Source of the DNA: a virus
Taxonomy: Duplodnaviria; Heunggongvirae; Uroviricota; Caudoviricetes
IMG/VR virus record: IMGVR_UViG_2645727539_000008
Location: 1-26,592 of that record
Strand: one strand, 5' to 3'
DNA length: 26,592 nt
In this document: piece by piece, positions 1-26,592 of the stretch
Numbering within the stretch: the first letter of the stretch is position 1
How the letters are laid out: the number at the start of each line of letters is the position of its first letter
The notes under the pieces: model-generated
Database searches by the model: none
Seen by the model: the letters and a program-made list of their open reading frames with translations, nothing else
Told to the model about the DNA's origin: nothing
Translations under genes and position numbers: made by a program

Positions 1-85
1 TCATTTGTAAGGAATGATTATATTAACTACTTAAATCTGAAAACCCAAATTATGCCAGACAAAAACACATTAATCATTTTGTACA

Positions 86-1918
86 CTACCTGAACCGCGT
101 ATAGCCAACATCATGGCTGACATCAAAACCGCTGGATCGCGTTTCCATAACCCGCATACCCGGAGGCGAATTCACAAAAGATACCTTGATCTCACCATCA
201 ACTTTTGGCACAGAAGCTTTGTTAATCATGAAGGGATTCGAGCCTGTGGCATCGGAGGCGTTGTTTGACTGAGCCGGATCCACCGCCGGATAAGGTGTGT
301 ATCCCCGCGCCGGTATTCCCGTCCCATAAGCATCATAAGCACCCGCGCCCCACTGCGCAGAGTTAATGGCATCGACCGTGTCACCGGAACTGTCGGTAAA
401 CCACTCAATAATTGGCTTCAGCTTGTCCCACATATCCTGAAACCACTTAACAACCGGTCCCCAGTTATTGATCACCATCCCCAGCGGCGACCAGGCAAAA
501 ACCTTCTTCAGAAGTTCCCAACCTGCCTCAAAATAAGGACCAATGGTTTCCCAGAGCTTCTTGAAATAAGGTCCGACAACATCCCAGTTAGTGATAATTA
601 ATCCCGCAGCCAGAGCAATCGCCGTCGCAATCATGCCAATCGGCGTCATCGACATAATCCTGCTGACAATACTGATGGCACTGCCCACGCCCATCAATCC
701 CAGTTTCAGAATCGCAAGACCGGCAGCAAGCCCGACGACGCCGCGAATAACCCGGGGATTTTCATCCGCAAACTTCGTGAATTTCTCCCCCAACTCCCCC
801 AGCCATTGTGTGATATTTTTAGCGTCACCAGAAAATGCGCCGCCAATAGCCGCAAGGCCGTTAGTTGCGGTCCCTGTCATTGCCTCCCACAGGTTGGACA
901 GCGTACCAAGCTGTGCCTGAACACGTTTATTCAGGCTGGCCTGTTTATTCATCTTCTGCTGGATCTGATCGTAGCCATCCTTTCCTTTATCGATTAGTGC
1001 ATTGACCACCTGAAGGGTTTCGGCATCATCACCAAATATTGCCTTAAGTACACCTGTTCGCTTAACGTCGGTCAGTTTTCGCAGCTTTGCCAGTTGCCTG
1101 AACATGTTATCAAGACCGCCAAAACTTCCTTTGCCGTCAGTAAAATCGAGCTGTACCCCGAGTTTCTGGCGGGCCATAACTTTATTAACGTCCCTGATTT
1201 TCTTAACGCTTAATCCGGACTGGATAACTTTTCGCAGGGCATTACCTGCCGACTCCCCGTTCATCCCCATCTGATCCATCATGACGCTGATGGGGGCAAG
1301 GCTCTGCGCAGCCTGAAGACCATCCTTGTTCACCATCTTCAGAACAGAACTGGTTTTAGTGAAGAAGGACAACATGTTGGTATCGTCAACGCCCAGATAA
1401 AACGCCTTCTGGATAGTGTCGAACAGCCCCATCATGTCTTCTGACGCCGTTCCGGTAGCATCCTGCATCTTTGCAGCAAACTCAGCAGCCGCTTCCGGTG
1501 TTTTTTTCAGTTGTACCGCAAGATAAGCTGTCGCTTTACCCACACCACCCAGAATGTTTTCTGCCGGGATCCCCTGACGCACCAGCATCTGCATCATGTT
1601 CTGGAAATCAGCCGTTGTACCAGGTAGCTGGTTACCCAGGCCAATAGCCAGTTTATTGATGTCCTGAAAGCTCTTTCCAACCTCGCCGTTCGCATCCATC
1701 ATGGCGACTTTCAGCCCGGTGGCGGCGTTTTCCTGATCGGCATAAGATTTCAGGGAAAGCGTCAGACCCGCTGCCAGTCCGCCACCAAGCGCCAGCCCAC
1801 CCTGTGACGCTTCTTCCGCCTGGCGTTTAAATCCCCGGATTTTCTTTTGCATTTTCGACAGCGCGGGAGAAAGCCTGTCGACACCGGTGATCAACGCCTT
1901 AAGCTCAAATTCAGCCAT
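86..1918 (-). CDS. Phage tail tape measure protein
   Basis: 610 aa, Ala/Gly/Met-rich with internal hydrophobic segments, sits directly after a frameshifted tail chaperone and tube/sheath genes as in P2 (FI-FII-E/E'-T); start ATG overlaps the chaperone stop. Confidence 0.8.
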   Translation of the reverse strand: MAEFELKALITGVDRLSPALSKMQKKIRGFKRQAEEASQGGLALGGGLAAGLTLSLKSYADQENAATGLKVAMMDANGEVGKSFQDINKLAIGLGNQLPGTTADFQNMMQMLVRQGIPAENILGGVGKATAYLAVQLKKTPEAAAEFAAKMQDATGTASEDMMGLFDTIQKAFYLGVDDTNMLSFFTKTSSVLKMVNKDGLQAAQSLAPISVMMDQMGMNGESAGNALRKVIQSGLSVKKIRDVNKVMARQKLGVQLDFTDGKGSFGGLDNMFRQLAKLRKLTDVKRTGVLKAIFGDDAETLQVVNALIDKGKDGYDQIQQKMNKQASLNKRVQAQLGTLSNLWEAMTGTATNGLAAIGGAFSGDAKNITQWLGELGEKFTKFADENPRVIRGVVGLAAGLAILKLGLMGVGSAISIVSRIMSMTPIGMIATAIALAAGLIITNWDVVGPYFKKLWETIGPYFEAGWELLKKVFAWSPLGMVINNWGPVVKWFQDMWDKLKPIIEWFTDSSGDTVDAINSAQWGAGAYDAYGTGIPARGYTPYPAVDPAQSNNASDATGSNPFMINKASVPKVDGEIKVSFVNSPPGMRVMETRSSGFDVSHDVGYTRFR

Positions 1919-2093
1919 GTGTGCGTTTCTCCTGCTCTATCCTGTTTGCCTGACTGACCAGTAAGGGAATTTCACTGATCGGCATATTCAGCAATTCGAA
2001 AGGATTAATGCGCCAGTAGCTGGCGCAGTCAAAGAAGCGATCAGTGAGGTATTCAGCCGTCAGGCCTGGAGGAAAAAACCAGCCACAAGCCAC
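1911..2093 (-). CDS. Tail assembly chaperone, -1 frameshift extension (E'-like)
   Basis: 60-aa ORF in the -1 frame overlapping the 3' end of the chaperone ORF; its sequence FFPPGLTAEYLTDR continues exactly from the slippery run; ends overlapping the tape measure start. Confidence 0.6.
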   Translation of the reverse strand: MACGWFFPPGLTAEYLTDRFFDCASYWRINPFELLNMPISEIPLLVSQANRIEQEKRTHG

Positions 2094-2329
2094 GCCGCTG
2101 CATTCAGGTCTGCCGGAGACATCTGGTCGACAGAGCTTTGCGGCACTTTCGCCAGCCGCACAATGTATTTCGACACCACATGCGCCAGAAGTTTGACTGA
2201 CTCATCCTGATTCATCTGGTAGGGATACCCCAGCTCGCGGACATCCTTCCCGGTGGGCTCATCAAACTCCAGTACGGAGAGTGTCTCGCCATGAGCGGTA
2301 ATCGGTTTCTTTAACTCAAGCTCTTTCAT
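2060..2329 (-). CDS. Tail assembly chaperone (P2 gpE-like)
   Basis: 89 aa between tube and tape measure genes; contains slippery heptamer T_TTT_TTC near its 3' end. Confidence 0.7.
   Translation of the reverse strand: MKELELKKPITAHGETLSVLEFDEPTGKDVRELGYPYQMNQDESVKLLAHVVSKYIVRLAKVPQSSVDQMSPADLNAAAWLVAGFFLQA
2072..2078 (-). promoter_or_regulatory. Programmed -1 ribosomal frameshift slippery site (TTTTTTC)
   Basis: Minus-strand reading ggT TTT TTC in the chaperone frame gives an X_XXY_YYZ heptamer; the -1 frame continues into the 1911..2093 ORF. Confidence 0.6.
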
Positions 2330-2685
2330 TACTGGTAATCCCCTTCTTCACCGTGGAACTCAAGATCAACCGTGCCTTCTTCGGCATTATGGTTCGCTTC
2401 GCCGTGCAGCCAGGCGGACGACAATACATAGACCTGACCGTTCGCCAGCTCGGCAGTGATGGTCATCTCATCAGACGAGGTGATTTTGCTCACCGGAAAA
2501 TTCTTCGGCACCTTGAAGGTCCCTTTGACATAAGGCGCACGGTGAGTTTCCTTGCGGTCCACTGAACCGTCCAGGCTGATGATGTCATCATTGACCGTCC
2601 TGTTCATGGGCACCTCAATGCCGCCGGTCAGCGATAGCTGCTGACCGTCAATTTTGAAATAACAGGTTCCCCCGATACGGGCCAT
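2329..2685 (-). CDS. Contractile tail tube protein
   Basis: 118 aa immediately downstream of the sheath gene and upstream of the chaperone; size and position as Mu gpM / P2 FII; translationally coupled. Confidence 0.75.
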   Translation of the reverse strand: MARIGGTCYFKIDGQQLSLTGGIEVPMNRTVNDDIISLDGSVDRKETHRAPYVKGTFKVPKNFPVSKITSSDEMTITAELANGQVYVLSSAWLHGEANHNAEEGTVDLEFHGEEGDYQ

Positions 2686-4181
2686 TATGCAGACTCCTCT
2701 GAATACTGAAGACGGAACTGGTTAACCACGGCAAAGACACGCAACTGGTTAACATAGTCAGGCGGGAACAGCGTGTTCAGGCGGTTCGGATCGCTGGCAT
2801 CACGCTCCACAACCAGGTACTGCTTAAACAGTTCGTAGTTTTCCACGATCCCCGCACGCTCAAGCTGACGGTAGGTTGCCAGCAGTTCCCCTTTGATCAC
2901 CGCCGGTGTGACAATCGCCTGACCGGGACCAAAGCGGGTACCGTCGCTGGCAAGCTTGTGACGCCCGTACTTACTGGTAATGACGGATTTCAGTTTGCGC
3001 AGCACATACGCGCTGGTATGCAGCGTCTCGCTGTCGAGGTAGCTGTTATCCGCAACACCGTAAGCGTTTTTCCTGTACGTGGTGACATCACGCTGAATGC
3101 GCAGTACCCCGCTTTCGACATACGCCGTTGCCACGCCATGAGACAGCAGGGTCTGTTGTTCGGTCATCGTGAACCGTTTCCCCTTCGGCGCAGGCAGCAT
3201 ACCCACCAGCTCACCGGTCTGCGTGGGACGTGCCGGATCGTTGCGAATAAACACCGCTGCGCGGGCGGTACGGCTTGCCGCCAGCTCGTCGGCAGGCGTC
3301 TGGGTCTCTTTTTCGTATCCCGCCAGGGTAATGTGCTGCTGGTTAAACTGGTCACCTGCGGTCACCAGTTCTGACAGCGTGCCGATCTTTGCCGTATACA
3401 CATGACCATACAGCTGACGCGCATAGCTCCAGCGACCGCTGGTATCGTTCATCTCGGTCACCAGCGTGTTAACGGAGGCCGTGTCGTTGAACGGCAGGCC
3501 GATATAATCAAACGGCTCATCCGCCATTGCAGCCACCGCGCCGGTGAGAACAGGAGCGCCCGTTCCGGCGGTACCCGTCGCCACGGCAATCTGTACGCCA
3601 GCTGGCAGCACTTCGCCCCCACCAAAGCCGTAGTAATTGAGGCTGACAGGAATTTCATTCCCGCAAAACCCCTTATGACGCGCGGTCAGTGTGACCACGC
3701 CTGCCGAAGATGAGGCAGTAAACGGCAGGGTCGGAACGGCATTGATGGCATCCTGGATACTGCTGGCAATCGTCGCGACGTTATCGCCGTTGGTCACCGG
3801 TGCCTGCACGCGGGTACGTCCCACATAAACATTCACCGTGCCGGTTTCGGTTGCCGCGCCGGTCACCGTCAGCGTAACTGTTGCCGCCGCGCCCGTGGAT
3901 TCAGGAACGGCAATCACATACAGTTCACCAAACGGGTCGGTCTGGCGATAAGCCTCGACCATACGCGCCAGCTGACTTCCCGCACCACAAATCTGGCGTG
4001 CATAGTCTGCCGATGGCATCAGCACCAGACTGTTGGCAACAATCTCTGCACCGTTATTGGCATGACCAATCAGCAGCGATGCTCCGCTGTCCTGTGCAGT
4101 ATTCGCCGCCGAGTTATCCATTTCCGCATAAAAAATCGGAACCAGCGTATTCGACGGAATGGTGTTAAAGCTTATCGTCAT
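2685..4181 (-). CDS. Contractile tail sheath protein
   Basis: 498 aa, N-terminus MTISFNTIPSNTLVPIFYAEMDNS typical of Mu/P2-type sheath proteins; followed by the tube gene. Confidence 0.85.
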   Translation of the reverse strand: MTISFNTIPSNTLVPIFYAEMDNSAANTAQDSGASLLIGHANNGAEIVANSLVLMPSADYARQICGAGSQLARMVEAYRQTDPFGELYVIAVPESTGAAATVTLTVTGAATETGTVNVYVGRTRVQAPVTNGDNVATIASSIQDAINAVPTLPFTASSSAGVVTLTARHKGFCGNEIPVSLNYYGFGGGEVLPAGVQIAVATGTAGTGAPVLTGAVAAMADEPFDYIGLPFNDTASVNTLVTEMNDTSGRWSYARQLYGHVYTAKIGTLSELVTAGDQFNQQHITLAGYEKETQTPADELAASRTARAAVFIRNDPARPTQTGELVGMLPAPKGKRFTMTEQQTLLSHGVATAYVESGVLRIQRDVTTYRKNAYGVADNSYLDSETLHTSAYVLRKLKSVITSKYGRHKLASDGTRFGPGQAIVTPAVIKGELLATYRQLERAGIVENYELFKQYLVVERDASDPNRLNTLFPPDYVNQLRVFAVVNQFRLQYSEESA

Positions 4182-4343
4182 CGGTATTCACCTTTTCATT
4201 CACGCGCCGGATATCACCCGCTGCTTCACGGCGCAGCCAGTAGTTGTTCTCATCAACATTTCGCCCCTCGGCGGGCAAAAGGTCGCCGCGGGCAGGGTCA
4301 GGAACTGACCGCCCTTTAACAGGTTTCACAAACATGAAGATTC

Positions 4344-4904
4344 TCAGGAAGGAAGGGTTATTTCGGTGTGATGTTCGATATCGCCGTCAGGCCCGTTACC
4401 GGGATCGAGATAATCAACATCAATCGCCAGCGTTCGCAGTTCATCCAGACTGTTCAGGTCATCCTGCTGGCGGGTATCGTCTTCGGTCAGTTCGCTGATG
4501 ACCGAAAAATCGAACTGATAAATCAGCTCATGACGATTCAGATCCAGCAGCGTGCCGCCGTCATAGGTAATCGGGTTACCGCACGCTTCCGGGTTCCAGC
4601 CCAGCAGAGCCTTAAAGAGCATCTGCCGGACATCGTCCACCACATCATACGAGGCAAACTGACCGCGCTCATCACGCCCGTTACTCAGTATGACAACCAC
4701 GGAGAAGCCCTCTTTCAGCTCCTGCCAGTAGTCGGTCTGGCTTTTGTTTTCTCCCGGAGAGTCATCACCCGGTACCACATACGCCGCCGGGAGTCTCAGC
4801 TTTCCGACCTCCGGCAGATTTTTGAACTGTGCCGCGCCTGCCACCCGGTTTTCAAAATACGGGCAGCGGGCACGCAGCGCAGCAATAACAGGCGTCAGTT
4901 TCAT
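4344..4904 (-). CDS. Putative tail terminator / neck protein
   Basis: 186-aa acidic protein between head-completion genes and sheath; ATGA overlap with upstream gene; function by position only. Confidence 0.5.
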   Translation of the reverse strand: MKLTPVIAALRARCPYFENRVAGAAQFKNLPEVGKLRLPAAYVVPGDDSPGENKSQTDYWQELKEGFSVVVILSNGRDERGQFASYDVVDDVRQMLFKALLGWNPEACGNPITYDGGTLLDLNRHELIYQFDFSVISELTEDDTRQQDDLNSLDELRTLAIDVDYLDPGNGPDGDIEHHTEITLPS

Positions 4905-5407
4905 CTGTGTCGTCGCTCCGGCTTCAGTGATTTACGCAATTCCCGCGCCAGAAAATAGCGTGTCCAGCTGCGGTTCTTTTCAAGCGTTTCCACCATAAAG
5001 TTATTACGTGGAGCCAGCCGCCAGCCGCTGCCACCGGATGCACCACGATGATGACTACGACGACGTTTTGCTCCTCCCCGGACACCAAAAAACAGAAACG
5101 CCGGATAGAAGTCACCAGAGATCATCCGGTTCCCCTTCCCGTTGCGCTGGTTAGGGGCAATGCGTGTCATAAAACCGGCTCGCTTTTTACTAGCTCTCGG
5201 CACCATGTAACCAATCGAACGAGCCAGGCGTCCGGTCTGATAACCGGGGTTTTCACCCGGTGCCGACCGCGCACGGCGCATCACCAGCCGACGGGCATCA
5301 CGCATATGACGCTGCCCAATCGTGACAAACGCCCGCCGGACACGGGCGCGGTTAAAGCGCATCTCCGCGGGCTGCTGAACATCAACGTGAAAAAAGGGAG
5401 TCGCCAT
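4901..5407 (-). CDS. Putative neck / virion morphogenesis protein (HK97 gp10-like)
   Basis: 168 aa, very Arg-rich, in head-tail joining cluster; coupled to neighbours. Confidence 0.5.
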   Translation of the reverse strand: MATPFFHVDVQQPAEMRFNRARVRRAFVTIGQRHMRDARRLVMRRARSAPGENPGYQTGRLARSIGYMVPRASKKRAGFMTRIAPNQRNGKGNRMISGDFYPAFLFFGVRGGAKRRRSHHRGASGGSGWRLAPRNNFMVETLEKNRSWTRYFLARELRKSLKPERRHR

Positions 5408-5792
5408 TGCTGCCTCCGTGACTCTGCGTAAATTCGCCCAGTTCCGTACACTCCAGCAGCAGAAAGCGCCGCGCCCCGTTCAGATCGCGCTGACGTTTCA
5501 CCCGGTACACACTGTCATCACAGACCACCTCATAATCAGCAGTGATCCCCCGGCGGTAGCGAATGGTGATGTAATGGGTGATGGCGTCTCCGGTCTGCGC
5601 GGTTTCCTGCCAGGTGGTGGCACTGGTCTGGATAACCTTCGCCCATGCCCGGAACGCAACCGGGTATTGAGGCTCCACGCCAAAGTTATCCGCGGGCATA
5701 TCCACCCGCTGGCGGATCAGGACGCGTTTATTCAGTTCGCCGGGGTCCGGCAGAATGTAGGTTGCGCTGGTCTGCGCCTGACGAATTTTCAT
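5382..5792 (-). CDS. Head-tail adaptor / head closure protein
   Basis: 136 aa, position after the connector gene; resembles head-tail joining family proteins. Confidence 0.55.
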   Translation of the reverse strand: MKIRQAQTSATYILPDPGELNKRVLIRQRVDMPADNFGVEPQYPVAFRAWAKVIQTSATTWQETAQTGDAITHYITIRYRRGITADYEVVCDDSVYRVKRQRDLNGARRFLLLECTELGEFTQSHGGSNGDSLFSR

Positions 5793-6112
5793 AGTGGTAT
5801 AAGGCGATAAGGAACAACCAACCAGTTAAAACTCATTGGCAACTCCATTTTCTCAACGTCTGTAACCGTTGAGCGGTTTTCGTAGAAATGGCTGACAAGT
5901 AGCAGAAGCGCCAGCTTCACATCATCAGATATCACAAGCCCATCAGGATCATCCGCAGGCCTGTCATCTGCGGTTGCATACAACTTACGGTTAAGGAAGT
6001 TTTCCGTACGACTCTGAGCGGCCTTACCAAGCAGTTCAAGCAACTCATCTTCATCAGAGAAATCATCATCCAGACGGAGCTGAAGCTTAATCTCTTCCAT
6101 TTTTAACAGCAT
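5789..6112 (-). CDS. Head-tail connector (gp6-like DNA packaging protein)
   Basis: Start moved to internal ATG (MLLKMEEIK) preceded by AGGAGG; acidic ~107-aa protein immediately after the capsid gene. Confidence 0.6.
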   Translation of the reverse strand: MLLKMEEIKLQLRLDDDFSDEDELLELLGKAAQSRTENFLNRKLYATADDRPADDPDGLVISDDVKLALLLLVSHFYENRSTVTDVEKMELPMSFNWLVVPYRLIPL

Positions 6113-6190
6113 AAAACCTCCTGTGCCCGCCAGAACGCGGGCACAAAAAAACCGCATTACGCGGCGTGCTGTATTACGTAAAAAGACTAA

Positions 6191-7420
6191 TCAACCACCA
6201 ACGCTACCTTTCCCCACCAGCGCTTTAATGGCAGAGGTGTCTTCCAGGATACAGTCAAAACGATGGAAGGCCAGAAAACCAGTCTGATCATATTCCGCGT
6301 AACGCTCAACCAGACGTTTAAGAATCATGTATCGCACACGACGGATAATGAAGCGATCAAAGTCACCACAGAACATGAATTTTTTACCCGCCCCGATATC
6401 ATCAATTTCCTGATCAATGACATACGGTACATTCAACACTGAAGCAGGTGCCACACCAACAATATCCGGCAACCATAAAGGGCGTCCCTGACCGTCTTCC
6501 ATCTCACTGATCAGTTTCAGCGTATTATCGTTAAACGCCAGGCGGAATTTCGGCCCGCGACGATATGCAGGATCAATGCTGTGTTTCAGAGCCAGAATTT
6601 CCTGCCACTTCACCGTATTTGCCGCGGCAGTCTGTGTTGTGCCGGTCACAGATGCGACCAGCCCTTTGGGTTGTTTAGGCGTACCAGCACCAGTTCCCTG
6701 AATCAGATAACGGGCTTCACCACGACCAATACGTTCAGCAATGCGACGGGCAAGATAAGCTTCCATATCGATCGCGCTGTCCTGCAGCAACTCATTAGAC
6801 ACACGAATGATTTTCGATGTCATTTTGAGCGCCCCAAGACTTCCCATACCGAAATCGGTGTCTTCTTCACCGGCTTCTTCATTTTCGCCCAGCAGAACAC
6901 CAACTTCGGAAGTACCATCAGCTGTTGCCCACTCCATAGTGCGACCGTCAGAAGTGGTCAGAATCTGCGCCACACTGGCGATGCCACCGTAGGATTTCAT
7001 CTTCTCAACAACTTTCGCCAGGAATGTTTCTGGTACGGTATATCCGCCCTTTTCATCCTGAGCTACACCCTGGGCACGAAGTTCACGCAACGCCTTTCGT
7101 TCTTCTGATGTCAGCTCACTGGCACCGTGACGCATCCACTTATCAAAAACCTGAGCTCGTTTCTCATCCTGTTGCGGATTGTTTTCCGGATCAAGATTCT
7201 GACGCTGCTCTTCCTCATTGCTTTCAATGTACGCCTGATCCTGACGACGCAGTTCTTCTTCGCGTGCAATTCGTTCATCAAGCGCTTCCAGTTCGGATTT
7301 TGCTTTGTTCCACTCAGTGCGCTGCTCTTCCGTCCATGCGTTATCACCAATTTTTTCATTCAGGGCGCGCATGTCAGTTGCGATAGTATTACGTTTCTGT
7401 TTCAGTTCATGCAGTTTCAT
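6191..7420 (-). CDS. Major capsid protein, HK97 fold with N-terminal scaffold-like coiled-coil delta domain
   Basis: 409 aa; N-terminal ~100 aa charged coiled coil then capsid domain; follows the prohead protease gene. Confidence 0.9.
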   Translation of the reverse strand: MKLHELKQKRNTIATDMRALNEKIGDNAWTEEQRTEWNKAKSELEALDERIAREEELRRQDQAYIESNEEEQRQNLDPENNPQQDEKRAQVFDKWMRHGASELTSEERKALRELRAQGVAQDEKGGYTVPETFLAKVVEKMKSYGGIASVAQILTTSDGRTMEWATADGTSEVGVLLGENEEAGEEDTDFGMGSLGALKMTSKIIRVSNELLQDSAIDMEAYLARRIAERIGRGEARYLIQGTGAGTPKQPKGLVASVTGTTQTAAANTVKWQEILALKHSIDPAYRRGPKFRLAFNDNTLKLISEMEDGQGRPLWLPDIVGVAPASVLNVPYVIDQEIDDIGAGKKFMFCGDFDRFIIRRVRYMILKRLVERYAEYDQTGFLAFHRFDCILEDTSAIKALVGKGSVGG

Positions 7421-7430
7421 GATGTTTCCT

Positions 7431-8033
7431 TTACGCGTTAAGAAGGGTCAGGACGCGTTCACGCGCCATACGTTGATTAATGGCTTTCTGTAGCGCGCCA
7501 CTGTTGCGCGCCTCCTGCCATGCTTTCATGGAGCGAACAGCCGAGTCAGCCTCCTGATAGGCAGGATATGTCACAGGACTGACATCCAGCAGACGGGAAA
7601 AGCGGGTTATCTCGCGAATAACAACCCCGTCCTCATCCTGATACCACTCCTCACCGTCACGGGCGACACGGAAAGCGAAAGATGACTGGTTAATATCTCC
7701 ACGTTGCATCGGGGCCAGCACCAGATCACGAATGGTCTGTGTCTCCGGAGCCTGGATGTCATAGCGTAATCCGCGCTCATCAACTGAAAGATTCAGCGTG
7801 CCTGCTGCACTACGCCCAAGAATAAAATTAGGATCGTGGTTAAACAGTGCGCGTACATCATCACCAAGCACATCGTCAAAAGCGCCGGGCCGGATGATTT
7901 CGCGGAATGAACCGAATATCAGCTCAGAACGACAGTCAAACACCGATCCATAACCGATAATGTGCGCCGGGTTATCGTCATGCCGCTCAGCACGCACCTC
8001 ACCGCTGTAACAACGGATTTCACGGTCATTCAT
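7431..8033 (-). CDS. Prohead maturation protease (HK97 family)
   Basis: Between portal and capsid genes; start chosen at MNDREIRCY, preceded by GAGGGA; ORF track gives a longer 219-aa version to 8090. Confidence 0.8.
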   Translation of the reverse strand: MNDREIRCYSGEVRAERHDDNPAHIIGYGSVFDCRSELIFGSFREIIRPGAFDDVLGDDVRALFNHDPNFILGRSAAGTLNLSVDERGLRYDIQAPETQTIRDLVLAPMQRGDINQSSFAFRVARDGEEWYQDEDGVVIREITRFSRLLDVSPVTYPAYQEADSAVRSMKAWQEARNSGALQKAINQRMARERVLTLLNA

Positions 8034-9300
8034 TGGTTTTTCCCTCATCGTTTTTTGGGGGCTTAAAATCTCCTGCCGGGTTAGCAGCATTCACGCTTAC
8101 CAGCATCTCGTCCAGCCCTTCAACCGGATTCATATCCTCAAATGCGCGGGCCTCATTACGGCTCATCCATCCATCGGTAATAGCGAAGTGATAGAATTGC
8201 GCGCGCTCCTGCGGAGTTCCGCGTAAAAGCCCCGTCAGATTGAACCTGACGTAATACCCGGCGGCTAACTCAGCGCGGGTAAACAAGCGACGGTTAAGCT
8301 CCTGCTCCCAGTTCGTCACCCACGGCATCATCGTGTAGCGGACAAACTGAATCGCCTGCGCAGAAATATTGGAGAAGGTGGCTTTTTCGAGGTCATTAAT
8401 CATGTGCGCAGGAATATTGAAAATACCGGCGATCATTGAACGGTTCAGCTTCATCATGTCAATGATCTGAGCGTCAACTGGCGACACAGTCAGTGCCTTG
8501 TAATCCAGATCGGCTGGCAGCAGCATGGTTTTGTTTTCCTGGCGGCGTAACGCCTGCGATGCCTTCTGCCACTGTTCTTTAAGCCAGCCCCAGCTTTCCT
8601 TATTGAGTCCGCTTTTAACGGATACTATCCCCGCCGGACGGGCATTACCGCTGAAGAAGCTTTCTGTGTACTTCTGACCGCTCATCCCCATGCCTATTGT
8701 TTCGGCATGTTGCATAATCGGACTCAGCCCCATCTTCTGATTATTACCCAGCGCTCGGATGTGGATCATATCGTCGGGGCTGATCGCAAACGCTCCATAT
8801 TCGTTGTACAAACCGTAGGTGTATCGGCCACCAGTATTCATCAGCGTCGTTTCCCACGGCATACAGCAATCCAGGGATATGACTTCACCGCGACGATTAC
8901 GTTTCACCCAGGTATACCCATTCCCCCAGCCAAGGATGTGACGTTGCTTCAGTTCGCGCCATTTGTAACTGGTTTGCCAGGTATTGGGCTCATCATGAAC
9001 CAGATAAAACGCCGGATGATCGCGTGCGGGCTCAACCTTCCCATTGTGCCTGCGCATAACATGCAACGGCATCTGGGCAAGGCTGGAAGACAGGACATAG
9101 ATACAGGAATACACCGCAGCCAGTTTCATCGCAGTTTCAGGACTGACATAAACGTCTGCCCGGAACAGCCCATCAGTATCAACGGCATCCCCGGTTATCG
9201 GGGTGGAAGGATTCTCCAGTGATTTACTTCTGAACAGAGCATCAAGCAGCACGCGTCCCCCTTCTGACCATAACCAGTGCTCCCACCAGCAGTAAAGCAC
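8026..9300 (-). CDS. Portal protein (HK97 family)
   Basis: 424-aa ORF with portal-like N-terminal motif LFRSKS...ETAMKLAAVYSCI; true start may be the GTG near 9252, which is preceded by AAGGGGG. Confidence 0.85.
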   Translation of the reverse strand: MLYCWWEHWLWSEGGRVLLDALFRSKSLENPSTPITGDAVDTDGLFRADVYVSPETAMKLAAVYSCIYVLSSSLAQMPLHVMRRHNGKVEPARDHPAFYLVHDEPNTWQTSYKWRELKQRHILGWGNGYTWVKRNRRGEVISLDCCMPWETTLMNTGGRYTYGLYNEYGAFAISPDDMIHIRALGNNQKMGLSPIMQHAETIGMGMSGQKYTESFFSGNARPAGIVSVKSGLNKESWGWLKEQWQKASQALRRQENKTMLLPADLDYKALTVSPVDAQIIDMMKLNRSMIAGIFNIPAHMINDLEKATFSNISAQAIQFVRYTMMPWVTNWEQELNRRLFTRAELAAGYYVRFNLTGLLRGTPQERAQFYHFAITDGWMSRNEARAFEDMNPVEGLDEMLVSVNAANPAGDFKPPKNDEGKTNE

Positions 9301-9403
9301 CGGACAAAATCAGAGCCGGAGCCATACCAAACTGCAGGTAAACTCCGCACGTAAGCAGGCCAAAACCAGTCAGCCCGATAACATCAGCAATTAGTGATTT
9401 CAT
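9242..9403 (-). CDS. Small hydrophobic protein (53 aa), hypothetical
   Basis: Manually translated [53 protein letters not shown]; ATGA overlap with terminase stop; no clear SD. Confidence 0.3.
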
Positions 9404-11133
9404 AGAATTAAGAGATCATCGTCCGGATCAAGAGATGAGAGGAAATCGTCAGGTTCTTTGAGCATTGCCCGACCGATCGTCATAATCAGTGCAACCGCAC
9501 CATCGATTTTGTTTTCCGCCTGCTCCTTGACGGGCTTCACTAAATCATCGTTACCAGGCATGTTTTTGCCGACCACATTGCCGATACACCAGGTCATGAT
9601 GGGATTGCCGTCATGATGAAAGCGTCCCGATTCAATCGCTGCTTCCAGCTCTTTCATCGGATCGGACATATTGGCGAAGTTCTGTACGATAGTGACGGGA
9701 TTCAGATCTTCATCAGCAAGGTCATGTGACAGCCCGGTCGCCCCGAAGGGGTCGATGGGTGACTCACTGACCGGGCTGATTTTGTTCGCCGCTTTGGCCT
9801 CTTCGAGGATGTAGCGATAATCCACCTCTGCACCATCGGTAACGGTCAGGACGCCCATTTCCACCCATTTCTGAAAGCGTTCGGCTGTCCGTCTATCTTC
9901 ATTTTTCTCGACGCTGTACACCGTGTCATACGGTACCCAGAAGCGCGGGGCCACACTGTAGTAATGCGTTTTACCGTCAATCTCGCGGGTATAAAGTCGC
10001 GCCATGCTGTTCATATCCAGCTTACGCGCCAGGTCAAAGGCCAGAATGCACGGCTGCCCCTCGAACTGCTCAAGGGTCAGTGATTTATCCTCGCAGCTCT
10101 GCCAGCTCACCAGGTTGAAATACGCCGAACGTGCCGACACCCAGATATTGAGGTGTTTTGTTTTAAAGACGTTTGCCAGACGGGCGTTATTTTTCGCACG
10201 CTGCTGCTGACTTAACAAAAATTCGCGATAAACCGACACGCCAATATTTGGATTGGCTTTTTCCAGCACCTGCGGGTCGGTCCAGTCGTCACCTTCATCA
10301 ACGGTATAGATGATCCCGAGCAGTTCATCGTTAGGCACCGAGCCGTTGAGCATCTCGATGACTTCCCGCCGCTTGTCGTAGCACGGCCCCTCAATGTTGT
10401 ACCCGGCGGTGGTGATGGCCCACATCAGTGGCTGACGTCGCGCCCCCATCCCGGTAAGCATTGTGGTATAAAGCGCATCGGTGGCATGCTCGTGATATTC
10501 ATCAACCACGGCACAGTGGGGTGATGAACCATCACCGGGGTTGCCGATCAGCGGTTCAAACCGCGCGCCATCCTCCGGACGGTTCATGTTTGAGGCGTTA
10601 ACCTCAATCCCGAACGCTTCCGTCAGCATGGGTGTGCGTTTACACATCAGTCGCGCCGGGCGAAAGACTTCCCACGCCTGTTTCTCTGTCGTGGCACCGG
10701 AATACACTTCCGCGCCAAACTCGTTATCACAGGCAAAACAATACAGGGCAACACCGGCAGAGATTGCTGATTTGCCGTTCTTACGGGGGATTTCGGTATA
10801 CACCTCCCGGAAGCGGCGCAACCGGGTGCCTTTATTGACCCAGCCAAACGCACAGCAGATCACAAATAGCTGCCACGGCTCCAGCGTGATGGGCATCCGT
10901 TTGAATGCCCACTCACCCTTGGTGTGCGGCAACAGCTGAATAAATTTCGCGGCCCGTTCAGCCAGGTCCTTGTCGAAGCGGTAACGAAACGACTTACTTT
11001 TTTCCGCCATCAGGTCATCAAGATGGCGCTGGCAGGCCTGAATCACAAACTGGCAGGCCACAATCTTTCCGCGCACGACATCACGGGCATACTGATTGGC
11101 AGCATTTACGTTGGGGTAAGATTTCCGGCTCAT
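9400..11133 (-). CDS. Terminase large subunit
   Basis: 577 aa; N-terminal ATPase region (GKS Walker A-like, VVDEYHE Walker B-like) and C-terminal nuclease region; follows the small subunit gene. Confidence 0.9.
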
Positions 11134-11633
11134 GATTCGATAATTTTCAGAAACGGGTTAGTGGCTTTCTTCTGCCCCGCCAGGCCAATCAGACGCTGGC
11201 GGCTGCTGGGGTCGAGTCCGAGCATTGCCCCCGTGCTGCTCATCTCGGACTCCTGTTCTTTTTTGGCGGTCAGCTCCGGATTTTTGACCCTGCCGCCCAT
11301 TGCACCGGTGATGGTGTTGCCCTGTATGGCAATATTTTTCACGGCACGTCGCCAGAACTCATAGGCCACGCACCACCGCTCAAGCACTGCGAGGTCAGTC
11401 ACGCACAGCAGGCCCTGACCGCAGAGTTCTTTGGTTGTCAGTTGCCACATGATCGTGGCGAGAGGGAGATCTTCTTCAGCGAACCACTCTGGTGGCTCAA
11501 CACCTTTGATGGGCGTAAAAACAGGTTCATCTTTGTTCAGGGCTCGCTTGCCGGGGTTTCCGGCCAGCGCCTTGCGCGCCGTTGGCTTGGGGCGACGCCC
11601 GGAACGCCCCGCCGTTCCAGCCATATGCGGCAC
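11130..11633 (-). CDS. Terminase small subunit (P27-like)
   Basis: 167 aa, basic N-terminus, immediately upstream of and overlapping the large terminase; preceded by an HNH gene as in HK97-type packaging modules. Confidence 0.75.
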
Positions 11634-11749
11634 TCCTGGTTAAATTTCATTTTTCGCGGGTATAAAAAAACGATGGGGCGGGCAGTCCGGAAGACGTCAG
11701 GCTGCAGGGATTTGACCCGCCCCTCCCCTCAGGCAGTTGAGAATTATTA
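11634..11749. other. Candidate cos / packaging site region
   Basis: GC-rich inverted repeat GGGGCGGG...CCCGCCCC with a ~33-nt spacer in the intergenic region between HNH and small terminase genes. Confidence 0.3.
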
Positions 11750-12100
11750 TCACTTTAACCGTTCACGGGCCGTCTTCGCCTTATGACACGGCCAGCACAG
11801 ACTCTGCAGATTACTGTCAGCATCAGTGCCGCCATGCGCTTTAGGGATGATGTGGTCAACAGTTTTCGCCTCACGCACCACACCAGCACGCAGACATAAC
11901 TGACACAGACCTTTGTCACGCTTCAGAACACGCGCGCGGATACTGTCCCACTTCGAACCGTAGCCGCGCTGATGACGGGATTGTCCAGGTTTGTATTGCT
12001 TCCAGCCTTCGCTTTTGTGGCTTTCGCAGTAGCCTGAAGGGTCAGTAGTGGTATGGCGGCAGCCGCGAACACGGCAGGCTTTCGGGGTTCGTGGCGGCAT
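11750..12100 (-). CDS. HNH endonuclease (packaging-associated)
   Basis: 116 aa with Cys-rich zinc-finger-like motifs and a DH..P.AHGG...N HNH core; adjacent to terminase. Confidence 0.85.
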   Translation of the reverse strand: MPPRTPKACRVRGCRHTTTDPSGYCESHKSEGWKQYKPGQSRHQRGYGSKWDSIRARVLKRDKGLCQLCLRAGVVREAKTVDHIIPKAHGGTDADSNLQSLCWPCHKAKTARERLK

Positions 12101-12150
12101 TAATGCTTCCCTTTAAGTTATTACGATGGAACAGACCATAGAAATGGCAA

Positions 12151-12173
12151 TAAAAAACCGCCCGGAGGCGGTT
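12151..12173 (-). terminator. Rho-independent terminator downstream of the 106-aa moron
   Basis: 7-bp stem AACCGCC / GGCGGTT with a 4-nt loop, followed on the minus strand by a U-tract. Confidence 0.6.
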
Positions 12174-12192
12174 CAATTATCATCTCGATAAA

Positions 12193-12513
12193 CTAAATCA
12201 GATCACCAATGTATTTTGCACTAATTGAAATTTGCATCTGAGGCATTCCGACCACAGATCCATTTAACAGGTAATCACGTCCTCGTTCCTGCAAAGAAAG
12301 ACTCAATTCAAAGTTCTTTACCCCAGGGAAAACCGAGGTGGCATTTAAATCATGCTGCGATACGCGCAGAATAAGTTGGCTACCGTCAACTTTTCCCTGA
12401 TACGTAAAACCAAAATCTCCGCCGTTTACTGCATTGTTTTTGACAACTACGGTACCATTACCAAAATCACGCTGATTGCTTCTGAAAACAACAAAATAGA
12501 TACCATCTTTCAT
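12193..12513 (-). CDS. Hypothetical protein (moron between lysis and packaging genes)
   Basis: 106 aa, AT-rich coding region, own SD-like sequence and own downstream terminator; no signal peptide or recognisable motif. Confidence 0.55.
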   Translation of the reverse strand: MKDGIYFVVFRSNQRDFGNGTVVVKNNAVNGGDFGFTYQGKVDGSQLILRVSQHDLNATSVFPGVKNFELSLSLQERGRDYLLNGSVVGMPQMQISISAKYIGDLI

Positions 12514-12605
12514 GTGTAAAGCCCTTTAAAAGAGTCACCAAAATCAGGTGCTTTGTATCTATTGGGCCATCACATATCAAATCAAGGAACAAAACAAAGT
12601 TAACA

Positions 12606-12875
12606 TCATTTTTTTTGCATGATGTGACCACGCTCAACTTCAATCCTTCTGATGTCAGCTTTATCGGTATTACATTGCGCCAATGCAGACAACAAGGCGA
12701 CATTCAGATCTAAGCTCGAGCCCCACGTAAAATGATTAGGTAAATCAGGCTGAGGGGTTTCAGCCGTCAGGCTGGCTGGTAACGGAACTACCGGAACCTG
12801 GACGTAAACTGTTCGCGTACTTCCGCAACCGGTCAGCAGCGGCAGCAGGCACAGGACGTGAAGCACAATCATCAT
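12606..12875 (-). CDS. o-spanin (Rz1-like outer-membrane lipoprotein)
   Basis: Start moved to internal Met; signal peptide MMIVLHVLCLLPLLTGC with lipobox, Pro-rich mature part; overlaps the 3' end of the Rz-like gene in another frame. Confidence 0.7.
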   Translation of the reverse strand: MMIVLHVLCLLPLLTGCGSTRTVYVQVPVVPLPASLTAETPQPDLPNHFTWGSSLDLNVALLSALAQCNTDKADIRRIEVERGHIMQKK

Positions 12876-13152
12876 CCGCAACAGCCACTTTGATATCTTT
12901 CTGGGTTCTCTGTGACTCCAGTGCGATCTGCTGTTTTGCATGTTGATTCGCCTCCTGAATGATGTTCGTTATTGCCATAGTACGCAGAACATTCGCGGTG
13001 ATAGCCTCAGTAGAATCAGCTCGCTGTTCCGCAGCATCAGCACGCTTCTGCTCCTCCAGAAACTTTCCATGATAGTGATTCGCTGACCAGACAAGACCAC
13101 CAGCGACACAAGCAATAAACGTTAAAATGAGCGCCCAATAACTCATCTTCAT
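12760..13152 (-). CDS. i-spanin (Rz-like)
   Basis: 130 aa, N-terminal TM helix then charged coiled-coil periplasmic domain; directly downstream of the endolysin gene. Confidence 0.8.
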   Translation of the reverse strand: MKMSYWALILTFIACVAGGLVWSANHYHGKFLEEQKRADAAEQRADSTEAITANVLRTMAITNIIQEANQHAKQQIALESQRTQKDIKVAVADDDCASRPVPAAAADRLRKYANSLRPGSGSSVTSQPDG

Positions 13153-13763
13153 ACCAGCAGCGCCGCCCGCGCCTTGTTGTATCGGACCTTACGATCCTCA
13201 ATACCGTTCAAACCGCCGTTAATGATGCGCGTAACACGGTTAATATCGGCACCGTAGATCATGCAACCTTTAGAGGTGTAGAACCATGCAGCTGAGCGCG
13301 CAGCCTGTAGTTCCTGTTCCAGTTGTTCAGGTGAAGTCACCAGATCTAACTTCAGCGCCGCGCCACAGATGCGATAATTATGGAGGCCAGTGATTTGAAT
13401 TAATCCTCTACCGCGATATTTCCAGCCATCACCGGGTGCTTTGTTACCCAGCCGGTTGCTATACACCAGATTGGCAATAGCATCCTGGCGAGCTGCATGT
13501 CCGGATGTTCTGCCAAGGGCATCAGCCTGCTGCTGTGTGATCCTCTTTCCGAACGTCGCCACCAGCGCAGATGGCGTGTAGTTAAAATTTTCAACTACGG
13601 CGCTAAACCCCATCGACTCATGGCCTACCTGAGCGATAAACATTGCCTGATCCGCTGGTGCTGTAATGCCGAATTCCTTCATCGCCGCATCAATGTGCGG
13701 AAACCAGCGCGCAGCCAGCCCGGCGCTAATACCAGCCGCCTTTTGAAATAATTGTTGGTTCAT
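13149..13763 (-). CDS. Endolysin, glycoside hydrolase family 19 (chitinase-like lysozyme)
   Basis: 204 aa with GH19 signature motifs FIAQVGHESMGF and YRGRGLIQITGLHNY; sits between holin and spanin genes. Confidence 0.9.
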   Translation of the reverse strand: MNQQLFQKAAGISAGLAARWFPHIDAAMKEFGITAPADQAMFIAQVGHESMGFSAVVENFNYTPSALVATFGKRITQQQADALGRTSGHAARQDAIANLVYSNRLGNKAPGDGWKYRGRGLIQITGLHNYRICGAALKLDLVTSPEQLEQELQAARSAAWFYTSKGCMIYGADINRVTRIINGGLNGIEDRKVRYNKARAALLV

Positions 13764-14044
13764 TAGTGCCTCAGATGATCAACCAGACGTGCAACGTTGC
13801 CTCTGACAGCCACCAGCACGGAAAGAAAAATAGTGTTCGCCACGATAATGGGCCATGAGGAATGGGGATAAATCCCACAGAGATAGGCCAACGGAACAGC
13901 ACTGTATGTAACAGTAATCAGCCAGGCTAAACGTGAAACCCAAGGACGATGCCGCGAATCACCACGACGATAAAACATCAGAGTAATAACAACACAAGCA
14001 CATAACAGCGCATTTATAGTTGCTGTCGGGTCATTTAGCTCCAC
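13763..14044 (-). CDS. Holin
   Basis: 93 aa with three predicted TM segments and a charged C-terminus; immediately upstream of the endolysin. Confidence 0.7.
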   Translation of the reverse strand: MELNDPTATINALLCACVVITLMFYRRGDSRHRPWVSRLAWLITVTYSAVPLAYLCGIYPHSSWPIIVANTIFLSVLVAVRGNVARLVDHLRH

Positions 14045-14417
14045 CTGAACCTCCCCGGCGCGTTATGAGCGCCACCAGCGAGCCGATATCCTGATTATTC
14101 AGGAACGTCAGGATTTTAACGGCTAAAGCAGAGACGATTACGGCACCAATAGCATCCAGAGGTTTATCACTGTATCCGGTCAAGTTCGCCAGCTTGGAGC
14201 CAACCAACCCAGAGCAAAGAATCCCGGCAATATATGACACGATAAAATATGCCAGTCGGCGCGATGCACTCAGATCTGCAGCTGTTGCTATGTAGAATAC
14301 AGCCCCTGCAAATGCGCCAAATACAACGCCGTAATCAGTTCCGGTCAGCAGTCCATAAACACTGGCACCCGTCAGGGCACCACCAGCCAGCCCAGTACCG
14401 GAAATCGGATCGGACAT
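14031..14417 (-). CDS. Holin-like membrane protein (second holin or antiholin)
   Basis: 128 aa, Gly/Ala-rich with 3-4 TM segments; strong SD (AGAGGGGG) before its ATG; first gene of the lysis cassette. Confidence 0.65.
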   Translation of the reverse strand: MSDPISGTGLAGGALTGASVYGLLTGTDYGVVFGAFAGAVFYIATAADLSASRRLAYFIVSYIAGILCSGLVGSKLANLTGYSDKPLDAIGAVIVSALAVKILTFLNNQDIGSLVALITRRGGSGGAK

Positions 14418-14460
14418 TTAGCCCCCTCTTAATTGCTGTTGGTCCTCTCAGAACGAGGGG

Positions 14461-14489
14461 AAACAAAAAAGGCCGCATTAAGGCGGCCT
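14461..14489 (-). terminator. Rho-independent terminator downstream of the Q-proximal moron
   Basis: Stem AGGCCGC / GCGGCCT with a short loop, followed on the minus strand by UUUUUU. Confidence 0.65.
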
Positions 14490-14507
14490 TGGTGAGGTAT
14501 AGTTTTT

Positions 14508-15104
14508 TTAAGATAAACTTTGATTGATATACTCATGACACCCAAAAATAAAGGCGTTTTGTGCATCAATAAATGACTTTTTTTCTTCCGGAGTAAAATA
14601 CCCTTTTGTAAAACATACTTTTAGCGCTTTTTGAAGATCTGCCGTCAGGGTTATCAACTTACAACCTTCCTCATCAGGCCTTATTAATAGAAGTAATTTA
14701 TTTTTACTTATTTCAGCGGCCTTTATTGGAACTTGAATCTCCTCAGGGAAAACACCCTTAGCCAATATATCCATATTCTTATTTCCGACCAGATGCCATT
14801 GCTCAAATGTGCTGGCCAACATAATTACGTCTGTCACATGCTCAGCGCCAGCAAAACGTATTTGTTGCGCCAATTCTTTATTAGTATTCAAGTGAGCCTG
14901 TAATGTGGCTAAGGCAAAATTTTCTTTGATTGCCCTGTATGCAACCCAACCAGTTATTCCTGCGGCAATAACGCCTGCAAGAGCAGTAATGAGTGTTTCA
15001 AAAGGAAAGGAAGAACTGATTTCAATTGGCGGTAATTTTTCTATTACCAAGGTCAACTCGCCAGTAGTTTTTTCGAAAGCGTACGGTACGTTTTGCCAAG
15101 TCAT
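14508..15104 (-). CDS. Hypothetical membrane-anchored protein (moron between Q and lysis genes)
   Basis: 198 aa, one TM segment (ITALAGVIAAGITGWVAY), AT-rich codon usage unlike neighbours, strong SD AGGAGG, bracketed by terminators. Confidence 0.65.
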   Translation of the reverse strand: MTWQNVPYAFEKTTGELTLVIEKLPPIEISSSFPFETLITALAGVIAAGITGWVAYRAIKENFALATLQAHLNTNKELAQQIRFAGAEHVTDVIMLASTFEQWHLVGNKNMDILAKGVFPEEIQVPIKAAEISKNKLLLLIRPDEEGCKLITLTADLQKALKVCFTKGYFTPEEKKSFIDAQNAFIFGCHEYINQSLS

Positions 15105-15135
15105 GAAGCCTCCTGAGTTTCAGAGGAATCATAAC

Positions 15136-15159
15136 AAAAAAACCCGCTCAATGGCGGGC
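15136..15159 (-). terminator. tR'-like terminator just downstream of the Q gene
   Basis: 6-bp stem GCCCGC / GCGGGU followed by U7 on the minus strand, about 50 nt after the Q stop; the position matches lambda tR'. Confidence 0.55.
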
Positions 15160-15210
15160 TCTTAATGTTGTGTTGCTCAGTTCGCTTTAACGTCCCGAGC
15201 CTACCACAAT

Positions 15211-15789
15211 TTAAGCACTTTCTTGCTCACTCTGCAACTTAAATCTGTCGCTATTTGTGCCGAATGCGTCACAAACTGGAGCGTACAGGATCGATTCTGC
15301 AAGACTTAGCCAAGTGTCAATGCGTCGACGACAGGTGATCAGCGGCCAGTCAGGATGTTTAGCCTGCAGTTCATTGGCCATCTGCAACTTGCTCTTACGA
15401 AGACGATACCGGTCAACAATCACGCTATAGAGCGATCGGTAGTCATCATTCATCAGTACTGAAGCAATGACACCGTCCACTAACAACCCTTCTTCATCTG
15501 AACAGAACGCCAGGCCGCTTTTATTTTTGCTGTTGAGAATTTCACGCAGGTACGCTTCAAGTTCAGGCTTGGTGATACCCGCTATCTTCATCCGGCGTAG
15601 CGCTTCATTGATAGCTGTCTTGGTGATTTTCCCGGATGCCAGAAGCTGGTTAAACATGTTTCCACCACTACCACCGCCGATATAAGACCAGCGGCCCCAC
15701 ATGCGCAACTTGCCTTGTATCCAGATACTTTCCAGAGTACGAAGGCGAACCATTTCACCTGATTTGCCAACTTCAGAAGGATTAATCAT
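15211..15789 (-). CDS. Late-gene antitermination protein Q-like
   Basis: 192 aa; position between nin-region genes and the lysis cassette, followed by a tR'-like terminator; motif RMWGRW recalled from Q-family antiterminators. Confidence 0.7.
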   Translation of the reverse strand: MINPSEVGKSGEMVRLRTLESIWIQGKLRMWGRWSYIGGGSGGNMFNQLLASGKITKTAINEALRRMKIAGITKPELEAYLREILNSKNKSGLAFCSDEEGLLVDGVIASVLMNDDYRSLYSVIVDRYRLRKSKLQMANELQAKHPDWPLITCRRRIDTWLSLAESILYAPVCDAFGTNSDRFKLQSEQESA

Positions 15790-15803
15790 TTAGCATTCTC
15801 CAC

Positions 15804-16799
15804 TTACGCCAGTACGCCTATTGCCAGCGCACGATCGATAAAACGAAATATCAGCTCCAGCTGGGAGCCATACTTCTCTTCAAATGCCACGGTATCCGCA
15901 TGCAGCTCGTCGTGATGCTTTCTGCACAAAGGCAACACAAAGAGGTAATGCGCTTTTGTACCCATTCCACCCTGACCGTGACCTATCAGGTGGTGGGGAT
16001 CATCAGCAGGCTTTCCACAACATGCACACGGCTGTGTCTTAACCCAGCGCGTGTACTTTTCATTAACCCAGCGGCGACGTTTTGGGCGTAACATAAAAGA
16101 CTCCGGCGACTCCGGATCCACTTTCAGCGCCAGCACCTTTTTTGCCTTATCCTGGATGATGCTGGTGGCAGGAACCGAAGGCACAAGGTCACTTTCCCGG
16201 GTGACAGACGGCACAACAGGCTTCGGTAATCTCAGTGCCTTACGGGCTGCACTTTCCGGTAAGGCACCCGCCAGGTCATTACGAATCAGCCACCAGCACA
16301 GTTCCGGCATTGTCACAGCGTGACTATCATCAAAACCGAGATCCCGACGCACAACAGACAACACCCAGCGGGCACAGTTATCCGTTGCCATTGATTCCAG
16401 CCGTTCCGTGAACTGATCGCGCAGCTGGTTATCGCAGTGCCAGCACAGACGGATTGCACCCGGCGCGTGTCGCATTGTGGTCATGTTCTCGCTGTGCCAG
16501 TCGGAATGAGGCCACTGGCAGCCTTTTTCACGAAGTAACCAGCTTTCAAGACATTCCACGCCACCAGCACGACGGATCACTGCCTCATTGCGGAACACGG
16601 CCCGAACGGCAGGATCATCCGCCAGCGGTTGTGATGCCGCCGGAACAGCACCACTGGCGAAAGATGAATAACGTTCCGGCTCAGGCTCCAGCAGGACACG
16701 CCCCTGCATAAACAGGGGCATCAGCTCTGAACCTGGTCTGAACAATACGATCCCCATACGCGGGGCAATTTCAGGGGTCAGTAGTGCTCTCACGGTCAC
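15804..16799 (-). CDS. DUF968-family protein (YdfU-like) with C-terminal Cys/His zinc-binding motif
   Basis: 331 aa; C-terminus CACCGK...HHLIGHG...CRKHHDELH; occupies the position of ydfU in Qin-type prophages, just upstream of Q. Confidence 0.7.
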   Translation of the reverse strand: MTVRALLTPEIAPRMGIVLFRPGSELMPLFMQGRVLLEPEPERYSSFASGAVPAASQPLADDPAVRAVFRNEAVIRRAGGVECLESWLLREKGCQWPHSDWHSENMTTMRHAPGAIRLCWHCDNQLRDQFTERLESMATDNCARWVLSVVRRDLGFDDSHAVTMPELCWWLIRNDLAGALPESAARKALRLPKPVVPSVTRESDLVPSVPATSIIQDKAKKVLALKVDPESPESFMLRPKRRRWVNEKYTRWVKTQPCACCGKPADDPHHLIGHGQGGMGTKAHYLFVLPLCRKHHDELHADTVAFEEKYGSQLELIFRFIDRALAIGVLA

Positions 16800-16800
16800 C

Positions 16801-17598
16801 TCAATGAACGATATCGAGCAGCTTTAACAGCTCAGGGAATCGGGATTCGAAGAAATGCGGCTGCGTCTCGCGCGGATTTGCGGGACTGGTGATGTTCTTG
16901 CCGAACATGCAGCCTTTCGCTGTCAGCGACCAGAATTTTTTGATGTTGTTAATCGCGGTACGGCTGTATCGTTCGCGCTGCTCGACGATCCCCAGCTTCA
17001 CCATCTGGTGATATGCCTGATTAGCCGTCAGGCGTATACCATACTGTTTCAGCAGTGCACTCAGTGACAGTGTCGGGCGACTTGAGCCATCGTGTGCATC
17101 AGCAGGAGCATCAATGGCATAGCGCGGTGCCAGATTCGGTAAGCCAACAGCCTCCTGGAGTTTCTGACAGGCACCAAGCACTGAAGAGTTAGACAGGTTT
17201 AATTCCCGGCGCATAAAGTCCAGCAGAATCACACCAGCCTGCATCTTGTCAGCAGCCTGTCCGGATAATTTTTCCGGTGCGCTGGTTACCATATCGAAAG
17301 TACGGATCACCTTCAGATGGAATGACGGGCTGATCCACATTGCATAGGCATACACCAGTTCTTTGCAGACATACGTCCCCTGGTTATTTCCGCCACGAAT
17401 AACGTTAACTGGCTCTATATTGACCGAGTTGCAAATCTGCAACTCGCTTATTAAACGTTCAGTTTGCTCATTGCGGAGCCAGAATGCAGGCTTATGCTTA
17501 TCCAGAGAACCGGCAGCCCTGTGCAGATCGTTCAGGCTGTAACGCCCATAAGCATCACGACGAACTTCAATACCATCAATGACCATCAGATTATTCAT
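16801..17598 (-). CDS. KilA-N domain protein (antirepressor-like)
   Basis: Start moved to MNNLMVIDGIEV, preceded by GAGGAGAAA; KilA-N-like motif GTYVCKELVYAYAMWISPSFHLKVIRTF. Confidence 0.75.
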   Translation of the reverse strand: MNNLMVIDGIEVRRDAYGRYSLNDLHRAAGSLDKHKPAFWLRNEQTERLISELQICNSVNIEPVNVIRGGNNQGTYVCKELVYAYAMWISPSFHLKVIRTFDMVTSAPEKLSGQAADKMQAGVILLDFMRRELNLSNSSVLGACQKLQEAVGLPNLAPRYAIDAPADAHDGSSRPTLSLSALLKQYGIRLTANQAYHQMVKLGIVEQRERYSRTAINNIKKFWSLTAKGCMFGKNITSPANPRETQPHFFESRFPELLKLLDIVH

Positions 17599-17617
17599 AC
17601 TTCGTTTCTCCTCTTGA

Positions 17618-18007
17618 TCAGGCGGCTGCACCCGCCGTTTTCTCGTACTTACTGATAGTGATCTCGATCTTCCCTCCCGGGATAACCGGTCCCCACTCAA
17701 CCAGCATTCTTTTCACCTGACTGTCGTCTTCCCACACACCCGCGTGGGTCAGGGCGTCAAACAGCGCCTTGTTATAGTTGTCCAGATCGCGGATCCGGTT
17801 ATCCGGAGGAAACAACACGATCTCCACTGAAGCAGGTGCCGACGTTGGTTTCGGCAGGCGACGTAACTGCTCAACTATTGCTGCGCACGCCGCGCTCTGG
17901 AATTTGCGCCCCGCTGCGCTTATCAGACTCTTACCAGCAAACGCCCCTTTGTTGGGGTGTCGCCAGTACGTGTTCACGCTGGGCGGGAAAGGCAAGATCA
18001 GCTTCAT
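17618..18007 (-). CDS. rusA: Holliday junction resolvase RusA
   Basis: 129 aa, N-terminus MKLILPFPPSVNTYWR and conserved acidic residues typical of RusA; in nin region. Confidence 0.9.
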   Translation of the reverse strand: MKLILPFPPSVNTYWRHPNKGAFAGKSLISAAGRKFQSAACAAIVEQLRRLPKPTSAPASVEIVLFPPDNRIRDLDNYNKALFDALTHAGVWEDDSQVKRMLVEWGPVIPGGKIEITISKYEKTAGAAA

Positions 18008-18330
18008 ACTTTCAGGCCCCTCTCATGTAACCAGTGGGCTGCACGCAGCCTGCCGTTTTCCTCACCGGCAAGCAGTGCGCGGATAATCCCGACCGCCTCG
18101 CTGTCGTCGTCCTTCACCGCGGTATGAAGCGTTATCCCCCGGGCCACGCCACGCTTTATCGTGATGACGCCTTTTTTCTCCAGTGCACGAAGATGCTCTA
18201 CCGCTGCATTCACTGAACGGTATCCCAGCATGGTTGCCACCTCCTGATTGGTTGGCGGAAAGCCACGCTCTTTCTGATAAGAAATCAGCATATCCAGCAC
18301 CTGCTGCTGGCATTGAGTTAACGTCGTCAT
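18004..18330 (-). CDS. LexA N-terminal DNA-binding domain homolog lacking the S24 peptidase domain
   Basis: 108 aa; residues 1-70 align by eye with LexA residues 1-70 (QQ.V.D.I...G.PPT..E.A..LG.RS.NAA.EHL.AL..KGVI.I..G..RGI.L); no Ala-Gly cleavage site or Ser/Lys dyad. Confidence 0.8.
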   Translation of the reverse strand: MTTLTQCQQQVLDMLISYQKERGFPPTNQEVATMLGYRSVNAAVEHLRALEKKGVITIKRGVARGITLHTAVKDDDSEAVGIIRALLAGEENGRLRAAHWLHERGLKV

Positions 18331-18980
18331 GCCGCCATCTCCCTGACCAGTTTTTCCGCCTGCTGGCGAACCTGCGCCAGAAACGCCTCACCACATACCT
18401 CAAGTTCATCGCGCCCGATGTAGCTGATTGCCGGTCCCTTCCAGGTCTTATCGAAAACAGCAATAGCACCAGCGAAGAAAGCGCCTGTCGGCACCTGCTT
18501 CTCATCCTTCGGGATAAACCAGGCAGGCAGTTCAAAACCAATACGCCCGCGAATAAAAGCAATATGGTCTGCATCTTCCGGCCACCACACTTCGCTGGTG
18601 GCAGCTTTGATCAGGAAAACATAGCGCCCGCCTTTATCACGCATAGCACTGGCATGTTTCATGATGTAACGCATGCCGGTGATGTATTGCCCCTCATGCT
18701 GACTGGCGCGGCTGTACGGGGGATTACCAAAGGCAGCACCTTTAAGCTCCGCAAGACGTTCTGACCAGTCATGCGCCAGCGCGTTGTCTTCCGCAGTGTA
18801 ATAAGCGGCACATTTGGCGTTATCACCATCAGTAAACAGATCCAGAACAAACGGGCCAAACAGGGTGTTAATTCCCCAGAAAATGTTGTCCGGCGTGCGC
18901 CACTGATCGCCCACTTCCTTCAGTTCATGGGCTGGTTTGTTCCGCAGCTCCACCAGCGCCTGGCAATATTTATTACTCAT
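18327..18980 (-). CDS. Phage DNA N6-adenine methyltransferase (Dam-like)
   Basis: Contains NPPY motif (FGNPPYS); start taken at the ATG in a TAATG overlap with the upstream gene stop; ORF track extends to 19013. Confidence 0.8.
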   Translation of the reverse strand: MSNKYCQALVELRNKPAHELKEVGDQWRTPDNIFWGINTLFGPFVLDLFTDGDNAKCAAYYTAEDNALAHDWSERLAELKGAAFGNPPYSRASQHEGQYITGMRYIMKHASAMRDKGGRYVFLIKAATSEVWWPEDADHIAFIRGRIGFELPAWFIPKDEKQVPTGAFFAGAIAVFDKTWKGPAISYIGRDELEVCGEAFLAQVRQQAEKLVREMAA

Positions 18981-19474
18981 TAAGCCCCCACGTAATTCCC
19001 TGACAGATACCACTCTTCACCCGATGCAGCGCGCTTGCTGCTTTTCCGTAAGCACCGCTCACGATGCGCCAGAAAATTGTTTCGTTCTGGCTGGGAGTGG
19101 CTTTCACGGAATGCCGCCATCCACACCGTTGCAGCTCGACGGAATAAGCCCCTGGACTCCAGTTCTTCAGCCTGGCGGGTCAGGCACAAAATCACCCGGG
19201 GGTCGTTAGTGCCGACATAGAAATTGCGCACAGGTCTGGTTTCACGAACAGATTGTGGTTCCGGCTCCTGCGCTCTCTCAGTCAGGCGCGGGAAATGTCT
19301 GCGTGTATCTCCTTCACAACGGTGAGCCACACGCCCACTCTGACGTAACTTGCTTGCTGACTGCAGAACGCGCTGCCGTGAGTAACCAGCAAAAGCATCC
19401 GCAATGTCTCCGGAAGTACACCCAGGATGGGCTTCAATGAATTTCTGAACGTCATTTAACAGACTCATGATCAC
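18980..19474 (-). CDS. Hypothetical regulator, possible PerC-like C-terminal motif
   Basis: 164 aa; segment LESRGLFRRAATVWMAAF resembles the PerC/Pch family motif as recalled from memory; occupies the slot where a helicase loader is normally found. Confidence 0.4.
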   Translation of the reverse strand: MIMSLLNDVQKFIEAHPGCTSGDIADAFAGYSRQRVLQSASKLRQSGRVAHRCEGDTRRHFPRLTERAQEPEPQSVRETRPVRNFYVGTNDPRVILCLTRQAEELESRGLFRRAATVWMAAFRESHSQPERNNFLAHRERCLRKSSKRAASGEEWYLSGNYVGA

Positions 19475-20463
19475 CCCCTGAATCCTGCCGGGATCTGGCT
19501 GTAGTCCACGTTGTCGTAACTGGATTTGAAGTACGGGTCTTCGCGTTTTTCGGTGTACGTGCTGACGGACGGCGATAAGCGCAGGGAAAGCTCATCCCAT
19601 TTTTCCCGCAGCTTCGACGGGCTGAGCACGTTACGGCACCAGAACGGATCGCGACTGACGCGGCTGTACATCTCGCAGATTTGTTTATGATTACGACCAT
19701 CCTGCACACACATCAGGCGAATTTCGTTTGCCCAGGCTGTCCAGTTCGGTTCTTTGGGACGAACCACCTCGCCGTCACATTCGGCGGCCTGCTCGTACAG
19801 GGCGATGATTTTTTTCCAGAGCCACTGTGCGCAGGTCAAATCATCCTGCGTTCCCCACTGGCGCTTTTTAGGGCTGAATACAACCGCATCAGGATGGCGA
19901 GTTAAAAAATCCTGTTCAGCCACCTGCGTGTCCGGTTGCGAAGCGTCCGGACGAGAAGAGGTTTTATTCTCTGTAGTAATCTCTGTTGTATTCTCTGTAA
20001 GATCATTGGGCCATTTTGACCCGATGACAGCGTGTCGTTTTGAACCAATGGATCGTGTCATTTTGCGCCCATCCATCAGGTCACTTTGACCCGATGGAGA
20101 AGTGCATTTTGACCTGATGGATTCGTTCACTTTGACCTCTTCTAAAAGCTCACTTTCATAGTTGATCGTGTAGAAATTGGTCATGTCACGCTTCGATTTA
20201 TTGAGTTGCTCGCGACGCAAAACCCCAAGTGATTTCAGGCTTGCAAATGTGCGTTTCAGAGTGGACTCTGACCAGAACGGAAACTGCTCCAGCCACTGTT
20301 CTGTCGTGTTATAAACCCAGCGAATTCCGCCATGCTCAGTGCCTGAATTCGTTTCATTCAGCCAGTAATGAAGCTGCTGCAACACAATTGCCTCATTCAG
20401 ACCAATACGGCATGCAAGATCACGATTTATCACAATGGGCTGGGATGTCATTAACAGGCTCAT
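19471..20463 (-). CDS. Replication initiator (lambda O-like replisome organiser)
   Basis: 330 aa; first replication-module gene after cro/cII-like genes; contains in-gene iterons producing repeated SIRSK/SIGSK/VIGSK peptides in a linker; SD AGAGGT before ATG. Confidence 0.8.
   Translation of the reverse strand: MSLLMTSQPIVINRDLACRIGLNEAIVLQQLHYWLNETNSGTEHGGIRWVYNTTEQWLEQFPFWSESTLKRTFASLKSLGVLRREQLNKSKRDMTNFYTINYESELLEEVKVNESIRSKCTSPSGQSDLMDGRKMTRSIGSKRHAVIGSKWPNDLTENTTEITTENKTSSRPDASQPDTQVAEQDFLTRHPDAVVFSPKKRQWGTQDDLTCAQWLWKKIIALYEQAAECDGEVVRPKEPNWTAWANEIRLMCVQDGRNHKQICEMYSRVSRDPFWCRNVLSPSKLREKWDELSLRLSPSVSTYTEKREDPYFKSSYDNVDYSQIPAGFRG
19966..20139. repeat. Putative origin of replication: six ~23-bp iterons plus three 12-bp repeats inside the initiator gene
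   Basis: Direct repeats of consensus GTCAYTTTGACCCGATGGA starting near 20009, 20034, 20057, 20080, 20102 and 20125; TCTCTGT repeated at 19968, 19980 and 19992. Confidence 0.7.
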
Positions 20464-20472
20464 GACCGACCT

Positions 20473-20811
20473 CTATTTCCCTGAATTTACGACGAAACTG
20501 TTCGAGCGGGCTGAAGCACTCATGCTCATAGCCTTCACGGAGGTAGATAACCCGTTGTGTTTCCGGTTCCCAACGAATGACTCTGACGGGCACTCCGTAG
20601 TGATCTTTGAACCAGCGGTTAACTTGTCGCAAAGGACTGTCTCCTTCTGCCGGTTGAAATCACCCACAGCCCACTCAGCAAAGCTGTGGGTTACAATTTC
20701 CCTGTCACCTGGTACATTTACTGCATAGCAATACTCCACCTTCGCTTTTCCACCCGGTACAGGAAGTGCAATCAGTTGCGAGCGACGGTAGTGTGTTGTT
20801 AAACTGTTCAT
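20473..20811 (-). CDS. Hypothetical protein (between CII-like gene and replication initiator)
   Basis: 112-aa ORF coupled by ATGA overlap to the upstream gene; C-terminal half is Ser-rich and overlaps a more protein-like 70-aa ORF (20420..20632) in another frame. Confidence 0.4.
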
Positions 20812-21365
20812 GCGTTAGTTTCTCCACAACCAGAAGCAATCGACGCCACGACGCCCGGAGCTGCACACTCGCGGGCGTCATTACTTTCTGAAATGCAAAA
20901 AATTTTGTAGACAAGTGCTGCATGCTCCTGCAGCTTCGAAATTGAGAGATACAGCTCGTCGTTGATTGCTGTCTTCTCATGCGGTTCCACCACACCGTCT
21001 TCGATTGCCGAACGAATCTGTTTGGAATAACTGCCAATCTGTTCAATGACTTCCAGCAGGCGCTGGTTAATATCGGCGTTGTCCACATCCTCGACGTCAG
21101 GAAGAGACACAAAGACGCCATTTGCCGACTGCGCCACAGCGTCAGCAATGAAGTGAGTTCCACCAGCACGTTGCAAAATCATTGCCCATCCCAGCGGGAA
21201 AATCTGATCGCCATCGGCACGAAGGCGGTTAAATAATGCGTTCTCTGTTACATCCAGCCAGTCAGCTGCTTCAGCGTAACCACCCGGCAACTTTGCGATA
21301 GTTTTTCTGACAGCTTTCACGTACCACTCAGGCTGTTTTTCTACTTTCCAGTGATGCTTACCCAC
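20808..21365 (-). CDS. Putative CII-like early regulatory protein
   Basis: 185 aa, first gene after cro in the rightward operon, overlaps the cro stop; HTH-like N-terminal segment; assignment by position. Confidence 0.5.
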
Positions 21366-21618
21366 GGCTTACCTCCTGTTCCTGTGGTTTAAACCCATTC
21401 TGGTTTTGGCTAGATTGAAAACGTGCCGGATAAAGAATCTGCATTTCGCTGATTTCACCCTTAAAAAAATTGGCCAGACGCTCTGCAAGATCGATAGATG
21501 GAATTTGTTCCAGTCTCTCAATACGACTCAGCGTTGCTGGATTAACCTGAACGCCCGCAGCAACATGCTGCAAAGTAAACCCGTGCGCCTTACGCACATT
21601 TCGTAATGGTGATTGCAT
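21358..21618 (-). CDS. Cro-like repressor (XRE-family HTH)
   Basis: 86 aa with HTH GFTLQHVAAGVQVNPATLSRIER; divergent from cI across the operator region; SD GGAGG. Confidence 0.8.
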   Translation of the reverse strand: MQSPLRNVRKAHGFTLQHVAAGVQVNPATLSRIERLEQIPSIDLAERLANFFKGEISEMQILYPARFQSSQNQNGFKPQEQEVSRG

Positions 21619-21632
21619 ATAACCTCCACATA

Positions 21633-21695
21633 TTGCGTGATGAGCATATTATTTCACGCAAATATTTTGCGCAAGTTGATTTGCTTAACGCGCAA
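21633..21695. promoter_or_regulatory. OR operator / divergent promoter region between cro and cI
   Basis: Palindrome TTGCGTGA-N13-TCACGCAA (21633-21661), TTGCGCAA (21667-21674) and 15-bp TTGCTTAACGCGCAA (21681-21695); same TTGC-N7-GCAA family as the OL sites. Confidence 0.65.
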
Positions 21696-21715
21696 TAAAG
21701 AAATGTAATAAACGC

Positions 21716-22408
21716 ATGAACATAGGAAACCGAGTCAGACAACTTCGCCAGGCGAAGAACATGAAAATCGCCGATCTCGCTGAAGCAATAGGAGTGGATG
21801 CGGCGAATATCTCGCGCCTGGAAACAGGTAAGCAGAAACAATTCACTGAACAAGCCCTGAGTAATATTGCCAGGAGCTTAGGTGTTGATATTGCTGATCT
21901 CTTTACCTCAGACGTCAAAAGTAATACTGTATGTAAAAACAGTATTAGTGAGGATGTTGCGCAGGTGAAGGATGTATTCCGTATTGAAATGCTGGATGTC
22001 AGTGCCAGTGCGGGAAATGGCCTTATCCAGGGCGGTGATGTCATTGATGTGATTCATGCCATTGAATACAGAACTGATAATGCTGTATCGATGTTTGGCG
22101 GACGACCAGCCAATCACATTAAAGTTATCAACGTTCGTGGGGACAGTATGTGTCCAACCATTGAGCCAGGAGATCTCATCTTCGTTGATGTCAGTATCAA
22201 TCAGTTTGATGGAGATGGTATCTATGTATTTGGTTTTGATGATAAAATTTATGTCAAACGACTGCAAATGATACCTGACAAACTACTGGTGATATCTGAT
22301 AACCAGATTTACCGTGAATGGGGAATTACCAGCGAAAATGAACACCGGTTTATGGTCTTTGGAAAGGTCTTAATCAGCCAGTCACAAACCCTTAAACGAC
22401 ACAATTAA
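21716..22408 (+). CDS. CI-type prophage repressor (N-terminal HTH, C-terminal S24 LexA-like autopeptidase)
   Basis: 230 aa; HTH KIADLAEAIGVDAANISRLETG; Ala-Gly site in SASAGNG; Ser nucleophile in RGDSMCPT and Lys in VKRL. Confidence 0.9.
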   Translation: MNIGNRVRQLRQAKNMKIADLAEAIGVDAANISRLETGKQKQFTEQALSNIARSLGVDIADLFTSDVKSNTVCKNSISEDVAQVKDVFRIEMLDVSASAGNGLIQGGDVIDVIHAIEYRTDNAVSMFGGRPANHIKVINVRGDSMCPTIEPGDLIFVDVSINQFDGDGIYVFGFDDKIYVKRLQMIPDKLLVISDNQIYREWGITSENEHRFMVFGKVLISQSQTLKRHN

Positions 22409-22428
22409 CCCTTACTTCCTCATCAATT

Positions 22429-22450
22429 AGCCACCCGAAGGTGGCTTTTC
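22429..22450 (+). terminator. Rho-independent terminator after cI
   Basis: Stem AGCCACC / GGTGGCT with loop CGAA, followed by TTTT, 20 nt after the cI stop. Confidence 0.7.
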
Positions 22451-22463
22451 ATTACCCATCAAA

Positions 22464-22502
22464 TTGCATATCTCGCAATAAAAACACTTGCATAATGCGC
22501 AA
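22464..22502. promoter_or_regulatory. OL operators and putative PL promoter
   Basis: Two 15-bp TTGC-N7-GCAA sites, TTGCATATCTCGCAA (22464-22478) and TTGCATAATGCGCAA (22488-22502); possible -35 TTGCAT and -10 TATCTT directing plus-strand transcription. Confidence 0.6.
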
Positions 22503-22947
22503 CTTCATTTTATCTTTCTTTCCAGACCAACAAACAAGGTACTAACAAAATTTGGTTGTAACACGGCGTATGGCACATGCGTCGTTAGCGGTCTGGGGAC
22601 GTTAAAGGGGACAATCCACTCCTTGCTCGGGCAAACAAACCAGGTAGCCGGAATGTGCAAGTCAATGATGATGCTGATAAGACGCCTAACCAGCGTGGCG
22701 ATTCGGTTTGACGCCTGGGAAGAGACCAGGGTGCAACGATGAGGGCATTTATGGAACCGCCACAAAGTGTGGTGCCGTAACTGGCTAAGTGCTCTCAGCG
22801 TTGTGGTGAATGCGCAGGCTGATGCGCGAAAGACATTGCAGCTATTGCGGAAAAGAGCTGTTCGGCGGGGCAATTAAACGCCCGTGAGAGTCTGAAATAA
22901 CCGCAAGCCGGAGATCAGCACCGGTCACCACAACAGCCACTGCTTTG

Positions 22948-22994
22948 GCGGTACCAGTTTGTACACTTGCTTCCGGCTGGTACCGCTCTTTTTA
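22948..22994 (+). terminator. Strong intrinsic terminator in the early-left leader
   Basis: Perfect 10-bp stem GCGGTACCAG / CTGGTACCGC with a 19-nt loop, followed by TCTTTTT. Confidence 0.7.
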
Positions 22995-23130
22995 CAAAAC
23001 AGAGAAGAGCATCACCGGACGACGGGCTCATAACCCAATCCACCCGGGCGGCTGCCACCGCAGGTGTTCTTCTCTGTTTTGTGGAGAAACCAACCGACCT
23101 TGCAGGGTCGATATGATGAGGAGCAGCAAA

Positions 23131-23493
23131 ATGGCTAGCGAACGCAGTACTGATGTGCAGGCATTTATCGGGGAGCTGGACGGCGGCGTATTTGAAACCA
23201 AAATCGGCGCAGTTCTCAGTGAAGTCGCTTCCGGTGTGATGAACACGAAAACCAAAGGTAAGGTCTCGCTCAACCTGGAAATCGAACCGTTTGATGAGAA
23301 CCGTGTGAAAATCAAACACAAACTCTCATATGTTCGCCCGACTAACCGCGGGAAAATTTCCGAAGAAGACACCACCGAAACGCCGATGTATGTCAATCGC
23401 GGTGGTCGCCTGACTATTCTGCAGGAAGACCAGGGACAATTACTGACTCTTGCCGGTGAACCTGACGGAAAACTCCGCGCAGCAGGTCATTAA
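23131..23493 (+). CDS. Hypothetical early-left protein (YfdP-like by position)
   Basis: 120 aa starting at the ATG preceded by GAGGAG; first protein gene of the PL operon; no recognised motif. Confidence 0.55.
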   Translation: MASERSTDVQAFIGELDGGVFETKIGAVLSEVASGVMNTKTKGKVSLNLEIEPFDENRVKIKHKLSYVRPTNRGKISEEDTTETPMYVNRGGRLTILQEDQGQLLTLAGEPDGKLRAAGH

Positions 23494-23558
23494 TATCGTT
23501 CTTAATTAACTGATTATTTATCTCATCACTGAATATCTTTATATAGTGAGGACTTATT

Positions 23559-24383
23559 ATGTCTCAGAACTTAGACGCAACCGCAATTAATCAAATCCAT
23601 GCCCTTATTTCTGCTCAGGGTGTTAATGAAATTATCAGTAAGATTGGTGCCGACGCAGTGGCATTACCTGAAAATTTCCGCATTCATGATCTGGAAAAAT
23701 TTAATTTAAATCGCTTCCGTTTCCGTGGTGCGCTTTCCACTGCCAGCATCGATGACTTTACCCGTTATTCTAAAGATCTTGCAGATGAAGGCACCCGCTG
23801 CTTTATCGATGCCGATAATATGCGAGCCGTCAGTGTGCTTAACCTGGGTACTATTGATGAACCAGGTCACGCAGATAACACCGCCACTCTCAAACTGAAA
23901 AAGACAGCACCGTTCTCTGCCCTGTTGTCTGTTAACGGCGAGCGTAACTCCCAGAAGTCACTGGCAGAATGGATTGAAGACTGGGCCGACTACCTTGTGG
24001 GCTTTGATGCTAATGGTGACACCATTCAGGCAACAAAAGCGGCTGCGGCAGTCCGTAAAATAACGATTGAAGCAAACCAGACCGCTGATTTTGAAGATAA
24101 TGACTTCAGCGGCAAACGCTCCCTGATGGAATCTGTCGAAGCGAAGACCAAAGACATTATGCCAGTGGCATTTGAATTTAAATGCGTTCCGTTTGAAGGC
24201 CTGAAAGAACGTCCGTTTAAATTACGCCTCAGCATTATCACTGGCGATCGTCCTGTACTGGTTCTGCGCATTATTCAGCTGGAAGCAGTGCAGGAAGAAA
24301 TGGCTAACGAATTTCGTGATCTGCTTGTTGAGAAATTCAAAGACAGCAAAGTAGAAACCTTTATTGGTACTTTTACCGCCTGA
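23559..24383 (+). CDS. YfdQ-like protein (DUF2303-type)
   Basis: 274 aa; length and order match the CPS-53/KplE1 yfdP-yfdQ-yfdR-yfdS-yfdT block as recalled; identity not verifiable here. Confidence 0.6.
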
Positions 24384-24510
24384 TTTCCTTACTGCAAATG
24401 CCCCTGCGGGGGCATTTATGGAAACATAATTGACTCAATAATCGCCTGATGGCGAGGGTTTTCTTTAACCAAAATTCTGCGCGGTGCAGCGCATATACGT
24501 GGAGAACAAA

Positions 24511-25047
24511 ATGTCATTTATTAAAACTTTTTCCGGGAAGCATTTTTATTATGACAAGATAAATAAAGACGACATCGTGATTAACGATATCGCGGTTTCC
24601 CTTTCAAATATCTGTCGCTTTGCAGGACATCTTTCACACTTCTACAGTGTCGCCCAGCATGCAGTGCTTTGCAGCCAACTGGTGCCGCAGGAATTTGCTT
24701 TTGAAGCGTTAATGCATGATGCAACAGAAACGTATTGCCAGGACATCCCCGCACCACTGAAACGACTTCTTCCTGACTATAAACGGATGGAAGAAAAAAT
24801 AGACGCCGTAATCCGTGAGAAATACGGGTTACCTCCTGTTATGAGCACGCCAGTGAAATATGCCGATCTCATTATGCTGGCAACCGAACGCCGCGATCTC
24901 GGACTTGATGATGGCTCTTTCTGGCCTGTATTGGAAGGTATCCCGGCAACAGAGATGTTCAAAGTTATTCCACTGTCTCCAGGTCATGCCTACGGGATGT
25001 TTATGGAACGTTTTAACGAGTTATCGGAGTTACGCAAATGCGCATGA
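24511..25047 (+). CDS. HD-domain phosphohydrolase (YfdR-like 5'-deoxynucleotidase)
   Basis: 178 aa from the ATG after GGAGAA; HD-type metal ligands (H..H, HD) in FAGHLSH...QHAVL...LMHDATETY. Confidence 0.7.
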   Translation: MSFIKTFSGKHFYYDKINKDDIVINDIAVSLSNICRFAGHLSHFYSVAQHAVLCSQLVPQEFAFEALMHDATETYCQDIPAPLKRLLPDYKRMEEKIDAVIREKYGLPPVMSTPVKYADLIMLATERRDLGLDDGSFWPVLEGIPATEMFKVIPLSPGHAYGMFMERFNELSELRKCA

Positions 25048-25400
25048 ATGTTTTCGAAATGGAAGGGTTTCTTCGCGGGAAATGTGTACCGCGAGATCTG
25101 AAAGTGAACGAAACAAATGCTGAGTACCTAGTACGTAAATTCGACGCGCTTGAAGCTAAATGTGCGGCACTGGAAAACAAAATAATACCAGTGTCAGCTG
25201 AATTGCCACCTGCAAATGAAAGTGTTCTGTTATTTGATGCTAACGGAGAAGGCTGGCTGATTGGCTGGCGTTCTCTCTGGTACACCTGGGGACAAAAGGA
25301 AACCGGAGAATGGCAGTGGACATTTCAGGTCGGGGATCTTGAAAACGTCAATATCACTCACTGGGCAGTAATACCAAAGGCACCGGAGGCAGGGGCATAA
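25038..25400 (+). CDS. YfdS-like hypothetical protein
   Basis: 120 aa, Trp-rich C-terminus, overlaps neighbours; same length and position as yfdS. Confidence 0.55.
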   Translation: MRMNVFEMEGFLRGKCVPRDLKVNETNAEYLVRKFDALEAKCAALENKIIPVSAELPPANESVLLFDANGEGWLIGWRSLWYTWGQKETGEWQWTFQVGDLENVNITHWAVIPKAPEAGA

Positions 25401-26020
25401 TGACCACATTTACCGACAAAGAACTGATTAAAGAAATCAAAGAGCGCATAGGCAGTCTGGATGTGCGAGACAATATTGAGCGCCGTGCTTATGAAATTGC
25501 TTTGGTATCGCTGGAAGCAGAACCGGTGGCATGGCTGCATTCAGACAATGGCTTAGGTATTCCGGCAATAACACGGAGTAAAAACATTGCTGACAGTTGG
25601 TTATCAAAGGGCTGGTATGTTCAGCCGCTATATATAGCCAAGCCAGTGCCGGTGGTGCCAGATGCTCGTCCGTCTTTAAATAATGGCATAGTCGGCTTTG
25701 ATGAAGGCTGGAACGCCTGCCGCGCCGCCATGCTTAATGGTGCCGAACCTGTAAGCCAGACTTACAAGTTGAACGAGCTGTCGGGCAACTCTCCGGTAAC
25801 TCCGGATGGTTGGATAAGCTGTAGTGAGCGAATGCCGAACGATAAACAGTATGTTTGGTGTTGGGGGAAGTTTTACGGCTGGGCTGAGTGCGATACCTTC
25901 GAAGGGTATTACGATTGGTCGAAAAACAAATGGTGGGCAGTTACTGACGATGTGGAAGAATCGGCATCGAAAGTAACCCACTGGATGCCGCTACAGGAAC
26001 CGCCGCATGAGGTGAAGTAA
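25400..26020 (+). CDS. DUF551-type protein (YfdT-like, extended)
   Basis: 206 aa; C-terminal Trp/Cys-rich segment WISCSERMPNDKQYVWCWGKFYGWAECD typical of DUF551 phage proteins. Confidence 0.6.
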   Translation: MTTFTDKELIKEIKERIGSLDVRDNIERRAYEIALVSLEAEPVAWLHSDNGLGIPAITRSKNIADSWLSKGWYVQPLYIAKPVPVVPDARPSLNNGIVGFDEGWNACRAAMLNGAEPVSQTYKLNELSGNSPVTPDGWISCSERMPNDKQYVWCWGKFYGWAECDTFEGYYDWSKNKWWAVTDDVEESASKVTHWMPLQEPPHEVK

Positions 26021-26214
26021 TGAACAACTTAATGACAACTAAACAAGTCGCCGACTTCTGTGGCGTTTCAATATCAACAGTGCTTCGCTGGAACAGCATA
26101 AACCATAGGACAGGTAAGAAATATAGACCAGACTTTCCTGATCCTGATATAAAATCCTGTCCCAATAAATGGGCTTCACACAAGATTTATAGATTTGCAG
26201 GTATTATCGAGTAA
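26020..26214 (+). CDS. Excisionase-like DNA-binding protein (recombination directionality factor)
   Basis: 64 aa with HTH TTKQVADFCGVSISTVLRW; last gene of the early-left operon, next to an AT-rich structured region. Confidence 0.6.
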   Translation: MNNLMTTKQVADFCGVSISTVLRWNSINHRTGKKYRPDFPDPDIKSCPNKWASHKIYRFAGIIE

Positions 26215-26499
26215 CGTTTATTAGTTTCGATGTTAGCCAACACATCTATGGCACAATGTCAAACCCAATCTTACTTCCTGCGCTGTACTAGAACGGCCAG
26301 CCCTGACTTCATAAATTATTAACCAACTGGGAACAAGTTAGCTAGTTGGTGATGGGTGTCAGTTGTCGAAAGTCCCCCCCCACCATCACCACTAGCTGAG
26401 ACTCTTCAGTGTTACAATTGCTTTAAATGGTTGCCAAAGTACTGAAATCGAGTCTAATAGTAAAGTTTATATCTCACAAACAGTATATAGGGACAGAGA

Positions 26500-26592
26500 A
26501 TGAAACATTTAAATGATTTCCCCAAAAGAGATAGAAATCACAGAATTGAAAGACTTGCAATATCAGCTTTTGAACATTTCCTTAGTGATTCG
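26500..26592 (+). CDS. Partial ORF of unknown function (runs off window end)
   Basis: ATG at 26500 after GGGACAGAGA; 31 codons MKHLNDFPKRDRNHRIERLAISAFEHFLSDS in a low-GC region; not integrase-like. Confidence 0.3.
   Translation, partial: MKHLNDFPKRDRNHRIERLAISAFEHFLSDS

What the first reader, a model, noticed from the sequence alone, without database searches (positions are those of the whole stretch)
14461..15159. Membrane-anchored moron at the Q / tR' / lysis junction (the stx-equivalent locus)
A 198-aa protein with one N-terminal TM helix and a ~140-residue soluble domain is encoded by an AT-rich gene placed exactly between a tR'-like terminator after Q and the first holin, and is bracketed by intrinsic terminators on both sides. 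This is the slot where Stx phages carry stx and other phages carry conversion genes. With a strong SD right after tR' it would be expressed with Q-dependent late transcription, so it could be a lysis-timing regulator, a late exclusion factor or a conversion gene; I recognise no family.
Basis: partly seen in the sequence, partly recalled or inferred. Interest (0 to 1): 0.6.

Follow-up and report, generated by a model that had tools for sequence, protein, structure and literature searches.

The report
Membrane-protein moron between Q and holin
A lambdoid E. coli prophage carries, between its late-gene antiterminator and its lysis genes, a small self-contained accessory cassette for a single-pass inner-membrane protein of unknown function. 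The arrangement is a known type of phage add-on gene, and the protein belongs to a small, never-studied family that always occupies this slot.

Summary
Window 14508..15104 (-) encodes a 198-aa protein at 38% GC (window 51%). It has one TM helix (res. 37-56) and a ~140-aa helical C-terminal domain. It lies between a Q-like antiterminator and two holins, with strong hairpin terminators on both sides.

It is not an orphan. It matches PHROG 18859 (function unknown), a family of only ~36 clusters among 1.8 billion representatives, found in Enterobacterales prophages. In 19 distinct contexts it lies in the Q-to-lysis interval or a remnant of it, next to four Q families and at least five holin types. 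About 85 E. coli genomes carry a holin pair ≥99% identical in DNA without it, and two decayed prophage lineages keep it without lysis genes. dN/dS is 0.05-0.15. It is therefore a selected accessory gene, not a lysis component.

New anatomy: the ~660-bp cassette begins with an extended -10-like TGTTATGAT just after tR'. A conserved leader hairpin occludes the SD and AUG. A transcript from that promoter would lack the occluding arm.

Best guess (unproven): a lysogen-expressed inner-membrane exclusion or defence factor. Verdict: a new member of a known kind (moron), of moderate interest.

The parts
15211..15789 (-). Late antiterminator Q-like gene (DUF1133 type). It is the left neighbour, not part of the cassette.
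   Evidence: Pfam DUF1133 E 3.4e-92, Phage_antitermQ at 34.8 bits (cut-off 26), PHROG 753.
15198..15206 (-). pR'-like extended -10 element TGGTAGGCT, just after the Q stop codon and about 35 nt upstream of the tR' stem (inferred late promoter).
   Evidence: Read from the sequence. Similar TGGTAATTT / TGGTATGTT elements lie 15-45 nt upstream of the hairpin in L009/L048, L051 and L016, and at the same position in L006, whose hairpin is disrupted. Function not tested.
15138..15163 (-). tR'-like intrinsic terminator (a 10-bp G+C-rich stem followed by a T7 run).
   Evidence: Folds at -14.8 kcal/mol, z -4.2. It is shared with locus L002, which carries different cargo, so it belongs to the Q module.
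14473..15133 (-). The mobile cassette itself (about 660 bp): promoter-like element, leader, ORF and the 5' part of the downstream terminator.
   Evidence: Homology to the other-cargo locus L002 stops at 15134 and resumes at 14472. It resumes at 14462 in L003 and at 14490 in L004. Homology to the Enterobacter cassette in L009 spans 15140..14505.
15128..15136 (-). Extended -10-like element TGTTATGAT. It doubles as the 5' arm of the leader hairpin.
   Evidence: It is the only TGNTATRAT in the 26.6-kb window. TG(C/T)TAT(G/C)AT sits at -32 to -36 in 9 of 21 distinct family leaders plus L065, including proteins only 20-35% identical. Promoter activity not tested.
15102..15133 (-). Leader hairpin that occludes the SD (AGGAGG, 15114..15109) and the start codon. 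UAUGA pairs with UCAUG, and CCUCU pairs with AGGAG.
   Evidence: Folds at -11.4 kcal/mol. In 10 diverged leaders, 89% of cells are paired against 35-53% when partners are slid. The covariation score is 0.30 against 0.06-0.18, and 0 of 500 shuffles reach it.
14508..15104 (-). The 198-aa bitopic membrane protein (PHROG 18859): acidic N-tail 1-36, TM 37-56, stalk helix to residue 106, then a helical bundle (H121-140, H145-167, H172-197).
14463..14490 (-). Downstream intrinsic terminator that insulates the holin genes.
   Evidence: Folds at -14.3 kcal/mol, z -4.0. An equivalent hairpin with compensatory changes follows the gene in 15 of 21 family contexts and also follows other cargo (L002, L004, L005).
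13763..14417 (-). Holin pair (Phage_holin_8 of 128 aa, Phage_holin_3_7 of 93 aa). It is the right neighbour, not part of the cassette.
   Evidence: About 85 E. coli genomes hold this pair at ≥99% DNA identity without the cassette.

Best explanation
SHOWN: This is an autonomous accessory ('moron') cassette of about 660 bp, inserted between the tR' terminator of the Q-dependent late promoter and the holin leader of a lambdoid E. coli prophage. It encodes a 198-aa single-pass inner-membrane protein under strong purifying selection. The protein belongs to a small Enterobacterales prophage family (PHROG 18859) that always occupies the Q-to-lysis interval. It is dispensable for the adjacent lysis cassette.

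INFERRED (topology and structure): The acidic 36-aa N-tail faces the periplasm. The sequence-conserved TM helix makes a specific intramembrane contact, either with itself or with a conserved host inner-membrane component. The stalk and four-helix bundle sit in the cytoplasm.

INFERRED (expression): In the lysogen the gene is transcribed from its own extended -10 promoter (TGTTATGAT). That start lies 3' of the anti-SD arm, so the SD is free. Transcription then stops at the downstream terminator, so the holins stay silent. In the Q-antiterminated late transcript the leader hairpin hides the SD and the AUG and throttles translation.

INFERRED (function, least certain): The protein benefits the lysogen by acting at the inner membrane against incoming phages. 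This would be superinfection exclusion of DNA entry or an abortive-infection-type membrane effector.
For: Accessory status and mobility:
- Cassette breakpoints map at 15134 and 14472-14462 against loci that carry other cargo.
- GC is 0.384 against 0.508 for the window.
- Only about 30 of 5426 complete E. coli genomes carry it, while about 115 hold the holin pair at ≥99% DNA identity.

Independence from lysis partners:
- The family occurs next to the Q families DUF1133, PF03589, PF06530 and PF06323.
- It occurs next to holin_8+3_7, holin_2_1, holin_2_3, holin_3_1 and unclassified holins.

Retention as an intact ORF in decayed prophages that lack lysis genes:
- Enterobacter hormaechei L006-L008, where the tR' hairpin is disrupted.
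- Citrobacter/Salmonella-type L063/L064, with a truncated Q and an IS element in place of the lysis genes.

Selection: dN/dS is 0.05-0.15.

Membrane interface as the conserved part: mean pairwise identity is 38% for the N-tail, 48% for the TM, 23% for the stalk and 15% for the bundle.

Topology: over 34 members the N-flank has a net charge of about -1 and the C-flank about +1.8.

Structure: AF2 gives pLDDT 82 and pTM 0.65, with the TM helix continuous to residue 106 followed by three helices.

Expression signals.
Against: - There are no expression data. TGTTATGAT could be conserved only because it is the 5' arm of the leader hairpin. In one subfamily (L015, L051, L052, L057) the tR' hairpin ends 14-20 nt before the ATG, which leaves no room for a separate promoter. 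The property shared by most family contexts is 'first gene after tR'', not 'own promoter'.
- There is no similarity to any known exclusion or defence protein (PADLOC has no hit; PHROGs returns only an unknown-function family).
- Strict adjacency to the lysis genes could reflect a lysis-related role.
Confidence: 0.4

Rival explanations
1. It is a lysis-timing accessory protein (antiholin-like or a generic membrane modulator). It would be made as the first product of the late operon, in small amounts set by the SD-occluding hairpin, and would tune when the holins trigger.
For: It lies immediately upstream of the lysis cassette in most intact-prophage contexts; a few have other cargo genes in between. 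It is a membrane protein with a sequence-conserved TM helix rich in small residues. In one subfamily there is no room for a separate promoter, so expression must come from Q-dependent read-through. From established knowledge, RNA structures controlling translation of the first late gene are known for the lambda S sdi element.
Against: About 85 E. coli genomes have this holin pair at ≥99% DNA identity without the gene. Close homologues (75% identity) sit next to an unrelated holin family, and the family as a whole meets at least five holin types. Two lineages keep the gene intact where the lysis genes are lost. No profile match to any holin, antiholin or spanin family.
Confidence: 0.2
2. It is a purely late, Q-dependent accessory gene with no promoter of its own. 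It would act during lytic growth, for example by blocking superinfection or re-adsorption late in infection, or by aiding progeny release. TGTTATGAT would then be only an RNA arm that limits translation.
For: Being the first gene after tR' is shared by most family contexts. TATGAT pairs with AUCAUG in most leaders, with covariation at the flanking pair (CG in 6, UA in 3). The motif count in the window is not above chance (1 found, 1.5 expected).
Against: TATGAT/TATCAT is kept in L016, L060 and LLS, where it is largely outside the predicted stem. The gene is retained in remnants lacking an intact Q, where late antitermination cannot occur. The downstream terminator is easiest to explain as insulation of the holins from a constitutive transcript.
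Confidence: 0.2
3. It is a lysogenic-conversion factor that changes host membrane physiology or signalling rather than phage resistance. For example, it could bind and modulate a host inner-membrane sensor or transporter through its TM helix and four-helix bundle.
Against: Four-helix bundles are generic: talin, catenin and designed bundles score similarly, and the Foldseek E-values are all above 0.001. Sequence identity is at most 13%. There is no output domain and no second TM helix. No host-range or pathotype pattern is visible among carrier strains.
Confidence: 0.15
4. It is a chance ORF or a decaying remnant with no function.
For: A frameshifted allele exists in some E. coli (P0002).
Against: dN/dS is 0.05-0.15 with synonymous sites near saturation. 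Full-length homologues of 190-232 aa occur in eight genera. The structure model is confident.
Confidence: 0.02

Closest known systems
Lambdoid 'morons' (an extra gene with its own promoter and terminator inserted between conserved phage genes, e.g. HK97 gene 15, lambda bor and lom; concept of Juhala/Hendrix 2000, from my own knowledge)
   Same: It has discrete breakpoints against sibling phages, deviant (low) GC, a downstream intrinsic terminator and a promoter-like element. It is dispensable and shows presence/absence polymorphism.
   Different: Promoter activity is unproven. The leader hairpin that would discriminate between own-promoter and read-through transcripts is, to my knowledge, not a described moron feature.
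Cargo at the Q / tR' / S junction of Stx phages (stxAB in 933W and H-19B; from my own knowledge)
   Same: It occupies the same slot, downstream of the pR'-tR' pair and upstream of the holin, so it is swept up by Q-antiterminated late transcription.
   Different: The product is a non-secreted bitopic inner-membrane protein with no toxin-like feature. Its SD and AUG are occluded in the read-through transcript.
Prophage inner-membrane superinfection-exclusion proteins (HK97 gp15, P22 SieA, T4 Imm; from my own knowledge; gp15 is cited in PMC11364771)
   Same: It is a small prophage- or moron-encoded inner-membrane protein, and conservation is concentrated in the membrane and periplasmic part.
   Different: No sequence relationship was detected by Pfam, PHROGs or PADLOC. 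No phenotype is known.
T4-type lysis proteins with one TM helix and a large soluble domain (holin T, antiholin RI; from my own knowledge)
   Same: It has one TM segment after a ~35-aa N-tail and a ~140-160-aa C-terminal domain, and it is encoded next to lysis genes.
   Different: The positive-inside rule predicts the opposite orientation (C-terminus in the cytoplasm). The C-domain is an all-helical bundle. There is no profile match. The gene is dispensable for, and not specific to, any one holin type.
Membrane-proximal four-helix-bundle sensor domains (TorS 3i9w, Adeh_2942 4k0d, McpN 6gcv, NarQ 5iji, Tar/Tsr)
   Different: Identity is 4-13%. There is no second TM helix and no transmitter domain. 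The bundle is predicted to be cytoplasmic. Unrelated bundles (talin, catenin, designed proteins) score almost as well.

Membership tests
PHROG 18859 (phage protein family, function unknown) | Full-length match to the family profile | tested here: met
   E 7.3e-91, residues 1-198 on profile positions 1-198 of 198. All 34 aligned relatives also match it.
Moron (autonomous accessory cassette) | Discrete insertion relative to otherwise homologous phages, with presence/absence polymorphism | tested here: met
   Breakpoints at 15134 and 14472-14462. Other cargo occupies the same slot. The holin pair occurs at ≥99% DNA identity without it.
Moron (autonomous accessory cassette) | Base composition different from the flanking genes | tested here: met
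   GC is 0.384 against 0.478 for Q, 0.522 for the holin and 0.508 for the window. Homologues are likewise 6-15 points below their loci.
Moron (autonomous accessory cassette) | Own downstream transcription terminator | tested here: met
   Hairpin at 14490..14469 plus a T-run, -14.3 kcal/mol, z -4.0. It recurs with compensatory changes in homologous loci. In vivo termination not tested.
Moron (autonomous accessory cassette) | Own promoter active in the lysogen | tested here: inconclusive
   An extended -10-like TGTTATGAT is conserved in 9 of 21 leaders plus L065. It also forms the hairpin arm, it is absent in one subfamily, and there are no expression data.
Holins (Pfam Phage_holin_* families, PHROG lysis category) | Profile match to a holin family | tested here: not met
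   No Pfam hit at E ≤ 0.1 other than a spurious NiFeSe_Hases match. No PHROG lysis family.
Holins / antiholins | Required by, or co-inherited with, a specific holin-endolysin cassette | tested here: not met
   It is found next to at least five holin types, is absent next to the ≥99%-identical holin pair, and is retained without lysis genes.
Known anti-phage defence systems (PADLOC-DB v2) | Profile match to a catalogued defence protein | tested here: not met
   No families for the protein. Among the 34 relatives there are only scattered, inconsistent matches with E between 5e-4 and 6e-3.
Superinfection-exclusion inner-membrane proteins | Blocks DNA entry or plating of an incoming phage when expressed | not testable with these tools
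   This needs plating and DNA-entry assays. Only the architecture is compatible.
4HB_MCP-type sensor domains | Periplasmic four-helix bundle held between TM1 and TM2 of a receptor | tested here: not met
   Only one TM helix is present. Charge bias predicts a cytoplasmic bundle. There is no Pfam 4HB_MCP hit. The only link is fold resemblance.

The most novel reading that the evidence does not exclude
PHROG 18859 would be a new family of prophage-encoded, single-pass inner-membrane anti-phage (exclusion or abortive-infection) proteins, with expression switched by transcript identity. The short transcript from the cassette's own extended -10 promoter starts inside the leader hairpin and is translated in the lysogen. 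The Q-antiterminated late transcript carries the full hairpin, which hides the SD and the AUG. The phage would thereby silence a potentially self-harmful membrane effector during its own lytic growth.
Probability: 0.2. Interest if true: 0.6.

Novelty: new member of a known kind. Interest (0 to 1): 0.38.

Why it matters
The Q-to-lysis junction of lambdoid phages is where Shiga toxin and other conversion genes sit. This work shows that the junction also holds a set of uncharacterised cargo genes.

This cassette belongs to a compact, well-delimited family with several useful properties:
- It is found in eight genera of Enterobacterales.
- It always occupies the same slot.
- It is under strong purifying selection.
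- It is retained in domesticated prophage remnants.
- A cultured phage that plates on E. coli K-12 (LLS) carries a member, so the family is directly testable.

If the family proves to be an exclusion or defence factor, it would add a family absent from current defence catalogues. It would also provide an example of a leader RNA that lets a prophage express a gene in the lysogen while muting it in its own late transcript. If the family instead tunes lysis, it would be a holin-independent lysis regulator. At present the finding is a solid annotation improvement and a reasonable experimental candidate, not a surprise.

Tried and rejected
- AF2 on the shallow 10-sequence alignment gave pLDDT 41 and was discarded. 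The 34-sequence alignment gave pLDDT 82.
- The fold search library afdb50 was unavailable.
- Foldseek against PDB and BFVD gave no hit with E ≤ 0.001.
- Sequence and profile searches of the PDB gave only coiled-coil or bundle noise. This includes Csx28 at E 7.9, which is not significant.
- tblastn of the window protein and of P0012 against 50,697 phage records found nothing. Only P0037 led to phage LLS.
- The search for related loci failed with the broad alignments A3 and A5, which have no conserved 7-10-mer.
- The genome-contig scan gave a single locus.
- Rfam returned only sub-threshold Trp/Phe-leader resemblances. These merely reflect the two terminators.
- There are no tRNAs in the window, unlike the slot in 933W.
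- A literature search for the RefSeq protein accession found nothing, and the one paper on LLS does not discuss the gene.
- I looked for a link between presence of the promoter-like element and presence of a downstream terminator across loci. The counts were 7 of 9 against 8 of 12, so there is no meaningful association.
- Alternative cargo proteins of the slot were scanned against PADLOC and Pfam to test the idea that the slot is a defence hot spot. None matched, so the idea is neither supported nor refuted.

Full report
**1. The observation**

The - strand of window 14508..15104 holds a 198-aa ORF. Its GC content is 0.384, against 0.508 for the window and 0.48-0.52 for its neighbours. A single hydrophobic stretch, TLITALAGVIAAGITGWVAY (residues 37-56), follows a 36-aa N-tail, and 142 residues follow it.

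The gene upstream, at 15211..15789 (-), is a Q-type antiterminator: DUF1133 at E 3e-92, Phage_antitermQ at 34.8 bits and PHROG 753. The genes downstream form a complete lysis cassette:
- Phage_holin_8 at 14031..14417
- Phage_holin_3_7 at 13763..14044
- a GH19 endolysin at 13149..13763
- an Rz-like spanin at 12760..13152

Two hairpin-plus-T-run terminators bracket the gene, at 15163..15138 and 14490..14469. They fold at -14.8 and -14.3 kcal/mol, with z about -4 and no shuffle as stable. The raw number of terminator-like sites in the region is not above chance. What makes these two credible is their strength and their recurrence, with compensatory stem changes, at the same positions in diverged homologous loci.

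**2. Where the window comes from**

The 821-bp region is 99.6-99.9% identical to chromosomal prophages in about 30 of 5426 complete E. coli genomes. The hosts include dog, rat, human, horse, chicken, marsupial and wastewater isolates. In strain D10 the prophage sits next to tRNA-Thr and proA and is a typical lambdoid element. RefSeq annotates the gene as 'hypothetical protein'.

**3. The family**

The protein has no Pfam, NCBIfam or PADLOC match. It is, however, a full-length member of PHROG 18859, whose function is unknown (E 7e-91).

The word-indexed search of 5.8 billion proteins found only 11 clusters, in E. coli and Enterobacter, at 70-99% identity. An exhaustive profile search of 1.84 billion representatives found 36 clusters, nearly all 190-232 aa. 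All 34 aligned full-length relatives match PHROG 18859 and nothing else of note.

Named members come from Escherichia, Enterobacter, Salmonella, Citrobacter, Pantoea, Pectobacterium, Providencia and Proteus.

Among 50,697 deposited phage genomes only one holds a member: the cultured lambdoid phage LLS, which plates on E. coli K-12 (hhalign probability 99.3%; PMC12315714). In that record the gene is split into genes 49 and 50. The real start is at record position 38668.

**4. Position**

I examined 19 distinct genomic contexts. In every one the gene lies in the interval between the late antiterminator and the lysis genes, or in a remnant of it. The antiterminator belongs to one of four Pfam families: DUF1133, PF03589, PF06530 or PF06323. 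The holin is Phage_holin_8 + 3_7, 2_1, 2_3, 3_1 or an unclassified small protein. Other cargo sometimes shares the interval:
- DNA methylases in L051, L053 and LLS
- an Endonuclease_NS gene in L065
- reverse-strand ORFs in L015 and L056

**5. Accessory, selected, and not part of the lysis machinery**

In related E. coli prophages the same slot holds unrelated genes:
- a 249/261-aa soluble protein family (L002, L004)
- an 85-aa protein (L003)
- an 89-aa protein plus a 264-aa protein with C-terminal TM segments (L005)

None of these matches PADLOC or a Pfam family above threshold.

Pairwise BLAST places the cassette borders at window 15134 (left) and 14472-14462 (right). The Enterobacter cassette aligns over 15140..14505.

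About 115 genomes hold the holin pair at ≥99% DNA identity, but only about 30 of them have this gene. In SEC470 the two holin proteins carry the same RefSeq accessions as in D10, while the Q gene and the cargo differ.

Two independent lineages keep the ORF intact in heavily decayed prophages without lysis genes:
- Enterobacter hormaechei L006-L008 has no Q gene, lies next to a host Peptidase_M3 gene, and has a disrupted tR' stem.
- A Citrobacter/Salmonella-type remnant, L063/L064, has a truncated Q and an IS element where the lysis genes would be.

Nei-Gojobori dN/dS among E. coli and Enterobacter alleles is 0.05-0.15, with synonymous sites near saturation. A frameshifted allele exists in a minority of E. 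coli.

They argue against a holin-specific role.

**6. The protein**

With the 34-sequence alignment, AlphaFold2 gives mean pLDDT 82 and pTM 0.65:
- a disordered N-tail (residues 1-31)
- one uninterrupted helix (35-106) comprising the TM segment and a stalk
- three further helices (121-140, 145-167, 172-197) that pack with the distal stalk into a bundle

Conservation is concentrated at the membrane. Mean pairwise identity is 38% in the N-tail (W3, P7, P25 and F33 nearly invariant), 48% in the TM helix, 23% in the stalk and 15% in the bundle.

Across 34 members, the 15 residues before the TM helix average 1.0 K/R and 2.0 D/E. The 15 residues after it average 2.8 K/R and 1.0 D/E. By the positive-inside rule this predicts N-out / C-in. 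This is an inference and has not been tested.

**7. Expression signals (new)**

*Late promoter.* Just after the Q stop codon lies an extended -10-like TGGTAGGCT (15206..15198), about 35 nt before the tR' stem. Similar elements (TGGTAATTT, TGGTATGTT) lie 15-45 nt upstream of the hairpin in L009/L048, L051 and L016, and at the same position in L006, whose hairpin is disrupted. This fits a pR'-short RNA-tR' arrangement, which is an inference.

*Cassette promoter-like element.* Directly after the tR' T-run, the cassette begins with TGTTATGAT (15136..15128). This is the only TGNTATRAT in the window. The same TG(C/T)TAT(G/C)AT occurs at -32 to -36 in 9 of 21 distinct leaders and in L065 (Pectobacterium). 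These include proteins only 20-35% identical to this one. It is absent after tR' in loci with other cargo.

*Leader hairpin.* The leader from 15133 to 15102 folds into a hairpin in which UAUGA pairs with UCAUG (the start codon) and CCUCU pairs with AGGAG (the SD). Its free energy is -11.4 kcal/mol. Measured on 10 diverged leaders:
- 89% of cells are paired, against 35-53% when partners are slid
- the covariation score is 0.30, against 0.06-0.18
- 0 of 500 shuffles reach the observed value
- compensatory pairs include C-G/U-A at the pair flanking the AUG and U-A/C-G in the SD stem

The sample is small and the sequences are related, so this is moderate evidence.

*Geometry.* The anti-SD arm always occupies the 6-8 nt between the hexamer and the expected start site. 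A transcript initiated at this element (about 15121) would therefore lack the anti-SD arm and have a free SD. A read-through transcript from pR' would carry the whole hairpin (inference).

*Caveat.* In one subfamily (L015, L051, L052, L057) the tR' hairpin ends 14-20 nt before the ATG, which leaves no room for a promoter. An own promoter cannot therefore be a family-wide feature.

**8. Interpretation**

Shown:
- It is a mobile, low-GC, terminator-insulated accessory cassette in a cargo hot spot.
- It encodes a selected bitopic membrane protein of a small prophage family.
- The protein is dispensable for, and not specific to, the adjacent lysis genes.

Most likely, with confidence about 0.4: it is a lysogen-expressed inner-membrane factor that benefits the lysogen. 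The leading candidate role is exclusion or abortive defence against incoming phages, acting through its conserved TM helix and periplasmic tail. Translation would be muted in the phage's own late transcript.

Rivals:
- a low-abundance lysis-timing modulator (0.2)
- a purely late accessory gene with no promoter of its own (0.2)
- a modulator of host membrane physiology (0.15)
- junk (0.02, refuted)

Its expectation of strong Q-dependent expression is questionable, and its 'no family' becomes 'PHROG 18859, uncharacterised'.

**9. Novelty and score**

Morons at the Q-S junction are textbook, and the family is already catalogued, without a function. Three things are new here:
- the delimitation of the cassette
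- the strict positional conservation across Q and holin types
- the leader hairpin and promoter geometry

I rate it a new member of a known kind, with interest 0.38. The most novel reading that the evidence does not exclude is a new defence family with transcript-specific translation. I give that probability 0.2 and interest 0.6 if true.

Noticed in passing
window 12193..12513 (-): A 106-aa GrlR-like protein (Pfam GrlR E 3.6e-6, 27.5 bits, just above the cut-off; NCBIfam GrlR at 38.7 bits, far below its cut-off of 205; PHROG 2483, unknown function). It sits in a ~40% GC patch between the spanin genes and the HNH/terminase genes. It looks like a second moron. RefSeq calls the equivalent gene in SEC470 a 'GrlR family regulatory protein'. 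GrlR is the negative regulator of the LEE type III secretion island.
   Followed up: partly
L002 3217-3966; L004 2694-3479; L003 3210-3467; L005 2153-2422 and 2632-3426: The same Q-holin slot in related E. coli prophages holds unrelated low-GC genes of unknown function. These are a 249/261-aa soluble family, an 85-aa protein, and an 89-aa DUF2513-like protein (preceded by a perfect TGTTATAAT) plus a 264-aa protein with C-terminal TM segments. None matches PADLOC or a Pfam family above threshold.
   Followed up: partly
L062 3441-4103 (phage LLS, PQ299149.1, record 38668-39273): The family member in the cultured phage LLS is annotated as two overlapping hypothetical genes (49 and 50). The sequence supports one ORF starting MWQGIPF at record position 38668, preceded by a terminator hairpin, TGTTATGAT and a GGGGG SD.
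   Followed up: yes
L006-L008 about 5880-6000 (Enterobacter hormaechei): In this prophage remnant the pR'-like element is retained but the tR' stem is disrupted (AACCTCGCTATGTCGGTTTTTTT). The gene may therefore be transcribed constitutively from the former late promoter, which could be a case of domestication.
   Followed up: no
L009 about 5895-5925 and L003 about 3110-3140: The regions downstream of Q in these loci contain AACGATGGG(T/C)T a few bases after a TGGTAATTT / TGGTTAGGAT element. As far as I recall, this matches the lambda pR' sigma70-dependent pause sequence. The window's own region reads GACGTTAAAG instead.
   Followed up: no
window 12606..12941 (-) within and overlapping 12760..13152 (-): The ORF overlapping the 3' part of the Rz-like gene carries a lipobox-like LLTGCGS and is annotated in SEC470 as Rz1-like LysC. 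The spanin pair is therefore of the overlapped type.
   Followed up: no
P0002 (e.g. NZ_CP049845.1, E. coli UPEC-245U): A frameshifted allele of the gene replaces the last ~25 residues and extends the product to 224 aa. It is present in 16 member sequences and 31 contigs, so the gene is decaying in a minority of carriers.
   Followed up: partly
window 13763..14417 (-): Two different holin-family genes (Phage_holin_8 and Phage_holin_3_7) overlap by 14 nt. Which one acts as holin and which as antiholin is not evident from the sequence.
   Followed up: no

Follow-up and report, generated by a model that had tools for sequence, protein, structure and literature searches.

The stretch of 26,592 nucleotides analysed here (the window) is a lambdoid prophage. 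It carries an ORF for a protein of 108 amino acids that begins like the SOS repressor LexA and lacks the protease of that repressor. What DNA would such a protein read, and what would a temperate phage do with a LexA head that RecA* cannot inactivate?

Domain architecture of the phage LexA-like protein

The lexA-like gene lies at 18004-18330 on the minus strand and starts with ATG, and a preliminary description of this DNA had delimited the ORF and its 108-residue product exactly. The LexA winged helix that it had placed in the first ~70 residues was found again by profile, alignment and model, with a LexA-type winged helix-turn-helix DNA-binding domain covering residues 1-68 (18127-18330, minus strand). 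The Pfam family LexA_DNA_bind (PF01726) aligned residues 1-65 with profile positions 1-65 of 65 (E=2.9e-19, 69 bits, for a cutoff of 23.7 bits). Using phmmer against the PDB, the LexA DNA-binding domain 1LEA ranked at the top (E=7e-16) and full-length LexA chains were matched as well (E about 1e-15), while BLASTP aligned the protein with E. coli LexA at 43% identity over 90 amino acids (residues 1-90, E=1e-21). The whole protein, residues 1-108, matched positions 1-106 of 106 of the phrog_362 profile (E=1.1e-58), whose name 'transcriptional repressor' is an annotation label. An AlphaFold2 model built from 15 family sequences reached a mean pLDDT of 85, and about 90 over the DNA-binding domain. 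In this model, residues 6-68 reproduce the three helices (6-22, 28-35 and 40-52) and the two-stranded wing (56-58 and 66-68) of LexA, and Foldseek superposed it on DNA-bound LexA (3JSO) with an rmsd of 1.0 Å over 68 residues at 50% identity. The similarity to LexA is far beyond chance.

The remainder of LexA was searched for in the same protein. Peptidase_S24 (PF00717) gave no match to the 108 residues in the Pfam search, and the NCBIfam LexA equivalog TIGR00498 scored 70.1, below its cutoff of 110.95, and was covered at model positions 1-91 of 203 only. The Ser119/Lys156 dyad is therefore absent, as the preliminary description had stated. Thus, the LexA-like protein is a truncated paralogue of proteobacterial LexA, laid out as a winged helix (1-68), a short acidic linker, residues 71-75 of which are disordered in the model, and a helical hairpin (76-105) in the place of the S24 protease and dimerisation domain.

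The hairpin (18016-18105, minus strand) corrects the view that the C-terminus is unrelated sequence, since residues 76-105 form a conserved, amphipathic pair of helices under purifying selection. The modelled helices span residues 75-87 and 91-103 with a pLDDT of about 88, and the hairpin is common to relatives down to about 40% identity, with a dN/dS of 0.07-0.23, as low as that of the DNA-binding domain. Across four clades of the family, every sequence has a hydrophobic residue at positions 80, 82, 83, 86, 87, 97, 100 and 101, and most have one at 93 (82%) and 98 (97%). Such a conserved hydrophobic surface is excessive for a lone hairpin, from which we infer a dimer interface, possibly in the form of a four-helix bundle. 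The hairpin is thus probably a dimerisation module, judging from the model and from conservation.

This architecture bears directly on whether mixed dimers could poison or modify host LexA, as had been suggested earlier. LexA is reported to bind DNA with its N-terminal domains in mutual contact, and the DNA-binding domain shared by the two proteins is the sole support for mixed dimers. However, LexA dimerises through its C-terminal S24 domain, which is entirely missing from the phage protein, and the hairpin has no counterpart in LexA. We regard heterodimerisation with host LexA as very improbable.

The preliminary description had also denied the protein an Ala-Gly cleavage site. Taken literally this does not hold, because Ala88-Gly89 (codons GCC GGT, 18064-18069, minus strand) is present and both HMMER and BLASTP place 'LLAGE' of the phage protein in register with 'VAAGE' of LexA, that is with the Ala84-Gly85 cleavage site. 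It does hold functionally: the pair is not conserved in close or distant homologues, which carry A-N, V-G, S-G, E-G, D/C-x and others at these positions, and it lies inside a predicted helix. Ala88-Gly89 was consequently ruled out as a cleavage site. The pair and the acidic hinge are probably the vestige of a LexA truncated just past its cleavage region, as the alignment suggests. A substrate or decoy responsive to RecA*, cut in trans at Ala88-Gly89 by LexA, cI or UmuD-type proteases or else competing for RecA*, would draw on the alignment of IIRALLAGEE with VGRVAAGEP of LexA, in which A-G is in register, and on the established intermolecular cleavage by LexA and lambda cI, which Kim and Little reportedly described in 1993. 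The replacement of the A-G pair in homologues near and far, and a segment predicted to be the helical core of the hairpin rather than an extended cleavage loop, make this role scarcely credible. What stands from the earlier proposal is the uncleavable architecture, a winged helix with neither an S24 protease nor a conserved cleavage site, which RecA* cannot inactivate.

Operon setting, distribution and selection

The proposal that the gene shares an operon with a Dam-type methyltransferase and RusA is borne out by its two junctions. A phage Dam-type N6-adenine methyltransferase (Pfam PF05869, E=2e-45) is encoded immediately upstream at 18327-18980 on the minus strand; its longest ORF reaches 19013, and the ATG at 18980 is the likely start, in line with a PADLOC MTase_II match beginning at residue 12 and with the 654 nt of dam in phage SfII. 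The RusA Holliday-junction resolvase (Pfam PF05866, E=8e-15) follows at 17618-18007 on the same strand. The stop of dam overlaps the start of the lexA-like gene by 4 nt (ATGA), and the stop of the latter overlaps the start of rusA in the same way, so that the three genes form one translationally coupled operon. They belong to the right (pR) operon, which reads on the minus strand from its first gene, cro (21358-21618), through cII-like, O-like, PerC-like, Dam, lexA-like, RusA, KilA-N and DUF968/HNH genes to Q (DUF1133), and from which the gene of the cI repressor with its S24 domain (21716-22408) diverges. The promoter scan gave no promoter-like site upstream of the lexA-like gene. The ATGA overlaps on both sides, the lack of local non-coding DNA and the lack of an upstream promoter point to a delayed-early lytic gene under pR rather than a lysogenic one, the product of which would be made only after infection or induction.

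To describe the family we used a conservation set of 254 loci in five clades (A-E), with 171 distinct protein sequences. The start of rusA lies at most 30 nt past the lexA-like stop in 212 of the 254 loci (80/80 in clade A, 80/80 in B, 10/10 in C and 37/52 in E, where 13 further loci have rusA one gene away). In clade D, tblastn with the window's RusA as the query detected no RusA in 27 of 32 loci; the order downstream is a small ORF, DUF968 and Q, the small ORF accounting for an apparent 190-nt gap, which is not intergenic. The upstream gene is exchangeable. Among 80 close loci, 52 have dam; clade B has an MT-A70-like enzyme in its place, according to motifs read by eye, and clade C has Dam together with a large methyltransferase that by eye is apparently of the cytosine type. 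A variant (L165) has the same LexA head followed by an unrelated 90-amino-acid tail and is still ATGA-coupled to rusA. Finally, dam is joined directly to rusA in two natural genomes (L177 and L200), and RusA occurs without the lexA-like gene in 32 loci. Together, the variable neighbours, the dam-rusA junctions and the RusA genes that lack a lexA-like partner indicate a dispensable nin-region cassette that is often but not always linked to rusA.

These counts also bear on the idea that the protein is an accessory DNA-binding partner of RusA, or of the phage DNA-metabolism module, that targets or restrains junction cleavage. Proximity to rusA in most loci, kept across clades that are 40-50% identical, the coupling retained by L165 despite its different C-terminal domain, and the exchangeable gene on the other side would all fit such a partnership. 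An obligate one is nonetheless weakened by clade D and by the loci in which RusA does without the lexA-like gene, the dam-rusA junctions included. Moreover, ATGA-overlap packing is general in nin regions, and the strict conservation of S39 and N41 in the recognition helix argues for sequence-specific binding. We therefore consider a RusA partner unlikely.

The gene is widespread and already annotated as a family, under the PGAP name 'LexA family transcriptional regulator' and as PHROG 362. The identical protein was found on 738 public contigs under that PGAP name, and of 5426 complete E. coli genomes, 2233 (41%) contain the gene at 95-99% identity. It is carried by 50 phage records, among them SfII, SfIV, SfV, mEp460, cdtI, 1720a-02 and Stx2a and Stx2c converting phages, with labels that include 'LexA DNA binding domain protein' and 'repressor, lexA family'. 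An exhaustive HMMER search over 1.8 billion representatives returned short relatives, the most distant at about 40% identity, in which the DNA-binding domain and the C-terminal segment occur together. A contig profile search with a narrower alignment yielded few species (Shigella, Citrobacter, Kosakonia), and the Planctomycetota matches of this search covered the DNA-binding domain alone. Pairwise dN/dS ranged from 0.05 to 0.27 in three clades and was equally low in both halves of the protein; the ORF is a real gene under purifying selection. Between clades, the LexA-like protein is about 43% identical and RusA roughly 75%, the latter estimated by eye; the protein thus diverges much faster than its neighbour. 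A role in defence or anti-defence was considered and set aside, as the PADLOC search for one gave a marginal CARF match alone (E=4e-4). In a full-text literature search, we found no functional study of the lambdoid LexA-like protein.

DNA-contacting residues and candidate operators

The recognition helix, delimited by alignment to LexA, is SVNAAVEHLRALEK (residues 39-52, 18175-18216, minus strand), where LexA has SPNAAEEHLKALAR. In LexA, the residues in contact with DNA are S39, N41, A42, E44 and E45 (PMC3091678, PMC13416735). All 171 family sequences have S39, N41, R64, G65 and I66, and about 99% of them have A42. The clade of the window keeps four of the five LexA contact residues (S39, N41, A42 and E45) and R64-G65 of the wing. 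By contrast with these, E44 gives way to V, A, T or F in all family members, with Val in the protein of the window, and E45 varies by clade, being retained in 26/26 sequences of clade A, 45/68 of clade B and 16/29 of clade D, and replaced by D in clade E and by S in clade C. Residues 28 and 38 also show clade-specific changes. On these residues, binding of the LexA-like protein to SOS boxes is plausible, and since E44 is replaced throughout and E45 is clade-variable, the exact specificity of LexA is not guaranteed.

The hosts of all clades are enterobacteria that share the same LexA, so that the constant loss of E44 and the variation at E45 would be unexpected if the family were conserved as a mimic of host LexA. 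Together with the fast divergence between clades, these changes agree with a regulator that has an operator of its own, one that diversifies. This is the main rival to an SOS-box repressor: a phage-specific transcription factor, the LexA-derived head of which has drifted to its own site, and which activates or represses a small number of phage or host promoters, perhaps a single one, outside the SOS regulon, for instance to time late or accessory genes. There is a precedent in gp6 of the Bacillus phage GIL01, a protein reduced to a LexA DNA-binding domain, which recognises another palindrome and switches on the late promoter P3 from a position that overlaps its -35 element (PMC6182141). The changes at E45, 28 and 38 would then reflect a specificity that diversifies from clade to clade, and the unrelated tail of L165 a C-terminal module that can be swapped.

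Several scans of the window were run for a dedicated operator. Half-sites CTGT/ACAG at spacings of 0 to 20, sought over the whole window, gave single chance-level matches apart from one box with an 8-nt spacer. SOS boxes with one mismatch were at chance level in the window (15 observed against 9.3 +/- 3.4 expected), the other perfect palindromes of at least 7+7 in it are GC-rich terminator stems, and near late genes no candidate site turned up. The loci examined from clades A-D have no non-coding DNA flanking the lexA-like gene. A dedicated operator within the window was thus rejected on half-site, one-mismatch, palindrome and promoter scans. Several points tell against the gp6-like factor: no second conserved CTGT palindrome exists in the window at those spacings, its sole perfect AT-rich palindrome is an SOS box, the flanks of the gene in the loci examined hold no non-coding DNA, lambdoid late genes are already under Q, and the reading residues of the window's clade, S39, N41, A42 and E45, are those of LexA. 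We hold this explanation to be somewhat unlikely, though well within consideration.

The one box that stands out is a consensus-grade SOS box, TACTGTATGTAAAAACAGTA, at 21925-21944 (no strand assigned). The window of 26.6 kb contains no other perfect CTGT-N8-ACAG and no other operator-like AT-rich perfect palindrome, and the box is a candidate binding site. It belongs to a 9-8-9 perfect palindrome, TAATACTGT-ATGTAAAA-ACAGTATTA, and lies inside the coding sequence of cI, at codons about 69-74, in the variable linker that joins the HTH domain to the S24 domain. All 160 cI homologues compared, which fall into two lineages with about 70% protein identity, carry the box at the same codons. In 44 distinct 199-nt segments, the eight arm positions and the 5' TA were invariant, synonymous third positions included, while the 8-nt spacer took at least 10 variants and the surrounding third-codon positions had a mean entropy of 0.88 bits, with 4 of 60 invariant. 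The pattern is strong evidence that selection acts on the DNA of this cI-internal box itself.

The preliminary description had named 21925-21944 among the DNA on which to assay the LexA-like protein. The SOS box is real, but its link to the gene, as a dedicated target, was ruled out by comparing loci with and without the gene: 65 versus 3 in one cI lineage and 25 versus 36 in the other had the box, so that it is equally conserved in the 39 loci that lack the gene, a number taken from the cI loci with enough flanking DNA. Being kept whether or not the lexA-like gene is there, the box is most simply an operator of host LexA. The LexA-like protein may bind it as well.

Comparison with known regulators and a possible role

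We tentatively favour, somewhat short of an even chance, the reading that the LexA-like protein is made during lytic growth and represses CTGT-type (SOS-box-like) operators without responding to RecA. With the S-x-N-A motif, E45 and the wing of LexA kept and tethered to a probable dimerisation hairpin, it should bind inverted repeats of CTGT-like half-sites. According to this proposal, the hairpins would pair two subunits into a four-helix bundle, and the protein would present two LexA-type heads to the inverted repeat. Lacking both a protease domain and a conserved cleavage site, it would be blind to RecA* and could re-impose or maintain repression at LexA-type operators once host LexA is destroyed and RecA* is still active. 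Candidate targets would be host SOS genes and LexA-controlled rivals, such as colicins or antirepressor-type prophages. The SOS box inside the phage's own cI is a possible further target.

Support for this repressor comes from LexA itself. The free N-terminal fragment of LexA has residual operator binding, and its degradation by ClpXP is needed for full SOS induction (PMC11442139). If a cleaved fragment still binds, a stable, dimeric and uncleavable version should repress. The LexA 1-84 cleavage fragment is indeed the same piece, the DNA-binding domain and hinge up to the cleavage site, and it keeps weakened operator binding and residual repression (PMC11442139). It differs in being monomeric, in binding 10-1000 fold more weakly and in being removed by ClpXP, whereas the C-terminus of the phage protein reads ..RGLKV and the protein has a probable dimerisation element of its own. 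With that end and that element, we would expect it to be stable and a tighter binder than LexA 1-84. For the LexA fragment, removal is said to proceed through the new C-terminal ..VAA end, following Neher et al. in 2003.

Compared with full-length E. coli LexA (PF01726 and PF00717; PDB 1JHH, 3JSO), the phage protein has a homologous winged helix with the same S39, N41, A42, E45 and R64-G65, and its acidic hinge and '..AGE' segment align with the hinge and cleavage region. It departs from LexA in lacking the S24 domain, the Ser119/Lys156 dyad and a conserved cleavage site, in having Val for E44, and in carrying a 30-residue helical hairpin where the C-terminal domain of LexA begins; its gene sits in a lytic operon, and lexA in an autoregulated host locus.

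GIL01 gp6 is also the LexA DNA-binding domain alone from a temperate phage, insensitive to RecA and made early in lytic growth. At 66 amino acids it has no extra C-terminal module, whereas the lambdoid protein adds the hairpin, and it is an activator with K38 as a reading residue and GaCACAn-nTGTGaC as its site, whereas the lambdoid protein keeps LexA-type reading residues. BLASTP of the LexA-like protein against GIL01 ORF6 gave no alignment at E<=100, which points to independent truncations of different LexA lineages. The independent origin, the retained LexA-type reading residues and the added conserved hairpin set the lambdoid protein apart from gp6. Other proteins of mobile elements damp or reshape host SOS, namely GIL01 gp7, DinI-like proteins and PsiB, but these bind LexA or RecA rather than DNA and have no homology to the LexA-like protein.

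In its broadest form, the proposal is that a stable, RecA-blind LexA mimic present in 41% of complete E. coli genomes, including those with Stx2a/Stx2c, SfII/SfV and cdt phages, would during lytic growth shut down the SOS regulon again, along with competitors under LexA control. With host LexA, the mimic might also act on the cI-internal operator, so that the lambdoid lysis-lysogeny switch would gain a further layer of the LexA type. In this full extent we think the proposal rather doubtful. SOS induction drives prophage induction, Shiga-toxin release, mutagenesis and antibiotic tolerance. If the LexA-like protein binds LexA operators, it would alter the duration and strength of SOS expression after DNA damage, in cells carrying prophages found in about 4 of 10 sequenced E. 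coli genomes, Stx2 phages included. It would also be a second, independently evolved phage reuse of the LexA head after GIL01 gp6, making truncated LexA a recurrent phage strategy. The architecture would not surprise a specialist; prevalence and the Stx phages give an uncleavable LexA its weight. Binding to LexA operators could furthermore decide the competition between co-resident prophages. A point against the proposed repressor comes from phi1720a-02, which carries the lexA-like gene: in the 'bully phage' study of this phage, which did not cover the gene, interference with a co-resident prophage was fully explained by Cro.

A LexA-type operator within the cI coding sequence

The cI repressor gene (21716-22408, plus strand) carries a consensus-grade LexA operator at 21922-21947, in the part of the coding sequence that specifies the protein linker. 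In all of 160 cI homologues, drawn from two lineages about 70% identical to each other, the CTGT and ACAG arms of this SOS box and the 5' TA were unchanged, synonymous positions included. The spacer is variable and the linker around the box is hypervariable. The box was found both in loci with and in loci without the lexA-like gene. A possible promoter of conserved spacing lies on the sense strand of cI and consists of TTTACC (21902), 17 nt and TACTGT (21925). This candidate internal promoter could drive SOS-inducible production of a cI product made of the C-terminal domain alone, starting from M92 (ATG at 21989); the ribosome-binding site of this putative start is weak in the window.

Another recurrent SOS box, ATACTGTAAAAATAAACAGTG, was observed in related viral loci (L009, 10649-10669) and is absent from the window. 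It spans codons 3-9 of a DNA methyltransferase gene (350 aa, DPPY motif) downstream of Q, and occurs in about 18 close relatives with the lexA-like gene.

Other architectures of the LexA head

In a variant lexA-like protein (L165, 5998-6477; also in L164-L171), the LexA head (PF01726, E=1.6e-19) is joined to an unrelated C-terminal domain of about 90 residues, for which no Pfam match was obtained. Since the gene of this variant is still ATGA-coupled to rusA despite the unrelated tail, the C-terminal module of the lexA-like protein is exchangeable. Two proteins, P0132 and P0133, contain two LexA DNA-binding domains in tandem per chain without a protease domain and are a further non-cleavable reuse of the LexA head. 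For the Planctomycetota MAG loci L351-L364, the match is confined to the DNA-binding domain, and tying them to this tandem type is only a guess.

Gene content and gene starts around the lexA-like gene

The same cI (99-100% identical) is also found in natural variants without the lexA-like gene. The dam gene directly adjoins rusA in L177 (about 5258-6297) and L200 (about 5296-6347), and dam, lexA-like, rusA and kilA-N are all missing from L180. These loci provide ready-made comparators for experimental work.

For dam and the KilA-N gene, the longest ORFs open with GTG at 19013 and TTG at 17700, respectively, and probably extend too far upstream, by way of 18980-19013 and 17599-17700. Residue 12 of the dam ORF is the first that the PADLOC methyltransferase match covers, and in SfII the homologous genes measure 654 nt (dam) and 798 nt (KilA-N gene). 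The likely starts are ATG at 18980 for dam, overlapping the stop of the PerC-like gene, and ATG at 17598 for the KilA-N gene.

In clade D loci, a conserved ORF of about 66 aa (MKKSWFLHEQLSESQALELAERYRKK...; L265, 5324-5520) stands where rusA and kilA-N would be, between the lexA-like gene and DUF968, and is ATGA-coupled to both neighbours.

Follow-up and report, generated by a model that had tools for sequence, protein, structure and literature searches.

The window, a 26,592-nt stretch of viral DNA analysed here as a whole, carries the gene order of a lambdoid early-right operon, with cI, cro, a cII-like gene and a DUF4222 gene followed by a gene for a replication initiator. The genes after the initiator encode a PerC-like/wHTH protein, a Dam methylase, a LexA-like protein and RusA. 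The initiator matched PHROG 391 ("replication initiation O-like") with an E-value of 3.5e-101, its residues 1-330 being aligned to profile positions 1-298 of 298. No Pfam match at E ≤ 0.01, no NCBIfam match and no PDB sequence match were found for the protein, which is labelled "hypothetical protein" by PGAP and "Primosomal protein I" by RAST. In the window annotation, no helicase-delivering partner (P, DnaC-like or DnaB-like) was found adjacent to the initiator, and the related HannyBb and mEp460_ev081 likewise have no such gene beside theirs. Escherichia virus mEp460_4F5, a viable phage, carries a near-identical initiator gene. The features of the locus are listed in Table 1.

Table 1. Features of the initiator gene and of the repeats within it (window coordinates; iteron units numbered in gene order)
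Feature	Position	Strand	Basis
O-like replication initiator gene, 330 aa	19471..20463	-	ORF; PHROG 391 match
N-terminal winged-helix-like domain, aa 1-118	20110..20463	-	AF2 pLDDT 86-97
Array of six iterons, period 23-24 bp	20004..20142	-	repeat scan and consensus search
Iteron unit 1, degenerate, GAGGTCAAAGTGAAC	20120..20142	-	
Iteron unit 2, TCCATCAGGTCAAAATGCA, read as SIRSKC	20097..20119	-	
Iteron unit 3, TCCATCGGGTCAAAGTGACCTGATGGA, best palindrome, arm match 11/12, read as PSGQSD	20074..20096	-	
Iteron unit 4, GGGCGCAAAATGACACGA, read as DGRKMT	20051..20073	-	
Iteron unit 5, TCCATTGGTTCAAAACGAC, read as SIGSKR	20028..20050	-	
Iteron unit 6, GTCATCGGGTCAAAATGGCCCAATGA, arm match 9/12, read as VIGSKW, aligned with lambda iteron 4	20004..20026	-	
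Disordered-linker segment, aa 119-173	19945..20109	-	AF2 pLDDT < 50
Three 12-bp repeats, TACAGAGAAT/ACAACAGAGATT/ACTACAGAGAAT, core CAGAGAnTA, encoding TENTTEITTENK	19965..20000	-	
Module junction	19957..19973		megablast match end at query position 503; SfII pairwise alignment
C-terminal domain, aa 180-296	19576..19926	-	BLASTP vs lambda O; AF2 pLDDT 74-87
C-terminal tail SQIPAGFRG	19474..19500	-	matches E. coli DnaT C-terminus SQIPPGFRG

Six in-register repeat units, spaced by 24, 23, 23, 23 and 23 bp in plus-strand order, occupy aa 109-154 of the 330 residues, between the two domains of the initiator. The sequence-only reading had proposed six direct repeats of about 23 bp inside the coding sequence, and a consensus search bore this out. 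The consensus given in that reading (GTCAYTTTGACCYGATGGA) had five matches at ≤3 mismatches, including an exact one at 20080-20098; one of the five is the palindromic reverse reading of the unit that holds this exact match. Against these five matches of the 19-mer, all of them inside the array, 0.01 were expected by chance (100 dinucleotide shuffles, made from the complete window), and the same scan (≤3 mismatches, whole 26.6 kb) uncovered no second iteron cluster. In gene orientation the consensus is TCCATCrGGTCAAArTGAC, and the unit has the form GGTCA-AAA-TGACC, with dyad symmetry about a central A-tract. The symmetry of the arms ranges from 5 to 11 of 12 positions, being best in units 3 and 6 and lower (5-8/12) in the other four. 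The units starting at 20051 and 20120 on the plus strand are more degenerate and retain only the core CAYTTTG. A motif scan of 19300-20700 found neither DnaA boxes (TTWTNCACA) nor the IHF consensus, and GATC was not enriched there.

Three 12-bp repeats (TATTCTCTGTAG, TAATCTCTGTTG and TATTCTCTGTAA) form a second block. These had been described as preceding the iterons, which is correct for the order on the plus strand; in the direction of the gene, which lies on the minus strand, they come after the iterons. The GC content of the block is 0.325 and its coding strand is purine-rich. The tract after the iterons in gene direction contains 70% A+T, compared with 50% gene-wide, with an AT skew of -0.56 on the plus strand. 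The core CAGAGAnTA is absent from the rest of the window on both strands. An intragenic promoter in this A-rich block was also considered and is unsupported, since no sigma-70-like promoter was found in a scan of 19300-20700. Compared with relatives that are 72% identical overall, the 12-mers are near-invariant, with one difference in HannyBb and none in the other two, and among 23 enterobacterial representatives the sole variable position of the 12-mers is the "n" of CAGAGAnTA. Of 16 distant loci, 13 have exact copies of the 12-mer at the equivalent place (23 matches, 0.2 expected). In distant homologues the block is no richer in A+T than the remainder of the gene, so that a simple "AT-rich unwinding element" is insufficient as an explanation. 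The 12-mer block is presumed to be an unwinding element or an element recognised as single-stranded DNA.

The AlphaFold2 (AF2) model of the initiator has an N-terminal domain of topology H-H-b-b-H-H-b-b-H. The best fold match of this domain in a Foldseek search was the N-terminal domain of a RepA_N plasmid initiator (4pql_B), the group to which the Rep proteins of pSK41 and pTZ2162 belong, at a weak level (E = 8.1e-3, TM-score 0.60 on the target); 4pt7 and 5kbj were also among the matches, the remainder of which were wHTH regulators with similar scores. None of 15 N-domains of the family matched any Pfam entry at E ≤ 1, including RepA_N (PF06970), and a profile built from these 15 members gave nothing significant in Pfam, NCBIfam or PDB. 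The N-domain is presumed, by analogy, to be the iteron-binding domain. The repeats had been placed in an inter-domain linker, and the model agrees: the segment of low confidence lies between the confidently modelled N-domain and a moderately confident C-domain, and this predicted disordered linker covers almost the same stretch as the iterons and 12-mers together. The C-terminal part is related to lambda O, with 34% identity over aa 147-294 (148 aa; BLASTP E = 7e-28).

A comparison with lambda and Stx phages, in which iterons and an AT-rich tract, both midway through the O gene, make up the origin (PMC7466680), revealed the same layout. The lambda record has four ori iterons with a spacing of 20-24 bp, at aa 117-145 of 299, followed by a tract of 74% A+T. 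In the window as in these phages, the repeats lie mid-gene, flanked by the N-terminal domain, which in the window is presumed to bind DNA, and the C-terminal domain, and consist of 4-6 dyad-symmetric iterons with a central A-tract, followed in gene direction by a purine-rich, A+T-rich tract. Their number, six, is that of Stx phages (933W and P27), whereas lambda has four. The alignment with lambda O starts at the last iteron of both proteins and places the 12-mer block opposite the AT-rich tract of lambda. The C-terminal domains are homologous, both genes follow cII in the pR operon, and in both systems the N-domain and iterons are exchanged as a unit. The sequence-only reading had proposed a lambda O/ori arrangement, a view that sequence comparison supports through the PHROG 391 match, the homology to the lambda O C-domain, the early-operon position and the in-register iteron/AT tract. 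There are also clear differences. Lambda O matched Phage_rep_O (PF04492) at 5.7e-36, whereas the window protein had no match in the same library. The iteron of the window is TCCATCGGGTCAAAATGAC and that of lambda ATCCCTCAAAACGAGGGA; the lambda iteron (TCCCTCAAAACGAGGGA) shares with it the dyad symmetry about a central A-tract. Unlike in lambda, the A-rich tract of the window consists of a 12-mer, conserved in sequence, that is present three times, and the initiator is not followed by a P gene and ends in a DnaT-like tail. By sequence and by analogy with these phages, the region 19965-20142 is probably the replication origin of a lambdoid prophage, located within its own initiator gene where the linker is encoded (probability of roughly 0.8).

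Conservation within the region indicates the level at which the repeats are constrained. Among the 23 enterobacterial representatives, the entropy of third codon positions was 0.33 bits at codons 109-167, against N-domain and C-domain values of 0.88 and 1.37 (p = 4e-11 and 5e-22, respectively), while amino-acid entropy at the same codons was above the N-domain value. The iteron cores and 12-mers were near-invariant in this set and the spacers variable. In the comparison with HannyBb (72% nucleotide identity overall), third-position identity ranged from 0.75 to 0.95 at aa 101-180, and most of the other stretches had values of 0.25-0.55. An alternative explanation is that the linker is selected as a peptide and that the DNA repetition is a by-product. 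The peptides SIRSK, SIGSK and VIGSK do recur (as ESIRSKC, RSIGSKR and AVIGSKW they are present in the ORF translation, as the sequence-only reading had noted), and the 12-mers are in frame, giving TENT, TEIT and TENK. However, the 23-bp period is not a multiple of three and passes through all three reading frames, so that successive units are read as different peptides (SIRSKC, PSGQSD, DGRKMT, SIGSKR and VIGSKW) and only units 2, 5 and 6 give xIxSK. Third positions are more conserved than amino acids, the one base that varies in the 12-mer falls on a second codon position, distant relatives have copies of CAGAGAnTA in each of the frames 0, 1 and 2, and the segment is predicted to be disordered. 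On the evidence of frames and codon positions the peptide explanation was rejected as highly improbable. Judged from these patterns of conservation, the repeats are constrained as DNA and not as protein.

A constraint on nucleotides could also reflect single-stranded structure, with mRNA hairpins or a cruciform controlling the translation or stability of the initiator mRNA. Indeed, the 191-nt region folds to -64.7 kcal/mol, with a z-score of -6.3 relative to shuffled sequences, and units 3 and 6 keep their hairpin potential in 12 relatives, with one pair changed from A-U to G-C in four of the 12. The covariation term of RNAalifold across the 12 relatives was nevertheless +0.27, which gives no support to a conserved fold, most pairs of the consensus fold being invariant and therefore uninformative on covariation. 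The four units of poor arm symmetry have cores as conserved as those of the palindromic ones, and a regular direct periodicity of 23 bp, combined with a central A-tract, is what one expects of protein binding to duplex DNA and not of RNA folding. Moreover, the predicted fold leaves the 12-mers unpaired although they are the best-conserved part, and no Rfam family was detected in the whole window at gathering thresholds. These observations make control by an RNA or cruciform structure very unlikely.

Comparison with other prophages revealed that the initiator gene is a mosaic. Downstream of the junction in gene direction, the sequence is 97% identical to SfII and SfIV, and upstream of it the sequences are unrelated; the junction with SfII/SfIV lies immediately past the third 12-mer. 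In SfII and SfV the N-domains belong to HTH_36 and the equivalent place is taken by repeat arrays of their own, which accords with the earlier suggestion that the iteron sequence at this locus is a different one: other N-domains come with other arrays in the same position. As these alignments indicate, N-domain, iterons and 12-mers are co-inherited as one module that exchanges against other C-domains. The N-domain is conserved between phyla, at 43-52% identity. Relatives of it with 43-63% identity were found in Bacillus, Staphylococcus phage 96, Lactobacillus phage mv4, Pseudomonas phage AF, Taibaiella, Janthinobacterium and Geobacteraceae, and all have GGTCAAAATGACC-type repeats at a spacing of 22-24 bp followed by copies of CAGAGAnTAC. 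The longer motif CAGAGAnTAC is kept from enterobacterial to staphylococcal, lactobacillal and Bacteroidota phages. Of 5426 complete E. coli genomes, 1849 contain this replicon type, with the gene labelled "hypothetical protein".

The modular structure bears on another explanation, namely that the repeats are a cis-acting DNA element, bound by the initiator or by another protein, that serves other ends, such as autoregulation, copy control by titration or handcuffing, exclusion of related phages, or a boundary for recombination. The DNA-level constraint shows that the DNA matters and not what it does, and the mosaic junction lies directly beside the array. Plasmid iterons also function in copy control. 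However, the position, spacing, number and dyad symmetry of the repeats, together with the A-rich block, are as in the origins of lambda/Stx phages, pSK41 and SPP1 (PMC7466680, PMC5703833, PMC5499656), and the window holds no other iteron cluster that could act as origin. The roles listed are compatible with an origin and do not exclude one; as the function of the region in place of an origin, they are unlikely.

Among related prophage copies, two are broken at the array: L060 lacks exactly one 23-bp unit and L059 lacks one A of an A-tract, and both lesions truncate the initiator. Decay of prophages is common (PMC2669165). The region of the window might then be an origin by descent only, a relic in a defective prophage that no longer fires. 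Against this, the ORF is intact over its 330 aa, all six units and the three 12-mers are present, and over its full length the gene shares 98.7% identity with that of mEp460_4F5, with a single differing position in the aligned ori region, outside the repeats. The prophage copy of the window may be silent, but a relic that has lost its function is quite unlikely, even somewhat more so than the other roles of a bound element discussed above.

Initiators with origins in their own genes are also known outside lambdoid phages. In the Rep of plasmid pSK41, a RepA_N initiator from Gram-positive bacteria, a winged-helix N-terminal domain binds the Rep boxes, which are central in rep, while the part encoded by the ori is a linker and the C-terminal domain is host-specific; chimeric RepA_N initiators with a swapped N-domain plus ori, such as that of pPR9, are also known (PMC5703833). 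The window protein resembles pSK41 Rep in this tripartite logic, with a predicted winged-helix-like N-terminal domain and repeats central in its own gene. It differs in lacking a sequence match to Pfam RepA_N, in the weakness of the fold match (E = 8e-3, TM-score 0.60) and in its unrelated C-domain; pSK41 is a plasmid with a DnaG-binding C-domain, whereas the window is from a phage. In Gram-positive phages, oriL of SPP1 lies in gene 38 and the ori of 80alpha was inferred to be in ORF20 (PMC5499656). Both SPP1 G38P/oriL and 80alpha ORF20 resemble the arrangement proposed for the window, with an origin embedded in the initiator gene (PMC5499656), and the 80alpha record annotates a rep_origin inside gp20, composed of direct repeats followed by short A+T-rich repeats. 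80alpha ORF20 was considered as a member of the N-domain family, a relationship that would have lent experimental support, and rejected, as its sequence is not similar to that of the window protein. By contrast, Staphylococcus phage 96 and Lactobacillus phage mv4 have the N-domain family and the iteron/CAGAGAnTAC layout in common with the window. These Gram-positive phages have, beside the initiator, a gene for a DnaC-like loader or a DnaB-like helicase, whereas the window prophage has neither.

The C-terminus of the window protein ends in the DnaT-type tail ...SEPDSQIPPGFRG. In a BLASTP comparison with DnaT only the last nine residues matched, eight of the nine being identical, and the homologue of HannyBb matched over 20 residues (tail QRCVNHISEPDTEIPPGFRG, 14 of 20 identical, E = 9e-8). 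The RAST label "Primosomal protein I" is misleading because the similarity to DnaT is confined to this C-terminal end; the N-domain and three-helix bundle of DnaT are not shared. Residues 160-179 of DnaT form a flexible tail (PMC5778457). The tail is also present on SfII- and SfV-type initiators. DopC proteins of Oceanospirillales and Cellvibrionales combine an O-like N-terminus with a DnaT C-terminal motif and were reported without iterons (PMC5509034).

If the region is the origin, initiator dimers would use their N-terminal winged-helix domains to bind the six dyad-symmetric iterons, a step suggested by the architecture, the co-inheritance and the parallels with lambda O and pSK41 Rep. The DNA could then wrap into an O-some-like complex, as allowed by the phasing of the central A-tracts and the spacing of roughly two helical turns, and the resulting stress would open the adjacent block of three CAGAGAnTAC copies. 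This block would probably be read specifically, perhaps as single-stranded DNA. As there is no gene for a P-type loader, the host DnaB-DnaC would probably be recruited directly, possibly by the lambda-O-like C-domain together with the DnaT-like tail; with no loader or helicase gene adjacent, this loading step is speculative and the weakest of the scheme. A joint reading, in which CAGAGAnTAC is a sequence-specific origin element and the DnaT-like tail lets the loader-less enterobacterial module plug directly into the replication-restart and helicase-loading machinery of the host, is offered tentatively, as a doubtful though real possibility. In the sequence-specific reading of the 12-mer, the reader of the opened strand would be either this family of winged-helix initiators or a host factor that is itself conserved. 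If this is true, CAGAGAnTAC would be the phage counterpart of the DnaA-trio idea.

The layout itself belongs to the textbook, and for this widespread version of it no earlier name or test was found in the literature. A search of the accessible literature found no published experiment on binding or origin activity of this replicon type, and nothing relevant on SfV or direct-repeat origins and replication modules. What goes beyond the textbook is the 12-mer conserved in sequence across phyla and the DnaT-like tail on an initiator without a loader, and these raise the questions of how opening of such origins takes place and how, with no P protein, they recruit the helicase of the host. Recognising the replicon type fills an annotation gap for the "hypothetical protein" of the 1849 E. 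coli genomes, and also accounts for the misleading "Primosomal protein I" label. The region also offers a concrete origin position for coverage analyses of prophage induction. Finally, the replication specificity of lambdoid prophages and their incompatibility groups can be predicted from the module of N-domain and iterons.

The initiator gene of the window lies in a lambdoid early region, in which cI-like, cro, CII-like and DUF4222 genes precede it, and is followed by genes for a PerC-like/wHTH protein, a Dam methylase, a LexA-like protein and RusA. The initiator aligned from end to end with PHROG 391 (replication initiation O-like; E 3.5e-101), and sequence searches of Pfam, NCBIfam and PDB gave no match to it. 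In an AlphaFold2 model built from 124 homologues, the N-domain (aa 10-118) has winged-helix topology with pLDDT of 86-97, the repeat-encoded part (aa 119-173) is disordered, and the C-domain is helical with moderate confidence. The proposal that the repeats encode an inter-domain linker is supported by this model. Its top structural match was the iteron-binding N-terminal domain of RepA_N plasmid initiators (4pql, 4pt7 and 5kbj; weak, E 8e-3, TM 0.60), and all the remaining matches were winged-helix regulators. The annotation of phage mEp460_4F5 places the start of the gene 12 nt downstream (981 nt), which leaves the true start codon uncertain. The PerC-like/wHTH gene directly follows the initiator, at the position of lambda P; SfII, SfV and Stx phages retain it, and HannyBb and mEp460_ev081 lack it. 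The LexA-like and Dam methylase genes are in the same operon as the initiator.

Features of the window and of the phages compared with it (L-numbers denote the loci compared).
Feature	Position	Strand	Remarks
Six iteron units	starts 20004, 20028, 20051, 20074, 20097, 20120 (+ strand)	gene on -	repeat search and direct reading
Three 12-bp repeats	19965-20000	gene on -	repeat search and direct reading
Iterons in window initiator gene (6)	gene nt 325-460 of 993		spacing 23-24 bp; next tract 70% A+T
Iterons in lambda O (4)	gene nt 349-433 of 900		spacing 20-24 bp; next tract 74% A+T
SfII array	L004 1999-2146		15-bp GATTTTGACGGGTCA units; GTCAAAAT core resembles that of the window
SfV array	L005 2400-2554		GTGAAT...CTGCAC units and TGACTGGTTCT x3
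80alpha origin	L117 1675-1900
DnaT-like tail, window	19474-19500	-
DnaT-like tail, relatives	L002 1404-1463; L113 1979-2005
cI-like repressor	21716-22408	+
cro	21358-21618	-
CII-like activator	20808-21365
DUF4222 ORF	20420-20632	-	44-nt overlap with 5' end of initiator ORF
PerC-like/wHTH protein (164 aa)	18980-19474	-	C-terminal PF06069 (7.4e-8); weak MarR-like N-terminal match; 4-nt overlap with initiator stop
LexA-like protein (108 aa)	18004-18330	-	DNA-binding N-terminal part only
Phage Dam methylase	18327-19013	-

The whole array and the 12-mers are located inside the initiator ORF (19471-20463, minus strand, 330 aa). Since the gene is on the minus strand, the iterons come first in the gene direction and the 12-mers after. 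The sequence-only reading had described six direct repeats of about 23 bp and three 12-bp repeats within the coding sequence, giving the peptides SIRSK, SIGSK and VIGSK; all of these were recovered, the peptides as units 2, 5 and 6 in gene order. The six units are in register with spacings of 24, 23, 23, 23 and 23 bp. The 19-mer consensus from the sequence-only reading matched five sites when up to 3 mismatches were allowed, every one in the array, and shuffling the whole window gave an expectation of 0.01; the units at 20051 and 20120 (plus strand) are degenerate outside the core. In a scan of the whole window, CAGAGAnTA was confined to the three 12-mers. Two GATC sites (20001 and 20051) occur in the ori region, with no enrichment over the window average.

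The repeat unit runs through three reading frames. Because 23 cannot be divided by 3, units 3 and 4 fall into the two remaining frames and yield PSGQSD and DGRKMT. The HannyBb gene shares 72% of its nucleotides and 71% of its amino acids with that of the window; third-position identity is 0.75-0.95 at aa 101-180 and 0.25-0.55 in most other stretches, while the amino acids of aa 101-180 are no better conserved than elsewhere. HannyBb differs from the window at one position of the 12-mer block, and two other aligned relatives do not differ there. Among 23 enterobacterial representatives (pairwise <97% identical), mean third-position entropy was 0.33 bits in codons 109-167, compared with 0.88 for the N-domain and 1.37 for the C-domain (p = 4e-11 and 5e-22, respectively, by Mann-Whitney test), and amino-acid entropy was higher in the repeat-coded part (0.59) than in the N-domain (0.32). 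In the same sample, the cores TCCATCnGGTCAAAATGA and the 12-mers were near-invariant and the spacers variable, and the sole variable base of ACAGAGAnTAC was a second codon position. This comparative evidence argues for selection on the repeats as DNA. The reading frames and the pattern across codon positions exclude a repeat maintained at the protein level. One point speaks for an RNA or cruciform element as the conserved feature, namely that the region folds with z of -6.3, but covariation gives no backing to the consensus fold of 12 relatives (term +0.27, with most of the pairs invariant), four of the six units are poor palindromes with equal conservation, and the 12-mers, the best-conserved part, are unpaired. 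The same sites may serve regulation or copy control, which is compatible with origin function.

The C-terminal part of the initiator showed 34% identity over 148 residues to the lambda O C-terminal domain (E 7e-28). The alignment begins at the last iteron in both genes and therefore puts the 12-mer block (TENTTEITTENK) opposite the lambda AT-rich tract (TKDTITKEKRKD), and the relative layout of iterons and following tract agrees between the two genes. The lambda O/ori arrangement proposed earlier is thus supported by likeness in early-region context, PHROG 391 assignment, C-domain homology and layout. Two features of lambda are missing, namely an N-domain of PF04492 and a P partner; all other testable features of membership were found. 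We consider it probable (about 0.8) that the array is a replication origin, and a lambda-type origin is the best-supported reading.

A megablast search against phages revealed 97% identity to SfII, SfIV and many others in the C-terminal half only. The SfII/SfIV-type match stops at window position 19973, and in pairwise alignment homology starts directly past the third 12-mer. The N-domains of the SfII and SfV initiators are HTH_36-type, and the iterons of the window had correctly been said to differ in sequence from those of lambda; SfII and SfV likewise carry their own distinct arrays at the equivalent position. Therefore, the N-domain, iterons and 12-mers constitute one specificity module and the C-domain another. 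Such two-module exchange agrees with the classical lambdoid picture, and comparable modularity is known for pSK41/pPR9 (PMC5703833).

Phages and genomes from many phyla were found to encode the N-domain, at 43-63% identity. Layout was checked in genomes of Bacillus, Taibaiella, Janthinobacterium, Geobacteraceae, Caulobacteraceae, Vagococcus and Paenisporosarcina, and in Staphylococcus phage 96, Lactobacillus phage mv4 and Pseudomonas phage AF. The N-domain is followed by three to seven repeats with 22-24-bp spacing and a GGTCAAAATGACC-like palindromic core, and behind these by one to four CAGAGAnTAC copies; in phage AF, the exception, iterons are not obvious and there are two CAGAGAnTAC copies. 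Exact CAGAGAnTA occurred 23 times in 13 of 16 distant loci, always 377-539 nt from the start of the N-domain, versus four times on both strands of the other 105 kb (Poisson p ~6e-39); those four lay farther along the same gene, in two loci that carry long inserts. In the relatives bearing CAGAGAnTAC (L099-L108 and L114-L116), the motif lies in frames 0, 1 and 2 with 11- or 12-nt spacing. In distant relatives the A+T content of the block does not exceed that of the remaining gene, so its sequence is conserved, not its composition. Downstream partners vary by host (a loader and DnaB-like helicase in phage 96, a primase/helicase in phage AF), and no downstream loader or helicase partner was seen in the window, HannyBb or mEp460_ev081.

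Of 5426 complete E. coli genomes, 1849 contained the segment comprising N-domain and iterons (window 19950-20463), with no more than 4 copies in any one genome. Identity was 80-90% for roughly 1600 of the copies (HannyBb type). Among the matches listed, the gene was annotated as 'hypothetical protein'. A 23-bp repeat inside a coding sequence carries an inherent risk of frameshift. Prophage copies related to this one show damage at the array. In one relative (L060, about 1820-1860) exactly one 23-bp unit is lost, and the frameshift leaves a 360-nt ORF; another (L059, about 1900) lacks one A in the unit 4 A-tract, leaving a 405-nt ORF; a third (L047, about 2005) has a 12-nt in-frame deletion just past the 12-mers. 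In the window the ORF and all the repeats are intact, and its aligned ori region has one difference from that of mEp460_4F5, outside the repeats.

In a lambda-type origin, initiator dimers would bind the dyad-symmetric iterons via the winged-helix N-domain, phased A-tracts and two-turn spacing would promote DNA wrapping, the neighbouring 12-mer block would open, and the host helicase would be loaded. We infer binding, wrapping and opening from the architecture and from analogy with lambda and Stx phages (PMC7466680) and pSK41 (PMC5703833). Helicase loading is the least certain step, given that the window has neither a P gene nor a loader gene. The initiator has the C-terminus SQIPAGFRG, which agrees with the end of E. 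coli DnaT (SQIPPGFRG) at 8 of 9 residues, and the HannyBb relative matches 14 of the last 20 residues of DnaT (E 9e-8). The tail is common to SfII- and SfV-type initiators despite their different N-domains, and in SfV the middle region differs too. Enterobacterial relatives have the variants IPPGFRG, VPAGFRS and IPEGFRG, and a few end in ...GGHWNSPEAWENTL. The last 20 residues of DnaT form a flexible tail (PMC5778457), and DopC joins an O-like N-terminus to a DnaT C-terminal motif (PMC5509034). The tail may thus offer a lead to helicase loading. Its similarity is probably the source of the RAST label 'Primosomal protein I'; the initiator matched no part of DnaT beyond the tail, so the label is otherwise wrong.

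Internal origins are a textbook arrangement, as in lambda O/ori (PMC7466680), SPP1 gene 38/oriL (PMC5499656) and the pSK41 Rep boxes (PMC5703833). The record of Staphylococcus phage 80alpha annotates a putative rep_origin in gp20, where GGAAAAACCGTTAA(C/T)GGTAAA repeats come first and ACTAATAATAAT-type repeats after them; this architecture is that of the window, while the gp20 initiator has no detectable sequence similarity to the window protein. The element is best filed as an uncharacterised member of the internal-origin initiator class with a lambda-O-type C-domain. We found no description of this origin, of the 12-mer or of a DnaT-like tail on phage initiators in the mostly open-access literature searched, and an earlier description is possible. 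To a specialist the origin itself would be ordinary; what is noteworthy is the sequence-conserved 12-mer together with a loader-less, DnaT-tailed initiator.

Follow-up and report, generated by a model that had tools for sequence, protein, structure and literature searches.

Why does a temperate phage carry, between its repressor and its excisionase gene, a set of yfd genes and no recognisable recombination gene of the exo/bet/gam type? The question is raised by a window of 26,592 nucleotides (the whole stretch of viral DNA analysed here), in which these genes form the early-left operon of an SfV-like temperate prophage that is apparently complete. The initial annotation had described the five genes upstream of the excisionase gene as one yfdP-yfdQ-yfdR-yfdS-yfdT block, present instead of recombination genes and a candidate for host takeover or anti-defence. 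The answer which we favour, and which as a whole we place slightly below an even chance, is that this SfV-like early-left operon shuts down host initiation, with recombination delegated to the host.

The proteins encoded at window positions 23131-25400 are YfdP, YfdQ, YfdR and YfdS, with the lengths and order found in Escherichia coli K-12. Full-length BLASTP comparison with the CPS-53 proteins of K-12 MG1655 gives identities of 99.2%, 98.9%, 97.8% and 99.2% respectively, the four orthologues follow each other in K-12 order and spacing on a single strand (Table 1), and the DNA is 96.5% identical to the K-12 CPS-53 block across window positions 23112-25524. The positions of the open reading frames and the lengths of 120, 274, 178 and 120 aa were exactly as first annotated, and the names given to the first four genes hold; the fifth gene is another matter, as BLASTP against the K-12 CPS-53 proteins identifies no YfdT orthologue there, residues 1-42 alone of the 206-aa protein aligning with YfdT (88% identity) and the remainder being unrelated. 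Its designation as a DUF551 protein was correct (Pfam PF04448, 57.7 bits against a cutoff of 22, E 2.2e-15, residues 137-202), YfdS itself scoring 20.7 bits with the same profile, slightly below the cutoff. The gene that follows is indeed an excisionase gene, its 64-aa product having no BLASTP match to TorI and belonging to phrog_1553 instead. Stop and start codons overlap all along the operon from yfdR to xis, by 10 nt between yfdR and yfdS and by 1 nt each between yfdS and the 206-aa gene and between the latter and xis. Read from an upstream GTG at 24484, the yfdR open reading frame would comprise 187 aa. Of 5426 complete E. coli genomes, 3999 match some portion of a 3.7-kb query, and the block is already known from SfV and CPS-53, so that its discovery in the window is correct but ordinary.

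Table 1. Positions of the features of the window that are discussed in the text.
Feature	Position	Strand	Support
Five-Chi cluster, lysis region, near the lysis/cos end	13097..14387	-	GCTGGTGG matches
RusA-type Holliday-junction resolvase, only recombination-related gene found in the window	17618..18007	-	phrog_34, E 1.4e-58
O-like replication initiator	19471..20463	-	phrog_391, E 3.5e-101
CI-like repressor, HTH and S24 peptidase, marks the immunity region upstream of the block	21716..22408	+	Pfam Peptidase_S24, E 6.4e-19; HTH families; phrog_4; phrog_6201
Intrinsic-terminator-like hairpin ending the repressor transcript	22429..22446	+	7-bp stem with 5 GC pairs, then TTTTC
Two operator-like palindromes, TTGC-N7-GCAA	22464-22478, 22488-22502	+	pattern scan
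Structured leader travelling with yfdP	22946..23130	+	long hairpin and second hairpin
yfdP, 120 aa, partner of YfdQ	23131..23493	+	
yfdQ, 274 aa, DUF2303	23559..24383	+	
yfdR, 178 aa from ATG, HD-domain phosphohydrolase	24511..25047	+	phrog_318, E 2.6e-109
yfdS, 120 aa, DUF551-like	25038..25400	+	phrog_583, E 5.1e-82
206-aa mosaic, YfdT-like N-terminus and C-terminal DUF551	25400..26020	+	
Excisionase, 64 aa, final gene of the operon	26020..26214	+	phrog_1553, E 2.6e-34

The five genes do not behave as one block. In 15 other phage loci, hand-picked and not a systematic sample, YfdP adjoins YfdQ in every case and YfdR accompanies the two in five, and with ten loci holding the pair without YfdR, the primary role of the pair cannot depend on YfdR. 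All of 80 related IMG/VR loci have YfdP, YfdQ and YfdR, 51 have YfdS, and five have the C-terminal portion of the fifth gene. When IMG/VR was scanned with a YfdQ alignment, every copy retrieved was identical to the YfdQ of the window, and three distant seeds returned none or one locus. YfdP-YfdQ is thus a conserved two-gene core that in other phages mostly resides in replication/recombination clusters, YfdR often travels with it, and the variable part of the block consists of the DUF551 genes, namely YfdS and the YfdT::DUF551 chimera.

That genes of the exo/bet/gam type are lacking between repressor and excisionase was borne out by Pfam and PHROG scans of every open reading frame from cI to xis: no annealing protein, exonuclease/nuclease, SSB or RecBCD inhibitor is recognisable there, and the block proteins share neither sequence nor fold similarity with the annealing proteins and nucleases of Red, RecET, Erf, Sak and Rad52-like modules. 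The early-right operon yielded RusA as its only recombination-related gene, and in it neither a helicase nor a helicase loader of the P/DnaC type could be identified. The Chi sequence GCTGGTGG, on the other hand, occurs 14 times in the window against 1.21 expected and a maximum of 5 in 100 shuffles, 12 of the 14 copies lying on the minus strand, which is also that of the late genes and on which Chi is the commonest octamer (runner-up, 7 copies); none lies within 21716-26592. Such enrichment points to dependence on the host recombination pathway and reinforces the absence of exo/bet/gam-type genes, and, as judged from its sequence, a prophage that shows no recombination module of its own within the window appears to rely on host RecBCD via Chi. 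The arrangement in the window, Rec-less and Chi-rich, matches the 'no Rec module, high Chi' class which was described in Genome Research in 2025 and in whose early-left operon yfdP/Q/R are named (PMC12315714).

To call the block a functional replacement for recombination genes would nevertheless be misleading, because elsewhere the pair stands beside complete recombination modules (see also PMC12315714). In an Stx2a phage the gene order is GamL-RecT-Exo-SSB-P-Q, in Vibrio and Xanthomonas phages the pair is found near Erf, Rad52-type or 'recombinase' genes, exonuclease and SSB, and an Acinetobacter phage has a run of DUF2800, DUF2815, P, Q and PolA genes, followed by others including VRR-NUC and helicase genes. 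From these neighbourhoods, which include one locus with Erf and an exonuclease immediately upstream of the pair, one with recombinase, exonuclease and SSB downstream and another with SSB two genes downstream, it could be argued that YfdP-YfdQ, alone or together with YfdR, assists phage recombination, repair or replication in a role that has so far gone unrecognised. The pair would act perhaps on DNA ends, gaps or SSB-coated DNA, and in the window it would be the relic of a recombination region from which annealing protein and nuclease had disappeared. The reported sensitivity of a K-12 yfdQ deletion to H2O2 and MMS (cited in PMC4776307) would fit such a role, as would the 36 chains in the Protein Data Bank entry 9o7m, 'YfdQ Protein', the source of which is 98.8% identical to Xanthomonas phage MET23-P3 and from which it follows that YfdQ probably forms a large assembly. 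We nonetheless consider the accessory role unlikely: co-occurrence with complete four-function Rec modules indicates that the pair is not itself a recombinase (as also argued in PMC12315714), the acidic pI of YfdQ, 4.9-5.5 in the four homologues considered, speaks against its contacting DNA directly, and the Chi enrichment indicates that the host pathway is used.

YfdQ matches DUF2303 (Pfam PF10065) with 309.5 bits against a cutoff of 26.6 over profile positions 2-269 of 269, and its family comprises about 1800 clusters at 50% identity with very uniform length; when domain fusions were sought among 1.84 billion representative proteins, the best 150 matches were all stand-alone proteins of 264-288 aa. 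Neither YfdP nor YfdQ matched a characterised fold, no publication behind 9o7m was found in the literature and YfdP was not found in the Protein Data Bank. Conserved H104, E140 and D141 had suggested a PD-(D/E)XK nuclease, for which structural support was not found. The conserved C-terminal motif TPMYVNRGGKLTILQEDQGQL of YfdP, for which disorder is predicted, could serve as a docking peptide.

The third protein of the block, YfdR, is, as first annotated, an HD-domain protein with an intact H...HD...D motif, VAQH, LMHDATE and KYAD aligning with Atu1052 (PDB 2gz4, E 2e-13). Its homologues carry the RefSeq name yfdR, 5'-deoxynucleotidase, and YfdR falls below the cutoffs of the YfbR-type 5'-deoxynucleotidase models (24.0 bits against 25.9 for Pfam PF12917, 20.5 against 122 for NCBIfam NF003009) and has no phmmer match to YfbR structures even at E 10. 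What the initial annotation said of the K-12 protein, that it is reported to be a 5'-deoxynucleotidase which binds DnaA and inhibits initiation when overexpressed, agrees with the literature. K-12 YfdR has weak dNMP phosphatase activity and contacts Phe46 in domain I of DnaA, in competition with DiaA and DnaB; initiation at oriC is blocked when yfdQ and yfdR are overexpressed along with either yfdS or yfdT, YfdP being dispensable (PMC4776307). For YfdR of the window, 97.8% identical to the K-12 protein, dNMP phosphatase activity and DnaA binding are putative. Lambda P, as the authors of that study point out, is likewise an early phage protein reported to bind DnaA and to inhibit oriC initiation (PMC4776307). 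It contacts domain III and is also a helicase loader, whereas YfdR contacts domain I and is an HD protein with no known loader function.

According to the account which we favour, transcription of the early-left operon would start at a repressor-controlled promoter just 3' of cI and end in xis, and the operon would be a mosaic of three independently distributed cassettes, YfdP-YfdQ, YfdR and the variable DUF551 genes. After induction the block would stop initiation of the host chromosome and perhaps also trim the dNMP pool, and the arrest would free host DnaB/DnaC for a phage encoding an O-type initiator only, with DnaB, we infer, redirected to the phage origin. Recombination would be delegated to host RecBCD-RecA via Chi on the packaging-relevant strand, supplemented by the phage's own RusA, so that the block would not stand in functionally for the recombination genes that the phage lacks. 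Host takeover, as initially proposed, is thereby retained to the extent of the published inhibition of initiation, which was seen on overexpression only (PMC4776307). The phenotype was obtained by multicopy overexpression from a cryptic prophage and the authors concede a possible artefact, a yfdQRST deletion had no replication phenotype, and neither YfdR nor DnaA was strongly bound by YfdQ, YfdS or YfdT (PMC4776307). It also counts against this account that no phage-infection experiments on any gene of the block were found in the searchable literature.

The enzymatic side of YfdR leads to a different proposal, namely that the block is a counter-defence module in which YfdR degrades signalling nucleotides or reshapes the dNMP/dNTP pool and YfdP-YfdQ serves as a sponge or mimic. 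The position in an early operon, the intact metal-binding motif of the phosphohydrolase, the occurrence of YfdR homologues in 332 phage records from many hosts (tblastn; 28 are Escherichia by organism name) and the acidic, probably oligomeric YfdQ are compatible with it, and in phage T5 the dNTP pool is remodelled by the unrelated Dmp, to which mutations that let the phage escape Clover, a dNTPase defence, have been mapped (PMC12265719). Dmp activity, however, provokes Clover defence and does not block it (PMC12265719), the only reported substrates of YfdR are dNMPs, for which its affinity is low (PMC4776307), the pair and YfdR are mostly unlinked and no search result connects any of the five proteins with a known counter-defence family. 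PADLOC gave no matches to the block proteins, a null result that is uninformative on counter-defence because its library holds defence, not counter-defence, proteins. No result of the present analyses supports the anti-defence or signalling-nucleotide role initially envisaged, and we regard it as very unlikely. Dmp and YfdR are both early phage dNMP phosphohydrolases, the product name of phrog_318 being deoxynucleoside 5'-monophosphatase, but DnaA binding is known for YfdR only, and T5-like phages are absent among the 45 matches listed, a sample across the ranking of the 332 records, so any kinship with Dmp would be remote.

When the operon is expressed bears on the beneficiary of its genes. 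The motif TTGC-N7-GCAA occurs six times in the window against 1.06 expected, and besides the two operator-like palindromes 3' of the repressor gene (Table 1) the immunity region holds a third copy at 21681-21695, between cro and cI; from this layout, the repressor-controlled early-left promoter PL would lie at 22464..22502. That the genes mainly serve the lysogen and not lytic growth, for example through tolerance of oxidative or alkylation stress, has at most a slight chance: such a benefit would explain retention of the block in the decayed, cryptic CPS-53 at the DNA identity given above and would suit the wide occurrence of the 3.7-kb query, the stress phenotypes reported for deletions of yfdQ and also of yfdS (cited in PMC4776307) and the effect of YfdQ overproduction on a co-resident phage (bioRxiv 10.1101/413146), but the position 3' of the presumed PL and the translational link to xis point to expression on induction, and phages in which no lysogeny module is evident, such as Xanthomonas CP2-like and Vibrio phages, have the pair as well.

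Between the presumed PL and yfdP lies the structured leader. The arms of its long hairpin, 22994-23018 and 23058-23082, form a 25-nt inverted repeat with 84% complementarity, and the second hairpin, 23093-23112, is located directly 5' of the ribosome-binding site. The leader is kept in 78 of the 80 IMG/VR loci and also in SfV, and ST64B retains both hairpins, the long one with a single compensatory change from G:C to A:U and the second with a different sequence. Rfam gave no match with the whole window or the leader. A second copy, as in a put-like leader pair, was sought in the early-right operon, where none was found.

Leader and pair together permit a bolder, in our judgement rather improbable, reading. 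YfdP-YfdQ would be a two-protein machine of as yet uncharacterised fold, a large homo-oligomeric assembly as in the unpublished-looking 9o7m with its many YfdQ chains, and a widespread unnamed accessory of phage replication/recombination modules across the Gammaproteobacteria which acts directly on the host replisome/initiation machinery, and the yfdP leader would be a cis-regulatory RNA dedicated to it, serving for instance in processing or antitermination, the phage having no N protein. The genes of the block are among the commonest E. coli prophage genes, and once the function of the pair is worked out, two adjoining genes found in a large proportion of enterobacterial prophages would be annotated, and host-replication takeover by phages with a minimal O-type replication module could be explained.

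Compared with its closest relatives, the window copy shares with CPS-53 (KplE1) four orthologous genes out of five, with identical lengths, order and intergenic spacing. The fifth gene, yfdT, lacks DUF551 in CPS-53 and has only the 42 N-terminal residues in common with the fifth gene of the window, and the CPS-53 excisionase is TorI. The repressor, PL region and leader are kept in the window, whereas CPS-53 has lost the leader, K-12 homology beginning at window position 23112. In SfV, the Shigella flexneri serotype-converting phage (U82619 / NC_003444), the block has been annotated as orf32-orf28 since 2002; with the first 25 kb of the window as query, SfV gives 74% coverage at 96.9% identity, has the same order of cI, leader, YfdP, YfdQ, YfdR, YfdS, YfdT-like gene and xis, and encodes a YfdQ 99.6% identical to that of the window. 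Its immunity region is different, with no DNA match across window positions 21394-22945, and it has orf33 where the window has an unannotated stretch, a fifth gene of YfdT type and a different xis. The order of the block genes in mEp460 is that of the window. Phages of the LLS functional type (LLS, ST64B and phiNP; PMC12315714) have early-left yfdP/Q/R homologues, although YfdQ of ST64B is only about 58% identical to that of the window, and the late genes of the window are of the SfV type (contractile tail). As far as the sequence allows the two to be compared, the LLS type and the window are alike in that their early-left operons lack an annealing protein, nuclease, SSB and RecBCD inhibitor, and in both Chi is the commonest octamer, strongly biased to one strand and concentrated towards the lysis/cos end.

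Because the cro-like and CII-like genes diverge from the CI-like repressor gene, the six genes from yfdP to the excisionase gene occupy the position of the lambdoid early-left operon (Table), preceded by 722 bp without a convincing gene between the repressor gene and yfdP. The last four genes, yfdR to xis, overlap by 10, 1 and 1 nt, as is typical of a single translationally coupled operon. The palindrome TTGC-N7-GCAA matches six times in the window versus 1.06 times expected, and the two copies 3' of the repressor gene are read as left operators, which would locate PL there. The 127-nt spacer between yfdQ and yfdR, identical in length in K-12, harbours a small terminator-like hairpin (TCGCC-TGAT-GGCGA followed by GGGTTTTCTT), which might give the YfdP-YfdQ pair and the downstream genes different expression levels.

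Table. Coordinates of genes and sequence elements in the window.
Feature	Position	Strand	Remark
198-aa ORF	14508-15104	-	phrog_18859 only, no Pfam match
O-like/DnaD-like initiator	19471-20463	-	
CII-like gene	20808-21365	-	diverges from repressor
cro-like gene	21358-21618	-	diverges from repressor
TTGC-N7-GCAA, third copy	21681		between cro and cI
CI-like repressor	21716-22408	+	
Hairpin, intrinsic-terminator-like	22429-22446		3' of cI
TTGC-N7-GCAA, two copies	22464-22478, 22488-22502		
Leader	22946-23130		upstream of yfdP
Leader hairpin, 25-nt arms	22994-23018, 23058-23082		
Second leader hairpin	23093-23112		before ribosome-binding site
yfdP	23131-23493	+	120 aa
yfdQ	23559-24383	+	274 aa
Hairpin, terminator-like	24442-24455		yfdQ-yfdR spacer
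yfdR	24511-25047	+	178 aa
yfdS	25038-25400	+	120 aa
Fifth gene	25400-26020	+	206 aa
Excisionase	26020-26214	+	64 aa

The block lies at 23131-26020, as initially annotated, and direct protein comparison with the cryptic prophage CPS-53 (KplE1) of E. coli MG1655 bears out the assignment of its first four genes, with full-length identities of 99.2% for YfdP, 98.9% for YfdQ, 97.8% for YfdR and 99.2% for YfdS; the DNA identity to CPS-53 is 96.5% from 23112 to 25524. The fifth protein, which had been equated with YfdT, aligns with it over the first 42 residues only (88%), while the remainder differs and ends in a DUF551 domain. Similarly, the 64-aa protein is an excisionase in kind (family phrog_1553, E 2.6e-34), but in direct protein comparison is unrelated to TorI. 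Of 5426 complete E. coli genomes, 3999 match some part of the 3.7-kb region and 377 contain 80% or more of it.

Among 80 IMG/VR loci with a YfdQ identical to that of the window, yfdP, yfdQ and yfdR are always present and the 185-bp leader 5' of yfdP is found in 78, followed by yfdS (51), the N-terminal part of the fifth gene (36), the window-type xis (11) and the C-terminal part of the fifth gene (5). We also compared 15 more distant loci, from SfV, mEp460, ST64B, Eeyore, an Stx2a phage, Pseudomonas phage pAN, Xanthomonas phage MET23-P3, six Vibrio phages, an Acinetobacter phage and one IMG/VR contig. A YfdP homologue is encoded directly upstream of YfdQ in all 15 (HMM E 1e-67 to 6e-10); YfdR is located within 2.1 kb in only five (SfV, mEp460, ST64B, Eeyore and pAN), and sequence comparison recovered YfdS from SfV and mEp460 only. 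In a few database proteins of 166-284 aa (P0011, P0069 and P0160), the YfdP (PF27127) and YfdQ (PF10065) families share a single chain; these may stem from frameshifts or gene miscalls, or be genuine but rare fusions of the two partners. PF27127 is newer than the Pfam release scanned, in which YfdP is unmatched.

Replication or recombination genes frequently lie near the pair. It is directly preceded by GamL, RecT, Exo and SSB in the Stx2a phage and by Erf and an exonuclease in Vibrio phage 1.183.O, followed by a recombinase, an exonuclease and SSB in MET23-P3 and by SSB two genes downstream in VvAW1, and located 3 kb from a Rad52-type gene in Vibrio phage 1.232.O, while the order in the Acinetobacter phage is DUF2800, DUF2815, YfdP, YfdQ and PolA, with VRR-NUC and helicase genes among the later ones. 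The pair thus accompanies recombination genes in other phages and does not replace them. The genes lie where the initial annotation placed them, but a YfdP-YfdQ core accompanied by YfdR and variable DUF551 genes describes the unit more aptly than a five-gene block does.

YfdQ is a DUF2303 protein over its full length, acidic (pI 4.9), and belongs to a family of 1817 clusters at 50% identity; among the best 150 of these, nearly all measure 264-288 aa, and domain fusions are absent. Near-invariant among 62 diverse members are R52, R56, H104, Q132, E140, D141, R166, R223 and R237. The single solved structure, PDB 9o7m ('YfdQ Protein'), holds 36 copies of a 274-aa chain (E 1.5e-44) with 98.8% sequence identity to Xanthomonas phage MET23-P3, a number which suggests a large assembly; we found no publication behind this entry, and it is missing from the Foldseek PDB copy running to April 2026. 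The predicted model of YfdP (pLDDT 71) has one long helix ahead of a three-stranded sheet, the strongly conserved C-terminal motif is predicted to be disordered, and a fold search with YfdP gave no match. YfdR possesses an HD motif, finds its best alignment in Atu1052, an uncharacterised HD protein, stays below the curated cutoffs for the YfbR family and has homologues in 332 phage records from many hosts.

The early-left operon has no recognisable recombination genes: of all ORFs from cI to xis, scanned against Pfam and PHROG, none matched an annealing protein, an exonuclease, an SSB or an inhibitor of RecBCD. The early-right operon encodes Cro, CII, the O-like initiator, a PerC-like activator, a Dam-type methylase, a small LexA-family protein, RusA as its sole recombination function, a KilA-N protein, a DUF968/HNH protein and Q, with no recognisable P/DnaC-type helicase loader or helicase. 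The window holds 14 Chi octamers versus 1.2 expected (at most 5 in 100 shuffles), of which 12 lie on the minus, late-gene strand, where Chi ranks first among all octamers and the runner-up has 7 copies; five cluster in the lysis region (13097-14387), next to the packaging end, and none is found in the early-left region. Chi enrichment and missing Rec module match a recently described class of lambdoid phages without Rec module, enriched in correctly oriented Chi and aided by RecBCD (PMC12315714). The early-left operons of LLS, ST64B and phiNP have yfdR, yfdQ and yfdP homologues, which are neither restricted to nor universal in this class; they are probably not recombinases in disguise, since phage ArgO145 carries them alongside a complete Rec module (PMC12315714). 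Consistently, ST64B combines YfdP-YfdQ-YfdR with 5 Chi on one strand in 10.8 kb, whereas the ArgO145-like Stx2a phage with a Rec module has none in 16.8 kb.

Direct functional data exist for the K-12 orthologues only: Phe46 of DnaA domain I mediates the binding of YfdR, which is a moderate competitor of DiaA and DnaB, and multicopy yfdQ and yfdR with either yfdS or yfdT inhibit initiation at oriC, for which YfdP is dispensable (PMC4776307). Deletion of yfd genes causes no replication phenotype, and the inhibition is possibly an overexpression artefact, as the authors concede (PMC4776307). Overproduction of YfdQ is reported to cause a co-resident phage to form plaques (preprint 10.1101/413146). 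The best reading of the operon is an early host-takeover set, which would stop replication from starting on the host chromosome and might also alter the dNMP pool; a phage with an O-type initiator only would have to borrow DnaB and DnaC and would be suited by such an arrest, with redirection of the helicase to the phage as the presumed link, while recombination would be left to RecBCD, RecA and RusA. The main alternative, in which YfdP-YfdQ would assist recombination or replication, draws on the gene neighbourhoods of the pair; against it stand the lack of any relative by fold, the acidic nature of YfdQ and the presence of the pair alongside complete Rec modules. Anti-defence, also proposed initially, has in its favour only what would hold for any early HD enzyme, and in the sole comparable case, T5 Dmp, the phosphatase is what the defence system senses (PMC12265719).

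The 185-nt leader is more conserved than the coding sequence 3' of it, being nearly unchanged in ST64B-type phages, where YfdQ is only ~58% identical. ST64B retains the 25-nt-arm hairpin with one compensatory change (G:C to A:U) and has the second hairpin with unrelated sequence. The leader has no Rfam match and no second copy within the window, and is missing in the Stx2a phage, where the SSB gene directly precedes yfdP. Between the presumed PL and the leader, ~540 bp (22409-22945) contain no ORF with a PHROG match and are 98.6-99% identical in mEp460 and PhiR63_1; ST64B has ~800 unannotated bases at this position, and a 122-aa antisense ORF annotated there in mEp460 (window 22505-22873, minus) looks non-coding. 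Compared with shuffled controls (only 20), the 621-nt leader as a whole has a more stable fold (z -3.8). Antisense to the yfdP start, a 134-aa ORF (22915-23319, minus) matches phrog_3651 (E 5e-86); as YfdP is conserved out to Vibrio and Xanthomonas phages, this family is probably an annotation artefact spread through phage records.

Beyond xis, a gene cut by the window end (26501-26592) has a full copy of 646 aa in the 97%-identical strain EC13 (locus L001, 9602-11542), between xis and integrase. Its product, with a restriction-endonuclease-like DUF4365 domain at the N-terminus and subsequent TPR repeats, has weak PADLOC matches to the candidate system PDC-M02A and may be a defence protein carried by the prophage; the window's right end is common to only 7 complete E. 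coli genomes. Between the lysis and HNH/terminase genes, a 106-aa ORF (12193-12513, minus) just passes the Pfam cutoff for the GrlR family (27.5 versus 26.8 bits), which comprises negative regulators of type III secretion, and may be a moron gene. From Q to the lysis genes, in lambdoid phages the site of cargo genes such as stx, GC content is low (0.42-0.45 at 14001-15500 versus ~0.52 elsewhere), and this stretch includes the 198-aa ORF of the Table.

The genes of the block have been known and annotated for two decades, and their setting without recombination genes was published in 2025. As SfV ORFs 29-31 have already been noted as YfdQRST homologues (PMC4776307), the block in a functional phage is not new either; the remaining interest lies in the function of YfdP-YfdQ and in the conserved structured leader 5' of yfdP. 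Shigella phage SfV matches the window's first 25 kb over 74% of the length with 96.9% identity and has the same order of cI, terminator, orf33, terminator, orf32 (YfdP), orf31 (YfdQ, 99.6% identical to that of the window), orf30 (YfdR), orf29 (YfdS), orf28, xis and int, while its immunity region is a different one and homology with the window starts at 22946.

What the first reader, a model, noticed from the sequence alone, without database searches (positions are those of the whole stretch)
26215..26592. Structured AT-rich element with a C8 tract where the integrase is expected
No integrase follows the excisionase. Instead there is a low-GC segment with a nested inverted repeat (CCAACT/AGTTGG, and a 15-bp imperfect palindrome AGCTAGTTGGTGATGG...CCATCACCACTAGCT) whose loop contains a run of 8 cytosines (26374-26381), followed by a new ORF at 26500 that is not integrase-like. 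KplE1 likewise has torI and intS at opposite prophage ends, so this may be the attachment region or prophage boundary; the homopolymeric C8 tract is a potential slipped-strand variable site, and the downstream gene may be foreign cargo.
Basis: partly seen in the sequence, partly recalled or inferred. Interest (0 to 1): 0.5.

Follow-up and report, generated by a model that had tools for sequence, protein, structure and literature searches.

The report
Slippery C-run in prophage cargo leader
The hairpin with eight cytosines is not the end of the prophage but the non-coding lead-in to a foreign, probably anti-phage, gene wedged between the excisionase and the integrase; the C-run really does change length between strains, and the lead-in belongs to a widespread, unannotated DNA element that borders such cargo genes in many phages and plasmids.

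Summary
Observation confirmed: C8 at 26374-26381 lies in the loop of a 15-bp, one-bulge palindrome (26340-26397) that folds far better than shuffles (z -4.8), in a 42% GC spacer.

The main interpretation is wrong. In seven complete E. coli genomes and four metagenome contigs, the 26500 ORF is a 646-aa DUF4365+TPR protein (34% GC). A tyrosine integrase follows on the opposite strand, then yjjG. The prophage end therefore lies about 3.7 kb further on.

Two side guesses hold:
- **The gene is cargo.** It sits in a variable xis-int slot, and related prophages carry other genes there.
- **The C-run is hypermutable.** It is the only indel in an otherwise nearly invariant spacer: C7, C8, C8, C9, C9, C9, C11, C11. 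Seven assemblies with an interrupted CACCCCCC allele are invariant. A8, A7 and G7 runs nearby never vary.

Window 26224-26442 is a decayed copy of a ~220-nt conserved non-coding leader. This leader precedes unrelated single cargo genes in P2-like, P4-like, lambdoid and e14-like prophages, plasmids and chromosomal islets. Intact units are bounded by inverted 16-24-bp dyad motifs (TGTGCCAGAAGCGGAC / TGAGCGAGGAGCGGAC), and tandem units sit 31-36 bp apart.

What moves these units, and whether the C-run affects expression, remain inferred.

The parts
26020..26214 (+). 64-aa excisionase-like (TorI/Xis-type HTH) gene, the last gene of the conserved early-left block
   Evidence: ORF. Weak HTH_17/MerR hits. 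Annotated 'DNA-binding protein' in a related prophage (L008 6121-6315). Homology with about 850 E. coli prophages runs through it to about 26286.
26224..26442 (+). Diverged copy of a conserved non-coding 'cargo leader' of about 220 nt
   Evidence: nhmmer with a profile of 10 copies gives E 6e-48 over profile positions 2-234. Alignments. No Rfam family, tRNA or tmRNA.
26245..26255 (.). TCTATGGCACA, an inverted partial copy of the boundary motif. It lies in the stretch shared with other yjjG-site prophages.
   Evidence: Reverse complement is TGTGCCATAGA. Seen by eye in the alignments. The complementarity test was significant in only 4-5 of 18 family members. This is a weak call.
26284..26298 (+). 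Degenerate left boundary motif (TGTACTAGAACGGCC against family TGTGCCAGAAGCGGAC, about 12/16 with one gap)
   Evidence: Alignment A3. The strict motif scan does not find it in the window, so this copy has decayed.
26340..26397 (.). Imperfect palindrome or hairpin (15 bp plus one bulge) with a 27-nt loop
   Evidence: z -4.8. The same two-part hairpin, with a compensatory outer-stem change (CGCTAG...CTAGCG), occurs in L033. The right arm is absent in L021 and L018 and mismatched in the L006 type.
26345..26373 (+). Most conserved box of the leader: GTTGGTGATGGG-N4-AGTTGTC-R-AAAGT
   Evidence: Nearly invariant in 15 diverse copies. The pattern retrieves true homologues from genome, viral and metagenome collections.
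26374..26381 (+). Hypermutable C8 homopolymer. It replaces the family sequence TGTCGCCCGCC.
   Evidence: C7, C8, C8, C9, C9, C9, C11 and C11 in the pure-tract copies (the window plus seven complete genomes; H2 and H6 inferred from match length). Seven assemblies read CACCCCCC without variation. No other family member has a homopolymer here.
26410..26418 (+). Candidate extended -10 promoter element TGTTACAAT (prediction only)
   Evidence: Read by eye. Not reported by the consensus scan. It would place the C tract at roughly -44 to -51.
26431..26460 (+). Candidate sigma-70 promoter TTGCCA-N18-TAATAG (prediction only)
   Evidence: Conserved together with the gene in the Klebsiella, Lonsdalea and Salmonella copies. 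Below the threshold of the scan.
26500..26592 (+). First 31 codons of a 646-aa DUF4365 (PD-(D/E)xK-like) + TPR cargo gene
   Evidence: Full gene in L001 12602-14542. Pfam DUF4365 E 5e-16 plus many TPR families. The window's own source continues 516 nt further with 100% identity (L015/L030).

Best explanation
The segment is the non-coding leader and 5' end of a horizontally acquired cargo cassette. The cassette occupies the variable slot between the excisionase and the integrase of a lambdoid prophage inserted next to yjjG.

Shown:
- The gene order is xis | leader | DUF4365-TPR gene | int(-) | yjjG.
- The slot carries unrelated genes in sister prophages.
- The leader is a diverged member of a ~220-nt conserved non-coding element. 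That element precedes unrelated single cargo genes in P2-like, P4-like, lambdoid and e14-like prophages, plasmids and chromosomal islets.
- Intact units are bounded by inverted dyad motifs: GTCYGCT-TTGTGCCAGA-AGCGGAC on the left, and the TGAGCGAGG variant inverted on the right.
- Tandem units are spaced 31-36 bp apart.
- In the window the left motif is degenerate and the right one is missing.
- The C run changes length between otherwise identical copies, whereas an interrupted CACCCCCC allele does not.

Inferred:
- The window's copy is a decayed, probably immobile cassette.
- The C8 run arose by a single A-to-C change from CAC6, inside a part of the leader that had already lost the family sequence TGTCGCCCGCC.
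- It now expands and contracts by replication slippage.
- The hairpin is a lineage-specific reinforcement of a weak inverted repeat in the leader (GGTGATGG/CCATCACC), not a conserved RNA structure.
- Each length change shifts the conserved upstream box relative to the predicted cargo promoter by -1 to +3 bp. This could tune expression, but it is more likely close to neutral.
- The boundary motifs are most likely sites for a recombinase or transposase supplied in trans, with the shared leader also serving as a homology patch for cassette exchange.
For: Gene order and integrase. Variable slot with other cargo, with borders about 70 nt after xis and at the int stop codon. True junction in the int-yjjG spacer.

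Leader family. Boundary motif: 67 hits in 324 kb against 5 in shuffled sequence, arranged as convergent pairs around 0.8-3.9 kb units with constant 31-36 bp gaps. Homology breakpoints between unrelated contexts fall at the motifs. Each end is itself a 7-bp-arm dyad.

C tract: it is the only indel in the ~390-nt xis-to-ORF spacer. Over 8.46 kb shared by five genomes there are 156 SNP columns but only two other indels, both in one assembly, and the A8, A7 and G7 runs are invariant. Seven independent assemblies with CACCCCCC are all identical.

Hairpin significance. No conserved RNA fold (-5.6 kcal/mol, no covariation). No Rfam, tRNA or terminator match.
Against: - No recombinase or transposase was found inside or consistently beside the units, no target-site duplications were seen, and no empty site or circular form was demonstrated. 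Mobility is therefore inferred from architecture only.
- Breakpoints in sister prophages fall at different leader positions (profile positions 74, 108, 130). That pattern fits homologous or illegitimate exchange as well as site-specific recombination.
- No promoter was mapped. The candidate promoters are eye-reads below the scan threshold, so any effect of tract length on expression is untested.
- Some tract-length differences could be assembly errors. One assembly (04-00955) has other single-base homopolymer deletions.
- The hairpin could have a function I did not test, for example protein binding.
Confidence: 0.6

Rival explanations
1. Programmed phase-variation switch. The poly-C tract is a contingency locus that turns the cargo (defence) gene on and off. 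It would do so either by changing the spacing between an activator or UP-type site and the promoter, or by shifting the frame of a small upstream ORF.
For: Tract length is polymorphic (C7-C11), while the flanks and other homopolymers are fixed. The tract lies about 30-50 nt upstream of candidate promoter elements. It also lies inside a small ORF, MGVSCRKSPPTITTS*, whose start (ATG in GGTGATGGG) and stop (ATTCTTRA) are conserved in 9 of 15 family members. Stochastic expression of costly defence genes is a known strategy (my own knowledge).
Against: The tract is absent from every other family member. In the commonest allele of this same prophage it is interrupted (CAC6), so it is a recent accident and not a conserved device. 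It is not in the promoter spacer of either candidate promoter. The small ORF shows no codon-position periodicity and has no obvious ribosome-binding site. No expression data exist.
Confidence: 0.2
2. Prophage boundary or attachment site. The structured element would be attR or attL, and the downstream gene would lie outside the prophage.
For: No integrase lies in the window after xis. GC drops at this point. Homology with most related prophages stops at about 26286.
Against: Integrase follows the cargo gene in every full copy, and yjjG follows the integrase. The junction with universally conserved chromosomal DNA lies in the int-yjjG spacer. The same leader occurs inside P2-like and P4-like elements and on plasmids, far from any att site.
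Confidence: 0.02
3. Transcription terminator or insulator. The hairpin would stop read-through from the early-left (xis) operon into the cargo gene.
For: A stable hairpin lies directly downstream of the last operon gene. A short terminator-like hairpin plus TCTTAAGTTT sits at the equivalent place in the Lonsdalea/Klebsiella type of leader. Morons typically carry their own transcription signals (my own knowledge).
Against: No T-run follows the window's stem (CTAGCTGAGACTCTTCAG). The scan finds no terminator on the + strand here. The 27-nt loop is atypical. The hairpin is not conserved across the family.
Confidence: 0.12
4. Structured non-coding RNA (sRNA, riboregulator or 5'-UTR element) conserved with defence cargo.
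For: About 170 nt of strong sequence conservation upstream of co-directional genes in 10 of 12 inspected contexts. Hairpins are present.
Against: RNAalifold on 15 diverse copies gives -5.6 kcal/mol, with 1 of 12 pairs showing a double change. No Rfam hit was found (searches returned only spurious miRNA hairpins). The sequence between the leader and the start codon is variable (58-200 nt).
Confidence: 0.06
5. The tract-length differences are homopolymer sequencing or assembly errors, and the site is actually fixed.
For: G/C homopolymers of 8 or more are error-prone in long-read assemblies (my own knowledge). Assembly 04-00955 has two other single-base homopolymer deletions that create annotated frameshifts.
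Against: Four other assemblies have no other indel in 8.46 kb, yet read C7, C8, C9 and C11. The A8, A7 and G7 runs are identical in all five. A range of 5 nt exceeds typical error. The interrupted allele is invariant in seven short-read assemblies.
Confidence: 0.1

Closest known systems
Morons and defence hotspots of temperate phages and satellites (P2 old/tin region, P4 hotspot; Rousset et al. 2022, PMC9122126; NAR 2026, PMC13586616)
   Same: A low-GC extra gene sits between conserved phage genes, and the slot holds different cargo in sister prophages. The same leader is found in a P2-like gpA-portal hotspot and in P4-like satellites.
   Different: Here the slot lies between xis and int of a lambdoid prophage at yjjG. 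Those papers describe no shared non-coding boundary element and state that the mechanism of exchange with unrelated elements is unknown.
Homopolymeric-tract phase variation (e.g. the poly-C stretch upstream of Bordetella fim promoters, or poly-G/C tracts in Neisseria promoters; from my own knowledge)
   Same: An uninterrupted C run upstream of a gene changes length between close relatives, and an interrupted allele is stable.
   Different: The tract is not in a mapped promoter spacer or a proven ORF. It is not conserved in the element family, no ON/OFF phenotype is known, and such switches are rare in E. coli.
Integron gene cassettes, attC sites and CALIN arrays
   Same: Single promoter-proximal genes are separated by imperfect palindromic junctions of about 65-70 bp and constant size, and arrays of 2-3 units lack a nearby integrase.
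   Different: The junction arms are GTCCGCT...AGCGGAC, not RYYYAAC...GTTRRRY. Each unit also carries a ~170-nt conserved leader. No IntI was seen in the loci inspected. The hosts are prophages, satellites and plasmids of Enterobacterales.
REP/REPIN (BIME) doublets and mobile insertion cassettes (TIR-bounded passenger genes without transposase)
   Same: Each end is a short palindrome (7-bp arms). Two such ends in inverted orientation form doublets with a short fixed spacer, and the units carry passenger genes with no transposase.
   Different: Copy number is 1-2 per genome and confined to mobile elements. No RAYT or matching IS was identified, and no target duplications were seen.
KplE1 (CPS-53) torI/intS arrangement
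   Same: The yfdP-yfdQ-yfdR-yfdS-type early genes are related, and the excisionase is of the TorI type.
   Different: In KplE1 torI and intS sit at opposite prophage ends (my own knowledge). Here int lies 2.4 kb downstream of xis at the same end, on the opposite strand.
[quoted passage not shown]
   Same: The title and later citations indicate that foreign ORFs in the P2 gpA-cos variable region were linked to site-specific recombination and to sequences in pathogenic enterobacteria. One of my copies sits in exactly that region (L036).
   Different: I could not read the paper, so identity with the element described here is unverified. P2 itself lacks the motif and the leader.

Membership tests
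Prophage attachment site / prophage boundary | Lies at the junction between phage DNA and universally conserved chromosomal DNA | tested here: not met
   Cargo gene and integrase follow, and then yjjG. The junction lies in the int-yjjG spacer.
Prophage attachment site / prophage boundary | Core sequence repeated directly at the other prophage end | not tested
   The other prophage end lies outside the window and was not fetched.
Intrinsic (rho-independent) terminator | G+C-rich stem with a short loop, followed at once by a T-run | tested here: not met
   The stem is present, but the loop is 27 nt and no T-run follows. The scan finds none on the + strand.
Simple-sequence contingency locus (phase variation) | Uninterrupted homopolymer whose length differs among close relatives | tested here: met
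   C7 to C11 in the eight pure-tract copies (window plus seven complete genomes). The interrupted allele is invariant in seven assemblies.
Simple-sequence contingency locus (phase variation) | Tract placed in a coding frame or promoter spacer, so that length changes switch expression | tested here: inconclusive
   The tract is upstream of both candidate promoters, not within a spacer. It lies in a small ORF with no coding signature.
Simple-sequence contingency locus (phase variation) | Reversible ON/OFF phenotype | not testable with these tools
   Needs reporter or phage-challenge experiments.
Moron / cargo gene in a phage hotspot | Extra gene between conserved phage genes, of deviant composition, replaced by other genes in relatives | tested here: met
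   34% GC against 51% for the window. Present in 7 of 5426 genomes, and sister prophages carry other cargo.
Moron / cargo gene in a phage hotspot | Own promoter and terminator | tested here: inconclusive
   Only eye-read promoter candidates. The downstream terminator was not examined.
Integron cassette / attC | Imperfect palindromic recombination site of 57-141 bp between cassettes | tested here: met
   Junctions of about 65-70 bp, formed by two inverted motifs 31-36 bp apart. Folding support is modest (z about -2 in 2 of 6).
Integron cassette / attC | Core sites R'' RYYYAAC and R' GTTRRRY | tested here: not met
   The arms read GTCCGCT...AGCGGAC.
Integron cassette / attC | Integron integrase nearby (or a CALIN status established by an attC model) | not tested
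   No IntI is annotated in the loci viewed, but no systematic search was made and no attC covariance model was available.
TIR-bounded mobile insertion cassette / MITE-like element | Terminal inverted repeats bounding a unit whose borders coincide with homology breakpoints | tested here: met
   15 convergent pairs. Breakpoints of the L064/L012 and L069/L071 units fall at the motifs.
TIR-bounded mobile insertion cassette / MITE-like element | Target-site duplication, and an autonomous element with the same ends | tested here: inconclusive
   No duplications are evident in the flanks. No transposase was found with these ends. IS110-family genes lie beside two arrays but are not bounded by the motifs.
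Tn7 / Tn5053-type transposon end | 5'-TG terminus, several subterminal transposase-binding repeats, and adjacent tnsABC or tniABQ genes | tested here: not met
   The TG start and two or three weak internal repeats were seen by eye only. No such genes occur in any locus.
Known RNA families (Rfam 15), tRNA/tmRNA | Match to a curated covariance model or an ARAGORN call | tested here: not met
   Searches gave only sub-threshold miRNA or snoRNA hairpin noise.
Known anti-phage defence system (for the cargo gene) | Match to a PADLOC model over the whole protein | tested here: not met
   Only weak N-terminal hits to candidate family PDC-M02A (E 1.7e-6) and a generic TPR model. A defence role is inferred from the nuclease-like DUF4365 domain and the location.

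The most novel reading that the evidence does not exclude
The leader and its boundary dyads define a cassette system that is unrecognised, or was described once in 2004 and then forgotten. In this reading, single defence-type genes, each with a ~170-nt conserved leader, are bounded by GTCCGCT-N10-AGCGGAC sites and arrayed at fixed 31-36-bp spacing. A trans-acting recombinase would shuttle them among P2-like, P4-like and lambdoid prophages, plasmids and chromosomal islets of Enterobacterales. That would supply the missing mechanism for defence-gene swapping between unrelated mobile elements. The window holds a decayed member whose leader has acquired a hypermutable C tract.
Probability: 0.25. 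Interest if true: 0.8.

Novelty: new variant of a known kind. Interest (0 to 1): 0.55.

Why it matters
Taken alone, the finding is a modest curiosity: a slippage-prone C run upstream of a prophage cargo gene in E. coli, a species in which repeat-based switches are rare.

Its context matters more. The run sits in a conserved, never-annotated non-coding element that marks the upstream edge of unrelated cargo genes, many of them defence-like. It occurs in P2-like, P4-like, lambdoid and e14-like prophages, in Klebsiella, Salmonella and Cedecea plasmids, and in a Salmonella islet next to invH. Intact units are bounded by inverted dyad motifs.

Recent surveys of phage and satellite hotspots state that they cannot explain how defence genes move between unrelated elements (PMC13586616, PMC9122126). 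A shared boundary element, acting as a recombination site or a portable homology patch, makes that question directly testable.

Tried and rejected
- **tRNA/tmRNA remnant.** The stem looks like an acceptor stem ending in ACCA, but ARAGORN finds nothing and there is no T-arm.
- **Rfam families.** Nothing above noise.
- **Conserved RNA fold.** RNAalifold on 15 copies shows no covariation.
- **Small leader peptide.** The ORF MGVSCQKLSPA...GDS is present in 9 of 15 copies but shows no codon-position periodicity.
- **Minus-strand peptide.** The ...TT..HHQLA.LFP reading is explained by nucleotide conservation alone.
- **Universal upstream hairpin partner for the left motif.** Significant in only 4-5 of 18 copies. 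It is better read as the right end of a neighbouring unit.
- **Conserved sigma-70 promoter inside the leader.** No consistent hit across four loci.
- **Tn7/Tn402-type end, Xer/dif, Hin/Gin sites, LexA box, sigma-54, lambda boxA.** These were resemblances recalled from memory only. None could be tested against reference sequences, none came with the expected genes, and none is claimed.
- **P2 itself.** Its old/tin region has neither the leader nor the motif.
- **Isolated phage genomes (INPHARED).** No match to the leader. Only the first 70 nt after xis match Stx phages.
- **Literature search by sequence strings.** No hit.
- **Nilsson et al. 2004 and Odegrip et al. 2006.** Neither could be opened.
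- **Target-site duplications around units.** None seen.
Full report

- The run of eight C is at 26374-26381.
- The arms AGCTAGTTGGTGATGG (26340-26355) and CCATCACCACTAGCT (26383-26397) pair over 15 bp with one bulged T. The inner 9 bp are perfect.
- As single-stranded DNA the element folds at -12.3 kcal/mol, against -4.9 +/- 1.5 for shuffles (z -4.8, 0 of 200). As RNA in a wider context the z-score is -2.4.
- The short CCAACT/AGTTGG pair exists but is not beyond chance.
- The spacer has 41.8% GC and the ORF stub 31%, against 50.8% for the window.
- A C8 run is not improbable by composition alone (about 0.8 expected), but it is the only G/C run of 7 or more in the window.

**2. Where are we?** The window is an E. 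coli lambdoid prophage related to KplE1. It carries:

- a cI-like LexA-family repressor (21716-22408);
- yfdP/Q/R/S-type genes and a DUF551 gene (25400-26020);
- a 64-aa TorI/Xis-type HTH protein (26020-26214).

It is 100% identical to IMG/VR contig UViG_2651869725_000004, which runs 516 nt further.

Seven of 5426 complete E. coli genomes hold the whole of 25900-26592 at 98.8-99.9% identity. In all of them the ORF at 26500 is a 646-aa 'tetratricopeptide repeat protein'. A 411-aa tyrosine integrase follows 160 nt later on the opposite strand, and then yjjG-rimI-holD. Four independent metagenome or draft contigs show the same order.

Part of the int-yjjG spacer is present in 5425 of 5426 genomes, but the whole of it in only 701. 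The phage/chromosome junction is therefore there, about 3.7 kb beyond the finding.

**3. The gene is cargo in a variable slot.**

- About 850 E. coli genomes share the DUF551-xis block up to about 26286 and then diverge.
- Three sister prophages at the same yjjG site carry other genes between xis and int: two small ORFs, an ATP-binding protein plus a partner, and two hypothetical proteins.
- Homology resumes exactly at the int stop codon.
- The cargo protein has an N-terminal DUF4365 domain (PD-(D/E)xK-like, E 5e-16) and TPR repeats, with 34% GC.
- It belongs to a large family of uniform length across Proteobacteria that carries no functional name.
- PADLOC gives only weak N-terminal hits to a candidate family. 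A defence role is inferred, not shown.

**4. The C tract is hypermutable.**

- In the alignment of the 390-nt spacer plus ORF start, the only differences among six copies are the tract length and one SNP in the ORF.
- Over 8.46 kb shared by five genomes there are 156 SNP columns but only three internal indels. One is the tract. The other two are single-base deletions in A5 and T6 runs, both in assembly 04-00955, and both create annotated frameshifts.
- A8, A7 and G7 runs are identical in all five genomes.
- Pure tracts read C7 (EC2341), C8 (window, MB98), C9 (04-00955, EC13, and VG38-53E1 by match length) and C11 (2022H047, and 2022H048 by match length).
- The lengths do not follow the one linked SNP, so changes occurred several times.
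- Seven further independent assemblies, carrying a 99%-identical allele of the gene, all read CACCCCCC at this place.
- A stable interrupted allele beside an unstable pure one is the classical signature of replication slippage. It also shows that C8 is one A-to-C change from CAC6.
- Assembly error can explain at most part of the variation.

**5. What the hairpin belongs to.** The stretch 26224-26442 is a diverged member of a conserved non-coding element (nhmmer E 6e-48). Homologues were found as follows.

| Locus | Context | Downstream cargo |
|---|---|---|
| L006 | K. pneumoniae IncF plasmid | same gene (77% identity) |
| L012 | Lonsdalea chromosome | same gene |
| L064 | Salmonella islet next to invH | same gene |
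| L021 | Prophage, cargo then int | TIR-like 822-aa protein |
| L033 | Lambdoid Q-to-lysis slot | 451-aa protein |
| L036 | P2-like gpA-to-portal hotspot | KAP NTPase |
| L037, L013, L019 | P4-like satellites | various |
| L035 | e14-like prophage, after pinE | DUF6602 protein |
| L073 | Salmonella phage-plasmid | DUF262 protein |
| L007 | Cedecea plasmid | none co-directional |

- One copy (L033) hits 127 of 5426 E. coli genomes and 37 plasmids, is never annotated, and matches no isolated phage genome.
- In 10 of 12 contexts inspected the next gene is co-directional and starts 58-200 nt after the conserved block.
- The most conserved box is GTTGGTGATGGG-N4-AGTTGTC-R-AAAGT (window 26345-26373).
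- The window's C tract replaces the family sequence TGTCGCCCGCC, and no other member has a homopolymer there.
- The hairpin arms GGTGATGG/CCATCACC are shared with some members. L033 even has a compensatory outer-stem change, and L036 has GGAGATGG/CCATCTCC. But the right arm is missing in L021 and L018 and mismatched in the L006 group.

**6. What the leader is not.**

- No tRNA or tmRNA, and no Rfam family.
- No conserved RNA fold: RNAalifold gives -5.6 kcal/mol with essentially no covariation.
- No coding signature for the small ORF MGVSC... or for minus-strand frames.
- No consistent sigma-70 promoter within the conserved block.
- No canonical terminator in the window.

**7. Cassette architecture.**

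- A 16-mer, TG[TA]GC[CG]A[GAT][GA]AGC[GA]GA[CA], occurs 67 times in 324 kb of fetched loci, against 5 in shuffled sequence.
- The hits form convergent pairs. TGTGCCAGAAGCGGAC sits on the + strand at the start of the leader, and TGAGCGAGGAGCGGAC sits on the - strand after the cargo. The pairs enclose units of 0.8-3.9 kb (15 pairs listed).
- Where units are in tandem, the gap from one right motif to the next left motif is constant: 34, 33, 34, 33, 31, 32 and 36 bp.
- Homology between unrelated contexts begins or ends at these motifs. This holds for the 3.6-kb Salmonella/Lonsdalea unit, and for the 2.2-kb Yersinia unit, which sits in a conjugative element and in a prophage and whose right end falls exactly at ...CTCCTGGCAC.
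- Each end is itself a dyad, GTCYGCT-(about 10 nt)-AGCGGAC, in about 22 of 30 ends.
- Sister prophages with other cargo keep only the first 74-130 profile positions of the leader. One of them has a right motif abutting the int stop (L010).
- The window's copy has a degenerate left motif (26284-26298, about 12/16) and no right motif, so it looks like a decayed unit.

**8. Mechanism: what is shown and what is inferred.**

Shown:
- the gene order, the variable slot and the leader family;
- the paired boundary motifs with fixed spacing;
- the length polymorphism of the pure tract and the stability of the interrupted allele.

Inferred:
- The tract changes by slippage.
- It shifts the conserved box relative to the candidate promoter elements by -1 to +3 bp, with an unknown and probably small effect on expression. 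The candidates are TGTTACAAT at 26410-26418 and TTGCCA-N18-TAATAG at 26431-26460. Both are eye-reads.
- The boundary dyads are binding or crossover sites for a recombinase or transposase acting in trans, and the shared leader also provides homology for cassette exchange.

Against a clean site-specific model:
- no enzyme was found, and there are no target duplications;
- no empty site was found;
- breakpoints fall at several leader positions.

IS110-family transposases lie beside two arrays, but the motifs do not bound them.

**9. Comparison with what is known.**

- The setting is a classical moron or defence hotspot (PMC9122126; PMC13586616). Those papers describe no shared boundary element and call the exchange mechanism with unrelated elements unexplained.
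- The tract behaves like a simple-sequence contingency locus, but it lacks the defining placement and phenotype.
- The junctions resemble integron attC sites or REPIN doublets in form, but not in sequence.
- The units resemble mobile insertion cassettes, but no partner transposase was found.
- A 2004 paper on P2-like phages, whose title links their variable region to site-specific recombination, may already describe the element. It could not be read, and P2 itself lacks the motif.
- Sequence strings from the element occur in no paper of the library.

**10. Verdict.**

- The boundary interpretation is refuted.
- The cargo and slippage guesses are supported.
- The finding itself is of moderate interest.
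- The element family it led to is the more interesting result and deserves a systematic census.

Noticed in passing
L006 1889-5490; L012 2741-6314; L060 869-6097; L064 2208-7338; L069 3837-7312; L035 5000-6883; L033 4013-5907: Cargo genes are enclosed by convergent copies of a 16-mer (TGTGCCAGAAGCGGAC on the left, TGAGCGAGGAGCGGAC inverted on the right). Tandem units are separated by a constant 31-36 bp. There are 67 motif hits in 324 kb against 5 in shuffled sequence. Each end is itself a dyad, GTCYGCT-N10-AGCGGAC.
   Followed up: partly
L075-L081 (e.g. L075 about 1375): Seven independent assemblies of the same prophage, carrying a 99%-identical allele of the cargo gene, read CACCCCCC where the window has C8. 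This interrupted allele shows no length variation.
   Followed up: yes
window 26352-26399: Small ORF ATG GGT GTC AGT TGT CGA AAG TCC CCC CCC ACC ATC ACC ACT AGC TGA (MGVSCRKSPPTITTS*) spans the C tract. Its ATG (in GGTGATGGG) and its stop (in ATTCTTRA) are conserved in 9 of 15 family members, and the CAC6 allele is synonymous in this frame. No codon-position periodicity was found.
   Followed up: partly
L001 11140-11501 and 14705-15939 (E. coli 04-00955): This assembly alone has single-base deletions in an A5 run and a T6 run, which create the annotated frameshifts in a DUF551 gene and in the integrase. They are likely assembly errors, so its C9 call should be treated with caution.
   Followed up: partly
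window 26020-26214; L001 12121-12315: The 64-aa excisionase-like ORF is not annotated in any of the RefSeq records viewed that hold this prophage, although the homologue is annotated as 'DNA-binding protein' in strain TUM12357 (L008 6121-6315).
   Followed up: no
window 25400-26020; L001 11501-11626 and 11882-12121: The intact 206-aa DUF551 ORF of the window is annotated in RefSeq relatives as two 'incomplete, partial in the middle of a contig' pseudogene fragments. Metagenome gene calls give one 206-aa product (L075 401-1021). This is probably an annotation artefact.
   Followed up: no
L006 5554-6208; L073 5298-6536: IS110-family transposase genes lie immediately beyond the cassette arrays in a Klebsiella plasmid and a Salmonella phage-plasmid. 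They are on the opposite strand and are not bounded by the motifs. They may target the palindromic junctions.
   Followed up: no
L069 and L071 3813-6055 (Yersinia): A 70%-identical homologue of the cargo gene forms a 2243-bp unit, 99.6% identical between a conjugative-element context and a prophage tail-fibre context. The two motif variants are swapped relative to the gene, and the long leader is absent.
   Followed up: partly
L064 3761-7337 (Salmonella enterica, next to invH/Fic): The same leader plus DUF4365-TPR unit sits in a chromosomal islet beside SPI-1 genes in many Salmonella assemblies (cluster of 230 member sequences). It shares a 3.6-kb unit at 96% identity with Lonsdalea quercina.
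   Followed up: partly
L001 16166-16234 (between int and yjjG): A 69-nt CDS fragment annotated 'incomplete, missing C-terminus' lies in the int-yjjG spacer of every occupied genome viewed. It may be a gene stub duplicated or displaced by integration, and it marks the likely att region.
   Followed up: no
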